From Candidatus Dormiibacterota bacterium (lineage in GTDB: Bacteria > Chloroflexota > Dormibacteria > Aeolococcales > Aeolococcaceae): DNA of 64,000 nt. Where the stretch lies: contig CAWKKS010000001.1 of the NCBI GenBank assembly GCA_963850385.1, positions 1,774,877 to 1,838,876 of the forward strand. Reading direction: 5' to 3'. This document shows, one piece after another, positions 1 through 64,000 of this stretch (positions are counted from its first letter, which is position 1; each line of letters begins with the position of its first letter). Under the pieces are notes generated by a model. The model worked only from the letters and a program-made list of their open reading frames with translations, ran no database searches and was not told the origin of the DNA. The position numbers and the translations under genes are program-made.

Positions 1-2
1 TC

Positions 3-299
<297 letters not shown>

Positions 300-374
300 G
301 GACGGGCCGCATCCGGGGCGGAGGTGCGATCGGCAGGTCGTAGCGTTCTTGCCGTCACGGACGTTGTGCTTGCG

Positions 375-1604
375 ATGCGATCGAGCTCAACGGCACGGGG
401 AGCAACCTTGCGCCGGTCGGCGACCTGCGCGGCCGCCATCCTGACCCTCGCCGGATGCGGCGGCACCGTTCGGGTGACCTCCTCGCCGACCGCCTCGCCG
501 ACGGGGTCGGCGGCGGCGTCCACGCCCTCCCCGGCCGCACCAGCCGGTGCCGGCGGACCTTTCGTGATGGACCTCACCTGGGTCAGTGACCTCACCGGCT
601 GGGCGCTGAGCGCGCTCCACTGCGCAACGGGACTGTGCGTCGAGGTGTCGTCAACCAGCGATGGTGGCCTGACATGGCACGTGGCGTCGACCCCGGCCGT
701 CCGGGTCCAGGACGGGTCCGTCGACTGCGCAACCGTGGCGTGCGTGTCGCACCTGCGCTTCGCCACGACCACGGTCGGCTACCTCTACGGGCCGGCGCTG
801 CTGGTCACCACGGATGGCGGCCGAAGCTGGGCGGCACAGCAGAGCCTCCCCGTCGAGGCGATGGAGCCGACCCACGCCGGTGTCTACCGGGTCGTCTACG
901 ACCACGGTGGGTGCCCGGGACCGTGCACCCGGAGACTCGACGTCGCGCCAGCGGGGTCAGGGAGCTGGCGAACGGTGACCACGATCCCGCACCAGGACGT
1001 TCCGTCCCGACAGGACACGGCGCAGCTGATCACCTCGGGGGATGCGAACGTCTACATCCCCGTCTACGGGGACGTCGCCGCCGGCGCGGGCACCCAGCAG
1101 GCTGTTGTGTTCCGCTCGACGGACAGCGGGCGCACGTGGCGGCGCCTGGACGATCCCTGCGGTGGCCCGGCCGCCTACCCCGACGTGGCGGTGAGCTTTG
1201 CCGCCGCCACGGGACAGTTCATCGCGGCGCTCTGCGTGTCACGGAGTGGCGGCGGCGATGCGGTGGTGACGTCCACCAGTGCGGGCGACACCTGGGGGCC
1301 GCCCCACCCCGTGCCGGGCTCCGGCCTGCAGATCATCGCCGCGGCGAGCGCGACCCATCTCGTGGTGGCCAACGCTTCGACGCGTGGCAGCGGCCCGGTC
1401 ACCTACACGCTGCACGCCTCCACCGACGGAGGCCAGCAGTGGTCGACGCCCGTAACCGATCCCGAGGTCCTCGACCAGGCGGCGCCTGGCAGCGCATTCC
1501 TGGGCTTCGAGGACGCGCTGGTGGGTCGGTGGGTTGGGTACGAGGGCGCCATCTGGACCACACGCGACGGCGGGACGCACTGGCTGCGAACGCCGTTCCA
1601 GTGA
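375..1604 (+). CDS. Secreted lipoprotein with BNR/Asp-box repeats (beta-propeller, Ycf48/sialidase-like)
   Basis: Lipobox LAGC, Ser/Pro/Thr/Ala linker, repeated S/T-x-D-G-G-x-x-W boxes (STSDGGLTW, TTDGGRSW, STDSGRTW, STDGGQQW, TRDGGTHW); start uncertain (324 or 375). Confidence 0.75.
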   Translation: MRSSSTARGATLRRSATCAAAILTLAGCGGTVRVTSSPTASPTGSAAASTPSPAAPAGAGGPFVMDLTWVSDLTGWALSALHCATGLCVEVSSTSDGGLTWHVASTPAVRVQDGSVDCATVACVSHLRFATTTVGYLYGPALLVTTDGGRSWAAQQSLPVEAMEPTHAGVYRVVYDHGGCPGPCTRRLDVAPAGSGSWRTVTTIPHQDVPSRQDTAQLITSGDANVYIPVYGDVAAGAGTQQAVVFRSTDSGRTWRRLDDPCGGPAAYPDVAVSFAAATGQFIAALCVSRSGGGDAVVTSTSAGDTWGPPHPVPGSGLQIIAAASATHLVVANASTRGSGPVTYTLHASTDGGQQWSTPVTDPEVLDQAAPGSAFLGFEDALVGRWVGYEGAIWTTRDGGTHWLRTPFQ

Positions 1605-1741
1605 GCGCGCGCGCCGGCGTCCGGTGCACCGTCGCCGGTTGACTTCCCCGCCGCTGGAAGCGCAGCGTACGACGCGGCCACGGGTCCGACCGGGAGGCTG
1701 TCACCTCCTTTGGCGTCGGACACCGTCACGGGAGGACGCAG

Positions 1742-2029
1742 ATGTACGGCTCGGTGTCACGCTGGCGCGTCGCGGAAGGCAAGCAGGAGGAGTTCGAGCG
1801 CCTCAGCAGGGAGTTGATGCAGGAGCGTCCCCCGGGCTCGCGTTCGGTCATGGTGTACAGGTCCGATGCCGACTCGACCGAGTACTGGGTTGTCGGCGCC
1901 TTCGAGAGCCGCGACGCCTACGCGAACAACAGCGCGACGCCCGAACAGAACGACCGTTTCACGCAGCTGCGAGCGCTCATGCAGTCCGACCCGGAGTGGC
2001 ATGACGGCGAGGTGGTGATCTCGGTCTGA
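1742..2029 (+). CDS. Antibiotic biosynthesis monooxygenase-like (dimeric alpha-beta barrel) protein
   Basis: 95 aa, GGAGG SD upstream, ABM-like pattern (V.EGKQEEF...PEW.DGEV). Confidence 0.65.
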   Translation: MYGSVSRWRVAEGKQEEFERLSRELMQERPPGSRSVMVYRSDADSTEYWVVGAFESRDAYANNSATPEQNDRFTQLRALMQSDPEWHDGEVVISV

Positions 2030-2050
2030 CCGAGCGCCTTGTCCGCCCGG

Positions 2051-2857
2051 TCAGCGCTCCTGGGCGATGGAGTGGCCGCCGTCCACCACCAGCGTCTGCC
2101 CGGTGATGTACGAGGCTCCCGGCGTGCACAGGAAGGCGATGGCCGCAGCCACCTCGTCCGGGGTGGCGCTGCGCCCCACGGGGGTCAGCTCGCCCTGTTG
2201 AGCCTCGGCGGCGGTCTGGCTCGCCGTCCCCACCCATCCCGGCGCGACAGCGTTGACGGTGACACCTGCCGAGGCGCTGTCGAGGGCCACGGCGCGCGCC
2301 AGCCCGACCATCGCCGCCTTGGCGGTGGCGTACGCCGTCTCAGCTCGCATCGCGGTGACCGGCCCGGTGATCGACGACACCATCACGATCCGCCCCCACC
2401 CCGCGGCGAGCATCGCGGGCAGCAGCGCGCGCGTCGACAAGTAGGCAGTGTCGAGGTTGCGCGCCATCGAGCGCCGCCACTGCCCCGGCGACAGGTCCCC
2501 CAGCGTCCCCGACTCCGCACCAACGCCGCCGGGGGGCGCGGGTGCGGCGGTGCTGGTCATGCCGGCGTTGTTGACGAGGATCGACGGCGCTCCGAGCGCA
2601 GCTACGACATCGGTGACCATGCGCTCCACCTGCGCCTCGTCGGTGAGGTCGGCGACCACGCCCATGGCGCTGCCGCCCAGCGCGGTCAGCTCGGCAGCAC
2701 GTTGATGCGCGCGGTCGGTAGTGGCGGTGAGCGCCACTGCGGCGCCCAGCCCGCTGAGCAGCCGTGCCGTCGCGAAGCCGATCCCCTGCGGCGAGCCCGC
2801 GCCGGTCACCACGGCGACGCGCCCAGTCAGCGAGAACGCACTCGGCAGCTCGCTCAC
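2051..2857 (-). CDS. SDR family oxidoreductase (FabG-like)
   Basis: [19 protein letters not shown] catalytic motif, [11 protein letters not shown]; GTGA overlap with upstream aminotransferase. Confidence 0.9.
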
Positions 2858-4260
2858 CGGCCCTGCGCTCCCAGCAACTCGTCAACGGCGGCGCCGAACA
2901 ACCGCGTGTGCAGCTGCACATCGTCCTCGCTGGTCACCGGGCACATCAGCGCCATGTTGTGGAACGGCGTGATCAGCACGCCCCGGTTGACCATGTAGAG
3001 GTGCAGGTACTCGTCGAGGTCGTCGTCGCCGGCGGCGGCCGACGCGGTGCCAGTGCGGGGCGCGGGCGAGGTGAACCGGTACTCTGCGCGCGCCCCGAGG
3101 CAGCTAACCGACCAGGCCACGCCGGTGCGGTCGATCGTCGCCTGCACGCCGCGCGCAAACATCGTGCCGAGCTCGGTCATGTGCGTGAAGGCCTCGGCGG
3201 TCAACACCTGCTCGAGGGTGGCGCGCATGGCCGCCACTGACAGGGCATTCCCGGCCAGCGTCCCGCCCACCCCGCCGACGTCGACGAGGTCGGCCTCGCG
3301 ATGGCCCGCGATCATCCCCGCCACCACCGTGGTGATGCCATACGCACCGCTGGGGATGCCGCCGCCGATGCTCTTGCCGATCACCAGGATGTCGGGCTGC
3401 AGGCCCCAGAGGCCGGTCGCGCCGCCGGGTCCCGCCGAGAAGGTGTGCGTCTCATCGATCACCAGCAGCGCGCCGTGCGCGGTCGCGAGGCGGCGCAGGC
3501 TCTCGAGGAAGCCTGGCTCGGGCAGCACGATCCCGATGTTGGTGAGCGCCGGCTCGGCGAGGATCGCGGCGACGTCGCCGTGGGCCAGCGCCGCCTCCAC
3601 GCCCGCGAGGTCGTTGAACTCGGCGACACGGGTTGTCGCGTCCAGCGGCACTGGGGCACCGACGTTGCCGGCGCGTGCCACCGCGGCGCCGTCCGGTCCG
3701 GGCACCGCGAAAGCCTCGTCGACGGAGCCGTGGTAGCAGTACGCGAACACCAGCACCTTGGGCCTGCCGGTGGCCAGGCGCGCGAGTCGGAGCGCCCAGC
3801 GATTGGCGTCGGTGGCGGTCAGCGTGAACGACCACAGCGGCAGCCCGAACCTGCGACTGAGCTCCGCGCCCACCCACTCGGCATCGGCGGTCGGCAGCAT
3901 GGTGGTTGCGCCGCCCTGGCGGTCGAGGCGCTCGGCGACGGCGTCGAGCACCGGCCCGGGGTTGTGTCCGGCCATCGCCCCGGTGTCGCCAAGCGCGAAG
4001 TCCACGTACTCGCGCCCGTCGACGTCGAGGATGCGGTTGCCTCCCGCCCGCTGCAGGTAGAGGGGGAAGCCACCGCTCCATTTGGCCATCCAGGTCATCG
4101 GCACGCGGCCGAAGAGGTGGTCAGCGGCCGCGAACAGCTCGGCCGAGCGGGGGTGCGTGGTCGCGTACTGTTCGCGTTCGCGCGCGACCAGGGAGGCGAG
4201 GCGGGCGCGATCGATCCCAGGCACCGGCCGACTGTGCCGGATTGGACCGGCTGACGTCAC
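2854..4260 (-). CDS. Class III PLP aminotransferase (glutamate-1-semialdehyde aminomutase-like)
   Basis: [30 protein letters not shown] (PLP Lys), GGTLAGN. Confidence 0.85.
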
Positions 4261-4338
4261 GCCGTGAGGTTGACCCGGATCGAGGCCAGGACACGGTCCC
4301 CCGCCGCCAGCAGGACCGCGATCGCCCTGGTCCGTGCC

Positions 4339-5868
4339 CTACAGCAACCCGCCGGTCTCATCGATGTTCTCGAGCAGGTCCTTCACCTGCTTGACGAAGC
4401 GCGTCGCCTGGAGGCCGTCGTTGATGCGGTGGTCGAAGCTCAGCCCGATGTTCATGATCGGGCGGATCGCGATGGCGTCGTTGACCACCACGGCGCGCTT
4501 GATCACCGCGTCCATGGCGAGGATTCCCGCCTGTGGCTGGTTGATGATCGCCTGGGTCAACACCGTCCCGAGGGCGCCGGTGTTGTTGAGCGTGAAGGTT
4601 CCACCTTGAATCTCGTCGAGCTTCAGCTTGTTGGCGCGCGCGCGGTCACCCAGGTCCTGCATCGTTGCCGCCAGGCCGGCGATGCTGAGCCGGTCGGCGT
4701 TGCGCACCACCGGCACGATGAGGCTCTCCTCGAGGGCCACCGCGATGCCGAGGTTGAGCTCGCGGCGCAGGATGACCCCCTCATCGCTCCACGAGGCGTT
4801 CATCGTGGGGTAGTGGCGCAGCGCGTCGCAGACGGCCCGGGCCACGAAGGGCAGGTAGGTCAGCTTGACGCCGTACCGCTTCTCGAACTCGGCGCGGCGT
4901 GACGTGCGCAGCTTGGCCACGCGCGTCATGTCGACCTCCATGGTCAGCCAGGCGTGTGGCGAGGTATGACGGCTGCGGACCATGTGCTCGGCGATGGCGC
5001 GCCGCGTCGGTGTCAGCGGGATCAGCTCATCGCCGTCACCGCGCTGCGGCTGCTGCGCTGCCACCGGCTGGGTCTGCGGCGCGGCGGCCGGCTGTGGCTG
5101 TTGCTGTGGCGCTGGCTGGGCCGGGGCAGCCTGCTGTTGTGCCGCGGCGGGCGCGGCCGTCTGCGGCTGTGCCGGTCGCGACTCACCACCGCCGGCATCA
5201 CGACTCTGCACGTAGTCGAGCACGTCCTTCTTGGAGATGCGTCCCTCGAGCCCGGTGCCCTGCACCTGGGAGAGGTCGACCTCGTGCTCGCGCACCAGCA
5301 TCCGCACCGCGGGCGTGAGGTGGTACACGGTCGACGCCGCACCGTTGCCGTTGCCGTTGCCGTTGCTGCCGTTGCCACCAGCGGGGACCGGCGCCGGGGC
5401 CGGTTGCGCAGTGGCCGGTGCAGCCTGAGCCGCCGGCGCGGGCTGCGCGGCAGCGGCCACCGGCTGTGGCTGGCGCTGCGGCTCCTCCTGCTGCTGCACC
5501 CCCGGCTGACCCGCCTGCTCGGCGACCGGTTGCGCCGGCGTTGCTGCCGCCTGCTCGGCGACGCTCACCCCGCCTTCCTGCGGGGCGCCGGCATCGCCCT
5601 GGTGCCACGCCGAGTTGGCCTGGCCCTGCTCGACGGTCTCGATGGTGCAGATCGGCTGCCCCACCGCGATCACGTCGCCCTCCTTGGCGATGTGCTCACC
5701 CATGCTGCCCTCGGCGGGCGAGGGGATCTCGGCGTTCACCTTGTCGGTGACCACCTCGGCGATGGACTCGTACTTGGCGACCAGCTCGCCGGGTTGCTTG
5801 AGCCAGCGCGCGATGGTGCCCTCGGTGACGCTCTCGCCCAGCTGCGGCATGTTGACTGTCATGGCCAT
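4339..5868 (-). CDS. 2-oxoacid dehydrogenase E2, dihydrolipoamide acyltransferase (branched-chain type likely)
   Basis: Lipoyl domain VTDKVNAEIPSP, E3-binding domain TPAVR..GTGLEGRI, catalytic DHRINDG. Confidence 0.93.
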   Translation of the reverse strand: MAMTVNMPQLGESVTEGTIARWLKQPGELVAKYESIAEVVTDKVNAEIPSPAEGSMGEHIAKEGDVIAVGQPICTIETVEQGQANSAWHQGDAGAPQEGGVSVAEQAAATPAQPVAEQAGQPGVQQQEEPQRQPQPVAAAAQPAPAAQAAPATAQPAPAPVPAGGNGSNGNGNGNGAASTVYHLTPAVRMLVREHEVDLSQVQGTGLEGRISKKDVLDYVQSRDAGGGESRPAQPQTAAPAAAQQQAAPAQPAPQQQPQPAAAPQTQPVAAQQPQRGDGDELIPLTPTRRAIAEHMVRSRHTSPHAWLTMEVDMTRVAKLRTSRRAEFEKRYGVKLTYLPFVARAVCDALRHYPTMNASWSDEGVILRRELNLGIAVALEESLIVPVVRNADRLSIAGLAATMQDLGDRARANKLKLDEIQGGTFTLNNTGALGTVLTQAIINQPQAGILAMDAVIKRAVVVNDAIAIRPIMNIGLSFDHRINDGLQATRFVKQVKDLLENIDETGGLL

Positions 5869-5880
5869 GGTGTGATGCCC

Positions 5881-6867
5881 TCAGTATGCGGCCAGCTTGC
5901 GCAAAGCAGCCTCCAGCTTGTCCGGTGTGACCAGGTAGAACTCCTCGAGCGCGTGCGCGAAGGGCATCGCCGGGATCTCGGGGCCGCCGATGCGCATCAC
6001 CGGTGCGTCGAGGTACTCGAAGCATTCCTCGGCGACGATCGCGGACACCTCGGACGAGATGCTCACCGCGAGGTTGGGCTCCTGCGCCACCATCACCTTG
6101 CCGCACTTGCGCGCGGTGGCGACGATGGTGGCGCGGTCGAGCGGGCGCAGGCTGCGGAGGTCGACGACCTGGCACGAGAAGCCGTCGGCGGCGAGGCGCT
6201 CGGCAGCTTCGAGCGCGGTGTGCACCATGATCCCGTACGTGAAGATGGCGATGTCGTCACCCTCGCGCACCACCGAGGCGGTGCCGATCGGCACGGTGTA
6301 CTCCTCGTCCGGCACCTCGCCCTTCACCGAGCGATAGGCCCGCTTGTGCTCGAAGAACAGCACAGGGTCGGGGTCGCGCAGGGCGCTGACCAGCATCCCC
6401 TTGGCGTCGTACGGCGTGCTCGGCACCACCACCTTCAGCCCGGGCACGCCGCAGAACATCGCCTCGATGGACTGCGAGTGGTACAGCGCGCCGTGAACGC
6501 CGCCGCCGAAGGGCGCACGCAGCACCAGCGGCACACTCCAGGCGTTGTTGCTCCGGTAGCGCATCTTGGCGGCCTCGCTGACGATCTGATCGACCGCCGG
6601 CATGATGAAGTCCTGGAACTGGATCTCGGCGATCGGGCGCAGCCCGTACAGAGCCGCGCCGATGCACACGCCCACGATGAGCGACTCGGCCAGCGGCGAG
6701 TCCATGACGCGCCACTCCCCGAACTCCTTCTGCAGACCATCGGTGGTCCCGAACACCCCACCCTTGGCGCCGACGTCCTCGCCGAGGATCATCACCCGCT
6801 CATCGCGGCGCATCTCGTCGCGCATCCCCTCGCGGATCGCCTCAAGGTAGGTCTTGGTCGGCATCAC
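5881..6867 (-). CDS. 2-oxoacid dehydrogenase E1 beta subunit
   Basis: GEDVG.KGGVF, DSPLAES, EIQFQDFI, GGGVHGALYHSQS. Confidence 0.93.
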   Translation of the reverse strand: MMPTKTYLEAIREGMRDEMRRDERVMILGEDVGAKGGVFGTTDGLQKEFGEWRVMDSPLAESLIVGVCIGAALYGLRPIAEIQFQDFIMPAVDQIVSEAAKMRYRSNNAWSVPLVLRAPFGGGVHGALYHSQSIEAMFCGVPGLKVVVPSTPYDAKGMLVSALRDPDPVLFFEHKRAYRSVKGEVPDEEYTVPIGTASVVREGDDIAIFTYGIMVHTALEAAERLAADGFSCQVVDLRSLRPLDRATIVATARKCGKVMVAQEPNLAVSISSEVSAIVAEECFEYLDAPVMRIGGPEIPAMPFAHALEEFYLVTPDKLEAALRKLAAY

Positions 6868-7892
6868 GCATCCTCCGCGTACACGTGGAGGAGGGCGGTG
6901 TCCGCGGTGGGGTCGGCGGCCTGCTCCGCGTAGCGCGTCGCCTCGTCGAGCTCGGCCACCAGCTCGACTCGCAGCGCGTCGGCGTCGCCGGGCGCGAGCA
7001 CGCCGAGGTCCTCGAGCATGGCGCGGAAGTGGGGCAGGCAGTCCTGACGGCGCTCCGCCTCGAGGTCCTCAGCGCTGCGGTAGCGACGCTGGTCGTCATC
7101 CGAGCTGTGCGAGGTGAGCCGGTGCACCTTGGCCTCGAGCAGCGTCGGTCCCCCGCCGGCACGGGCGCGCTGCACGGCGTCACGGGCCACGCGGTAGCAG
7201 GCGATGGCGTCGTTGCCATCGACGCTGACGCCGGGGATGCCGTACGCCAGCGCACGGTCGGAGACGTTGGGCGTGGCCATCTGCTTCTCAACCGGCACGC
7301 TGATGGCGTAGCCGTTGTTCTCCACCACGAACACCACCGCCAGCTTGTGGGTGGCCGCGAAGTTGAGCGCCTCGTGGAAATCGCCGCCGCTGGTGCTGCC
7401 CTCGCCGATGGCCGTGACGCAGACGGCGTCCTCGCCGCGCATGCGCATCGCCAGCGCGATCCCGGTGGCGTGCAGCAGCTGCGTGGTCACCGGTGAGCCG
7501 GTGCTGATGATGTTGTGCTTGCGCGAGCCGTAGTGGGCGGGCATCTGGCGGCCGCCGCTGTTGGGGTCCTCGGCCTTGGCCAGGATGGAGAGCAGGTGAT
7601 CACGCGGCGTCATGCCGAGCACCAGGGTCAGCGCCAGGTCGCGGTAGTAGGGGGCCAGCCAGTCCTTGCCGGGCTCCATGTTCATGCCCACCGCCACCTG
7701 GATCGCCTCGTGGCCCATGGCGCTGATCCAGAACGGCGCCACCCCCTGGCGGTTGAGCACCCACATGCGCTCGTCGAGCACGCGGCTGCGCAGCATGTGC
7801 CGGTACATGGTGCGCAGCGTTGCCGCGTCGAGGTTCTCCCTGTTGACAGGGTCTGTTCTCGCCAAAGCCACGTCTGTCTGCTCCTCGTTCAC
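6864..7892 (-). CDS. 2-oxoacid dehydrogenase E1 alpha subunit (TPP-dependent)
   Basis: SGGRQMPAH, GEGSTS..FHEALNFA, ENNGYAIS, HSSDDD. Confidence 0.93.
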   Translation of the reverse strand: MNEEQTDVALARTDPVNRENLDAATLRTMYRHMLRSRVLDERMWVLNRQGVAPFWISAMGHEAIQVAVGMNMEPGKDWLAPYYRDLALTLVLGMTPRDHLLSILAKAEDPNSGGRQMPAHYGSRKHNIISTGSPVTTQLLHATGIALAMRMRGEDAVCVTAIGEGSTSGGDFHEALNFAATHKLAVVFVVENNGYAISVPVEKQMATPNVSDRALAYGIPGVSVDGNDAIACYRVARDAVQRARAGGGPTLLEAKVHRLTSHSSDDDQRRYRSAEDLEAERRQDCLPHFRAMLEDLGVLAPGDADALRVELVAELDEATRYAEQAADPTADTALLHVYAEDA

Positions 7893-9292
7893 ATGTGCAG
7901 CGCTTCACCCGACACCGCCAGCGCGGCCTCGGCGAGCGCCTCGCTGAGCGTGGGGTGCGGGGCCACCGCTCGCGACATCTCGAACGGGGTGGTCTCGAGC
8001 AGCGCGCCGAGCGCCGGCCCGTAGATGAGCTCAGTGACCTCGTGGCCGATGATGTGCACACCGAGCACGCTGTTGGTGGCGCTGTCGGCGACGACCTTGG
8101 TGAAGCCGCCGGTCTCGCCCCACACCACCGCTCGAGCGTTGCCCCGGAAGGGGAAGACGCCGACGCTGACGTCGTGGCCGGCGTCACGCGCCTCGGCCTC
8201 GCTGAGCCCCAGCGACGCGATCTGCGGCGTGCAGTAGGTGGTGCGGGTGACCAGCCGGGGTTCAAGCGGGTGCGGATGGCGGCCGGCGATCGCCTCGACG
8301 GCGATGACGCCCTCGTGCATCGCCTTGTGGGCCAGCTGGAACCCGCCGGCGCAGTCGCCGATGGCGCTGATGCCCGGGGTGCTGGTGCGCTGCTCCCCGT
8401 CAACGGTCACCGCGCCGCGGTTCACGCTCACGCCCGCCTGCTCGAGCCCGATGTCCTCGACGTTGCCCGCCCTCCCGACGGCGACCAGCAGGACGGTGGC
8501 CTGGAGGCGCTGCTCGCCGAACTCGCCGTGCACGGTGACGGCGACACCGCCCTCGTTGCGCTCCACGCTCGCCGTGTCGAGGGTCGTCCCCACCAGGCAG
8601 CGGATGCCGCGCGCCGCGAACTGTTTGTGCAGCTCGCGCCCGATCGCCTCGTCCTCGAGCGGCACCAGCCGCGGAGCCATCTCGACCAGCGTCACCTCGC
8701 TGCCGGCACTGCGCCAGAACGAGGCGAACTCCACGCCCACCGCCCCCGCGCCGAGCACGATCGCGCTCGGCGGCACGCTGTCGAGGAAGAGGGCGTCGTC
8801 GCTGCTGAGCAGCTGCCGGCCGTCGGTCGGCAGGTCGGGCAACTGACGCACCCGTGAGCCCGTGGCCACGATGACGTGGGCGGCCTCGAGCTCCACCTGG
8901 TCGGCTCCCACATCCGATGTCACCACCACCCGCCCCGAGCCCTCGACACGCCCGCGCCCCTGCACCACGGTGGCCTTGGCCTTGCGCAACAGGCCCTCCA
9001 CACCCCGGTAGAGCGTGCTCACCACCTCGTCGCGGCGTACCGCGGCCACGCCGTAGTCGAAGCTGACGTCGTTGGCCGTCACACCGAAGCGTCTGCCATC
9101 GCGGAGCTGGTCGAGCAGCGCGGTGCTCTGCAGCAGCGCCTTGGTGGGGATGCAACCCCGATGCAGGCACGTGCCCCCCACCTTCTCGGCCTCGACCACG
9201 GCGCTGCGCATCCCCAGCTGCCCGGCACGGATGGCTGCGACGTACCCCCCTGAGCCGCCGCCCAGCATGACCACGTCGAAGCGCTCTGGCAC
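7889..9292 (-). CDS. lpdA: Dihydrolipoyl dehydrogenase (E3)
   Basis: GGGSGG FAD site, redox CLHRGC, GAGAVG NAD site, HPTLSE. Confidence 0.95.
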   Translation of the reverse strand: MPERFDVVMLGGGSGGYVAAIRAGQLGMRSAVVEAEKVGGTCLHRGCIPTKALLQSTALLDQLRDGRRFGVTANDVSFDYGVAAVRRDEVVSTLYRGVEGLLRKAKATVVQGRGRVEGSGRVVVTSDVGADQVELEAAHVIVATGSRVRQLPDLPTDGRQLLSSDDALFLDSVPPSAIVLGAGAVGVEFASFWRSAGSEVTLVEMAPRLVPLEDEAIGRELHKQFAARGIRCLVGTTLDTASVERNEGGVAVTVHGEFGEQRLQATVLLVAVGRAGNVEDIGLEQAGVSVNRGAVTVDGEQRTSTPGISAIGDCAGGFQLAHKAMHEGVIAVEAIAGRHPHPLEPRLVTRTTYCTPQIASLGLSEAEARDAGHDVSVGVFPFRGNARAVVWGETGGFTKVVADSATNSVLGVHIIGHEVTELIYGPALGALLETTPFEMSRAVAPHPTLSEALAEAALAVSGEALHM

Positions 9293-9369
9293 GGGCCCGA
9301 GTATAGGTCTGCCCAGCGCACCCCGACCCCGCGGTGGGAACTCTCAGGGGCGTCGGAGGGATGCGCCGG

Positions 9370-9491
9370 CTACCGCCCGCGGAGGACGAAGCTGCCCGCG
9401 ATCTTGTCGTGCCAGCCCTGCCTGCGCGGGTCGAACCCGGCCCAGATCAGCCCCAGGTACACCCAGAGCGCGGGCGCGCGTATGGCTGCAG
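9370..9491 (-). pseudogene. RDD family gene remnant (internal deletion)
   Basis: Only the C-terminal LWVYLGLIWAGFDPRRQGWHDKIAGSFV is present, preceded by AGGAGG-7nt-CTG CAG CCA TAC GCG (QPYA) in another frame. Confidence 0.6.
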
Positions 9492-9509
9492 CGCGGCGCC
9501 TCCTGCCCG

Positions 9510-10899
9510 CTACCCGCCGACGGCTGAGAACGCAGCCTGCAACTGCGCGTCGCCGCCCGCGGGCCCCGACTGCGCGGCAAGCACGAAGCGCGCGTCCGGG
9601 GCGGCGAGGGGGACCGGTCGGTCCGGCGTGATCCCGCTGCCCTCGATGCTCTCGCCGTTGGGGCCGTACCACCGCTCCACGGTGAGGTGGAGGTCGGCGC
9701 CGCCGGGCAGAGGGAAGTCCACCTGCACCGAGCCCTTGCCGAACGTCCTGTCCCCCACCACGGTGGCGCGGTGATAGTCGCGCAGCGCCGCCGCTGTGAT
9801 CTCTGCCGCGCTGGCGGAATCGCCGTCGACCAGTACCGCCATCGGCTGCGTGAGCGCCACTCCCCCGGGTTGGAGGGCATCCTGTGACACCTCCTGCGCG
9901 CTGCCAACGCTCCCGTTGGCGGTGAGGCGGCCGCGCCGCACCACCACGTACCGGTGCGCTGCCGTGGGTGTGACGAACTCGCTGACCAGCGACTGCGCCG
10001 CGCTGACGTACCCGCCGCCGTTCTGGCGGAGGTCGAGCACGATCGCGGTGGCGCCGCCGGCGATGCCCTGCTGCAGCTGGGTGCGGGCGACCGACCCGGT
10101 GTCGGTGTCGAAGCCGGTCACCTGCATGTACAGGACGTGCCCGATCAACCGTGAGTACACCGAGGGGATCTGCAGGTTGCCACGGGTGACGGTGATGGTG
10201 AGCTGCGTCGCACCTCGCGCCACGGTCAGGGACACGGTGCTGCCGACCGGGCCGCGGACCAGCGGGGCGGCCTTGTCGATGCGCGCGTTCTCATCGCCGG
10301 CGAGCGACGCGACGCGCGGTGCCGTTCACCGCGACAAGCTCGTCGCCGCGGCGGACGCCGGCGCGGTCGGCCGGCTGGTTGATGAGCACGTCCTCGATGA
10401 CGGCGCGGTCGGGCGCCTGGTTCGACGAGCACAGGACGCCGCCGGCACACCGTGGTTCAACGGCGATACCGATGCTGCCATCGCGCCGTCCGCCGAGGGT
10501 GGAGTTCAGCTCCTGGTATTGCGCCGCCGAGAGAAAGGCCGAGAAGCGGTCGTTGTACTTGTCGTGGAGGACCTGGACCATCCCCTGGCCGGCCCCCTGC
10601 GTGCCGTCTGAGGCCGGCAGGTCACGGATCACGTAGTTCTGCTGGATCGCCTGCCACTCCGCCGCGATGCTCGACTGGTCGAGCGGCGAACCACCGAGGT
10701 GCGGAAAGATGCGATTGATCAACCCGGCGTACGACGACGTCGCGAGGTTGGTGGCGAGCAGCGCGCTCAGGTAGCAGGCGGCGACGAGACCGGCACCGCG
10801 CAGCATGCGCGCCCCGGGACGCGGAATGCGGCGCCGCCGGCGCGGCGAGCACTCGACCGATCCTCCCGCTTCCTCCGCTACGCCCGGGGGACCGGTCAC
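9510..10899 (-). CDS. S41 carboxyl-terminal processing protease with PDZ domain; one extra base near 10315 splits the ORF
   Basis: N-part (TM, DRFSAFL, PDZ PADRAGVRRGD) joins C-part (LDLRQNGGG, SASAAE, TFGKGSVQ) after removing one base: VNGT.VASLAGDENARIDKAAPLVRGPVGSTV. Confidence 0.85.
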
Positions 10900-12146
10900 G
10901 ACAGATAGGCGAGCGGGTTGCGCGGCGTGTTGTTGAGGTCCACCTCGAAGTGCAGGTGGCAACCCGTGCTGTTCCCCGTGCTGCCCTCGTAGCCGATCAG
11001 CTGGCCGCGGTGCACCGTCTGCCCGTCGCCGATGACAAAGGCCGACATGTGGCCGTACACCGAGACCCAGCCGTTGCCGTGGACGATGATGACGTGGTCA
11101 CCGAACCCGTAGCTGCTGTAGTACGTGTGCGCGATGCCGCTGTCCGCGGCGGTGATGTCGTTGCCGCAGGGGGCGGCGATGTCGAGGCCGCTGTGGAAAT
11201 GCCTCGTCGAGCAGTTGGGATCGTATGGCTCGAACGGGTAGGTGGTGCATCCGAATCCCTGGGTGATCGGCCCCGTCTCCGGCCAGGCGAAGTGACCATT
11301 GCCGCCACCCGCCGCAAGCGCAGCCGCCTCCTGCGCCTGCAGCTGGGCGATCTGTGCGTTGAGCTCCCTGGTCGCCTGCTCCATCTGGGCCAGCTCTCGC
11401 TGGTCACGCGCCTGGAGTGCGACGAGTTGCTGCTGCGCGGCTTGACGGGTCGCCACGGCGTCCGCGAGCTGGGTGACGATCCCGGCAAGCGTCGCCACCA
11501 GCTGGGTCTGCTGCGCGCGCTGGGCCGCGATCCGGCTGACGTCGGCCTCCACCGCCTGCTCGTCCGAGGTGATCGTCGCGATCAGCTGCTGTTCGCTGGA
11601 GCTGAGCCGGTGGACGTCGAGCACGTGCTGCCAGAGGCTGTTGAAGTCGCCCGAGCTGAGGAAGTTCGAGAAGTCGTTGGAGGCGTTCTGCGCCTTGTAC
11701 ATGACCACCACCTCGAGCAGCAGCTGGCGCCGCTCCAGGGCGAGGTGAGCCTGGGTGGTGGCGAGGTTCGCCTGCGCGTCGGCGAGCTGACCGTTGATCA
11801 AGGCGAGCTGCTTGCGAGCGGCGGCGACCTGCCCCTGCGTCTGCGCGACCTGGCTGTCGAGGTCGGCGATCGCCTTCTGGAGCGCTGCCTCCTGGTTGGC
11901 GGCCGCGGCGAGCTCGGCGCGCAGCCGCGCCATTGAGGCTCCATCAGCCGACAGCGCCCGCTTGGCGGCGCCGATCTTGTCGGTGATGCCATCGGCGGTG
12001 GCCGGGCGTTGCTCGACGCCGAGCGTGGCGACCGCGACCATCGCGGCGCAGAGCACCACCGTCACGGCGGCACGCGCCAGGCGTCGCGGCCGGCCGAACC
12101 GGGGCGCGTCAGGCTGCGGGATGTGCGGTGTGGTGCTCATATGCAT
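10896..12146 (-). CDS. Coiled-coil + M23 peptidase (FtsEX-associated murein hydrolase)
   Basis: Signal peptide, long coiled coil, HSGLD and HLH zinc motifs intact; directly downstream of ftsX. Confidence 0.88.
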   Translation of the reverse strand: MHMSTTPHIPQPDAPRFGRPRRLARAAVTVVLCAAMVAVATLGVEQRPATADGITDKIGAAKRALSADGASMARLRAELAAAANQEAALQKAIADLDSQVAQTQGQVAAARKQLALINGQLADAQANLATTQAHLALERRQLLLEVVVMYKAQNASNDFSNFLSSGDFNSLWQHVLDVHRLSSSEQQLIATITSDEQAVEADVSRIAAQRAQQTQLVATLAGIVTQLADAVATRQAAQQQLVALQARDQRELAQMEQATRELNAQIAQLQAQEAAALAAGGGNGHFAWPETGPITQGFGCTTYPFEPYDPNCSTRHFHSGLDIAAPCGNDITAADSGIAHTYYSSYGFGDHVIIVHGNGWVSVYGHMSAFVIGDGQTVHRGQLIGYEGSTGNSTGCHLHFEVDLNNTPRNPLAYLS

Positions 12147-12168
12147 GCAGTGACGTTGTGGAGGACGG

Positions 12169-13065
12169 TCAGGCGGCGAGGAAGCGGCGCACCCCCAGGT
12201 AGCTGCCGATGGCGCCGATGACCGCTCCGCCCACGAAGAGGCCGGCGATCACGACGATGGTGAAGAGCCCGTCAAATGGGATGGCGAACAGCGCGCCCGA
12301 CGTCAGTGACACCACCAGCCGGTAGACACCGAGGACGACCAGGCCGGCGAGGACGGCACCGAGGACGCCACCGAAGATCCCCTCGAGGAGGAACGGCCAG
12401 CGCACGAACCAGTCGGTCGCACCGACCAGCTTCATGATCTCGATCTCGGTGCGGCGGGCGTACACCGCCGTGCGGATCGTGTTCATGATGATCACCAGGC
12501 TGACCACCAGCAGCATCAGCGAGACGAAGCCCACCACCCCCTCGATGATGTTGATCGCCGCCTGGATCTTGGGGGTGACGTCGGGGTTGTAGTCGGTCGG
12601 TTGGGTGGCGTCGACGATGGGGCTGCTGCGCGCCACCTGGTTGAGCTGGACCAGGTAGCGCAGCTGCTTGACGTCGACGTTGAGCGAGGCCGGGAGCGGG
12701 TTGCTGCCCAGCGCGGTCACGGCGGTGGCGATGTCGGTGCCCTTGCTGGCGGCCTCCTGGAACGCCTGGTCCTTGTTCTCGAAGCTGACCGCGAGCACAC
12801 GTGGGTCGCCCTGGAGCTGGTGCTGGAAGTTGGCGATGTCGGCGAGCGAGATCCCGTCCTGGATGTAGATCTTCAGCTTGCTGGCCCGCGACTCCTGGTC
12901 CCTGAGCACGTTGGTCAGCAGGTGGGTGCCGAGCGCCAGCGCGCCGACCAGCACCAGGATCAGCCCCATCGTGCAGACGCCGGCGAGGGAGACGCCGAGG
13001 TTGCGCCGGAAGTTCTGCAGCGACGAGCGCACCGCGAACCAGAAGGCGGAGATGAAGCGCCTCAT
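12169..13065 (-). CDS. ftsX: Cell division permease FtsX
   Basis: NPLPAS, NTIR.AVYARRTEIEIMKLVGATDWFVRWPFLLEG. Confidence 0.93.
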   Translation of the reverse strand: MRRFISAFWFAVRSSLQNFRRNLGVSLAGVCTMGLILVLVGALALGTHLLTNVLRDQESRASKLKIYIQDGISLADIANFQHQLQGDPRVLAVSFENKDQAFQEAASKGTDIATAVTALGSNPLPASLNVDVKQLRYLVQLNQVARSSPIVDATQPTDYNPDVTPKIQAAINIIEGVVGFVSLMLLVVSLVIIMNTIRTAVYARRTEIEIMKLVGATDWFVRWPFLLEGIFGGVLGAVLAGLVVLGVYRLVVSLTSGALFAIPFDGLFTIVVIAGLFVGGAVIGAIGSYLGVRRFLAA

Positions 13066-13817
13066 ATCGTCGCCTCACCCTCGCGCAGGTACCGCCCCTC
13101 CTGCTCGTCGCGGATCACCCGGCCGCCGTCGATGGCGATGACGCGGCGCCGGACCAGGTCGACGACCTCGCGGTTGTGCGTGGCCATGAGCACCGTGGTG
13201 CCGCGGTGGTTGATCTGCAACAGCAGCTGCACGATGCCCCACGAGGTGTCGGGGTCGAGGTTGCCGGTCGGCTCGTCGGCGAGGAAGATGCGGGGCCGGG
13301 TCACCAGCGCGCGGGCGATGGCCACGCGCTGCTGCTCGCCGCCGCTGAGCTCATCGGGGAACTTCTCGATCTTGTCCTCGAGCCCGACGATCCACAGCGT
13401 CTCCTCCACCTTCTCGCGCATGTGGCGCTGCCCGGGCCGGGTGACCTGCAGCGCGAACGCCACGTTCTGACCGACGGTGAGCGTGGGCAGCAGCTTGAAG
13501 TCCTGGAAGACGATGCCGAACTTGCGGCGCAGCTTGGGCAGGCGGCGGTGTGGCATGCGCGTCACCTCCTGCCCGTCGACGAAGATCCGTCCGCTGCTGG
13601 CCGGCTCGTCACGGATCAGCAGCCGCACCAGTGTCGACTTGCCGGCGCCGCTGGCGCCGACCAGGAAGACGAAGTCGCGCTGGTAGATGGCGAGGTCGAC
13701 ATCGCGCAGCGCGACGGTGCCGCTGGGGTACGTCTTGCCGACGCCGTGGAAGCTGATCACCGGCCGCAGCGCGGGATCGCTTGCCAGCGCAGGGCGCTGC
13801 GCCAGGGCCACGCTCAC
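13062..13817 (-). CDS. ftsE: Cell division ATP-binding protein FtsE
   Basis: GASGAGKST, VFQDFKLL, LSGGEQQR, ADEPTGNLD; start GTG at 13817 chosen for upstream GGGGA (alternative 13889). Confidence 0.92.
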   Translation of the reverse strand: MSVALAQRPALASDPALRPVISFHGVGKTYPSGTVALRDVDLAIYQRDFVFLVGASGAGKSTLVRLLIRDEPASSGRIFVDGQEVTRMPHRRLPKLRRKFGIVFQDFKLLPTLTVGQNVAFALQVTRPGQRHMREKVEETLWIVGLEDKIEKFPDELSGGEQQRVAIARALVTRPRIFLADEPTGNLDPDTSWGIVQLLLQINHRGTTVLMATHNREVVDLVRRRVIAIDGGRVIRDEQEGRYLREGEATI

Positions 13818-14041
13818 GCGGCGTCCCCGGGGCGCGCGAGTCCAGCGGATGCGCGCCGGCGCCGCAGCGGGCGCACCGAGGGGGCGCACCTGTAGACACG
13901 ATCAGCGTCGATGTTCACGGCGGGGAATCCCAGCCCCGGCAGGCCCTACTCCTCTCCCGCCCAGCCGGGTGGGTCGGTGGGAGGTTCCCCCGGTTCGCGC
14001 GGGTCGTGGAGCGAATTGAGACCGGTGAAGGAACGCGGCCG

Positions 14042-14047
14042 AGTATA
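14042..14047 (-). promoter_or_regulatory. -10 element (TATACT) of a putative ftsE promoter, followed by a ~220-nt leader
   Basis: TATACT on the minus strand in the prfB-ftsE intergenic region. Confidence 0.5.
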
Positions 14048-14143
14048 CGACCAGTCCTCCGGATGCTCCGTTCTGCGCGACACATCCGCGACATCCAGGG
14101 CCTGTTTGTGGCGGCCGTTCGCCGTGTTCGCACCGTCTGCCAC

Positions 14144-15251
14144 TTACGCCGCGGTCTCTCGTGCCGACCAGCGCAGGTAGGCCTCCATGAAGGGGTCGAG
14201 GTTGCCATCCAGCACCGACTGCGCGTTGCCCACCTCCGCCCCGGTGCGGTGGTCCTTGACCATCGTGTAGGGGTGCAGCACGTAGGAGCGGATCTGGCTC
14301 CCCCACTCCGCCGGCATCGACTCGCCGCGCAGCTCAGCGACGTGTTCGGCGTGTGCCGCCTGCTTGAGGGCGAGCAGCCTCGAGCGCAGCACGCGCCAGG
14401 CGACATCGCGGTTCTGGTGCTGCGAACGTTCGTTCTGGCAGGTGACCACCACGCCCGTGGGGATGTGCGTCAGGCGGATCGCCGACGACGTCTTGTTGAC
14501 GTGCTGCCCACCCGCGCCGCTGCTGCGGTACACGTCCTCGCGCACGTCCTTGGGGTCGATGTCGATGTCCACGGCGTCCTCGATCTCCGGCGTCACCTCG
14601 ACGAGCGCGAACGATGTGTGGCGGCGCGCGGCTGAATCGAAGGGACTGATGCGGACCAGGCGATGAACCCCGCGCTCGCTCTTGAGCAGGCCGAAGGCGT
14701 GCGGACCGGTGATGCGCAGGGTCGCCGACTTGATGCCCGCCTCATCGCCGGGTGACTCGTCGATGAACTCGGCTGTGTACTTGCGCTCCTCCGCCCAGCG
14801 CAGGTACATGCGCATCAGCATCTCCGCCCAGTCCTGCGAGTCGGTGCCGCCGGCGCCCGCGTGGATGCCCACGATGGCCGGGTTCTCGCTGTACGGGTCG
14901 CTGTAGAGCAGCTCCAGCTCGCGGCGATCCAGCTCCTTCTCGAGCACGTCGAGCTCTGAGGAGACCTCCGCGGTCACCACCTCGTCGGGATCGGCTTCCA
15001 CCATCTCGCCGAGGTCCACGGCGTCGGCGGTTCGTCTCTCGATGTCGGAGACGGCCGCGATCTCCTCGCGCAGCCGTGAGGCCTCCTGGGTCATGGTCGC
15101 GGCAGAACGCGGGTCATCCCACAGCGCCGGGTCGTTGATGGCGACGTCGAGCTCGCGCAGGCGCGCTCGTTTGGCGTCCAGGTCAAAGGTGGCCGAGCAG
15201 CTCGTCTGCCCTGGCCTTGATCTCCTGTGCACGCGTCGACAGCTCGCCCAT
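14144..15251 (-). CDS. prfB: Peptide chain release factor 2 with programmed +1 frameshift
   Basis: ATG at 15251, MGELSTRAQEIKARADELLGHL, then CTT TGA C (15188-15182), continuing DLDAKRARL; SPF and GGQ motifs. Confidence 0.95.
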
Positions 15252-15439
15252 GAGGACCGAGTGTACCGGGCACCGGAGGGCGGACCGCACCACCCGGCCA
15301 GGCTGAAGCGACCTCGGTGCAGCGCAGCGACTGCCGGCGCCGCTGCGCCGACCCGCCACCCCGGTGCGCTAAGCTCGGTCTGAACGTCGCGATGACCGTG
15401 GGGGCACGGGCCGTGACACCGCGTCAACATGAGGTGCGT

Positions 15440-15547
15440 ATGCTCGCATTCAGAATTTTCGGAACCAAGGAAATCATCGTTTACGTCGTCGTGATCGTCC
15501 TCATCATCGCCGGCGCCATCTACATGCGCACACGGTCCCGCCCCTAA
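15440..15547 (+). CDS. 35-aa single-TM microprotein A
   Basis: GAGGTG SD; MLAFRIFGTKEIIVYVVVIVLIIAGAIYMRTRSRP; paralogue at 16262. Confidence 0.75.
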   Translation: MLAFRIFGTKEIIVYVVVIVLIIAGAIYMRTRSRP

Positions 15548-15591
15548 GGGCGGTCGGACAGCGCCATCGAACCACTGCGTACCATCGCCGA

Positions 15592-16107
15592 ATGAGCGGT
15601 GTCCTTTCGGTTCCTGACCAGCGTGAGAATCCGCCCTCGGGGCGTGATGAGCGCGAAACCCTCATCGCCTTCATCGACAGCTATCGCGACGCCGTCCTGA
15701 TCAAGCTGGATGGCCTCGACCGCGAACAACTGTGCCGACGCTTGCTGCCGTCCCGCACCACGCTGCTGGGCATCGTCAAGCACCTCATCCTCGTCGAGGA
15801 ATGGTGGTTCGAGTGCGTGCTGGCCGGTGGTCCCGAGCCGTACGAGGATCCTGATGACCCCGACTCGGAATGGCTGATCACCGAGGCGGACGATCCTGCG
15901 GCCATCGTGGCCGAGTACCGCGCACGGTGCGCGCGCAGCAATGAGATCGCTCGATCGCTGCCCACGCTCGACGTTCGCGGACCGGGACCGCACCGCCCCG
16001 AGATCACCGCGCGGTGGGTCCTCGTGCACATGGTCGACGAGACTGCGCGCCACGCCGGCCACGCCGACATCATCCGCGAGCTGATCGACGGCCGCACCGG
16101 CGAGTAG
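15592..16107 (+). CDS. DinB/DUF664 family protein
   Basis: TLLGIVKHL..VE..W and HMVDETARHAGHADI.RE.IDG; TACCAT 6 nt before ATG (leaderless). Confidence 0.88.
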   Translation: MSGVLSVPDQRENPPSGRDERETLIAFIDSYRDAVLIKLDGLDREQLCRRLLPSRTTLLGIVKHLILVEEWWFECVLAGGPEPYEDPDDPDSEWLITEADDPAAIVAEYRARCARSNEIARSLPTLDVRGPGPHRPEITARWVLVHMVDETARHAGHADIIRELIDGRTGE

Positions 16108-16261
16108 GTCGGCCCTCAGCCGCCCAGGGCAGGCACGCCAACCAGGACGGTGGCGACCGGGGCTGCGTCGCGGGCGCGACATCACGGCGGCTACGCTAAG
16201 CTCGCGCGGCGCGCGGCCGAACGCGTCGCATCAGCGCGCCATCGAGGAGGGAGAGATTCGC

Positions 16262-16369
16262 ATGCTGGCATTGAGCCTCACCGGGACCAAGGCGATCATC
16301 GCCTACGTCATCGTCATCGTCATCGTCGTTGTCGCCATCGGGATGTACTACACCCGCGGTCGCCGCTAG
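16262..16369 (+). CDS. 35-aa single-TM microprotein B (absent from ORF track)
   Basis: GAGGAGGGAG SD; MLALSLTGTKAIIAYVIVIVIVVVAIGMYYTRGRR; 16/35 identical to microprotein A without gaps. Confidence 0.75.
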   Translation: MLALSLTGTKAIIAYVIVIVIVVVAIGMYYTRGRR

Positions 16370-16378
16370 GGCGCGTTC

Positions 16379-19321
16379 TCAGCGGCCGTGGCAGAGCTTG
16401 TACTTCCTGCCGCTGCCGCAGGGGCACGGCTCGTTGCGCCCCACCTTGCGCTTGCCGGTGCCGACCGCAACACCGCCTGACGGTACGGCCGGGGCGGAGG
16501 CGCCGCCACCCCCGTTGCCCGGGGTGGCCAGTGAGCGAGTCCCGGCAGAGGACGACTCGACGATGTTGGTCAGCGCCGGCTGCGCCAGCGGGCTGAGCGG
16601 CGCCGGCCGGGGCGCGCCGGTGGCGCGGGCGAGCGCGGCGCTGGCGGCCGCAGCAGCGGGGCGTGCGGGTGGGGGCGCGTCCTCGGACATCACTGCCCCG
16701 GCGCTGTCGGCACGGCCGCCGCGTGGAGCGACGGCCTCACTGGCGGCGTCGGTGGGATCGCTCGGGGCGGTCTCGACGCGCTGGATCTGCACGTGCATGA
16801 GCAGGCGAACGATGTCGGCCTTGATGTCGGCGGTGAGCCCCTGGAACGACTCGAACGCTGCCTGCTTGTACTCCACCAGCGGGTCCTTCTGACCGTACGC
16901 CTGGAGATTGATGCCCTCACGCAGGTGCTCCATGTCGGTGAGGTAGGCGCGCCACTTGGTGTCGATCACGTTGAGCATCAACGACTGCTCAACCGAGCGC
17001 ATCAGCTCGGCGCCGTACTGCTGCTCACGCTCCTCGTACAGCGCGGTCATCTCGCCCACCAGCGTGTCCGCGATGTCGTCGACGCCGTCGCCCAGGCTGT
17101 CGAGGTTGACCGTCTCCAGCTCCGGCAGCGGCGCGATCTGGCGCATCCGCTCCCAGAGGCCCTCGAGGTCCCAGTTCTCGCGGTGCCGGCCCTCGCAGTA
17201 GCCGGGAACCTCGTCGCGCACCGTCTGCTCCAGCATCGACATCAGGTTCTCGCGGGTGTCGGTGCCCTCGAGGATCTTGCGACGTTCGCCGTAGATGATC
17301 TCGCGCTGCTTGTTCATGACGTCGTCGTACTCGACGACGTAGCGCCGGGCGTCGAAGTTGGAGCCCTCGACGCGCGATTGCGCGCCCTCGATCTGCCGCG
17401 AGACCAGGCGGTTCTCGATGGGCACGTCCTCCTCGATGTGGAGGCGGTCCATGATCCCCTGCATCCGCTCGCCACCGAAGACGCGCATCAGGTCGTCCTC
17501 GAAGGAGAGGAAGAAGCGGGTCTCGCCGGGGTCACCCTGGCGGCCGGCGCGACCGCGCAACTGGTTGTCGATGCGCCGTGACTCGTGCCGCTCGGTGCCG
17601 ATGATGTAGAGGCCGCCGATGTCGGTCACCCCCTCACCCAGCACGATGTCGGTGCCGCGACCGGCCATGTTGGTGGCGATGGTCACCGAGCCGCGTTGCC
17701 CGGCGTCGGCCACGATCTGCGCCTCGCTCTCGTGGAACTTGGCGTTGAGCACGCTGTGCGGGATGCCCCGCTTCTCGAGGAGTCGGGACAGACGCTCGCT
17801 CTTCTCGATGCTGGTGGTGCCGACCAGCACCGGCTGTCCCACCGTGTGGCGCTCGGCGATCTCCTCGCCCACCGCCTTGAACTTGGCCTCCTCGTTCTTG
17901 TAGATCAGGTCGGTCTCGTCATTGCGGATCATCGGCTGGTTGGTGGGGATCGGCACCACCTCGAGCTTGTAGATCTTGTCGAACTCCTCCGCCTCGGTCA
18001 GCGCGGTGCCGGTCATGCCGGCCAGCTTGTCGTAGAGGCGGAAGAAGTTCTGGAAGGTGATCGTCGCCAGCGTGATGTTCTCCTGCTGGACCTTGACGCC
18101 CTCCTTGGCCTCGATGGCCTGGTGGAGGCCGTCCGACCAGCGCCGCCCGGGCATGGTGCGACCGGTGAACTCGTCGACGATGATCACCTCGCCGTCGCGC
18201 ACGATGTAGTCGCGGTCGCGCAGGTAGAGCGCATGCGCCTTGAGCGCCTGGTTGATCTGGTGCGCCTCGGCGACGTGCTCGAGGTCGTAGACGTTCTTGA
18301 TGCCCGTCCACTTCTCGATCTTGGCAACGCCCTCGTCAGTGAGCGCGGCCGACTTCGACTTCTCGTCGATGGTGAAGTCGTCCTCGACGACCAGGCGCGG
18401 GATCAGCCGCGCGTAGGTGTAGTACTTCTCGGTGGGCTCGTTGCCCTGGCCGCTGATGATCAGCGGGGTGCGCGCCTCGTCGACGAGGATGGAGTCGACC
18501 TCGTCCACGATCGCGTAGTGGAGATGACGCTGCACGCAGCGGTCGAGCGACTGGGCCATGTTGTCGCGCAGGTAGTCGAAGCCGAGCTCGTTGTTGGTGG
18601 CGTAGGTGATGTCGGCGGCGTAGGCCTCGCGCCGCGAGCACGGGCGCAGGTGCTGCAGGCGCGGGTCAGGGTGGGTCTCGTCGAGGTAGTCGGGGTCGTA
18701 GATGTAGCCGAAGTCGGGGTTGTCGACAGGGCCGGGAACGATCACCGCCACGCTCATGCCGAGCGCGGCATACAGCGGGGCGTTCCAGCCGGCGTCGCGG
18801 CGGGCCAGGTAGTCGTTGACGGTGACCAGGTGGGCCCCGCGACCCTCGAGGGCGTTGAGGTACAGCGGCAGCGTGGCGACCAGCGTCTTGCCCTCTCCGG
18901 TGCGCATCTCGGCGATGCGCCCCTGGTGCAGAACGATGCCCCCGATGAGCTGCACGTCGTAGTGGCGCATCCCCAGGGTGCGGCGGGCGGCCTCACGCAC
19001 CACCGCGAACGCCTCGGGCAGCAGGTCGTCGAGGCCGCGCCGGCGCTCGGCGACGCGCTCGGCGGCCTCCTTGCGGGCGTACTCCGTGGCGGCGTCCTCC
19101 TCATCGCTGCCGCGCAGGCTCTGGGAGAAGGTCTGGCCGAAGGTGAGGTCGGGCCCGGTCACGCCGAGGCGGGCACGGAGGTCATCGGTCTTGGCGCGCA
19201 GCTCGGCGTCACTGAGCGCCTGCAGCTCCGGCTCAAACGCGTTGATCCGGTCGACGGCGCCGCGGTGCCGCCTGATCTCGCGGTTGATCGGGTCGCCGAG
19301 GATCTTGGTGAGAACGGGCAT
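16379..19321 (-). CDS. secA: Preprotein translocase ATPase SecA
   Basis: [38 protein letters not shown]-terminal [13 protein letters not shown]; ATG at 19321. Confidence 0.97.
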
Positions 19322-19983
19322 CAGGCTCCAATTCTCGCAGGGGATGAGCGCACGGGCGCGTCCCGCGACACCACCGCTGCGAGCACGGCGACCTCCACGC
19401 GGGCCGCACCGCCGTCGGCCAGCGCCTGCCGTGCGGCCTCCGTGGTGGCGCCGGTGGTGAGGACGTCGTCGATCAACCACACCCGCGCCCCCCTCGCGGG
19501 CGGGGTTGGCGCGAACGCGCCGGCGACGCTGCCCAACCGGGCCGCCCGGTCGAGCGTGGTCTGCGGCGGCGTGTCCCGCCGCCGCTCCAGCAGCTCGGCG
19601 GTGGGCAGGCGATGGAAGCCGGCGAAGGCGGCGGCGACGACGGAGGCCTGGTTGTAGCCGCGCTGGGCACGGCGCCGGGTCGCCAGCGGCACGGCGACCA
19701 CGACCGACCCCGGGGGCGGCCGCAGCCGCGGCGCACCGATCCACGCCAGGGCCCGCAGGGCGCTGCGGCAGTCCCGGAACTTGCCGTGGTGGATGACGTG
19801 GCGCACCTCGGTCTCGTAGGCGAACGCGGCGCGCACGCCGGCGAGCAGCGGTGCCGGCGTCGCCTCGATGGCCGCGACGCACGCCTCGCACAGAGCGTGG
19901 CCGGCGTCCCCACACGCCGCGCAGCGAACCGGCGCCACCGCGTCGAGCGCCAGGGAACGGAGCCGCGAAGCCAACTCATACAC
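19321..19983 (-). CDS. comF: ComF family phosphoribosyltransferase-like protein
   Basis: CAAC...LCEAC zinc ribbon, [17 protein letters not shown]; TGATG overlap with secA. Confidence 0.85.
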
Positions 19984-19994
19984 AGTTGTGTATG
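19977..19994. promoter_or_regulatory. Perfect 8-2-8 palindrome CATACACA-GT-TGTGTATG (operator candidate)
   Basis: AT-rich inverted repeat overlapping the comF start in the divergent comF/VOC intergenic region. Confidence 0.55.
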
Positions 19995-20119
19995 GTGGCG
20001 CGCAACCCCAGCCCGCGCCCGGACAGATGGGCTGCGCCGGGGGATGGCGGCTCAGGGAACGTCCTCGCGCCCACCGCACCGGTCTCAGCTCCCAGCGGCC
20101 GCCTACGATTGGCGCAACG

Positions 20120-20536
20120 ATGGAGCAGCGCGTCTCGCTGATCACCCTGGGCGTCGCTGAGATCGAGCGCGCCCGCTCCTTCTACGAGTCGCTCGGCTGG
20201 AAGGGCGAATCACCCGACGGCGAAGTGGTCTTCTTCCAGGCCGGCTGCATGATCGTGGGGCTGTGGAGCCGCGAGCTCCTGGCGGCGGACAGCGCGGTGA
20301 CCGACAACGGCGGCTGGGGTGGCGTCACCCTGGCCCACAACGTCGACTCCCCGGCGGCGGTCGACGACCTCGTGGCGCGAGCCGTGGCGGCGGGGGCGAC
20401 CATCGGGCGAGCCCCCGGGCCCACCGTGTGGGGCGGCTACACCGGCGTGTTCATCGACCCCGACGGCCACCCCTGGGAGGTCGCGCACAATCCCGGCTGG
20501 CGGCTGGGCGCCGACGGGTCGGCCAACCTGCACTGA
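20120..20536 (+). CDS. VOC/glyoxalase family protein
   Basis: MEQRVSLITLGV...FYE.LGW, TLAHNV, WGGYTGVFIDPDGHPWEVAHNP. Confidence 0.88.
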   Translation: MEQRVSLITLGVAEIERARSFYESLGWKGESPDGEVVFFQAGCMIVGLWSRELLAADSAVTDNGGWGGVTLAHNVDSPAAVDDLVARAVAAGATIGRAPGPTVWGGYTGVFIDPDGHPWEVAHNPGWRLGADGSANLH

Positions 20537-20572
20537 TGCCGGCCGCCGTTGGGCTTGCCACCGGTGAGATCT

Positions 20573-21631
20573 CTACGACGCCGTCTCCTCGCGCAGCGAG
20601 GCCAGGTCGATGACGAAGCGGTAGCGCACGTCGCTCTTCAGGGTGCGCTCGTACGCCTCGTTCACCTGCTGGATGGGGATCACCTCGACGTCGGAGGCGA
20701 CGTCGCGCTCGGCGCAGAGGTCGAGCATCTCCTGGGTCTCACGGATGCCGCCGATCACCGAGCCGGCGAGGCGGCGCCGCTTGTCGATCAGCGCGCCCGG
20801 GTCGAGCGGCGACGGGTCGGGCAGGCCCACGATGACCATCGTCCCGTCACGACGCAGCATGCGCAGGTAGGCGTTGTAGTCGTGTGCCGCCGACACCGTG
20901 TCGAGGATGAAGCTGAAACGCTGCGCGTTCCTCTTGAACGCCCCGTCCTCGGAGGTGACCACGAAATCGTCGGCGCCGAGCCGGCCGGCGTCGTCGCGCT
21001 TGCCGGGCGAGTGGCTCAGCACCGTCACCCGCGCTCCCAGCGCCTTGAGGAACTTGACCCCCATGTGACCGAGTCCACCGAGCCCGAGCACCGCGGCCTC
21101 CTCGCCGTCGGCCCCGCCGAAGTGCCGGATCGGCGAGTAGGTGGTGATGCCCGCGCACAGCAGGGGCGCGGCGCGGTCGTGGGGGATGCCGTCGGGGATG
21201 CGCAGCACGTAGTTCTCGTCGACCACGATGCGCTCCGCGTAACCGCCGTACGTCGGCGTGGCGCCGTCGCGTTCGCGCCCGTTGTAGGTGACGGTCATGC
21301 CCTGCTCGCAGTACTGCTCCTCGCCGGCCCGGCACGAGTCGCACTCGCGGCAGGAGTCGACGAACACACCGACGCCGACCGTCTCCCCCACCCGCCACCG
21401 GGTGACGTCACCGCCGACCGCGGCGACGCTGCCGACGATCTCGTGCCCCGGCACCATCGGGAAGATCGATCCGCCCCATTCGTCGCGGGCCTGGTGGATG
21501 TCGCTGTGGCAGACGCCGCAGTACGCGATGTCGATGACCACGTCGTGCGGACGCGGGTCGCGGCGATCGAAGGTGAAGGGGCCGAGCGGCGTGTGTGCGG
21601 CAGCGGCGGCCCAGCCGCGGGTGGAGGTCAT
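20573..21631 (-). CDS. Zn-dependent NAD(P) alcohol dehydrogenase (cinnamyl-ADH/AdhC type)
   Basis: CGVCHSD, GHEIVG, CRECDSC...C, GLGGLG, DVRYRFVID. Confidence 0.92.
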   Translation of the reverse strand: MTSTRGWAAAAAHTPLGPFTFDRRDPRPHDVVIDIAYCGVCHSDIHQARDEWGGSIFPMVPGHEIVGSVAAVGGDVTRWRVGETVGVGVFVDSCRECDSCRAGEEQYCEQGMTVTYNGRERDGATPTYGGYAERIVVDENYVLRIPDGIPHDRAAPLLCAGITTYSPIRHFGGADGEEAAVLGLGGLGHMGVKFLKALGARVTVLSHSPGKRDDAGRLGADDFVVTSEDGAFKRNAQRFSFILDTVSAAHDYNAYLRMLRRDGTMVIVGLPDPSPLDPGALIDKRRRLAGSVIGGIRETQEMLDLCAERDVASDVEVIPIQQVNEAYERTLKSDVRYRFVIDLASLREETAS

Positions 21632-21664
21632 CCAGTCATCGTAGGGGGGCCGTCCCGTGGCCGG

Positions 21665-22033
21665 TCAGGCGCCGTCGGTCGTCTCCACCACCCGCACCAG
21701 CGTGCCGGCCACCACCCCGTACCGCGAGGCCGTTCCTGCGGGGAGCTCGATCGCGGCCCTGGCGCCGCGCACAGGCATGCTCGCCCGCCACGGCCGGATC
21801 GAGTCGAGCACGCGCACGACGCGCCCCTCCCCGTCGACAAAGAGCACGTCGAGCGGGAAGCGCATGAAGAACATGTGGATGGAGCTGCAGGGGCGGATCA
21901 GCAGGCCGCGGCCGGCGGGGAGCTCGCGCCTGAACATCAGCCCGACGAACCTCGACCAGACGGTGGCGGCAACCTCGAGGTTCTCCGCGATGGGGTTTCC
22001 GTCGCTGGTCTCGAGGCGGTGCGCGGCGCTCAC
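21665..22033 (-). CDS. DUF192 family protein
   Basis: [34 protein letters not shown]; TACCAT 7 nt before GTG. Confidence 0.85.
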
Positions 22034-22156
22034 GTGGACGATGGTACGGGCCGCGAGGGCCCGCCCCGACCTGGAGGGCACGCGCCCCGCGGCCGGCGCC
22101 CGCCGTGCCCGGCGGCCCGAGGACGGCGCTCGGGGAACCCCGGGTATGGTGGACGG

Positions 22157-22784
22157 GTGAGCGCCCGGCAGGTCGACCTGCACGTCGACCCCGCCTGCCC
22201 GTGGTGCTGGCTCACCGCGCTCTGGCTGTACGAGGTGGAGCGGCTGCGGCCGATCCGGGTGACCACCCGGGTCTTCTCACTGGTCGAGGTCAACCGCGAG
22301 CGGTTCGAACTCGTCGGAGGCCCGGCAGGGCGCCGAGCGCGCGCTCCGTGTGCTGGTGGCGGCGCGCCGGCACGGCGGTGAGCGGGCCGTCCGCGACCTC
22401 TACCGCGCTCTCGGCGAGGCGCACCACGAACGCGCCCTCCCGCTGCTTGCACCCAAGACGATCAGCGAAGCGCTGGCCGCCGCCGGGCTTGACGCCGCCC
22501 TTGCCGAACAGTCCGACGACGTCAGCGTCCGGGCCGAGCTGGCCGCGGAGCATCGGGCAGCGGTCGAGCGCGGGGCGTTCGGGGTGCCGACCCTGAGCGT
22601 CGACGGATGCGCCCCTGTGTTCGGCCCGATCATCGATCACCACGTGACCGGTGAGGAGGCGGGTGAGCTGTGGGACATCGTCATGCCGGCGCTCACCGAC
22701 CCCCGCATCTTCGAGCTCAAGCGCACCCGCACCGGCAGGCCGCAGGTGGGCCGCCAGCTCGCCGCCGCCCGAACCACGCACTGA
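22157..22784 (+). CDS. DsbA-like thioredoxin-fold protein (Rv2466c-like); one extra base at ~22308
   Basis: DPACPWCW N-terminus and FGVPT...FGPI...IFELKR C-terminus lie in adjacent frames. Confidence 0.8.
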
Positions 22785-22833
22785 GCCTGTCGCGGCCGGG
22801 ATTGGGGCGCGTTCACGGGGGGATAATCCAGCC

Positions 22834-23772
22834 ATGACCGCAGGGAGCGTGCCGGCCACCCTGGCGCGAGTGCGCCTCGCCATCGCCGGCGTGGTGGTGG
22901 TGGCGGTCGCGGAGGTCGCCGCCGGCATCGCCTCGGGATCGCTGGCGCTGCTCAGCGACGCCGGGCACCTGGTGACCAACTCGGCCACGCTCGGGCTCAC
23001 CTGGTACGCCGTGTCGCGCAGCCGCCGCCCCGCCGGCGCCCGTCACACCTTCGGCCATCACCGCGGTGGCATCGTCGCCGCGGCCGTCAACGGCGCCGTG
23101 CTCGTCGTCATCGCCGCGGTGATCGCAGTCAACGCGCTCACCCGCCTCCGCCACCCGGCGCTGGTGGCGCCCGTACCCGTCATCGTCGTCGGCTCCTTTG
23201 CACTGCTGGCAAATTCAGCCATCGCCCTGGTGCTGCGCGGCGCTGCCGGCGGCCTCGGCGTGGAGAGCGCGTTGCTGCACGTCCTCGCCGACGTGCTCAC
23301 CGACGCGGCGGTGGTGGTCGGCGCGCTGGCGCTGTTGCTGTTCGGCTGGGCCAGCGCCGACGCCGTGGTGTCGCTGCTGATCGCCGCCCTGGTGCTCGTC
23401 AGCGCGCTGGGCCTGCTGCGTGAGGCCCTGCACATCCTCAATGAGGGCACGCCTCACGATCTCGACACCGAGCAGGTGCGCGCCCGCATCGCCCAGCTGC
23501 CCGGTATCGATGGCGTCCACGACCTGCACATCTGGTCGCTCGACCGCGAACACCGGGCTCTCTCCGCCCACGTCATCGTCGGCGACCGACCCCTCGCGGA
23601 GGTCACCGCGATGATCAGGTCGGTGGAGGTTGTGCTCTGCGAGGAGTTCGGCATCGAGCACGCCACCGTCCAGCCGGAGTGCCCGTCGTGCACGGTGGAG
23701 GCCCCGCTCTACTGCAACATCGACGGCCACCACGAGCTCGTCCACGTGGCCGCGACGCGCGAGGTCCGCTAG
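22834..23772 (+). CDS. Cation diffusion facilitator (CzcD-like)
   Basis: GSLALLSDAGH, HVLAD, VHDLHIW, HATVQ; Cys/His-rich tail. Confidence 0.88.
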   Translation: MTAGSVPATLARVRLAIAGVVVVAVAEVAAGIASGSLALLSDAGHLVTNSATLGLTWYAVSRSRRPAGARHTFGHHRGGIVAAAVNGAVLVVIAAVIAVNALTRLRHPALVAPVPVIVVGSFALLANSAIALVLRGAAGGLGVESALLHVLADVLTDAAVVVGALALLLFGWASADAVVSLLIAALVLVSALGLLREALHILNEGTPHDLDTEQVRARIAQLPGIDGVHDLHIWSLDREHRALSAHVIVGDRPLAEVTAMIRSVEVVLCEEFGIEHATVQPECPSCTVEAPLYCNIDGHHELVHVAATREVR

Positions 23773-23778
23773 GCGCGG

Positions 23779-24861
23779 TCAGTCCGGCGCGGGGAAGCTG
23801 GCCCGCACCTCGGTCCCCTCGCCGACGACGCTGCGCACCTCGAGCTGGCCGTCCTCGACGGCAGCCCGCTGGCGCATGGTCACCATCCCGAGCCCGCTGC
23901 TGCGGCCAAGGCGTGCCTCGGTGGCAGCGACGTCGAACCCCTCGCCGTCGTCGAGGATCACCACCGCCAGGCGCGTCGGCTGGAAGAGGAGCGCCACCTC
24001 GACGCTGGCGGCGTGGCCATGCGCCAACCCGTTGGTCACCGCCTCCTGGACGATCCGGAAGACGGCCACCTCGACGCCCGGACGCAACCGCCGAGCGGAG
24101 CCGAGCACCACCACCCTGACGTCGGCAGTCCCCGCCAGCTCGCCGACAAGCCTGCGCAGCGCCGGCACCAGCCCCTCGTCGCGCAACTCGCCCGGGTGGA
24201 GGCGGAAGACCACGCGCTCGAGCTCGCGCAGCGCCGCGTCGGTCGAACGCCGGCAGCTCGCCGCGGCCACCGCCGCCGCGCCGGGGTCGTGGCCCACGGC
24301 GTGGCCGATCAACTCCGTGTGCAGGGCGGCGTCGGCGAGGAGCTGCATCGACCCCTCGAAGATGGCCTGCGCGGTGCCATCGTGGTCCACGTCGATCAGG
24401 TGATAGAGCTGGCGCACGGCCTGGTTGTCGGCGGCGCCAGGGCCGTCGATGGATGCACCCTCGAGGACGTGCACGGCGGTCAGGCTCTTGCGCAGCTTGG
24501 TGAGCACGGCGCGCTGCTCGCGGAGGACCTCGATGCGCCCCCGGACGCAGAGGATGCGCTCGTCCAGCCGCGCCAGCTCGGTGCGCAGCTCGAGCCCCTC
24601 CTCGAGCCGCTGCCGGTAGTCGCCGGCCGCGCCCCGGGCCAGCCGCTGGACGATCACCTGGTGGTTGGTGTCGTACGGCTTGAGCTGGTTGCGCACCTCG
24701 TCGCGCTCGGCCGCGATGGTGGCGAGCGCCGCCTCGAGGCCGTCGACGAGGTCGTCGATGTCGGTGGCGCGGCCGTCGACCCCGTAGCGGAGGCCGACCA
24801 GTGGCGACCGGGCCACGCGCACGTCGAGGACGAAGGGCGGCGCCGAGAGGTCTACGCTCAC
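23779..24861 (-). CDS. DegS-like sensor histidine kinase, apparently lacking the phosphoacceptor His
   Basis: N-terminal coiled coil, HisKA_3-like helix, FRIVQEAVTN, DDGEGFD, GLGMVTMRQR. Confidence 0.8.
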   Translation of the reverse strand: MSVDLSAPPFVLDVRVARSPLVGLRYGVDGRATDIDDLVDGLEAALATIAAERDEVRNQLKPYDTNHQVIVQRLARGAAGDYRQRLEEGLELRTELARLDERILCVRGRIEVLREQRAVLTKLRKSLTAVHVLEGASIDGPGAADNQAVRQLYHLIDVDHDGTAQAIFEGSMQLLADAALHTELIGHAVGHDPGAAAVAAASCRRSTDAALRELERVVFRLHPGELRDEGLVPALRRLVGELAGTADVRVVVLGSARRLRPGVEVAVFRIVQEAVTNGLAHGHAASVEVALLFQPTRLAVVILDDGEGFDVAATEARLGRSSGLGMVTMRQRAAVEDGQLEVRSVVGEGTEVRASFPAPD

Positions 24862-24947
24862 GTCATCCTCGCTGAACCGATTGGCGCGATGCTGTGGTGA
24901 GTCTACGCTGGCGACGGACCCTCTGTCGGCGGCTGTGGACCGCGACG

Positions 24948-25649
24948 TCAGTGCCGCCAGAGGCGCAGGCGGACGAGGTCGAAGAGCACCCTGCCCGCGT
25001 CGCGCAGCGCGCTCACGCGCGAATCGTCACGGTGACTCCAGCGCACCGGCACCTCGGCGATGTCCCAGCCGCGGCGGCGGGCGCGCAGCAGTACCTCGGC
25101 ATCGAAGCCGAAGCCGCGGGTGCGCAGGGGCTCGAAGCACGCGGTGGCGGCCTGCGCGGTGAACACCTTGAAACCGCACTGGGTGTCCTGGAGACCGGGC
25201 AGCGCGACCAGCTGCACCAGGCGGTTGTAGGCGCGGCCCATCATCTCCCGCCGCCCCGGCTGGTGCACGTCGATGGTCGAGCCGGCCACCGCTCGCGAGC
25301 CGATGGCCACGTGGCAGTTGCCGGTGAGGTGGCGGCGCAGCCGTGGCAGCTCCTCGATGGGCGTGCTCAGGTCGGCGTCGGTGAAGAGCCGCTGGTCGCC
25401 GCGGGCCTCGAGCATGCCGGCGCGCACGGCCGCTCCCTTGCCCTGGTTGCGCGGTAGCGCCAGGACCGACAGCTGCGGCCAGCCCTCCGCCAGCGACTGC
25501 ACGAAGGCGGCGGTGCCGTCGGCGCTGCCGTCGTCGGCGACGATGACCTGGTAGGCCTCATCGGACTGGTCGAGGTAGGCGCGGATGCGCTCCAGCGTCG
25601 CCGGGATCCGGCGGCGTTCGTTGAAGGCGGGGATGACCACGCTGATCAT
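24948..25649 (-). CDS. GT2 glycosyltransferase (dolichyl-phosphate glucosyltransferase-like)
   Basis: VIPAFNE, DDGS.DGT, NQGKG, DADLS, DTQCGFK; ATGA overlap with upstream gene. Confidence 0.9.
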   Translation of the reverse strand: MISVVIPAFNERRRIPATLERIRAYLDQSDEAYQVIVADDGSADGTAAFVQSLAEGWPQLSVLALPRNQGKGAAVRAGMLEARGDQRLFTDADLSTPIEELPRLRRHLTGNCHVAIGSRAVAGSTIDVHQPGRREMMGRAYNRLVQLVALPGLQDTQCGFKVFTAQAATACFEPLRTRGFGFDAEVLLRARRRGWDIAEVPVRWSHRDDSRVSALRDAGRVLFDLVRLRLWRH

Positions 25650-26368
25650 CGACGCGCCTCGCGGCGCTCGAGGTACCAGAACTGCGGCAGCACCAGCTGG
25701 CGCCGCCACCGGGTGGGTTCGCGAAGCAGCCGCCACAACCACTCCATCCCGGCCCGGCGCACCAGCACGGGCGCCCGGCGGGCGCTGCCGGCCAGGTAGT
25801 CGAGGCTGCCACCGACGCCGATGCCCACGCGGGCGCGCATGGTCTGCATGTGGTCACGCAGGAAGCGCTCCTGCCGCCCCGCACCGTAGGCCGCGGCGAC
25901 CAGGGTGGGAGTGCGCTCCCCGACCCGCCGCGCGGTCGCCGCCGTCGGGTCGCCCGCGTCCGCGTCCACCTGGAGGCGCGGGTGGCGGCGGCGCACCACC
26001 GCGGCGGCGCGAGCGGCGACGCCTGCGCGCGCGCCGACGAAGGCGACACGATGACCGCGGAGCTCCGCCTCGGGCAGGTATTCGTCGAGGAGGTCGGCAC
26101 CACCCACACGCTGCGCCCCGGCGTGCCCGCGGCGGCGCAACGCGCGAACCAGGCCGACCCCATCGGGCACGATCAGCGCCGCCAACTCGAGCAGCATCGC
26201 GAAGTCCGGCTCGCGCCGGGCCCGCATCACCATCTCCGGGTTGAGCGTCACCACCAACGCGGGCGGGTCACCTGGCTCGGCAAGCTCGAGCAGCCGCCGC
26301 ACCGCAGCGCCCATGTCCACGACGTCGACGGGGCAGCCCAGCACGCGCGCACGCGTCGTGAGAGACAT
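25646..26368 (-). CDS. WecB/TagA/CpsF family glycosyltransferase
   Basis: TLNPEM, PDGVG, GVGGSLD, EWLWRL..EP.RWRRQ. Confidence 0.9.
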   Translation of the reverse strand: MSLTTRARVLGCPVDVVDMGAAVRRLLELAEPGDPPALVVTLNPEMVMRARREPDFAMLLELAALIVPDGVGLVRALRRRGHAGAQRVGGADLLDEYLPEAELRGHRVAFVGARAGVAARAAAVVRRRHPRLQVDADAGDPTAATARRVGERTPTLVAAAYGAGRQERFLRDHMQTMRARVGIGVGGSLDYLAGSARRAPVLVRRAGMEWLWRLLREPTRWRRQLVLPQFWYLERREARR

Positions 26369-26432
26369 CGCCGCCGAACACTAACAGGCCACCGGCGCCG
26401 GCCCGAGGCCGCGACCGACAATCACCGCTGTC

Positions 26433-26954
26433 GTGACATCAGTGATTCTCGCCCACGGTGCGTCAGGCGACGCGAGGTCGATGGGCCCTCACGTCGAGGG
26501 GCTGCGCCGTCGCGGCGTCGACGCCGTCGCCATCGACCTGCCGGTGGGTCGAGCCGAGCGCGCGGTGCCGGTGTTCGCGCGGCACCTCGCCGCCGCCGGG
26601 GCCGATGTCGTCATCGGTGGGCATTCATACGGCGGACGCGTGGCCAGCATGCTCGCCGCCGGCGACGAGGGCTCGGCCGTGGCGGGCCTGGTGCTGCTCA
26701 GCTACCCACTGCACCGCCCCGGCCATCCCGACGACCAGCGCACCGAGCACTGGGGACGCATCCGCTGCCCGGTGCTGCTGCTCAGCGGCGAATCCGACCC
26801 GTTCGCCGGCTTCGAGCTGCTTGGCCGGGCGACCGAGCTGCTCGCCGACGCCGAGCTGATCGGCTACCCACGCATCGGGCACGGCCTCGCAGCCGTCCTC
26901 GACGACGCCCTCGATCGCGTCGCCGGCTTCGTGCAGCGCTGTCGTCGGAGCTGA
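26433..26954 (+). CDS. Alpha/beta hydrolase family protein
   Basis: LAHGA, GHSYGG nucleophile elbow, YPLH.PG, GESDPF, GHGL. Confidence 0.85.
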   Translation: MTSVILAHGASGDARSMGPHVEGLRRRGVDAVAIDLPVGRAERAVPVFARHLAAAGADVVIGGHSYGGRVASMLAAGDEGSAVAGLVLLSYPLHRPGHPDDQRTEHWGRIRCPVLLLSGESDPFAGFELLGRATELLADAELIGYPRIGHGLAAVLDDALDRVAGFVQRCRRS

Positions 26955-27091
26955 CACCGCTGCAAGGGGGAGGGAACAGTGAGAGGGAGACGCAAGTCCC
27001 CCTTCACCCTCGTCGGCGCAGGCGAGTTCATCTCGCCGGAGCCGACACCGCAGCGGGGGGTGCCCGAGGGGGGAACGCAGTTCCCCCTTCG
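26947..27091. repeat. Two imperfect direct repeats with hairpins (REP/BIME-like) between convergent genes
   Basis: GGAGCYGACACCGC at 26947 and 27038, each followed by a G-rich stem closing on CCCCCTTC; third hairpin at 27012-27046. Confidence 0.55.
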
Positions 27092-27493
27092 CTATCTCTT
27101 TGTGTACTGGGGAGCCTTGCGAGCGCGCTTGAGGCCGTACTTCTTGCGCTCCTTCTCGCGCGGGTCGCGCGTGAGCAGGCCTGCCTTCTTCAGCGCCGGG
27201 CGCAGATCCTCGTCCGCGGAGACCAGCGCGCGCGCGATGCCGTGACAGATGGCCCCCGCCTGGCCGGCGACGCCGCCGCCCTCCACCTTGATGCTGGCCA
27301 CGAAGCGGCCAAGGTTGTCGGTGATGCGCAGCGGCTGGGTGACCACCGTCTCGAGGTCGCGACGGCCGAAGTACTCGCTCGGCGAACGTCCGTTGATGAC
27401 CAGGACGCCGTCACCGGGCACCAGGCGCACACGGGCCACGGCGCTCTTGCGGCGACCGGTGCCGTAGTAGTAGTGCTCACTCGTTGCTGGCAA
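27092..27493 (-). CDS. rpsI: 30S ribosomal protein S9
   Basis: [31 protein letters not shown]. Confidence 0.97.
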
Positions 27494-27956
27494 GCTTGAT
27501 CTCTCCGAGGTCGCCGAACGTGATCGGCTTGGGCTGCTGGGCCGCGTGCTGGTGCTCGGCTCCGGGGTACACGCGCAACCGCCTCAGCATGTCGGCGCCG
27601 AGGGTGTTGTGCTGGAGCATGCCGCGCACCGCGTGGATGATCGGGTAGGTGGGGTCGCGCTCCATCTGCTGGTCGTAGGTGCGCTCGTGACGACCGCTGG
27701 GATGGCCCGAGTACCTGTCGTAGACCTTGAGCGTGCGCTTGCGCCCGGTGACCACGATGTCGCGGGCGTTGATCACCACCACGTGCTCGCCGGTGTTGAG
27801 GTGGGGCGTGAACTGGGGGCGGTGCTTGCCGCGCAGGATGCGCGCGATGTTGACCGCCAGGCGCCCGAGTGTCTGGCCACGCGCGTCCACGAGGTACCAG
27901 GTGTCGGCGAGCGTTCCCGGCCTGGCGGTGTAGGTACGCTGCGAGGTCTGGGTCAT
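27477..27956 (-). CDS. rplM: 50S ribosomal protein L13
   Basis: [24 protein letters not shown]. Confidence 0.97.
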
Positions 27957-28738
27957 GCCGTGGTCTCCGTGTCGGGCGCCGCCGGGTAGGTCACGCTCCA
28001 CTGGTGCAGGCCGCGCGCCGGGGCGACCGTGACCGTGCGGCATTGGCTGGGGTCGTCGAGCATGGCGCCGATGTCGGCGACGCTCATGCGCCCGCGGCCC
28101 ACCGCGACCAGCGCGCCCGCGATGGCCCGCATCATGCCGTACAGGAAGGCATCGGCGCTCACCTCGATGACGAACGCGGGCGGGGCATCGGCGAGGGGGG
28201 CCGAGGCGCGACGGACACCGGCGTGGTGCACGGTGCGCACCGTGCTGGCGCCGGCCCGGGGCGAGCGACCGAACCCCGCAAAGTCGTGGGTGCCGCGCAG
28301 CAGGGTCGCCGCGTCGCGCATCGCTGCAAGGTCGAGCTCGCCCGAGCAGTGCCAGGCATGACGGCGCAGCAGCGGGCTGCGCGAGCGGCGGGACACCACG
28401 ACGTATCGGTAGGTGCGGCTGAGCGCGTCGAAGCGCGCGTGGAAGGTGGCCGGGGCCCGCTCGGCGCGGCGCACGGCCACGTCCTGCGGCAGCACCGCGT
28501 TGAGGGCGGTGCCGAGGCGCTGCGGTTCCCAGGTGGCCGTCAGCGGCACGGCGACAACCTGGCCGTGCGAATGCGCGCCGGCGTCGGTGCGGCCCGCCGC
28601 GCTGAGTCGCGGCGACTCGCCGGTGACCCGCTGCAGCGCATCGCGGAGCACGCCCTCGACGGTGCGCACCGACGGCTGCGATTGCCAGCCGTGGAAGTCG
28701 CTCCCGTCGTATTCGAGCACCAGGCGAACCATGGTCAT
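27953..28738 (-). CDS. truA: tRNA pseudouridine(38-40) synthase
   Basis: YDGSDFHGWQ, AGRTDAGAH, FHARF, FLYGMMR. Confidence 0.95.
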   Translation of the reverse strand: MTMVRLVLEYDGSDFHGWQSQPSVRTVEGVLRDALQRVTGESPRLSAAGRTDAGAHSHGQVVAVPLTATWEPQRLGTALNAVLPQDVAVRRAERAPATFHARFDALSRTYRYVVVSRRSRSPLLRRHAWHCSGELDLAAMRDAATLLRGTHDFAGFGRSPRAGASTVRTVHHAGVRRASAPLADAPPAFVIEVSADAFLYGMMRAIAGALVAVGRGRMSVADIGAMLDDPSQCRTVTVAPARGLHQWSVTYPAAPDTETTA

Positions 28739-28739
28739 C

Positions 28740-29093
28740 TCAGTCGACGAGCTCGATGATCGCCAGCGGCGCGGCGTCCCCGGGGCGCGGCCCGACGTGG
28801 ATGATGCGGGTGTAACCGCCCGGGCGCTCCTTGAAGCGCGGAACCAGGGTGGTGAACAGGCGGGCGCTCACCTCACGGTCGCTGACGTACAGCGCGACCT
28901 GGCGGCGCGCGTGCAGGTCATCGGGCTTGGCCGCGGTGATGACCCGCTCCACCCAGCGACGCAGCTCCTTGGCGCGCGCCTCGGTGGTCTGGATGCGCCC
29001 GTGGCGCAGCAAGGCGGTGACCTGGTTGCGGGTCATCGCCTGGCGGTGCGCGGCGGTGCGGCCGAACTTCCGTCCGGCCCGGCGGTGACGCAT
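28740..29093 (-). CDS. rplQ: 50S ribosomal protein L17
   Basis: MRHRRAGRKFGRT, ERPGGYTRI. Confidence 0.97.
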   Translation of the reverse strand: MRHRRAGRKFGRTAAHRQAMTRNQVTALLRHGRIQTTEARAKELRRWVERVITAAKPDDLHARRQVALYVSDREVSARLFTTLVPRFKERPGGYTRIIHVGPRPGDAAPLAIIELVD

Positions 29094-29104
29094 CTCCCCA
29101 GCTC

Positions 29105-30076
29105 CTACCGGCCGGCCGGCTGGAAGAGGGTCTCGAGCTCCTCGGCGGACACCATGCCGCGCTCGACAAGCTTCTCGCGGATCTCGTCGAGGGACTTCTG
29201 CCCGAAGTTGCGCAGGGTGAGCAGGTCCTCCTGGCGCATGGCCACGAGCTGTCCGACTTTGGTGACGTCGTTCGCCTTCAGGCAGTTCAGCGCACGGACG
29301 CTGAGCTCGAGGTCCTCGATGGGGGTGTCGGCGAGGCGGCTGGGCACGTCGTTGCCGCGCTTCTGGCTCTGTGGTGGCACGGCGAGGTTGTCGCCGAAGC
29401 GCACGAAGAGGTCGAGATGCTGCGTGAACAGAGCCGCGGCCTGGCTGACCGCGTCGACCGGGCTGAGCGTGCTGTCGGTCCAGACCTCGACCACCAACTT
29501 GTCCCACTCGGTCTCCTGGCCGACACGGGTCTTCTCGATGGTGAAGTTGGCGCGGCGCACCGGCGTGAAGATGGCGTCGATGGGGATGACCCCGATCGGC
29601 TGACCCTCGCGCTTGTTGCGCTCGGCGGTGACGTACCCCTTGCCACGCTCGACGGTCAGGTCCATGCGCAGGTGCGACTTGGGGCCGTCCAGCGTGCAGA
29701 TGTGCACGTCGGGATTGCGGATCTCGACGTCGCTGGTGGTCTGGATGTCCCCGGCGGTGACCTCTTTCGGTCCGCGCACGTCGAGGGTGACGCGCACCGG
29801 CTCGTCACTGTGCGAGACCACGTTGATCTCCTTGATGTTGAGGAGGATCTCGGTGACGTCCTCCTTGATGTTGGGGATCGCGGAGAACTCGTGGGCCACG
29901 CCGTCGATCGAGACCGACGTGATGGCGGCGCCGTTCAGCGAGGAGAGGAGCACGCGGCGCAACGAGTTGCCCAGCGTGGTGCCGAAGCCCGGCTCCAGCG
30001 GCTCGATCTCGAACTTGCCGTAATTGGTGGTGCTCTCGACTTCGCGGACGGCGGGGGCGGCGATCGTGTCAACCAT
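29105..30076 (-). CDS. rpoA: RNA polymerase alpha subunit
   Basis: EPLEPGFGTTLGNSLRRVLLSS, LSVRALNCLK, RNFGQKS. Confidence 0.98.
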   Translation of the reverse strand: MVDTIAAPAVREVESTTNYGKFEIEPLEPGFGTTLGNSLRRVLLSSLNGAAITSVSIDGVAHEFSAIPNIKEDVTEILLNIKEINVVSHSDEPVRVTLDVRGPKEVTAGDIQTTSDVEIRNPDVHICTLDGPKSHLRMDLTVERGKGYVTAERNKREGQPIGVIPIDAIFTPVRRANFTIEKTRVGQETEWDKLVVEVWTDSTLSPVDAVSQAAALFTQHLDLFVRFGDNLAVPPQSQKRGNDVPSRLADTPIEDLELSVRALNCLKANDVTKVGQLVAMRQEDLLTLRNFGQKSLDEIREKLVERGMVSAEELETLFQPAGR

Positions 30077-30174
30077 AGAAAGTGGCGTGCCTCACAGGGT
30101 GCCAGCTGCGCGCATCTGCGAAGCCAGGCTTGGGTTATCGAAACCGGAATAGCAGTGGGAACGGTGCGTGGTCA

Positions 30175-30804
30175 TCAGCGGGAGTAGAACTCCACCACGA
30201 GCTGCTCGTCGATTGTCTGCTCCATCTCGTGGCGCTCGGGCAGGCGCACCACGGTGCCGCGCATGGCGCCGGCGTCGAGGGTCAGCCAGTCGGGGACGGT
30301 GCGCCCGGCGACGAGCTCGCGAGCGTTGACGATCGGCGGCAGCGCGCGGCTGCGCTCGCGCACCTCGACCACGTCCCCGGGACGCACCTGCGCCGAGGCG
30401 ACGTTGATGGTGCGCCCGTTGAGCTGGAAGTGGCGGTGCGACACCAGCTGGCGTGCCTCGCGACGCGAGGCGGCGAGGCCGAGCCGGTAGACCACGTTGT
30501 CGATGCGCCGCTCGAGCTGCTGGAGCAGCACGGTGCCGGTGACCCCGGTGCTGCGCTCGGCGCGCGCGAAGTAGGTGCGGAACTGCGCCTCGAGCACGCC
30601 GTACTGGCGGCGCGCCCGTTGCTTGGCGCGCAGCTGGATGCCGTAGTCGCTGGTCTTGCGTCGCCGCGCCAGGCCGTGCTGACCGGGGAGAAGCGCGTTG
30701 CGCTTGTCGAAGGTGCAGTTGGTCAGGCACTTGCTTCCCTTGAGGAAGAGCTTGGTGCCCTCGCGGCGGCAGAGGCGGCAGACGGGTCCTGCCTGGTTGG
30801 CCAT
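30175..30804 (-). CDS. rpsD: 30S ribosomal protein S4 (Zn-binding type)
   Basis: CRLCRREG.KLFLKG.KC, LERRIDNVVYRLG. Confidence 0.97.
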   Translation of the reverse strand: MANQAGPVCRLCRREGTKLFLKGSKCLTNCTFDKRNALLPGQHGLARRRKTSDYGIQLRAKQRARRQYGVLEAQFRTYFARAERSTGVTGTVLLQQLERRIDNVVYRLGLAASRREARQLVSHRHFQLNGRTINVASAQVRPGDVVEVRERSRALPPIVNARELVAGRTVPDWLTLDAGAMRGTVVRLPERHEMEQTIDEQLVVEFYSR

Positions 30805-30813
30805 ATCTGTGTC

Positions 30814-31209
30814 CTAGACCCGGCGCCGCTTGGGAGGCCGGCAGCCGTTGTGGGGGATCGGTGTGACGTCGGTGATCGCGGTGACCTCGAGGCCAGACGC
30901 CTGCAGGCTGCGGATGGCGGCCTCACGGCCGGCCCCAGGTCCCTTGACGAAGATCTCGATGCTCTTCAAACCGTGCTCCATGGCGCGACGAGCCGTGCTC
31001 TCCGCGGTGATCTGCGCCGCGAAGGGCGTGCTCTTGCGCGAGCCCTTGAAGCCCTGGCCGCCGGCCGAGCCCCAGGCGAGGACGTTGCCGGAGGGATCGG
31101 TGAGGCTGACGATGGTGTTGTTGAACGTGGCGAGCACGTGGGCGTGCCCGACGACCACGTTCTTGCGTTCGCGACGCCGGGTGCGGACGACCTTCTTCTT
31201 CTTGGCCAC
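30814..31209 (-). CDS. rpsK: 30S ribosomal protein S11
   Basis: [27 protein letters not shown]. Confidence 0.98.
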
Positions 31210-31212
31210 GCT

Positions 31213-31593
31213 CTACTTCTTCTTGCGGCGCACGCCGACCGTCTTCTTGGGGCCGCGACGCGTGCGCGCGTTGGTGCGGGTGCGCTGACCGCGCACCGGC
31301 AGCCCGCGCCGGTGGCGCAGCCCGCGGTAGGTGCCGATCTCCATCAGCCGCTTGATGTTGAGCGCCACCTGGCGGCGCAGGTCACCCTCGACGCGACCCT
31401 GCAGCTGCTTGCTGATCAGGTCGCGCAGCTTGCCCACCTGGGCGTCGCTGAGGTCGCGGGTGCGGATGTCGGGAGAGACCTGGGCGAGCGTGAGCAGGCG
31501 CCGCGACGTCGTCGGCCCGATGCCGAAGATGTACGTCAGCGCGACCTCGATCCGCTTGTCGCGCGGGATGTCGATGCCGGCGATGCGTGCCAC
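31213..31593 (-). CDS. rpsM: 30S ribosomal protein S13
   Basis: [26 protein letters not shown]. Confidence 0.98.
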
Positions 31594-31602
31594 GTGTCTC
31601 CT

Positions 31603-31719
31603 CTACCCCTGCCGCTGCTTGTGTTTCGGGTTGGCGTCGCAGATGACCCGGACCGCCCCGTGCCGCTTGATCACCTTGCAGTGGTCACACATCTTCTTGA
31701 CCGAGGCCCTGACCTTCAT
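31603..31719 (-). CDS. rpmJ: 50S ribosomal protein L36 (absent from ORF track)
   Basis: Manual translation [38 protein letters not shown]. Confidence 0.96.
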
Positions 31720-31752
31720 CGCTGCTGCGCTGTCCCTTGTTCTGTGTCGCGG

Positions 31753-31959
31753 CTACGCGAGCCGCTGGAGGATGCGTCCCCGACCGGGATCGGCGGCGCT
31801 GAGTTCGACCTGCACCCTGTCGCCCGGCAGGATGCGGACCGCCTGGAGGCGCGCCTTTCCGGCCGGATGGCAGAGAACCCTGTGGCCGTCGTCCAGTTCG
31901 ACCCGGTAGAGCGAATCGGGTAGGGGCTCGATGACCCTCCCGATCAGGGGCTCAGCCAC
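31753..31959 (-). CDS. infA: Translation initiation factor IF-1, divergent
   Basis: GRVIEPLP...RVELDDGH.VLCH..GK.R...RILPGDRV.VEL...D..RGRI; canonical position before rpmJ. Confidence 0.85.
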   Translation of the reverse strand: MAEPLIGRVIEPLPDSLYRVELDDGHRVLCHPAGKARLQAVRILPGDRVQVELSAADPGRGRILQRLA

Positions 31960-32010
31960 GCCGCTGGTAGAGGCGTGCGGAATCTGGCTGTACGGCAGCC
32001 GCGACCGCCA

Positions 32011-32040
32011 AGTATACGGAAAGCCTCGGCGACACGGCAA
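32011..32040 (-). promoter_or_regulatory. Housekeeping-sigma promoter for infA-rpmJ-alpha operon
   Basis: TTGCCG-18 bp-TATACT. Confidence 0.7.
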
Positions 32041-32121
32041 ACCGCCGGGCCCCTCCGGGGCGTGGAGCACCACCCATGGCGGGGATCGTATCGCCCGGCG
32101 GCGCTACGACCCCCGCCTGCT

Positions 32122-33030
32122 TCAGGAGGCTTCGAGCAGCTCGGTCGCCGCGGGGGCGACCCGGTTGACACGCGCCACCAGCAGGACAAGGCCGGCGGCG
32201 ACGATCGCGCACGCCGCCGCCACGCCGATGGCAGCGGTGGGGACGCCGAGCAGCTTCAGCCCGGAGGCCAGGAGGACGACGCAGAGCGCCCCGCGGATGA
32301 GCCCGGTGCTGCCCCGGGACGACACCAGTGAGCCGGCGAGCACGCCGGGGATGGCGCCGATGACGATGGAGAGCGTCAGCGCCAGCCTGAAGTCGCCGAA
32401 GAGGACGTGCCCGAGGGCCGCCGCTCCGACCATGGGGATCGCCTGGGTCAGGTCGGTGCCGACGGTCTGCGACCCGCGCAGCCGGGGGTACACCATGAGC
32501 AGGGCCACCACGATCAGGGTGCCCGACCCCGTCGCGGTGATGCCGACGATGAAGCCGACGGTGAGCCCCACCAACGTGGTCGCGGCGCGGCGGACGTGGA
32601 GCGGGTCGCCGGGCGCCAGCTCGGCCCGGCGCGGGCCGGTGCGGTACCGGTCGACCAGCCAGCGTGCCGCCAGCGCCGAGACCGACAGCAGGAGGACCGA
32701 GCCGAGCGCCAGCTGGACGACGCTCTGCACTGCGGCCCCCTTGCCGAGCAGCTTGAGGAAGGTCACCCCGAGGAGAGCACCCGGCACGGACCCGAGGCTC
32801 AGCCAGAGCACCAGCGGCCACCGCACCGTGCGCTTGCCGACATGGACCATTGCGCCGATCGGCTTCATCAGCAGCGACGCCACCAGGTCGCTGGAGACCG
32901 CCGCAAGCGGCTGCACCCCGAAGAGCAGCACCAGGACCGGGGTCATCAGGGCGCCCCCGCCCATGCCGGTCAGGCCCACGGCGAAGCCGACGATCAGCCC
33001 CGCCAACGCGATATACAGGTCGATGTGCAC
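32122..33030 (-). CDS. TauE/SafE (TSUP) family sulfur-compound transporter
   Basis: VGLTGMGGGALMTP, AVSSDL, GITATGSG, VGTDLTQA; multiple TM helices. Confidence 0.88.
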   Translation of the reverse strand: MHIDLYIALAGLIVGFAVGLTGMGGGALMTPVLVLLFGVQPLAAVSSDLVASLLMKPIGAMVHVGKRTVRWPLVLWLSLGSVPGALLGVTFLKLLGKGAAVQSVVQLALGSVLLLSVSALAARWLVDRYRTGPRRAELAPGDPLHVRRAATTLVGLTVGFIVGITATGSGTLIVVALLMVYPRLRGSQTVGTDLTQAIPMVGAAALGHVLFGDFRLALTLSIVIGAIPGVLAGSLVSSRGSTGLIRGALCVVLLASGLKLLGVPTAAIGVAAACAIVAAGLVLLVARVNRVAPAATELLEAS

Positions 33031-33067
33031 CGGTGTCCCCCCTGCCCGCCCGCTTCTCTACCAATAT

Positions 33068-33120
33068 GGTCAAGTTGACCGAATAAGGCGAGTATATCGA
33101 GGGCCGAATCATCGCGTCAA
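33068..33120 (-). promoter_or_regulatory. tauE promoter with downstream palindromic operator
   Basis: TTGACG (33120-33115)-18 bp-TATACT (33096-33091); inverted repeat GGTCAA-n-TTGACC at 33068-33080. Confidence 0.7.
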
Positions 33121-33187
33121 GCGTCCATCTACGGGGGGCGTGTCAGCCTCGTCAGGGTCTCGTGGGATGCCCGCGGTGTCTGCCCGC

Positions 33188-33697
33188 TTACCCGCCCGCG
33201 GAGCCGCCGACGGCGATCGAGCTGAGCGGGGTGCCCGGCCGGTTGAGCTCGCTGTCCACGTACATCTGGGCCAGCTGGCGGACGGAGACGGGCAGGGTGC
33301 CACTGGCCAGCTCGGCCAGGCTGACGCACTCCAGAACTGAGCGGACGCTCGATCGCACCGCCATCCAGACCGTCTCGAGCGCTTCGGTCGGGCCACCGTA
33401 GCCCAGCTCGCGCAGGTGCGAGTCGCGCAGGTTGACCAGCGGTCCATCGATGACCCGCATCACGTCGGCGAGGGTGATCTGGTCGGCCGGGCGGGCCAGC
33501 TCGTAGCCGCCCTCCGTCCCCCGCCGGCTCCGCAGCAGGTGTCCCCTGGTCAGCTCGCGGAGGATGCCGAGCAGGAAGCTCAGCGGGATCTCCTGGGCGC
33601 GCGCGATGTGGTCGGCTTTGACCGGCTCCGTGCCTCCCTCAGCAGCCAGCTGAGCCATGGCGCGCAGCGCGTAGTCCACCTTGGCGGAGACCCTCAC
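33188..33697 (-). CDS. Rrf2 family transcriptional regulator without the Fe-S Cys triad
   Basis: SAKVDYALRA, SRRG.EGGY.LARP, VIDGPL; only one Cys. Confidence 0.9.
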   Translation of the reverse strand: MRVSAKVDYALRAMAQLAAEGGTEPVKADHIARAQEIPLSFLLGILRELTRGHLLRSRRGTEGGYELARPADQITLADVMRVIDGPLVNLRDSHLRELGYGGPTEALETVWMAVRSSVRSVLECVSLAELASGTLPVSVRQLAQMYVDSELNRPGTPLSSIAVGGSAGG

Positions 33698-33755
33698 GGG
33701 GAACAGTGTGCGCCAGCCAGGGCCGGGCGGGGACGGTCAGCGCCCCCGCGCCGCC

Positions 33756-34538
33756 TCAGTCGACGGCGGAGAGGGCGGGTCGGAGGGTGAGGACCTCGGG
33801 ACCGTCCTCGGTTACCGCCACGGTGTGCTCGGAGTAGCAGGACAGCTTGCCGTCGACGGTCACCACCGTCCAGCCGTCAGCCAGGACGCGGACCTGCGGA
33901 CCACCGACGTTGACCATCGGCTCGATGGCGAGCACGTAGCCGGGCTTGATGACGTTCCCGGTGCCCGGCTGGCCGTGGTTGGGCACCTGCGGTGGCTCGT
34001 GCATGTTGCGGCCGATCCCGTGGCCGACGTAATCGCGCACCAGCGAGTACCCCTCACCCTCCGCATAGGTCTGGACCGCGTGGCCGATGTCGCCGATGGT
34101 GTTGCCCGGCCGGGCCATGGCGATGCCGCGCTCGAGCGCCTCCCGGGTGACCTCGATGAGCCGGGCCACCTCGGGGCTCGGTTCGCCACATGCCACCGAC
34201 AGTCCGCTGTCCGCCCACCAGCCGTCGAGGATCAGGCCGCAGTCGAGCGAGACGAGGTCGCCGTCCTCGATGACCCGCGGCCCCGGGATGCCGTGGACGA
34301 CCTCGTCGTTGACCGACACGCAGAGCGAGTTGGGGTAGTCCTGGTAGCCGAGGAACCCGGGGATGCAGCCGTGGTCACGGATGAACGTGTCCGCCTCGCG
34401 GTCGAGGTCGAGCGTGGTGATGCCGGCGCGCACCTTGGCCGCGAGGTGGGCGAGGCACTCCCCGAGGATCCGCCCGGAGACGCGCATCTTCTCGATCTCC
34501 TCGGGGCGCTTGAGGCGGAAGGCCTCGACCCGTGCCAC
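33756..34538 (-). CDS. map: Methionine aminopeptidase type I
   Basis: SVNDEVVHGIP, GHGIG..MHE.P, AIEPM, EHTV. Confidence 0.96.
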   Translation of the reverse strand: MARVEAFRLKRPEEIEKMRVSGRILGECLAHLAAKVRAGITTLDLDREADTFIRDHGCIPGFLGYQDYPNSLCVSVNDEVVHGIPGPRVIEDGDLVSLDCGLILDGWWADSGLSVACGEPSPEVARLIEVTREALERGIAMARPGNTIGDIGHAVQTYAEGEGYSLVRDYVGHGIGRNMHEPPQVPNHGQPGTGNVIKPGYVLAIEPMVNVGGPQVRVLADGWTVVTVDGKLSCYSEHTVAVTEDGPEVLTLRPALSAVD

Positions 34539-34539
34539 C

Positions 34540-35130
34540 TCAGGCGACCTCACCGGGGGGCAGCTGGCCACCGAAGATGGTGAGGATCAACTCGGTCACG
34601 GCCTCGATGGGCAGGTTGCCGTTGACGTACTCGATGCGCGTCCCCCGCCGCTCGTAGTAGCCGACCACCGGCGCGGTCTTCTCCTCGTACACGCGCATGC
34701 GTTCGATGTACGCGGTCGGGCTGTCGTCGGCGCGGTGGTCGACCTCGGCGCGATGAGCGATCCGCTTGCGGAGCTCACCCTCGGGGACGTCGAAGAACAG
34801 CACCACGCCGATCTCACGACCGGTGCGCTCGAGCATGACGTCGAGCTCCTCTGCCTGCGGGACGGTGCGCGGGAAGCCGTCGAGCAGCACGCCGCGCGAG
34901 GCGTCGGGCTGTGCGATGCGATTCTCGATGACCCGCACCATCATGTCGTCGGGGATGAGCCCGCCGCTGCTCATGATCGGCTCGACCTCGCGTCCCAGCT
35001 CCGACCCCGCGGCCACCTCGTCACGGAGCATCTGCCCGGTGCCGACATGGGGCAGGCCGAAGCGCTCGGAGATGATCGCCGCCTGGGTGCCCTTGCCGCT
35101 CCCCGGCGGGCCGAACAGGATGGTGATCAC
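34540..35130 (-). CDS. adk: Adenylate kinase (short-LID type)
   Basis: GPPGSGKGTQA, LDGFPRT, RADD; GTGA overlap with secY. Confidence 0.95.
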   Translation of the reverse strand: MITILFGPPGSGKGTQAAIISERFGLPHVGTGQMLRDEVAAGSELGREVEPIMSSGGLIPDDMMVRVIENRIAQPDASRGVLLDGFPRTVPQAEELDVMLERTGREIGVVLFFDVPEGELRKRIAHRAEVDHRADDSPTAYIERMRVYEEKTAPVVGYYERRGTRIEYVNGNLPIEAVTELILTIFGGQLPPGEVA

Positions 35131-36470
35131 CTGATGAAGCCCTTGTACTGGCGCATCAGCAGCTGGGTCTCGATCTGCTTCATGGTGTCGAGCGCGACGC
35201 CGACCACGATGAGTATCGCCGTGCCCCCCAGGTAGAGGCTGGTGGGGTCGGCGCGCGTCGCGAACGCTGTGAACAGCGGCAGGACGACGGTGATCACGGC
35301 GAGGAACAGCGCCCCGGCCAGGGTGATGCGCCCCATGACCCGGCCCAGGTACTCCGCCGTGCTCCGCCCCGGTCTGATCCCGGGGATGAACGTCGACTGT
35401 TTCTTGAGGTTGTCGGCGACGTCGTTGGGGTCGAACACGACGGCCGTGTAGAAGTACGTGAACCCGAGGATGAGCAGGAAGTAGAGGCCGTTGTAGAGCA
35501 CGTTGATGTACCACTTGGGCCCGTTCGGCTGCCAGTTGGCGGTGATCCACGAGGAGGCGTTGCCGAGGAAGCCGCCCGCGCTGGCGAAGAGGTTGGCGAA
35601 GATCGTCGGGAAGAACATGATCGACAGCGCGAAGATGATCGGGATGACGCCCGCAGTGTTGATGCGCAGCGGCAGGAAGTTGCGCCGTCCCTGCTGCGCC
35701 GCCCCGGTGCGTGGGTTGAGCACCCGCTGGGCGGACTGCACCGGCACCTTCCTCTGTGCCTGCTGCACCGCGATGATCCCCGCCGTGACCACCAGCGCGA
35801 TCACGGCGACGCCGATGATCTGGATGACGTGGGTGCCGCCGGTGGTGCCGTAATCACCGATCGAGGGGATGACCCTCGCGATGATGCCGGTGAAGATGAT
35901 CAGCGACACCCCGTTGCCGACGCCGTACTCGGTGATCAGCTCGCCGAGCCACATGGCGATGATCGTCCCCGCCACCAGGGTCAGGACGATGCCGATCTCC
36001 TGGGTGGTGGTGGCGTTGGGGATGATGGCCTGGGGCTGGCCGTTGATGGTCACCGCGTTGGGGTTGGTGAACAACGCGAGGAATCCCCAGCCCTGGAGCG
36101 CGGCGAGCGGGACGGTCAACCAGCGCGTGTAGCGTGTGATCTTCTTGCGGCCCTGCTCGCCTTCCTTGCTGAGCTCCTTGAGCCGCACCGAGACCACGGT
36201 CATCAGCTGCATGATGATGGTGGCGTTGATGTAGGGATTGAGGCCCTCGGCCACGATCGTGAAGCGCTGCAGGCCCCCGCCCCCGACGAGGTTGAAGAGG
36301 CCGAGCAGCGAGTTGCTGCTGAACAGGGCCTGGAGCGCCTTGGGATCGGCTCCGGGGATCGAGACGTTGGCGAGCACCCGGAAGGCGAGCACCAGGCCGA
36401 TGGTGATCACCAGCTTCCTGCGCAGCTCGGGGATGCGCATCGCCTGGCCGAGCGCCTGCAGCAGGTTCAC
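35127..36470 (-). CDS. secY: Preprotein translocase SecY
   Basis: PYINATIIMQL, GVGNGVSLIIF, FIPGIRPG, GGTAILIVVGV. Confidence 0.97.
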   Translation of the reverse strand: MNLLQALGQAMRIPELRRKLVITIGLVLAFRVLANVSIPGADPKALQALFSSNSLLGLFNLVGGGGLQRFTIVAEGLNPYINATIIMQLMTVVSVRLKELSKEGEQGRKKITRYTRWLTVPLAALQGWGFLALFTNPNAVTINGQPQAIIPNATTTQEIGIVLTLVAGTIIAMWLGELITEYGVGNGVSLIIFTGIIARVIPSIGDYGTTGGTHVIQIIGVAVIALVVTAGIIAVQQAQRKVPVQSAQRVLNPRTGAAQQGRRNFLPLRINTAGVIPIIFALSIMFFPTIFANLFASAGGFLGNASSWITANWQPNGPKWYINVLYNGLYFLLILGFTYFYTAVVFDPNDVADNLKKQSTFIPGIRPGRSTAEYLGRVMGRITLAGALFLAVITVVLPLFTAFATRADPTSLYLGGTAILIVVGVALDTMKQIETQLLMRQYKGFIR

Positions 36471-36985
36471 GCCTGTGGCTGCTCCTGCGCCTCTGGTTGC
36501 TGCTCCGGGTCGGCGTCATCCGCACTCGCCGGCGCCGGCTGCTCGAGCAGGTCGACGCGACCACCGGCGGCCTCGACCGCCCGGCGGGCCGCTCCCGATG
36601 CCCGGTGCACGCGCACCTGCACCGCCACCTTGACGCGGCCGGCGGCGAGCAGCTTGACCGGCGCGTCGGCGCCCGAGACCAGGCCGGCGGCGGCCAATGC
36701 GGCGCCGTCAACGATGGCATCGCGCTCGAAGCGGTTGAGCTTGCTGAGGTTGACCACCTCGTACTCGCGCCGGAACCGGTTGTGGAAGCCGCGCAGCTTG
36801 GGCAGCCGCATCGACTGCTTCATCTGGCCGCCCTCGAAACCGGTGGGGACGCTGTTGCTCTCGCGCGAGCCCTGGCCCTTCTGCCCGCGCCCCGAGGTCT
36901 TGCCCTGCCCGGCCGAGATACCGCGGCCCACCCGGGTGCGCTTGGTGCGGCTGCCGGGAGCGGGCTTGAGGTCGTGCAGCCTCAC
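36467..36985 (-). CDS. rplO: 50S ribosomal protein L15 (acidic C-terminal tail)
   Basis: RVGRG...[17 protein letters not shown]. Confidence 0.97.
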
Positions 36986-37221
36986 GACTCCCCCTCCCCG
37001 CTCGGCCGTGCCAGCACCGCCATGCCCTCGGGCGTGTCGGCGGGGATGCCCTCGACGCTCACCAGGTGGCGCACCTTGTGCACCATCCCGCGGATCGACG
37101 AGGTGTTCTGGTGCTCGACGCTGTGGTTGAGCTTGCGCAACCCGAGCGCGGCCAGCGTCGCCTTCTGGTCCTTGGCGTAGCCGATCATGCTCTTGCGGTA
37201 GGTGACGCGCAGCGTGCTCAT
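36982..37221 (-). CDS. rpmD: 50S ribosomal protein L30
   Basis: KSMIG...[23 protein letters not shown]. Confidence 0.95.
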
Positions 37222-37790
37222 GCGCTCACCGGCTGCGGCGCGGCAGCGTTCTCGCCGAGCATCTCGGCGGCGCGCCGCCGGCCCACCATGCGCTCGGGGT
37301 CGAGCCCGCGCAGGCTGGCGACGTCGCGGAGGGTGCGCATGCTGGCCAGCGCCGCGATGGTGGCGCGCACCACGTTGATGGGGTTGTCGGTGCCCAGCGA
37401 CTTGGTGAGGATGTCGTGGATGCCGGCGGCCTCGACGACGGCGCGCATCGAGCTGCCACTGATGACCCCGGTCCCGGGCACGGCCGGCTTGAGCAGCACC
37501 TTGGCTGCGCCCAGCTTGTAGTGCACCTCGTGGGGGATGGTGGTGCCCACCATGGGCACGGTGATCATGTGCTTGCGGGCGTCGTCGACGCCCTTGCGGA
37601 TGGCGTCGGGCACCTCACCCGCCTTGCCGAGCCCGGCGCCGACCCGGCCGGCGCCGTCGCCGACGACGACCAGCGCGCTGAACGAGAACCGGCGACCGCC
37701 CTTGACCACCTTGGCGACCCGGTTGAGGGAGACGATCTTCTCCTGCAGGTCGCCGGCGCGATCGTCGCGACGGTCCATGCGCATTGCCAT
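37218..37790 (-). CDS. rpsE: 30S ribosomal protein S5
   Basis: [22 protein letters not shown]. Confidence 0.98.
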
Positions 37791-37792
37791 GG

Positions 37793-38167
37793 CTAGAACT
37801 CCAGTCCCGCTTCGCGGGCAGCGTCGGCGAGGGCCTTGACCCTGCCGTGGTAGAGGTATCCGCCGCGGTCGAACACGACAGCGGTGACACCCTTGTCCCG
37901 GGCGCGCTCGGCGATCACCCGGCCCACCACCGCTGCCCCGGCCGAGGACGCGTTGCCTTTGCCGCCGAGCTCCTTGCGGACGTCGGCGTCGTGGGTCGAG
38001 GCGGCGGCCAGCGTGTGGCCGGCAGCGTCGTCGATGAGCTGCACGGTGATGTGGTGGAGGCTGCGGAAGACCGCCAGGCGCGGGCGCGCCGCGGCACCAT
38101 GCACGCGCTTGCGCACGCGCCGGTGGCGGCGGTCTCGGGCGGCACGACGATCGAACTTGGTGTGCAT
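37793..38167 (-). CDS. rplR: 50S ribosomal protein L18
   Basis: [23 protein letters not shown]. Confidence 0.97.
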
Positions 38168-38169
38168 GA

Positions 38170-38721
38170 CTACTTGCCCTTCCCGGCCTTGCCGGACTTG
38201 CCCGCCTTGCGCCGGATCACCTCGCCCCTGTACATCACGCCCTTGCCCTTGTACGGCTCGGGCTTGCGGAAGGAGCGGATCTTGGCGGCCACCTGGCCGA
38301 CGATCTCCTTGTTGGTGCCGCTCACGGTCACCTGGGTGGGCACCGGCACATCGATGGTGACCCCGTCTGGCGGCGTGTAGCGGATGGGGTGCGAGTACCC
38401 GAGGCTGAGCACCAGGTCGTTGCCCTGCTTGGCGGCGCGGAAGCCGACGCCGACGAGGTCGAGCTGGCGGGTGAACCCCTGGCTGACGCCCTCGACCATG
38501 TTGGCCACGAGCGTGCGCGTCAGACCATGCAGGGAGCGATGCGTGGTGGTCTCGGTGGGACGGCGCACGCTGATGACACCGTCGGTGACCTCGATGATCA
38601 TCGACGGCGGCAGGCTGCGCTCGAGGGTGCCACGCGAGCCGGTCACGGTGATGTGGCTACCCGCGAGGGTGACCTCGACGCCGCTGGGCACTGTGATGGG
38701 GAGCTTGCCGATCCTGGACAT
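38170..38721 (-). CDS. rplF: 50S ribosomal protein L6
   Basis: [17 protein letters not shown]. Confidence 0.98.
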
Positions 38722-38726
38722 CGCGG

Positions 38727-39122
<396 letters not shown>

Positions 39123-39128
39123 GGCCGT

Positions 39129-39314
39129 CTACCAGGAGCTCTTCTTGACGCCGGGGATCTGTCCCTGCGAGGCCATGCCCCTGAAACAGACGCGGCACAT
39201 GCCGAACTTGCGCATGTAGGCGCGCGGCCGGCCGCACACCCCGCAGCGGTTGTGCTGCTGGCTGGCGAACCGCGCCGGGCGCAGCGACTTGGCGATCAAC
39301 GACTTCTTGGCCAC
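39129..39314 (-). CDS. rpsN: 30S ribosomal protein S14, type Z
   Basis: 61 aa, CGVCGR...CRVC. Confidence 0.97.
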
Positions 39315-39325
39315 TGTTTACCTCT

Positions 39326-39362
39326 CCACGCCGTATCCGGGGGAGGCCCCGGACGCACGCGG
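39326..39362 (-). promoter_or_regulatory. mRNA hairpin resembling the 16S h21 uS8-binding site
   Basis: CCGCGU-GCGUC-CGGGG(CCUC)CCCCG-GAUACG-GCGUGG; 3' arm overlaps the rpsN SD (GGAGAGGU). Confidence 0.6.
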
Positions 39363-39370
39363 CATTCCAA

Positions 39371-39943
39371 TCACTGTTGTCCCGGCTTGCGGAACGGCAT
39401 CCCGCAGGCGGCCAGGAGCGCGCGCCCCTCATCGTCGGTGCGGGCTGTCGTCACGATGCAGATCTCGAGCCCGCGGAGCTTGTCGATCTTGTCGAAGTCG
39501 ATCTCGGGGAAGACCAGCTGCTCGCGGAGGCCCAGGGTGTAGTTGCCGTGGCCGTCGAAGGCCTTGGGATCGATGCCGCGGAAGTCGCGGATGCGCGGCA
39601 GCGTCACGCTCACCACCTTGTCGAGGAACTCCCACATGCGCCGCCCGCGCAGGGTCACCTTGACGCCGATCGGCATCCCCTCGCGCAGCTTGAACGCAGC
39701 CACCGACTTCTTGGCGCGGATGACGATCGGTGACTGGCCGGTGATGGTCTTGAGGTCGTTGACCGCGGCGTCGATGGCGCGCCCGTTCTGGATCGCCTCG
39801 CCAAGGCCGATGTTGACCACGATCTTCTCGACGCGGGGCACCTGCATGGCGTTGCGGTAGCGGAAGTCGCGGACCAGGGTGGGGACGATCTCGTCCTGAT
39901 AGCGCTGGCGGAGGCGGGGAAGCTCGGCGGCGGCGGTGACCAT
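39371..39943 (-). CDS. rplE: 50S ribosomal protein L5
   Basis: [26 protein letters not shown]. Confidence 0.98.
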
Positions 39944-40344
39944 CAGCTCTCGTTCCTCACGTAGATCTCGTCGCACTTCTTGCAGACGATCGGCAGGGTG
40001 CCGTCGGGCTGGGCGACGCGCGCGATCCTGGTCGGCTTGTCGCAGCGGTTGCAGACGAGCAGGACGTTGCCGTAGGCGATCGGCGCGTTGAAGTCGATGA
40101 TGCCGCCCTGGATGTTGCCGGCCACGCCCGACTTGGTGTGCCGCTTGAGGCGGTTGACCCCCTCGACGACGATCCGCTGGGTGCTGGGAATGGTGCGCAC
40201 CACCGTGCCGCGCTTGCCCTTGTCCTTGCCGGCGATCACCTCGACGGTGTCCCCGGCGCGGATGTCGAGCAGGCGGGCGCGGCCCTGCGCCCAGCCGCGG
40301 TGGCGCAGGCCGATGCGCGTGCGCCGCTCGGTCTTGGCGCTCAT
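39943..40344 (-). CDS. rplX: 50S ribosomal protein L24 (N-terminal extension; CxxC..CxxC)
   Basis: [21 protein letters not shown]. Confidence 0.96.
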
Positions 40345-40712
40345 CACAGCACCTCCGGGGCAAGGCTGACGATCTTCATGAAGTTGCGCTCGCGCAGCTC
40401 GCGGGCCACCGGGCCGAAGATGCGCGTGCCGCGCGGGCTGTTGTTCGGCTGGATCAACACCGCCGCGTTCTCATCGAAGCGGATGTTGCTGCCGTCGGGG
40501 CGGTGGTACTCCTTGACGGTGCGCACCACCACGGCGCGGACCACGTCACCCTTCTTCACCTGCGCGTTGGGCTGGGCGACCTTGACGGTGCCGATGATCA
40601 CGTCACCCACCGAGGCGTACTTGCGGTAGCTGCCCCCGAGCACGCGGATGCAGAGGATCTCGCGGGCACCGCTGTTGTCCGCCACCTTGAGGACGGATTC
40701 CTGCTGGATCAC
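40344..40712 (-). CDS. rplN: 50S ribosomal protein L14
   Basis: [20 protein letters not shown]. Confidence 0.98.
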
Positions 40713-40990
40713 TACTTGGCCTTCTCCAGCACGGCGGAGATCCGCCAGCGCTTCTCCTTGGACAGCGGGCGCGTCTCGACGATGCGCACGCGGTCGCCGA
40801 TGCCCGACTCGTTGACCTCGTCGTGCACCTTGAAGCGGCGGTTGATGCGCACCACCTTCTTGTAGAGGGCGTGCGGCTTCTGGTCCTGGACGAGGACGAT
40901 GCGCGTCTTCTCCATCTTGTCGCTGACCACAACTCCCTCGCGCACCTTGCGACGCGCGCGGACAGCGGCCTGGGCCGGCTCTGTGCTCAT
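40712..40990 (-). CDS. rpsQ: 30S ribosomal protein S17
   Basis: [22 protein letters not shown]. Confidence 0.97.
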
Positions 40991-41370
40991 GTGCTTTCCT
41001 CGTCGGCTTCCGCCGTGACGTCTGCGGTGTCCGCCGCTTCCGCCGGTGCCGCCGCGGCGACCTCGACCGGCTTGCGGGTGCGGCGCTTCACCGGGGCGGC
41101 CGCCGGCTGACTGCGGCCCGCCTTGACCGGCGTGCGCGGGGCCGGGGCCGGCTCGCCGCGCTCGGCGGCAAGGCGGATCTCCACCTGCACGGTCATGGTG
41201 CGGGCGATCTCCTTGCGGATGGCGCGGATCTGGCGATGGTTCTCGACCTGGCCGATGGTCTGCTGGAGGCGCACCTGGAAGAGCTGGCCGCGCTGCTCGC
41301 GCAGGTGCGCGGCCAGCTCGTCGCCACTCAGGGCGCGGAGGTTGTCGAGGGCGACGGCACGCACGGTCAT
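40987..41370 (-). CDS. rpmC: 50S ribosomal protein L29 with long C-terminal extension
   Basis: [24 protein letters not shown], then a ~60-aa Ala/Pro/Lys/Glu tail. Confidence 0.93.
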
Positions 41371-41804
41371 GCGCTCTCCTCCGCCTCGGCGCCGGGCTCC
41401 TCGCGCACCACGAAACGGGTGCGGATGGGCAGCTTGTGGGCGGCCAGGCGCATCGCCTCCTTGGCCACCTCGGGGCTGACACCGGACATCTCGAAGAGCA
41501 TGCGGCCCGGCTTGACGACCGCCACCCAACCCTCGGGCTGGCCCTTGCCGCTGCCCATGCGGGTCTCGGCCGGCTTCTTGGTGTAGACGTGGTCGGGGAA
41601 GACGCGGATCCAGATCTTGCCGCCGCGCTTGACGTGGCGGGTCATGGCGCGGCGGGCAGCCTCGATCTGACGGTTGGTCATCCAGCAGACACCCATGGCC
41701 TGGAGGCCATAGGTCCCGAACGAGATCCGGTTGCCGCGCTGAGCGGCTCCCTGGCGGCGCCCGCGGTGGAGCTTGCGATGCTTGGTGCGCTTGGGCATGA
41801 GCAT
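41367..41804 (-). CDS. rplP: 50S ribosomal protein L16
   Basis: [20 protein letters not shown]. Confidence 0.98.
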
Positions 41805-41808
41805 GGGG

Positions 41809-42864
41809 CTACTCCTCCTCTGCCGTGGCGCCCGCGGCGGGCGCAGCCGGCTTGCGGGAGACGGGCTTGCGCGCCGCCGGCTTGGCCGGGGCACGGCTGG
41901 CCGGCTTCTTGGCGGCGGCGGGGGCCTTGCGCTTGGACGCGAGCTTCTCGACCTTCTCACCATCCTCGGGGATCCCCCCGACGGCCGCGACCACGGCCTC
42001 GTCGTCGGCATCCGCGTCAGCGTCAACCTCCGCCTCGGCATCGATGGCCGCCTCGGCGTCCGCGGCCTCGGGCCCGATCGGCGCCGGCGACTCGACCACC
42101 GCCACCGGGGCCGGCGCCTCGGCCGCGCGCGGTCGGGCTGGAGCCTCGGCGGCTGCCGGCGTGGCGCGCTCGAGGGAGTCGCCCGTCTCGCCGTCGTCGG
42201 ATTCGCGGACCGCGGTGCCGCTGATCGGCTCCCCCGTGGCGGTGACGAAGTCACCCTTGTAGATCCAGGCCTGCACCCCGATGCGCCCGAAGGTGGTGCG
42301 CGCCTCGGCCTGGCCGTAGTCGATGTTGGCGCGCAAGGTGTGCAGCGGCACGCGGCCGCCGCGGTCCCACTCGCGACGCGACATCTCGGCGCCGCCGAGG
42401 CGGCCGCTCACCTGGATCTTGCAGCCCTTGGCGCCCGCGCGCATCGAGCGCAGCAGGGTTTGCTTGAGGGCGCGCCGGAAGGCGATGCGCTTCTCCAGCT
42501 GTGAGGCCACGTTCTCGGCGACCAGCTTGGCGTCGAGCTCGGGCGTCTTGATCTCGTGGATGGTGACCCGCACCTTCTTGGCGGTGATCCGCTCGAGCTC
42601 GTCGCGCAGCGCGTCGACGGACGCGCCCTGCTTGCCGATGACGATGCCCGGCTTGGCCGTCTGGATGGTCACGGTCAGCTCGTTGCCGCGGCGCTCGGTC
42701 TCGATGCGCGCCACGCCGGCGTTGCGCAGGCGGCCGCCGATCAGCTTGCGGATCGCGATGTCCTCGTGCAGCAGCGCCGTGTAGTCCTTGTCGGCGTACC
42801 AGCGCGCGTCCCAGTTGCGGTACACGCCCAGGCGGAAGCCGATGGGGTGGACTTTCTGACCCAT
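41809..42864 (-). CDS. rpsC: 30S ribosomal protein S3 with ~145-aa C-terminal extension
   Basis: [23 protein letters not shown]. Confidence 0.97.
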
Positions 42865-43481
42865 TACTGGTTCTCTCCCTCGCCGGTGTCGGTGGCCGGC
42901 TCCTCGCTGGCGCTCACCGGCGCCGTGTCCTCGGTGGTCTTGGTCGGCTGCGTCGCTGTCGCCGGCGTCTTGGCCGCGGCGCCACGCCGGCGCGGGGTGG
43001 CGGCGCTCGCCTCAGGCGCGGCGCTGGGGGCGGCGGCGCTGCGACGGCGGCGGCTGGCCGGGGTCTCGCGCGCCGGGCCGGCGGCCGGCGCCGTCACCAC
43101 GGTGCGCGGCATGCGGATCTTCGAGCGCACCCGCTTGTTCACGGCCGCCTCGTCGTCGGTCACGAACGCCCGCAGGTGGGCGGTGCGCTTGAAGATGCTC
43201 CCGGACATGCCACGGGGCTTGGGCCGGAAGCGCTTGATGATCGCGGCCGCCTCGACCTCGACCCGGGCCACGCGCAACGTCGAAGCGTCGAGGTTGTAGT
43301 TGTGCTCGGCGTTGGCCGCGGCCGACTTGATGACGTTGGCGACGTCGCGGGCAGCCGCGCGCGGCGTGAAGCGCAGGATCACCAGCGCCTCGGCGACCGG
43401 CAGACCCTCGACGCTCGCGGTCACCAGGCGCGCCTTGCGCGCGGTGGTGCGAACCCACTTGGCGGTTGCGACTACTTCCAT
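42864..43481 (-). CDS. rplV: 50S ribosomal protein L22 with ~90-aa C-terminal extension
   Basis: [24 protein letters not shown]. Confidence 0.96.
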
Positions 43482-43487
43482 CTCTCT

Positions 43488-43772
43488 CTACTTGAGCGCC
43501 GCGCTGCGCTCGGTGTGGTGACCGTGGCCGCGGTAGCGCCGCGTGGCGGCGAACTCGCCGAGCTTGTGCCCGACCATCGCCTCCGTGATGAACACGGGCA
43601 CGTGCTTGCGGCCGTCGTGCACGGCGATGGTGTGCCCCACCATGTCGGGGAACACGTCGCTGCGGCGCGACCACGTCTTGATGATCCGCTTCTCGCGGCT
43701 GGCATTGAGCTGCTGCACCTTCTTGAGGAGGTGGTCGTCGCAGAACGGACCTTTCTTCAGGGAACGGCTCAT
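43488..43772 (-). CDS. rpsS: 30S ribosomal protein S19
   Basis: [20 protein letters not shown]. Confidence 0.98.
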
Positions 43773-43776
43773 CTCT

Positions 43777-44601
43777 CTACTTCTTGCGACGTCGCACGAT
43801 CATCCGATCGGTCGACTTGTTGTGCCGGGTGCGGTAGCCGAGTGCCGGCTTGCCCCACGGCGTCTGCGGATGGCCACCGGCACCGCTGCGGCCCTCGCCA
43901 CCGCCGTGCGGGTGGTCGAAGGGGTTCATGGTCATGCCGCGCACGGAGGGCCGCCAGCCGCGCCAGCGCGACTTGCCCGCCTTGCCGACGGTCTCGTTCT
44001 CGTGGTCGACGTTGCCCACCTGCCCCACGGTCGCCGAGCAGTGCAGGTCGACGCGGCGCACCTCGCCGCTGGGCATGCGCAGGGTGGCGAAACCGCCCTC
44101 CTTGGCGAGCAGCTGCGCGGCCCCGCCGGCGCTGCGCACCAGCTGGCCGCCGCGGCCGAGCTTGAGCTCGATGTTGTGGATGGTGGTGCCCAGCGGCACG
44201 TTCGACAGCGGCAGGCTGTTGCCGGGGCGCACCTCGGCCTTGGCGCCGGCCATGACGGTGTCGCCGACGGCCAGGCCGAGGGGCGCGAGGATGTACCGCT
44301 TCTCGCCATCGGCGTAGTTGACCAGGGCGATCCGCGCCGACCGGTTGGGGTCGTACTCGATGGTGGCGACCCGGCCCGGGATGTCGAGCTTGTTGCGCTT
44401 GAAGTCGATGATCCGGTACAGCTTCTTGTGGCCGCCGCCACGGTGGCGCACGGTGATGCTGCCGGTGTTGTTGCGACCGCTGTGCTTCTTGAGGTGTTCG
44501 GTCAGCGACTTCTCGGGCGTGCCGCGGGTCACCTCCTCGAAGCTGCTCACCGACATGAAGCGGCGCCCCGGGCTGGTCGGCTTGTAGCGCTTGATGGGCA
44601 C
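43777..44601 (-). CDS. rplB: 50S ribosomal protein L2
   Basis: [21 protein letters not shown]. Confidence 0.98.
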
Positions 44602-44922
44602 TTACACGCCCTCGAAGAGGCCGTCGATGCGCTGACCCGGGGCCAGCGTCACCACCGCCTTCTTCCAGTTGGGGCTGTGCCCGACGACGCGGGCGCGGCC
44701 GCGCGACCGGCGGCGCACCTTGCCGCGCACGTTGATGGTGTTGACCTTGGTGACGGTGATCTTCTGCGCCGCGAACAGCTGCTCGACGGCGCGCCCGATG
44801 TCCACCTTGGTCGCCCAGCTGGCGCAACGGAACGCGTAGCGCCCGGACGCCATCGCCCCGTAGGACTTCTCGCTGACCACGGGCCCGATGACGGCCTGCT
44901 CGGCGGTGCGACCGGCGCTCAT
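44602..44922 (-). CDS. rplW: 50S ribosomal protein L23
   Basis: PVVSEKS, VNTINV.GK, WKKAVVTL. Confidence 0.96.
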   Translation of the reverse strand: MSAGRTAEQAVIGPVVSEKSYGAMASGRYAFRCASWATKVDIGRAVEQLFAAQKITVTKVNTINVRGKVRRRSRGRARVVGHSPNWKKAVVTLAPGQRIDGLFEGV

Positions 44923-45542
44923 GACCAGGCCTCCTCGACGTGCTCGACGGCGTCCCGGGTCATCAGCACCGTCTCGGCGGTGAGCAGGTCACGCACCGAC
45001 AGGTTGGCGGCGAGGATGACGCGGACCTCGGGGAGGTTGCGTGCGCTGCGCTCGAGGAGCTCGTTGTGCGACCCGAGCACCACCAGCACGCGCGCCCCGG
45101 CCTCGATGTTGCGCAGCAGCGCGACCACCGCGCGGGTGCTCGGTGCCTCGAGCTCGAAACCGGACAGCACCGAGATCTGCCCGTCCTGTGCCTTGGCGGA
45201 GAGTGCGCTGCGCAGCGCCATTCGGCGCTGCTTGCGGGGCATGTCCTGGCGGTAGCTGCGCGGGGTGGGGCCGAAGACGATGCCGCCGCCTGCCCACTGC
45301 GGGGAGCGGATCGAGCCCTGGCGCGCGCGGCCGGTGCCCTTCTGGCGCCACGGCTTCTTGCCGCCACCGCGCACCTCGGTCCGGGTCTTGGTGTCGTGCG
45401 TTCCCTGGCGGGCGTTGGCGAGCTGGCGCAGCAACGCCTGGTGCATCACCGCGGTGTTGATGGGCACGCCGAAGATCGCCTCGGCGAGCTCGAGCTCCCC
45501 GCTCTTGGCGCCGGACTGGTCGACGATCGACACAGCGGTCAT
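44919..45542 (-). CDS. rplD: 50S ribosomal protein L4
   Basis: KPWRQKGTGRARQGS. Confidence 0.98.
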   Translation of the reverse strand: MTAVSIVDQSGAKSGELELAEAIFGVPINTAVMHQALLRQLANARQGTHDTKTRTEVRGGGKKPWRQKGTGRARQGSIRSPQWAGGGIVFGPTPRSYRQDMPRKQRRMALRSALSAKAQDGQISVLSGFELEAPSTRAVVALLRNIEAGARVLVVLGSHNELLERSARNLPEVRVILAANLSVRDLLTAETVLMTRDAVEHVEEAWS

Positions 45543-46168
45543 GACAGCTCCTCGCCGTTGCTCGGACGGACCAGCACCACGCTGTTCCTGTGGCCGGGCA
45601 CCGACCCCTTGATGAGCAGCAGGTTGCGCTCGCCGTCGACGCGGACCACCTCGAGGTGGCGCACGGTGCGACGCACGTTGCCGTACTGCCCGGACATCTT
45701 CACGCCCTTGAACGTGCGCGCCGCGTCCACCGACCCGATCGAGCCCGGCTGACGGGTGTTCATCGAACCGTGGCTCACTGGGCCACGGCTGAAACCGTGG
45801 CGCTTGACGGTGCCGGAGAAGCCCTTGCCCTGGCTGGTGCCGGTCACGTCGACGAGGTCGCCCTCACTGAACATCTCCACGCGCAGGCGCGCGCCCAGCT
45901 CGGCCTCGCCGGCGTCGCGCAGCTCGGTGAGCCGCCGCAGCGGGCGCACCCCGGCACGCCGGAAGTGCCCTGCCTGCGGCTTGGTGACGCGCCGCGGCGC
46001 CTTCTCACCGAAGCCGATCTGGAGCGCCTCGTAGCCGTCGCGCGAGGTCGTCTTGCGCTGCACCACGTGGCAGGAGTTGGACTCCAGCACGGTGACCGGC
46101 ACCACGGTGCCCCGCTCCGTGAAGATCTGGGTCATGCCCACCTTGCGGGCGAGGATCCCCTTACCCAC
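45539..46168 (-). CDS. rplC: 50S ribosomal protein L3
   Basis: [23 protein letters not shown]. Confidence 0.97.
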
Positions 46169-46481
46169 GCTGGTCTCCGAGCTTGATCTCGATGTTGACG
46201 CCGCTGGGCATGTTGAGCCGCATGAGAGCGTCGACGACCTTGGGGTTGGGGTCGAGGATGTCGAGGATGCGCTTGTGGGTGCGCATCTCGAACTGCTCGC
46301 GGGAGTCCTTGTCGATGAACGGCCCGCGCACCACGGTGTACTTGTTGATGGACGTGGGCAGGGGAACAGGACCGGCGACGCGGGTCCCTGTCCGAGTGGC
46401 CGTGTCGACGATCTTCGACGCGGCCTGGTCAAGGACCCGGTGGTCGTATGCCTTCAGGCGGATGCGGATCTTCTGTGCCAT
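46161..46481 (-). CDS. rpsJ: 30S ribosomal protein S10
   Basis: [28 protein letters not shown]. Confidence 0.98.
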
Positions 46482-46517
46482 CAGTGGTGAACCGGTACCT
46501 GTTCCCTGTCTCTGAGA

Positions 46518-47702
<1,185 letters not shown>

Positions 47703-47722
47703 CTCTGCTCGTTTCTCCGCTG

Positions 47723-49801
47723 TTATGCCTTGGACTTGGCGATGATCTCTTCGGCGATGTTGTTGGGAAGAGCCTGGTAGTGGTCGAACTCCATCGAATA
47801 GGTGGCTCGCCCCTGGGTCATGCTGCGCAGCTCGGTCGAGTAGCCGAACATCGAGGCCAGGGGCACGTGAGCATGCACCATCTGCGAGGTTCCGCGCCCC
47901 TCCATCCCGAGGATGGTGCCGCGGCGACCGCTGAGGTTGCCCATGACGTCGCCCATGTACTCCTCGGGCATGCTCACGTCGACCTTCATGATCGGTTCGA
48001 GCAGCACGGGCTTGGCCTTGCGCATGCCGTCCTTGAAGCCCATCGAGCCGGCGATCGAGAACGCCTGCTCGTTGGAGTCGACGTCGTGGTAGGAGCCGTC
48101 GACGAGGTAGACCTTGACGTCGACCACCGGGTAACCGGCGAGGACGCCGTTGGTGAGCGTCTCCTCGATGCCACGGCCGGTCGGGGCCACGTACTCGCGG
48201 GGAACCGACCCACCGACGATCTTGCTGACGAACTCGAAGCCCTTGCCCGGCTCGTTGGGCTCCAGCTCCAGCTCGACGTGGCCGTACTGGCCGCGACCAC
48301 CGGACTGGCGCACGAAACGGCCGGTGCCGTGGGCCTTCACGGTGATCGTCTCGCGGTAGGCCACCTGTGGCTTGCCGACGTTGGCGTCCACCTTGAACTC
48401 GCGCAGCATGCGGTCCACGATGATCTCGAGGTGGAGCTCGCCCATCCCGCTGATGATGGTCTGGCCTGTCTCGTCGTCTGAGCGAACCCGGAACGTCGGG
48501 TCCTCCTCGGCCAGCTTCTGCAGGGCCACGCCCATCTTGTCCTGGTCGGCCTTGGTCTTGGGCTCGACGGCGACCGAGATGACCGGCTCGGGGAAGCTCA
48601 TCGACTCGAGGATGATCGGGTGCTGCTCATCGGAGAGCGTGTCACCGGTGGTGGTCTTGCGCAGGCCGATCGCGGCGGCGATGTCACCGGCGCGCACCTC
48701 CTCGATCTCCTCGCGGTGGTTGGCGTGCATCTGGAGGATGCGGCCGACGCGCTCGCGCTCGCCCTTGGTGGCGTTGTAGACGTAGCTGCCGCTGCGCAGC
48801 ACGCCGCTGTACACCCGGAAGAAGGTGAGCTTGCCCACGAAGGGGTCGGTGGCGATCTTGAAGGCGAGTGCGGAGAACGGGTCCTCGTCGCTGACATGGC
48901 GGGTCTCGAGCTTCTCGTCGCGCAGCCCCTCGATGGCCGGCTTGTCCAGCGGCGAGGGCAGGAAGTCGACGACCGCGTCGAGCATCGGCTGCACGCCCTT
49001 GTTCTTCAGCGCGCTGCCGCAGAGCACCGGGACGATCTTGGTCTGCACGGTGCCGGTGCGCAGCGCGCGCACCAGCTCGTCGGTGCTCGGATCCTCGCCG
49101 TCGAGGTACTTGATCATCAGCTCGTCGTCACAGTCCGCCGCGGCCTCGACCAGGGTGTGGCGGTACTCGGCCACCTGCTCGGCCATCTCCGCGGGGATCT
49201 CGCTTCGCTTGCTGGTGGTGCCGAGGTCGTCGGTGTAGACGATCGCCTCCATCCGCACCAGGTCGATGACGCCCTTGAAGTCGTTCTCGGCGCCGATGGG
49301 CAGCTGGATGCAGACGGGGTTGGCCCCGAGGCGCTCACGGATGCTGGCCACCGAAGCGAAGAAGTTGGCGCCGACCCGGTCCATCTTGTTGACGAAGCAG
49401 ATGCGGGGCACGTCGTAGCGGTCCGCCTGGCGCCACACCGTCTCGGACTGGGGCTCGACGCCGGCGACGGCATCGAATACGGCGACGGCACCGTCGAGCA
49501 CCCGGAGGCTGCGCTCCACCTCCATCGTGAAGTCCACATGCCCGGGCGTATCGATGATGTTGATGCGATGGCCGCGCCACTCCGCGGCGGTCGCCGCCGA
49601 GGTGATGGTGATGCCGCGCTCCTGCTCCTGGACCATCCAGTCCATGGTCGCGGCGCCCTCGTGCACCTCGCCCATCTTGTGGATGCGCCCGGTATAGAAG
49701 AGGACGCGCTCGGTGGTGGTGGTCTTGCCCGCGTCGATGTGCGCCATGATCCCGATGTTGCGGGTCTTCTCGAGCGGGAACGCCCGTGTTGCCACTGCCA
49801 T
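47723..49801 (-). CDS. fusA: Elongation factor G
   Basis: [25 protein letters not shown]. Confidence 0.99.
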
Positions 49802-49803
49802 CG

Positions 49804-50274
49804 CTAGTACCGGAAGTGGCTGAAGGCCTTGTTCGACTCGGCCATCTTGTGGGTGTCCTCTCGCCTCTTGATCGAGGCGCCGACGCCGTTGGCGGCGTCC
49901 ATCAGCTCACCGGCGAGGTTGTCGGCCATGCTCTTGCCATTGCGTCCGCGCGCGTAGCGGATGATCCAGCGGCGCGCCAGGGCGGCACGGCGGTCGTGGC
50001 GGATCTCGACGGGCACCTGGTAGGTGGCGCCGCCGACCCGCTTGGGCTTGACCTCGAGGACAGGCGTGACGTTGCGCATCGCCTGCTCGAAGACGTCGAG
50101 CGGCTCACGACGCTGCGAGCGCCTGATCTTCTCGAAGGCGTCGTACACGATCTTCTCGGCGGTGCTCTTCTTGCCAGCCAGCATCACGCAGTTGATGAAC
50201 TTGGCCAGCGCGGGGTTGCCGTAGATCGGGTCGGGCAGGATGACCCGCTTCTGGATGCGGGCACGGCGAGGCAT
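49804..50274 (-). CDS. rpsG: 30S ribosomal protein S7
   Basis: [19 protein letters not shown]. Confidence 0.98.
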
Positions 50275-50655
50275 CTACTTGGCCGCTTTCTCGCGCTTGG
50301 CGCCGTACTTGCTGCGGCCCTGCTTGCGGTTGCGCGCGCCGGCGGTGTCGAGGGTGCCACGGACGACGTGGTAGCGCACGCCGGGGAGGTCGGCGACCTT
50401 GCCGCCGCGCACCAGCACCACCGAGTGCTCCTGGAGGTTGTGGCCGATGCCGGGGATGTACGCGGTCACCTCGACCTTGCTGGTGAGACGAACGCGGCAG
50501 ACCTTGCGCAACGCCGAGTTGGGTTTGCGGGGGGTGGTGGTGTAGACGCGCACGCACACGCCGCGGCGCTGGGGGCATCCCCGAAGCGCCGGGGCCTTGG
50601 TCTTCTTGACCGCGGTCCGGCGGCCCTTGCGGACCAGTTGCTGGATGGTGGGCAC
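50275..50655 (-). CDS. rpsL: 30S ribosomal protein S12 (R43, K86, A88 variant)
   Basis: [25 protein letters not shown]. Confidence 0.98.
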
Positions 50656-50733
50656 GCTACTCCGATCGAATGAACAGCACAGCCCGGCTGGACTGCGCGC
50701 GAATACACGTTCGCCACGGTGGCGCGAACGGAG

Positions 50734-50763
50734 ATCCTACCAGCGTTCCGATCTCGGCGTCAA
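50734..50763 (-). promoter_or_regulatory. Promoter of the str operon
   Basis: TTGACG-18 bp-TAGGAT with TGn extension. Confidence 0.75.
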
Positions 50764-50815
50764 ACTCGGGCAGGGCCTTTCCGGCCGCCCTCGGCAGCGC
50801 CGTGTGGCGGCCGCG

Positions 50816-51427
50816 TCAACCCCACGGCGCCAGCCGCGGCGCCGGCCCGCGGCCGACCAGCCAGGCCAGCAGCTCGCGCTCGTCGGCGGTGGGCAGGAAC
50901 TGCTCGGTGGCGCGGGGCAACCACGCCTCGACCAGGTCCTGGGGCCAGTCCTGCGGCCCGTAGCCGAGGCCGAGGTCGGCATGGTGGACCTCCACCTCGC
51001 GCCACCGCGAGAAGACGACCGCCCGCGCCGGGATCTCGTCGCCACCGACGGACCTCGTCAGCCTGTCCCAGGCGTGGGGCGGGGCCGCGGCCAGGGCATG
51101 CTCGACGGCGAGGTTGGTGCCCAGGACGTCGCCGGTCAGCTCCGCGGCACTGCGCATCGCCCCGGACTCGATCTCACGCTCCCGCCCGGCCGCGCCGCCC
51201 TCGTACTGGTCGACCACCTCCCCCGCAGCGGCGCCCGCGAGGCGGCGCACCACGCTGTCGGCGTTGCGCGCCACGTGGGTGAGCACGTGCCCCACCGTCC
51301 AGCCGGGCAGCCGGCTGGGCCGCCGGGCCACCTCGTCGGTCAGGCCCGCGAGCGTCGCCGCCAGGCGCGCGTGCGACCGCTCGACACCGGCGATCTCCGC
51401 CGCCGGCACCCCTGCAGGAGAGCTCAC
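50816..51427 (-). CDS. Maleylpyruvate isomerase (MDMPI)-family, DinB-like thiol-dependent protein
   Basis: PSRLPGWTVGHVLTHVARNAD, RWREVEVHHADLG. Confidence 0.88.
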   Translation of the reverse strand: MSSPAGVPAAEIAGVERSHARLAATLAGLTDEVARRPSRLPGWTVGHVLTHVARNADSVVRRLAGAAAGEVVDQYEGGAAGREREIESGAMRSAAELTGDVLGTNLAVEHALAAAPPHAWDRLTRSVGGDEIPARAVVFSRWREVEVHHADLGLGYGPQDWPQDLVEAWLPRATEQFLPTADERELLAWLVGRGPAPRLAPWG

Positions 51428-51547
51428 CGGGCCAGCCTATCGGGGTGGGCCGGTTGGGCGCGTCGACGCTTTCAGAAAACACGTCATAGACTTCGATCGC
51501 GTCAGGTGCTAACGTCGTCTCCTGGGGATGGGATTGGGGGGTTTGGG

Positions 51548-51727
51548 ATGGAGAGGTCGCCGGCGCCCGACTACGAGAGGGCCGAGCAGTGGCTCGCCGA
51601 CTTTCACGAGGATCTCAACTGCAATCGGTACCCGACCTACGTGACGCTGCGGCGCGTCGTGGTCGAGGCCGCGCAGCGCGCGCAGAGCATGGCGCGGCTC
51701 GAGCACGAGCTGCAGCGCCTGCGCTGA
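51548..51727 (+). CDS. 59-aa hypothetical protein
   Basis: MERSPAPDYERAEQWLADFHEDLNCNRYPTYVTLRRVVVEAAQRAQSMARLEHELQRLR; GC3-biased codons; promoter-like TAGACT-17-TAACGT at 51487-51515. Confidence 0.55.
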   Translation: MERSPAPDYERAEQWLADFHEDLNCNRYPTYVTLRRVVVEAAQRAQSMARLEHELQRLR

Positions 51728-51770
51728 GCAGCGGCCGGCGCGCAGCGGGGCGCGGCGGCGGGCAGGGCAC

Positions 51771-51779
51771 TGGTATCCT
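51771..51779 (+). promoter_or_regulatory. Extended -10 promoter for rplJ-rplL
   Basis: TGG-TATCCT upstream of the L10 leader. Confidence 0.55.
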
Positions 51780-51819
51780 CGCCACGCAGACCAATCCAAG
51801 GATGCCGACGAGGCAACCT

Positions 51820-51960
51820 CTCGCCAGAGACCGCAGGCGGGGCAGCGCGCTCCTCAATCTCCTGCGGTAGGTGAGTGAGTGGAGCGGCGGCGTGTCGGCG
51901 GACGCGCACCGCGACGCCCACCTCACACAGCGGTGGGTGTCGCCCGAGGGTCCGCGACAC
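51820..51960 (+). ncRNA. Ribosomal protein L10 leader
   Basis: AGACCGCAGG...TCAAT..CCTGCGGTAGG; ACCGCAGG (51830-37) pairs with CCTGCGGT (51861-68); directly upstream of rplJ; boundaries approximate. Confidence 0.75.
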
Positions 51961-51971
51961 GGAGGAACCAC

Positions 51972-52529
51972 ATGGCAGTCAATGCCGCCGATCAGAGCGG
52001 CACCCGCGCCAGCCCGCGCAAGCGCGAGGCGGTCGACCGGCTCACCGACAAGATGCGCCGCGCCACGTCGGCGGTGGTCACCGACTACCGGGGGCTGACC
52101 GTCGCCCAGCTCGAGGAGTTGCGCGCCCAGCTCCGCACCCAGGGCGTCGACTACGTCGTCGTCAAGAACACGCTGGCACGCCGCGCCGCCGAGGCCGCCG
52201 GCATCGCCGAGTTCAGCCAGGCCCTGGTCGGCCCGGTGGGCCTGGCGTTCGGATATGGCGACCTCGCCGTGCCCGCCCGGGTGCTGTCCGACTACTTCAG
52301 GGTCAACCGGCGCCTGCCGTCGGTCGCCGGCCTGGTCGAGGGCCAGGTCCTCGATGCCGCCGGGGTCAAGACCCTGTCGGAGCTTCCCTCGCGTGACGCC
52401 TTGCTGGCGCAGCTCGCCGGCACGCTGCAATCGCCGCTGACCCAGCTGGCCGGAGCCCTGGAATCGATCACCGCCACCTTCGCGTCCACGCTCGAGGCGT
52501 ATCGCGACAAGCTCGCCGCGGCCGCATAG
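51972..52529 (+). CDS. rplJ: 50S ribosomal protein L10
   Basis: GGAGG SD; [24 protein letters not shown]. Confidence 0.96.
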
Positions 52530-52561
52530 CGCCGCGCACCAGCCCGATTAGGAGAGATCAG

Positions 52562-52957
52562 ATGGCCACCAAGACCCTCACCCCCGAGGACTTCGTCGAG
52601 TCGCTCAAGGACTGGACGGTCCTCGACGTCGTCAACGCCGTCAAGCTCATGGAGGAGAAGCTCGGCGTCAAGGCCGCGGCCCCCGTCGCCGCCGCCGCGG
52701 CGCCTGCGGCGGCCGGAGGCGGTGCTGATGCGCCCGCCGAGGAGCAGACCGAGTTCACCGTCGTCCTCACCGGGGCCGGTGACGCCAAGATCAACGCCAT
52801 CAAGGCAGTCCGTGAGATCACCGGTCTCGGCCTCAAGGAGGCCAAGGACCTGGTCGACGGCGCCCCCAAGCCGGTGCGCGAGGGCGTCTCCCGCGAGGAC
52901 GCCGACGCCGCCGCGGCCAAGCTCAAGGACGCCGGCGCGTCGGTCGAGATCCGCTAG
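52562..52957 (+). CDS. rplL: 50S ribosomal protein L7/L12
   Basis: [22 protein letters not shown]. Confidence 0.97.
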
Positions 52958-52969
52958 GCGTCGCGCTCC

Positions 52970-53007
52970 AGGGCCCGCGCCGGACACCGGCGCGGGCCTT
53001 TCTCTTT
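52970..53007 (+). terminator. Intrinsic terminator after rplL
   Basis: 12-bp stem GGCCCGCGCCGG/CCGGCGCGGGCC, ACA loop, followed by TTTCTCTTT. Confidence 0.85.
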
Positions 53008-53016
53008 AATGGGTGT

Positions 53017-53379
53017 GTGTCACTGACCTTCGAGAGCACAGTCGTCGACTGCCAGGACGCCAAACGCGTCGGTGAGTTCTGGGCCGCCCTGCTCGACCGG
53101 CCCCTGCAGTCCGAAGCCGGCGACCACACCGAATACTGGATCGACTTCGACGCCGGGGCCGCCCTGCTCTTCCTGGAGGTCCCGGAGGCCAAGTCGGTGA
53201 AGAACCGTCTCCACATCGACCTCCGCCCCGACGACCAAACCGCCGAGGTGGAGAGGGCGCTGTCGCTCGGCGCCCGGCACGTGGATATCGGCCAGGGCGA
53301 GCAGACCTGGGTGGTCCTGGCCGACGTCGAGGGCAACGAGTTCTGCATCCTCCGGGCCCTCCCCCCGGGCGAGTCCTGA
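53017..53379 (+). CDS. VOC/glyoxalase-like protein
   Basis: VVDC.D....FWAALL, VPEAK..KNRLHIDL, VLAD.EGNEFC. Confidence 0.88.
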   Translation: MSLTFESTVVDCQDAKRVGEFWAALLDRPLQSEAGDHTEYWIDFDAGAALLFLEVPEAKSVKNRLHIDLRPDDQTAEVERALSLGARHVDIGQGEQTWVVLADVEGNEFCILRALPPGES

Positions 53380-53389
53380 CCCGTCGGGG

Positions 53390-54832
53390 TCAGACCAGCA
53401 CGAAGCGCGGCGGAGGATCTCGCCCGACGCCCATGAGGATCTCGGTTCGGCCCAGCAGCGCGGTCGCCAGCGGGTCCCAAGCACCGGGGAGCGGCGCCAG
53501 GGGCGCGGCAGCGGTGCCCTGCCAGAGCTCGTCGATCAGCACCGCCCGGGGGGCGCCTGCCGCGAGCTGCGCCGATGCCACGGCGGCCGTGAAGAAGGGC
53601 GGCGCCAGCGGCTGGCGGCGCACGCCCCCGCCGCCGACGGCCGCCGGCGAGTTGTTGGCGACGACGTCGAGGTGGGCGAAGATGGTGGCGATGTCACGGG
53701 CCCACGCGGTGTCCCCGGCGCCGGTGACGAAGGAGTAGCCCCAGCCGGCCTGGAACTGGTCGACGACGGCGCCGGCCGGCCCGGTCTCGGTGGCGATCGA
53801 GAACACCGGCCTGGCGGCGTCGTCGACGCAGTAGGCGCCGTAGTTCTGCAGGGTCCAGGCGATCATCCTGCCCGGGCCGGTCTGCAGGTTGAGCGAGGCC
53901 AGGTTGAGCGAGGCCGGGAGCGCCAGCAGGGCACCCATCTGGAGCGCCGGCACCTTGCCACCGTACCGCTGGGGGCCGTAGCCGTCCTCCTTCACCGCGG
54001 GCCAGCGGAAGCCGATCGGCCAGTAGTCCATGGCGCCGTCGAGGTTCACCTTGAGCGCGTGGCGGATGGGGGGCGCCCCGGGCACCAGCTCACCGAGCCG
54101 GATGGTGCCGCCCAGCGAGGACAACCCCGAGCCGCCGTGCGCTCCCCGCGTGCCGTCGGTGTAGAGGTTGGCCGCCGGCGCCAGGCTCCCCGTCGTCGCC
54201 GGGCCGCCGGCCGCGCACCGGGCCAGCGGCTGCCCCTGCAGCACGGTCCGCCCGTCGGCCATGAGGATGGCGAAGGAGTTGTTGCCCTTGCTGCTCGGCA
54301 CCACCAGGCTCGACGGGATCGGGGCGCTCGCCATGGTGGCCCCGCCCGAGCACCGCGATCCACCCGACCAACCGGCGCCATTGAACTGGATCGGCGTGAC
54401 CGGGGCGGTGGGTTGCATGACGATGATGTCCTGGTCGGTGACCACCGTGCGCTGGGTCGCCGGGGCGATCGCGGCCGGGACGTAGACGGCCCCACTGCCG
54501 ATCGGCGTGTTCCAGATGGACGTGCTCGCGAACGGCCAGGTGGCGGGGCTGCGGAAGCCGGCAGGCACGGGCGCCGCCGTGCGCGGAGGCGCCGAGGTGG
54601 GCGGTGCGGTTCGCGGCGGCGCGGTGGGAGTGGCGGTCGCCGAGGGTGGGGCCGACGCCGACGGTGATGCCGACGCGGTCGTCCCGGGGGTGCGATGGGC
54701 AACGCCGGGGCCGCCGCCCGGGGCGGGAGTGCTGCCGGGTCGCAGCAGCAGGGCGAGCACCACCACGGCGGCGACGACCATCGCGGCGGCCGCGGCCCAG
54801 CTGGTGCGCCGCCGCCACCACGGTCGCGTCAT
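53390..54832 (-). CDS. Membrane-anchored/exported protein with Pro/Thr linker and uncharacterised globular domain
   Basis: TM helix after WWRRR, PTS-rich linker, domain WPFASTSIWNTPIG...GAHGGSGLSSLGG...LQNYGAY; true start may be 54921 via a frameshift. Confidence 0.7.
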   Translation of the reverse strand: MTRPWWRRRTSWAAAAAMVVAAVVVLALLLRPGSTPAPGGGPGVAHRTPGTTASASPSASAPPSATATPTAPPRTAPPTSAPPRTAAPVPAGFRSPATWPFASTSIWNTPIGSGAVYVPAAIAPATQRTVVTDQDIIVMQPTAPVTPIQFNGAGWSGGSRCSGGATMASAPIPSSLVVPSSKGNNSFAILMADGRTVLQGQPLARCAAGGPATTGSLAPAANLYTDGTRGAHGGSGLSSLGGTIRLGELVPGAPPIRHALKVNLDGAMDYWPIGFRWPAVKEDGYGPQRYGGKVPALQMGALLALPASLNLASLNLQTGPGRMIAWTLQNYGAYCVDDAARPVFSIATETGPAGAVVDQFQAGWGYSFVTGAGDTAWARDIATIFAHLDVVANNSPAAVGGGGVRRQPLAPPFFTAAVASAQLAAGAPRAVLIDELWQGTAAAPLAPLPGAWDPLATALLGRTEILMGVGRDPPPRFVLV

Positions 54833-55158
54833 CGGCCGGCCGTCCGCCCGCAGCAGGGGCGTGTCAGCGCCCGGCGCCGTCTCGATGGCGTCCGCACGCG
54901 GAGCGCGTCAGCAATGCTCATGGCGATCCCCCTCGCCTTGTGGATTCGGGCACATCACCGGCGACGCGCCCCGGCAGCTGCGATTGCGGCAGCCCGCCGG
55001 CGCGCAGGGTACCTGTGTGGCGGGACGAACAGCAACGGAACATCTGTGCGGGGAAACGCAACTCCTGCGGTTCACACTGCACGACGCGTCAGCGGCACCG
55101 ACCCCTGCGTTGCCCGAACGTCACCACCATGCCATCGGCCCGCGCCGAGAACAACGCA

Positions 55159-56341
55159 TCACGCGTTGCGCGCAGCCTCGATGAGGATGGCGGCCACCTC
55201 GGGCCGGCTGAACTCCGGCGGGGGCAGCTCGCCGGCGAGCAACATGGAGCGCACCCGCGTGCCGCTCAGCACGAGGTGGTCATCGTCGCCGTGCGGACAG
55301 GTGCGCGTGCTGGCCATCCCCTCACAGCGATGGCACCAGAAGCTGTGCTCGAAGGGAAGGATGTCGATGCCCAGCTTGGCGCGGTCGATGGAGTCGAAGA
55401 TGCGCTGCGCGTCGTAGGTCCCGTAGTAGGCGCCGACGCCGGCATGGTCGCGACCGACGATGAAATGCGTGCAGCCGTAGTTGCGGCGAACGATGGCGTG
55501 CAGCACCGCCTCTCGCGGACCCGCGTACCTCATCGCCGCCGGGAAGGTGCCGAGCACGACGCGGTCCGTCGGGTAGTACTTGTCGAGCAGGACCTCGTAG
55601 CAACGCATCCGCGTCGCCGCCGAGATGTCGTCGCCCTTGGTGTCGCCGACCAGCGGCTGCAGGAAGAGTCCGTCGATCGAACTCGAGCGCGACCTTGTGC
55701 AGGTACTCGTGGGCACGATGCACGGGGTTGCGGGTCTGGAAGCCCACCACCGTGCGCCAGCCCAGCTCGGCGAAGCGCGCCCGCGTCTGGGCGGGGCTGA
55801 GGTCATACGCGGGGAACGCGGACTGCGGGATGCGCAGCGCACGGACGTCGCCACCCAGCGCGTGCGGTCCCTGGGCGACGCGGGCGGCAACCCCCGGGTG
55901 GGCCGGGTCGGCGGTGCCGAAGCAGCGCTCCACCTCCGCGTCGAGGTCGACGCTGAACGACTCCGTCACCTCCATGAGGGCGATCGGCTCACCGTCGGTC
56001 CCGACCAGCACGACCTCGTCGCCGCTGCGCCGCGCGCGAGCGGTCTGCTCATCAACAGCGAGCACGACGGGCATCGGCCACGGCGTCCCATCGGACAGCT
56101 GCATGGTCGCGCACACCAACTCGTGGTCGGCCGCGCCGACGAAGCCGGTCAGGGGACTGAATGCACCGACCGCGATGCAATGGACGTCGGCCTGCTGACG
56201 GCTGTCGAGCACCACCCGAGGGGCGTCGTGCAGTTGCGCAAGCCGGCGATCTCCCTCCTCGGCGGGCAGCAGGCGGTCGACCAGCGGCGGCGCAGTGGAC
56301 GGCGTCGACAGGGAACCGGCGGTGGACTGCTCTGTTGTCAC
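55159..56341 (-). CDS. sat: Sulfate adenylyltransferase (ATP sulfurylase); one extra base at ~55680
   Basis: [43 protein letters not shown] in two adjacent frames. Confidence 0.92.
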
Positions 56342-56592
56342 AGTGCCGTCACCGCGCTCGAGCCTGGTGATTTCGCTTGCACACTACACCTCTTCATGAA
56401 CATCTCAACCGTGCCCGCTGCCCGCCTCGCCAGACATGCGCAAGGCAGACCGGGCCGATCAACAACTGCATTATGTCATCTCCCCTCGCCGCACCTCGAC
56501 CTCGGTGTAGCATCGGGGCGGCTCAATGGCCTGCATCCATGCGGTCGGGTGGCCACGACCAACCCCAGTACAACTGCAACAGGAGCATCACG

Positions 56593-57162
56593 ATGAACGA
56601 CGCACGCGGAGTGACCATCTGGTTCACGGGGCTCAGCGGGGCCGGCAAATCCACCATCTCCGAGGGGGTCTTCGCTGAGTTGAAGGCGCGCGGCACCCGG
56701 GTGGAGCTTCTCGACGGCGACGTCGTGCGCCAGAACCTCAGCAAGGGCCTCGGCTTCTCCAAAGAGGACCGGGACATCAACATCCGCCGCATCGGCTTCG
56801 TCGCCGACCTGTTGACGCGCAACGGCGTGACCGTGCTGGTGGCCGCCATCTCGCCGTACCGCGGGGTGCGCGACGAGGTGCGTGCGCAGATCGGTGACTT
56901 CCTCGAGATCCATGTCACCGCCACGCTGGACACGCTGGTCGAGCGCGACGTCAAGGGCCTCTACCGCAAGGCGCTGGCCGGCGAGGTCGCCAACTTCACC
57001 GGCGTCTCGGACCCATACGAGGCTCCCACCGACCCGGAGCTGGTCATCCACACCGACAACGAGGACGTGCAGCTCTCGATCAACCGAGTGCTCGAGCTTC
57101 TCGATGATTTCCTCGCTCGCCGCGAGGCGCCCGAGGTGCTGCAGGACTCGCGCGCCGGGTGA
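56593..57162 (+). CDS. cysC: Adenylyl-sulfate kinase
   Basis: AGGAG SD; [36 protein letters not shown]. Confidence 0.95.
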
Positions 57163-57172
57163 TCCCAGGGGC

Positions 57173-58705
57173 TCAGTAGGAGCCGCGCGCACCGATCAGC
57201 GCGGGGATCGTCTTGGCGAGGATGTACAGGTCCATCATGACCGACCAGTTCTCCACGTAGAACAGGTCGTAGCGCATGTAGTCCTCGAAGACAAGCTGGT
57301 GGCGACCGTTGACCTGCCACAGCCCGGTGAGGCCGGGCTTGACGCGCAGCCGACCGCGCAGGCGCTCGTCGTAGTTGAGCGTCTCCTGAGGCAGTGCCGG
57401 GCGCGGCCCGACCAGGCTCATCTCCCCACGGATCACGTTGAACAGCTGGGGCAGCTCGTCGATCGCGAAGCGTCGCAGCCACCGGCCCACGCCGGTCACA
57501 CGCGGGTCGGCGCGCATCTTGAAGAGGATCCCGTCGGCCTCGTTGTCGGCGTGCAGTGCCTCACGCAGCGTCTCCGCGTCCACCACCATGGTGCGGAACT
57601 TGCACATCATGAAGGTGCTGCCCTCGACACCGACCCGCTGCTGACGGAACAGGACCGGACCGTGGCTGGTGGCACGGATGAGTAGCGCGACGAGCAGCAG
57701 GATCGGCGAGGCGATCACCAGCATGACGGAGGCGATCGCCACGTCGAGGGTGCGCTTGATGATGCGCGCCCGCGCCGACAGCCGGCGCCGGCGCAGCGTG
57801 AACAGCGCCATGCCGTCCAGCGGCTCAACCGTCGCGCGCGCGGCGCCGAGGTTGGCCAGGCCGGACGACACCCGCACAGAGACGTCGGCGCCGGCGAGCG
57901 CGTCGTCGATCTGCTGCAGCATCCCATTGCCGACAGCGGTGCCGGCGATGATGACCACGCGCGCCTCCAGCCGGGCGATCGCTTCACCGATGGTCTCGAC
58001 CCGGCCGACGATGGGCAGTCCGTCGACGGACTCGACCCCGGACTGCGAGACGTCGATGAAGCCGCGCACGTCGAAACCCATCCAACGCCGGCGCGACAGC
58101 GACCGTGCCATGGCGCGGCCCTCGTCGTTGCAGCCGACGATCACGGTCCGCTGGCTGGTGATCAGGCGCGCGTTGAGCCCGTGGTTGATGCGCCGGACCA
58201 GGAGCCGGCCGCCGATGGTGGTCGCCAGTCCGAAGACCAGCAGCGAGGCGATGAACCCGCGCGAGAGGTTGAGACGCGCGCCGAAGGCGACCAGCACCAC
58301 CAGCAACACCGAGAAGATCACGGCGTGGAAGAGCTGGCGGATCTCGCCGGTGATGTGGGTCGAGCGGCGGAAGTCGTACAGCCCGTAGAGGCCGAACACA
58401 ACCGGCCAGGCGGCCACCGTGAAGAAGATGGCCGAGTCCACCTGGGGAAGCAGGCCCGGCCCCAGCTCCCAGCGGTCGGCGTGGATCGCCTTGGCGCCGA
58501 CGTACGCGGCATACACGGCCACCACGTCGACGACGAAGGTGAGGATCAGCAGGCCGAACATGACCCGGCGCCGATCCAGCGTGCGGACGGCAGCGGCTGA
58601 AGTTCGTGCCTGGATTCCAGGGATTGCCTGGCCGACGAGCTCGATGTCGCCGGCCTCTGGCCAGGTGTCAGTATTGGCAGGCCGCGGCGCGCCCAGTAGA
58701 TCCAT
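57173..58705 (-). CDS. Polyprenyl-phosphate glycosyl-1-phosphate transferase (WcaJ-like priming sugar transferase)
   Basis: N-terminal TMs, KRTLD, KFRTM, DPRVT, DELPQL, MSLVGPRP, KPGLTGLWQV; AAGGGGGG SD before ATG at 58705. Confidence 0.92.
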   Translation of the reverse strand: MDLLGAPRPANTDTWPEAGDIELVGQAIPGIQARTSAAAVRTLDRRRVMFGLLILTFVVDVVAVYAAYVGAKAIHADRWELGPGLLPQVDSAIFFTVAAWPVVFGLYGLYDFRRSTHITGEIRQLFHAVIFSVLLVVLVAFGARLNLSRGFIASLLVFGLATTIGGRLLVRRINHGLNARLITSQRTVIVGCNDEGRAMARSLSRRRWMGFDVRGFIDVSQSGVESVDGLPIVGRVETIGEAIARLEARVVIIAGTAVGNGMLQQIDDALAGADVSVRVSSGLANLGAARATVEPLDGMALFTLRRRRLSARARIIKRTLDVAIASVMLVIASPILLLVALLIRATSHGPVLFRQQRVGVEGSTFMMCKFRTMVVDAETLREALHADNEADGILFKMRADPRVTGVGRWLRRFAIDELPQLFNVIRGEMSLVGPRPALPQETLNYDERLRGRLRVKPGLTGLWQVNGRHQLVFEDYMRYDLFYVENWSVMMDLYILAKTIPALIGARGSY

Positions 58706-58960
58706 GTCCCCCCTTCTCGGCGCTGTCTCGGACGCCGGTGACGAAAGTGTAACGGTGGCCCGGGGTGAAGTCAACGACGCGTCCGACGTGCTTGGCGTGA
58801 TCGTCACCGAGCGCCACCGGGATCGTTGCCTGGGACCTTGGGCGGGACCGTTACCGACCGGGGTCCGGCCGCGTTCCCCCGTTCGCGACCGCTCGGTGGA
58901 GGCGAGCTGAGGTACCTTTGTGGGCACTGAACGTCCGGAACGTTCGCTGCGATTGGTTTG

Positions 58961-58990
58961 TTGACAAGATGGGCCGGGACCGGTCAGACT
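58961..58990 (+). promoter_or_regulatory. Promoter candidate for the rightward surface/polysaccharide operon
   Basis: TTGACA-18 bp-CAGACT; palindrome GAACGT-N5-ACGTTC just upstream (58929-58945). Confidence 0.5.
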
Positions 58991-59044
58991 CTGGCAACGC
59001 CTCGGTTGGCGATGGCAGGGCCACCGCCCCAGGTCCGGGGGGAA

Positions 59045-60160
<1,116 letters not shown>

Positions 60161-60231
60161 GCACCACGTGGGCAGCGGCCAGCAGAGAAGGCCACCAGAC
60201 AGAAGGTCATCAGAGGGAAAGGGGAAAGACG

Positions 60232-60997
60232 ATGGAAACCACGATGCGAGCGCAACGACTTATGAAGCGGGCTGGCGCAGCCGCCACCGCCGGCGGGGCC
60301 GGCCTCCTGGCGCTGTCGATGTTCGCCATGCCGGTCGCGGCCGGCGGCAACCCCAACTTCGGCGGGATCCTCTCAGCCGCGTCGCCCACCGGGTTCCCGG
60401 TGAGCCCGAGCTCGCTGAGCGCGTCCTCGGGGACGGCGACCGTCACCTTCAACGTCCTGGTCAGCAACCTGACCAACACAGCGCAGAAGGTCAAGCTGAA
60501 CTTCTCCGCTGACCACATCCTCACCTACAAGGGCGCCAACATCGCCAACGGTCAGCCTGGTCAGACCGGGATCACCTTCAACGGCCCGGCCAACACCACC
60601 CAGTCCGAGATGGCCGGGCGCCAGTCCTTCACGCTGTCGCTGACCGCGTCGGAGAAGAACCACAAGCTCGCGCTGACCCGCACCCTCAACCAGTGCGGCT
60701 ACTACCAGCTGGACGTGTGGGCACCCAACACCGCGCCCGGAGCCGCCTCGCGACCGCATGACGCTCGCCTCCGGCTTCACCCGCGTCCTCGGCTGCGGTG
60801 GCGGTGGTGTGCAGGGCACGCCGACAGCCGCGCCGGTGAGCGGTGGCGGCGCCGGTGGCACCCAGGGGATCACCACCCCGTCGACCGGTGCCGGCCTTGA
60901 AGGCCCGGCGGCCGGCGGTCTCGTCCTGGTCACAATCGGGCTCGGCCTCGTCATCGCCGGGGCGCGCCGCCCCGGTGCCGAGCGCATGGTTCCCTGA
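60232..60997 (+). CDS. Exported beta-rich protein with TPSTG-TM-RR anchor-like tail; one extra base at ~60720-60757
   Basis: Signal peptide, GC3-biased frame to YQLDVWAP, continuing in +1 frame TLASGFTRVLGC...TTPSTGA..LVLVTIGLGLVIAGARR. Confidence 0.65.
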
Positions 60998-61005
60998 GGC
61001 ACGCA

Positions 61006-62136
61006 ATGGAAATTCGAGACTACCTCCGCGCGATCCGCCACTGGCTGTGGATGCCTGTCGTGCTGCCGCTCGTCGCCGGCGGCGCGACCGGGCTCCTCAT
61101 GCTCAGGCAGCCACTCCAGTACCAGGCCACCGCGACCGTGGTCGTGCCGGCGGTGAGCGCGAAGGGGTTCTCGACCAGCGCCGCGGCACAGTACGTCGCC
61201 ACCTTCAAGGACGTGCTCGTGTCGCAACCGCTGGTGCAACAGGTGTCAGCGCAGACCCACGTGCCCACCAAGGACCTGGTCGGCGGGCTCATCGCTGAGA
61301 CCATCACCGCCTCGAGCAACATCATCCACGTCACCTACACCGGACCGGTCAAGAACAGCGTCACCGGGGTGGTGCGTGCCGCCACCGTCGACGCGCTCGA
61401 CATCGTGGCCCAGCCGCAGCTGGTGCAGGCGCAGAACGCCGTCAACACCAGCCAGACCCAGCTCGCCAAGACCAACTCGGCGATCACGCAGTTCACCGCC
61501 GACACGGGCATCGTGTACCCCGATGTCGACTTCAAGACCAAGCAGAACGAGCTGGCCCAGCTGCTGCTCCAGCTGCAGCAGGCCGGCCTCGCTCACGACG
61601 CGGCGCGCGCCGCCGCTCTGCAGACGGTCATCGCGCAGCGCCAGGCCGACCTGACCACGGAGGCCGCGCAGGTCAGCCGCTACACCGCGCTGACCGAGCA
61701 GCGGCAGGCGGCCCTGACCGTCCTCTCGCACAACCAGCAGCTGCTCGGCGATGCGCAGGCGCTGCTGACCGCCAACCACGATCCCAAGACGGTGACCGTC
61801 AACGAGCTCGGCAAGGTGTCGCGGGTGGGCAACATCCTCAAGTTCAGCGCGATCGCCGCGGCCGTCGCGCTCATCCTCGTGCTGGCGCTGATCCTCCTGC
61901 TCGAGCTGATGCGCGGCCGGCGGCCGGCCGTGGTCCGCGACAGCACGGCGCGTGACAGCGCCGCAGCGGCCAAGGCGCCCGCCGCAGGGCCCGGCTCGAA
62001 GTTCAGGATCCGGCGCAGGCCGCGCGGCACCCCGCAGAACGGCACGACGCCACCCGTCTTCTACGGTGACGAACCCGACGCACCGGCTGCCGAACCTCCG
62101 GTGGCCGCGTCGGGGGGCACGCGCACACGCAGGTAG
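61006..62136 (+). CDS. Wzz/YveK-like polysaccharide chain-length determinant
   Basis: MEIRDYLRAI.HWLW, TM, YQATATVVV, coiled coil, second TM, basic tail. Confidence 0.75.
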   Translation: MEIRDYLRAIRHWLWMPVVLPLVAGGATGLLMLRQPLQYQATATVVVPAVSAKGFSTSAAAQYVATFKDVLVSQPLVQQVSAQTHVPTKDLVGGLIAETITASSNIIHVTYTGPVKNSVTGVVRAATVDALDIVAQPQLVQAQNAVNTSQTQLAKTNSAITQFTADTGIVYPDVDFKTKQNELAQLLLQLQQAGLAHDAARAAALQTVIAQRQADLTTEAAQVSRYTALTEQRQAALTVLSHNQQLLGDAQALLTANHDPKTVTVNELGKVSRVGNILKFSAIAAAVALILVLALILLLELMRGRRPAVVRDSTARDSAAAAKAPAAGPGSKFRIRRRPRGTPQNGTTPPVFYGDEPDAPAAEPPVAASGGTRTRR

Positions 62137-62142
62137 GCTCGT

Positions 62143-62174
62143 CCGCTCCCCGCCCGGTGATGGGCGGGGAGCGG
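62143..62174 (+). promoter_or_regulatory. 13-bp perfect hairpin between wzz and the sulfotransferase gene
   Basis: CCGCTCCCCGCCC-GGTGAT-GGGCGGGGAGCGG, no U-tract. Confidence 0.5.
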
Positions 62175-62186
62175 CCGTGAACTGAG

Positions 62187-64000
62187 ATGTCCACCACTGT
62201 CCTCTACATCGCCGGCACCGGTCGCAGCGGCAGCACCGTGCTCGCCAACGTGCTCGGCGAGGTCGACGGTTTCTTCGCCGCCGGGGAGGTGCGTTTCCTG
62301 TGGCAGCGCGGGCTGCTCGAGAACCGTCTCTGCGGCTGCGGCGAGCCCGTGGGAACCTGCCCGGTCTGGGCGGAGATCCTCGCTGAGTTGGCCCGCCGTG
62401 GCGCGCACGTCGACGCGCCCGCCATGGTGGCGCGCCTGCGCGAGACGGGGCGCATCCGGCACCTCCCGGGCATGGTCCTGGGCGGTTCCCTGACGCCGCT
62501 GGACCCCACCCGCCGGCACTCGACGGAGCCGGAACGGGCCACGCTGGCGGCGCTCTACCCAGCCATCGCCGAGGTGACCTCGAGCCGCGTGGTGGTCGAA
62601 CTCGTCGAAATTGCCGGCGTACGCACACCTCCTGGCCGCCACCGAGGGGATCGACCTGCGCGTCGTCCACCTGGTGCGCGACCCCCGCGGCGCCGCCCAT
62701 TCCTGGGCGAGCCGCAAGGCGCTCACCGATGGCGCCAGCCGTCCCCACATGGAGGAGATCGGGCCGGCCAAGAGCTCGATGCTGTGGGATGTCTGGAACG
62801 TCGCCGCGGCCACCCTGCTCGATACCGGCCCCGGCAAGTACATGCGGCTGCGCTACGAGGACTTCATCGCCGACCCCGCGGCGGCTGTGGCCGCGATCAC
62901 GGCCATGGCCGGCGCGCAGGGAGCGGCCCTCCCCACCCTGACCGGGGGCGCCGTCCACCTCAACGCCAACCACAGCGTGGCGGGGAACCCGGACCGGCTT
63001 CGCCACGGCATCGTCCGCCTCCGCGCCGACACCCGCTGGGTCAGCGAGATGCGCGGCCGCGACCGGGTCCTGGTGAGCGTGGCCACGGCACCGCTGCTGC
63101 GCCGCTACGGCTATCCGCTGCGCGCCGCCCAGGCTGCGCGCAAGGAGAACGCCGGCACCATCTTCGAACGCGCTCCCGCCGGCGAGGGCCGCGGCGGCCG
63201 CCTGGTTCGCAAGGTGCGCAGGCACCTGCGCTGGGGCCAGACCGAGGGGTTCGGACGGCTCGTCGAGGAGGACCAGCTCAACCCGATCACGCGGGCGCGG
63301 GTGGCCGCCGACAAGCGTCGCTGGCGCCGGGCCAACCCGCAACCGGTCGGCGCCGCGGTGCCGGTCTACCTGGTCGGGCTGCAGCGCTCCGGCACCAACA
63401 TGCTGGCCCGCGGCCTCGACACGGCGCCGGAGTTCGAGGTCCGCAACGAGAACGACCGCCAGGCGTTCGACCTCTTCCAGCTGCGCTCCGACGAGGTGGT
63501 GCGCGGCATCGTGCTCGCCAGCCGGCATCGCTACGTCCTCTTCAAGCCACTCTGCGACTCGCACCGGGTCGACCAGCTCCTCGACGGCGTCGGCACACCG
63601 TCGCCCGGGCGGGCGATCTGGGCCTACCGCGACGTCGACGGACGGGTACGCTCGGCGGTGAGCAAGTTCGGCCGCAACAACCTGCTCGTGCTCGGGGACA
63701 TCGCGGCGGGGCGCGGCCAGCAGATGTGGCAGGCGCAGCGGCTCTCCGCCGAGACACTCGAGGTGATCGCCGGCTTCGACTACACCACGATGACCCCGGA
63801 GACGGCGGCCGCCCTGATGTGGTGGGCACGCAACGGGCTGTACTTCGAGCTCGGCCTCGACGAACGCGACGACGTGCTGCTCGCCTCGTACCAGGACCTG
63901 CTCAGCGACCCGCCCGGCGCCATGGGCGCGATCTGTTCCTTCCTCGACCTCCCCTACCGCGACGGCCTCGTCGCCCATCTCCGGGCGCCGTCGGCGCACG
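62187..64000 (+). CDS. Tandem two-domain sulfotransferase (runs off the window; one extra base at ~62600; absent from ORF track)
   Basis: Manual translation: LYIAGTGRSGST, CGCG...C, VVDSSK, HLVRDPRG, RYEDF; second domain VYLVGLQRSGT, YRD, SYQDL. Confidence 0.85.
   Translation, partial: MSTTVLYIAGTGRSGSTVLANVLGEVDGFFAAGEVRFLWQRGLLENRLCGCGEPVGTCPVWAEILAELARRGAHVDAPAMVARLRETGRIRHLPGMVLGGSLTPLDPTRRHSTEPERATLAALYPAIAEVTSSRVVVELVEIAGVRTPPGRHRGDRPARRPPGARPPRRRPFLGEPQGAHRWRQPSPHGGDRAGQELDAVGCLERRRGHPARYRPRQVHAAALRGLHRRPRGGCGRDHGHGRRAGSGPPHPDRGRRPPQRQPQRGGEPGPASPRHRPPPRRHPLGQRDARPRPGPGERGHGTAAAPLRLSAARRPGCAQGERRHHLRTRSRRRGPRRPPGSQGAQAPALGPDRGVRTARRGGPAQPDHAGAGGRRQASLAPGQPATGRRRGAGLPGRAAALRHQHAGPRPRHGAGVRGPQRERPPGVRPLPAALRRGGARHRARQPASLRPLQATLRLAPGRPAPRRRRHTVARAGDLGLPRRRRTGTLGGEQVRPQQPARARGHRGGARPADVAGAAALRRDTRGDRRLRLHHDDPGDGGRPDVVGTQRAVLRARPRRTRRRAARLVPGPAQRPARRHGRDLFLPRPPLPRRPRRPSPGAVGA

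Follow-up and report, generated by a model that had tools for sequence, protein, structure and literature searches.

Twin microprotein genes between secA and prfB belong to an apparently undescribed family of predicted membrane peptides in Dormibacteria

Introduction

Two open reading frames (ORFs) of 35 codons each flank a DinB-fold gene between secA and prfB in a Candidatus Dormiibacterota genome (assembly GCA_963850385.1). Are they genes, to what family do they belong, and what might their products do? A first-pass annotation of the window (the whole stretch of 64,000 nt analysed here) had read them as a co-regulated pair from an undescribed microprotein family, inserted between secA and prfB on the opposite strand, with a TatA-like helix start and a possible role as translocon accessory, type I toxin-like peptide or stress peptide. 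The two ORFs were followed up by comparison with related genomes and with protein, profile, viral and structural databases. The family is apparently real and undescribed; the reading of the twins as a co-regulated insertion fared less well.

Organisation of the secA-prfB locus

The following features were located in the window.

14144..15251, minus: prfB, flank divergent from copy 1, with a CTT TGA C +1 frameshift site at 15188-15182
15367..15377, plus: 11-mer of copy 1, including a -10 box at 15370-15375, 64 nt 5' of the ATG; putative promoter, from its family-wide position
15431..15436, plus: SD-like GAGGTG of copy 1 (GAGG at 15431), read from sequence
15440..15547, plus: microprotein copy 1, 35 aa, G-T-K-E type, this genome's extra copy
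15538..15553, plus: GC hairpin of 6 bp (predicted fold) spanning the copy 1 stop codon, without U tract
15580..15585, plus: TACCAT -10 box 6 nt 5' of the ATG of the DinB-fold gene, leaderless layout; presumptive own promoter
15592..16107, plus: DinB-superfamily protein, mycothiol-S-transferase-like, 171 aa (best match Pfam MST PF04978, E 5.5e-46)
16194..16204, plus: 11-mer of copy 2, including a -10 box at 16197-16202, 59 nt 5' of the ATG
16245..16254, plus: SD-like GAGGAGGGAG of copy 2, read from sequence
16262..16369, plus: microprotein copy 2, 35 aa, G-T-K-A type, at a secA-facing site common to five congeners
16379..19321, minus: secA, convergent flank; its stop codon starts 10 nt past the copy 2 stop

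The arrangement originally described, a DinB gene between the twins with secA and prfB on the opposite strand, was thus confirmed. The DinB gene does not encode DNA polymerase IV. A terminator scan returned 0 sites, the hairpin at the copy 1 stop codon not being scored as one.

The two ORFs are identical at 16 of 35 residues without gaps, as first stated, and at 68 of 108 nucleotides. Their local alignment score of 75 was reached in 0 of 20,000 shuffles preserving the layout of N-terminal part, helix and tail; the best-scoring unrelated small hydrophobic ORF of the genome gave 37. Three other small hydrophobic ORFs with SD signals, of 26, 35 and 51 aa and unrelated by score, were seen in the same genome:

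C1:289970-290050, minus: small hydrophobic ORF
C1:1603850-1603957, minus: small hydrophobic ORF
C1:274358-274513, plus: small hydrophobic ORF

The similarity had been said to persist despite diverged codons. Other codons are used at 5 of the 16 identical residues and the same codon at the remaining 11, so that the description holds in part; in the ungapped register pS was 0.39 (10.5 of 27.2 sites) and pN 0.38 (28.5 of 74.8 sites). Because most shared residues keep their codon and pN equals pS, the twin pair alone is no proof of coding. What points to coding is the family as a whole rather than the pair.

Extent of the family

Taxonomic families (f) and genera (g) are given as codes. Counted from the profile-search table, the family occurred in 144 of 374 genomes of the class (Dormibacteria) at a best E<1e-5: 86/116 in f1 plus the host (G000), 34/43 in f3, 23/159 in f4, 0/44 in f2 and 0/11 in f5, the f4 count being a floor, as a wider profile added f4 members (four full ORFs and two divergent ones). 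A 28-row profile gave matches in 191/374 class genomes at E<=0.005. Five further, more complete or less fragmented genomes of lineages without matches yielded nothing better than E 0.018. Copy number was nearly always one, with two full copies in 5 of the 144 genomes among the 150 matches listed, and full-length relatives of copy 1 were found in 13 of 18 congeners.

From fetched loci, which lean to the best matches and are not a random sample, 95 genes were kept. Left out of 97 candidates were L058 and L144 (weak and doubtful), as were two more without a start call; L058 holds a similar Gly-rich leaderless ORF of 29 aa. The tallies take in unpublished genomes (G013, G015, G558, G571, G572, G658, G659, G667, G692 and G721). 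G013 is one row of alignments A1-A3 and of the trees and one of six secA-facing copies; the conclusions are independent of it.

Protein databases held 319 matching proteins at E<=0.001, and 57 cluster representatives, of which one was a long repeat protein judged spurious. Among the matches listed (120 of 319), names were only hypothetical or uncharacterised membrane protein. The ESM Atlas gave three unnamed clusters at 0.80, which serve as a lead only. No curated cut-off was reached in Pfam or NCBIfam, and matches in these, PHROGs and the PDB were weak and generic for helices. Kinship with YajC was rejected, since only 4/90 members touched the YajC model at E 0.03; YajC itself had no match in the 86%-complete host genome. 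None of 22 candidates from viral contigs belonged to the family and none was found in phage or plasmid records. Beyond the class, matches in phylum samples of 401 were limited to the helix and lay inside long frames; the two best (G183 and G054) were rejected as members, being anchors of long proteins.

Six metagenome contigs (L156-L161) carry variants of 41-42 aa with the same promoter layout and an N-terminal extension, acidic in four. The protein encoded by one neighbouring gene shows 57-66% identity to those from other Chloroflexota families but no more than 38% to any from Dormibacteria, which hints at a host in Chloroflexota outside Dormibacteria; however, 8 genomes of those other families gave no family match. 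Two divergent members were added (L201:1501, minus; L202:1501, plus). L201 mixes both motif types described below (Y-L-x-T-T, then T-K-E-I) and appears to join the G-x-K and T-N-K subfamilies.

The view that the family is undescribed held as far as the searches went: homologues were found across related genomes, and none of the curated families searched was reached. In the literature searched (small proteins, small ORFs and metaproteomics of Dormibacterota, Dormibacter and Aeolococcus; subscription journals, smORF catalogues and supplements fell outside its scope) no description was found.

Protein layout and coding evidence

Members are 32-50 aa long, with 94/95 start calls giving fewer than 50 aa. 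They begin with a short, hydrophobic N-terminal part, L-x(5)-G-T-K-[EHA] or L-I-[TS]-T-A-I-T-[TP]-N-K. Next come I-I, a Val/Ile-rich stretch without charges that is mostly 18-20 residues long and closes with Trp, Tyr or Phe, and an Arg-rich tail. In G-x-K type sequences the hydrophobic span was 18-20 residues in 209/223, and Tyr stood four residues after the polar position in 223/223. That position was E in 54%, H in 27% and A in 19% (weighted) of this type and is K in the T-N-K type. The G-x-x-E motif noted earlier is present in copy 1 only, and copy 2 has Ala at the E position. No charged residue occurred in the helix core of 94/94 sequences, and the charge was +3.0 for the tail and +0.4 for the N-terminal part. 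AlphaFold2 predicted one helix (residues 9-32, pLDDT 84). Val and Ile make up about 77% of the helix, which carries little sequence detail, and no conserved helical face was detected (100-degree moment, p 0.33 and 0.67). Conservation was concentrated at the motif and first helical turns, the C-terminal half varying in length, with the invariance of motif K, G and I partly by construction because these were used for picking rows of the conservation alignment.

The annotation of the ORFs as real genes was borne out by dN/dS. On a 21-codon core, values were 0.35 in 64 genes of G-x-K type and 0.23 in 30 of T-N-K type, with pairs non-independent and synonymous sites close to saturation; shifted frames gave 0.73-3.3. 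The family is thus under purifying selection. Variation was lowest at second codon positions (0.07 and 0.05, compared with 0.31 and 0.34 at third positions). ATG is the start codon in 87/95 genes, three different stop codons are used, and GGAG or GAGG precedes 56 of 62 leadered genes. On the gene tree (few columns) the genus labels required 30 changes, where the minimum is 26 and the shuffled mean 65.6; the tree follows host genera.

Promoter element

The twins had been described as sharing an 11-mer and as each having its own SD. Both statements hold: within the 2.49 Mb assembly CGCTAAGCTCG is confined to positions 15367 and 16194, and GAGG at 15431 and GAGGAGGGAG at 16245 precede the two starts. 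Co-regulation through the 11-mer was not sustained. A hexamer TA-[ACG]-[ACG]-[ACG]-T (as TAAGCT, TAGGCT, TAGGAT, TAGACT or TACACT) lies 5' of 84/95 family genes; its frequency was 7% in random windows and 19% after shuffling of the upstream regions. In f1 it stands mostly 56-66 nt 5' of the ATG, with an SD. In 14/95 genes it stands 6-8 nt 5' of the start, a leaderless layout, and for this reason it is taken as a -10 box. For the shared 11-mer, homology of promoters is the best reading: a general TANNNT box kept by descent rather than a regulator site.

In the host genome, TANNNT was found 5-8 nt 5' of the start of 218 of 2,196 called genes, which suggests much leaderless translation. TACCAT is the commonest hexamer among these 218 leaderless-like starts, and prfB has a leaderless-type TACACT 8 nt 5' of its ATG (15265-15251, minus). 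TAAGCT is rare (16 in the genome) and absent from the 15 commonest leaderless-like forms.

History of the locus

In G001 and G003 the order is secA, microprotein (opposite strand), ECF sigma factor, anti-sigma-like gene, DinB-fold gene (opposite strand) and prfB. The window lacks the ECF sigma/anti-sigma pair and, next to prfB, has a second microprotein copy. In the tree, copy 2 clusters with its G003 counterpart (support 99/95; 86% nucleotide identity) and copy 1 is nearer to other congeners; a tree with the twins as sisters was rejected (AU p 0.0026). This is therefore no fresh tandem duplication, the twins not being sisters. Nor is it an inserted cassette, since in G001 and G003 the interval from secA to prfB already contains a single copy together with the DinB-fold gene. 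We propose that two old variants came to occupy one site, either as old paralogues or with one gained from a congener; the doubling beside secA is likely a local accident. The DinB-fold gene is resident beside prfB in G001 and G003 and is no conserved partner of the microprotein.

The scan of called neighbours took in 71 of the 90 upstream genes and 66 of the 92 on the downstream side (137 in total; near-duplicates and secA dropped). They vary by genus and include oligoribonuclease, AI-2E, prephenate dehydratase, diadenylate cyclase, SRAP and primase genes, among others, and no same-strand neighbour was nearer than 10 nt. In f3 (L105-L115) the gene adjoins diadenylate cyclase in g20 and a c-di-AMP receptor gene in g27, probably through synteny. 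G448 holds two diverged variants, of His and Glu type, 1.6 kb apart (L139:2528-2650 and 4225-4338) between aldo-keto reductase and patatin genes.

Discussion

The twins are diverged paralogues of a conserved, mostly single-copy Dormibacteria gene. Its product is predicted to be a microprotein that crosses the membrane once; with its conserved N-terminal motif it may attach to a larger membrane protein and tune or stabilise it. This is our preferred reading, held tentatively at a little under an even chance. Each gene would have its own transcript from the housekeeping sigma factor. The N-terminus would lie outside and the Arg-rich tail inside, as the positive-inside rule predicts. A membrane partner would be bound through L-x(5)-[GT]-[TP]-[KN]-[EHAK]-I-I and the first helical turns, because this is the invariable part and the C-terminal half differs in length between members. 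The twin would have arisen with two old variants ending up at one site in this genome, in a region that also lacks the ECF sigma/anti-sigma pair of its relatives. The gene is probably dispensable, since several near-complete genomes lack a match.

As expected of accessory microproteins, the members are conserved ORFs of fewer than 50 aa with one predicted membrane helix. AcrZ, MgtS, MgtR and MgtU are described as acting on larger membrane proteins to which they bind (PMC10710835). The Dormibacteria peptide stands alone, is inherited vertically and is probably dispensable; with its single helix and fixed juxtamembrane motif it comes closest to such peptides, hence our preference. Against it, a long lateral interface might leave a conserved helical face, and none was seen; a Val/Ile-rich helix with little detail would also fit a lipid-facing or self-assembling peptide. 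Family presence was tracked neither by flp (40/41 genomes) nor by tatC.

The strongest competitor, which we consider unlikely, is that the membrane peptide is abundant, associates with itself and alters how the bilayer packs in cold, drying or dormancy, with no need of a protein partner. Its shape would be that of inovirus major coat proteins, which have a short outer part, one helix and a basic inner tail. The Val/Ile-rich helix without a conserved face suits it, as do sequence-level signals for strong expression in most copies, the longer variants with acidic or hydrophobic N-terminal extensions, and the 5/90 members that touch phrog_7106 'major head protein' (best E 5e-4). Same-strand downstream neighbours are a patatin gene in 12 and a phosphoesterase gene in 4 of the 66 scanned, which could hint at lipids, but these are limited to related genera of one family. 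Against a coat-like peptide stand the lack of an inovirus coat among PDB matches at E<=10, the lack of members in viral contigs, phage or plasmid records, and G/A-xxx-G/A motifs in only 19/253 sequences. No inovirus morphogenesis gene was found among the 137 neighbours scanned.

A type I toxin or persistence peptide, depolarising the membrane and held off by antisense RNA or a convergent transcript, is improbable. The protein shape proposed for it stood: fewer than 70 aa, hydrophobic, one helix and an aromatic, charged C-terminus fit search traits given in PMC2887945, as does the near-tandem pair here and in G448. Because that paper finds no lateral spread of type I loci, inheritance by vertical descent does not count against a toxin (PMC2887945). 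A convergent transcript could act as antisense, and 49 of 92 downstream neighbours are convergent. The tested locus traits went the other way. The 14 leaderless genes have no leader to hide the start, and leaders were no more folded than shuffles (mean z -0.39; below -1.5 in 8/62). Antisense -10 boxes were found in 19/95 genes, against a background of 19%. Flanks at this locus are short (44 nt and 9 nt), no Rfam match was found at E<=1, and two full copies are as rare as counted above.

About as improbable, and further-reaching, is a lineage-signature membrane peptide of soil Chloroflexota, kept throughout Dormibacteria history while its ORF, self-contained with its own promoter, moved from site to site on the chromosome. 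Exchange at its polar position (Glu, His, Ala or Lys) would mark variants able to switch a core machine in the membrane of these bacteria, which feed on trace gases and are prone to dormancy. If so, genomes with two variants side by side, the host and G448, would tune the machine both ways.

A Tat or Sec accessory, for instance a bare helix of TatA type sitting in the polar site of TatC and so dampening export, is more doubtful still. The invariant Ile is preceded by E, H, A or K; H, K, Q and E are reported at the TatA/TatB polar position (PMC5201420), and host TatA proteins have His there. Copy 2 faces secA, and tatC occurs in 342/374 class genomes. Kinship with TatA, suggested in the first-pass annotation, failed on two counts: HHalign against 21 class TatA N-termini gave a probability of 9-12%, and the g13 genomes G433 and G193 (81% and 92% complete) keep the gene with no tatC or tatA match. 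In these incomplete assemblies Tat has likely been lost. Conversely, tatC is present in 42/44 f2 and 10/11 f5 genomes, where no strong family match was found. The span of 18-20 residues, without hinge or amphipathic helix, differs from the definition of TatA/B by a 12-residue hydrophobic helix, a hinge and an amphipathic helix (bioRxiv 10.1101/2021.05.26.445790). Ala replaces the polar residue in about one-fifth of G-x-K sequences (weighted), the host already has tatA (2), tatC, secE and secG, and 17 members gave no PF02416 match at E<=1. Nor did context favour a translocon accessory, only 6 of 95 genes facing secA, all in one genus and convergent. Co-folding of copy 1 (alignment A3) with host TatC (A6) scored 0.00, a value given no weight either way as controls were not folded.

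Equally doubtful is that a membrane protease or sortase-like enzyme takes the protein as precursor or decoy, with its hydrophobic N-terminal peptide of 7-10 residues set free as a signal. The motif-helix-basic tail layout resembles C-terminal sorting signals, conservation lies outside the helix, and weak matches were found to GVDTG_CTERM (12/90, best E 0.002) and LPXTG_anchor (10/90, best E 0.013). These are generic and under curated significance, there is no LPxTG consensus, and no receptor or protease gene recurs among the 137 neighbours scanned. Peptide signals of this kind can be strain-specific; the motif is near-identical across many g18 species.

Finally, that the ORFs go untranslated and owe their conservation to RNA or chance is barely credible, given the quiet second codon positions, the ATG starts, varied stop codons and SD sequences, and the 319 database proteins.

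The work defines a family of 32-50 aa, absent from the curated libraries searched and widespread in an abundant uncultured soil class. With a profile, start sites and promoters in hand, the family can be tested by Ribo-seq or peptidomics, and the leaderless copies pin the housekeeping -10 box of the class. A new mechanism is not yet revealed, and what made the window stand out (the twins, the shared 11-mer and the adjoining secA) is local.

Comparison with known systems

Ecr, a regulatory small membrane protein (NCBIfam NF033861), was the most frequent weak match (23/90 members at E<=0.1, best 7e-4); neither window copy matches it at E<=1, and the likeness looks compositional. Flp pilins (PF04964) share small size and a Val/Ile-rich helix. 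They differ in that the prepilin G-x(4)-E-Y is missing here (E stands 3 and Y 7 residues after G, and the T-N-K type has neither), and no PF04964 profile match was obtained. Four true flp genes, nearly identical in their mature parts, were found in the host, and flp is present in 16/16 f2 genomes that lack the microprotein family. TatA, TatB and TatE (PF02416) are like the family in their short N-terminal stretch and probable N-out orientation and, for the members with E, H or K there, in a polar residue at the helix start. The resemblance to inovirus coats, one of general shape, lies in the short outer part, single helix and basic inner tail; the family differs in lacking a PDB match or any viral or plasmid occurrence in the records searched, and in being chromosomal and vertically inherited.

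With Ibs, Ldr/Fst and ZorO (PMC2887945) the family shares small size, hydrophobicity, a charged aromatic tail and an occasional nearby duplicate. It departs from them in its short flanks, leaderless members and mostly single copy, with no sign of an antisense promoter or folded leader. AcrZ, MgtS, MgtR and MgtU show no sequence match to the family and have known partners and mostly known inducing signals (PMC10710835). They are nonetheless its closest counterparts in kind: fewer than 50 aa, one helix and a separate small gene, with partner binding by the Dormibacteria peptides proposed by analogy.
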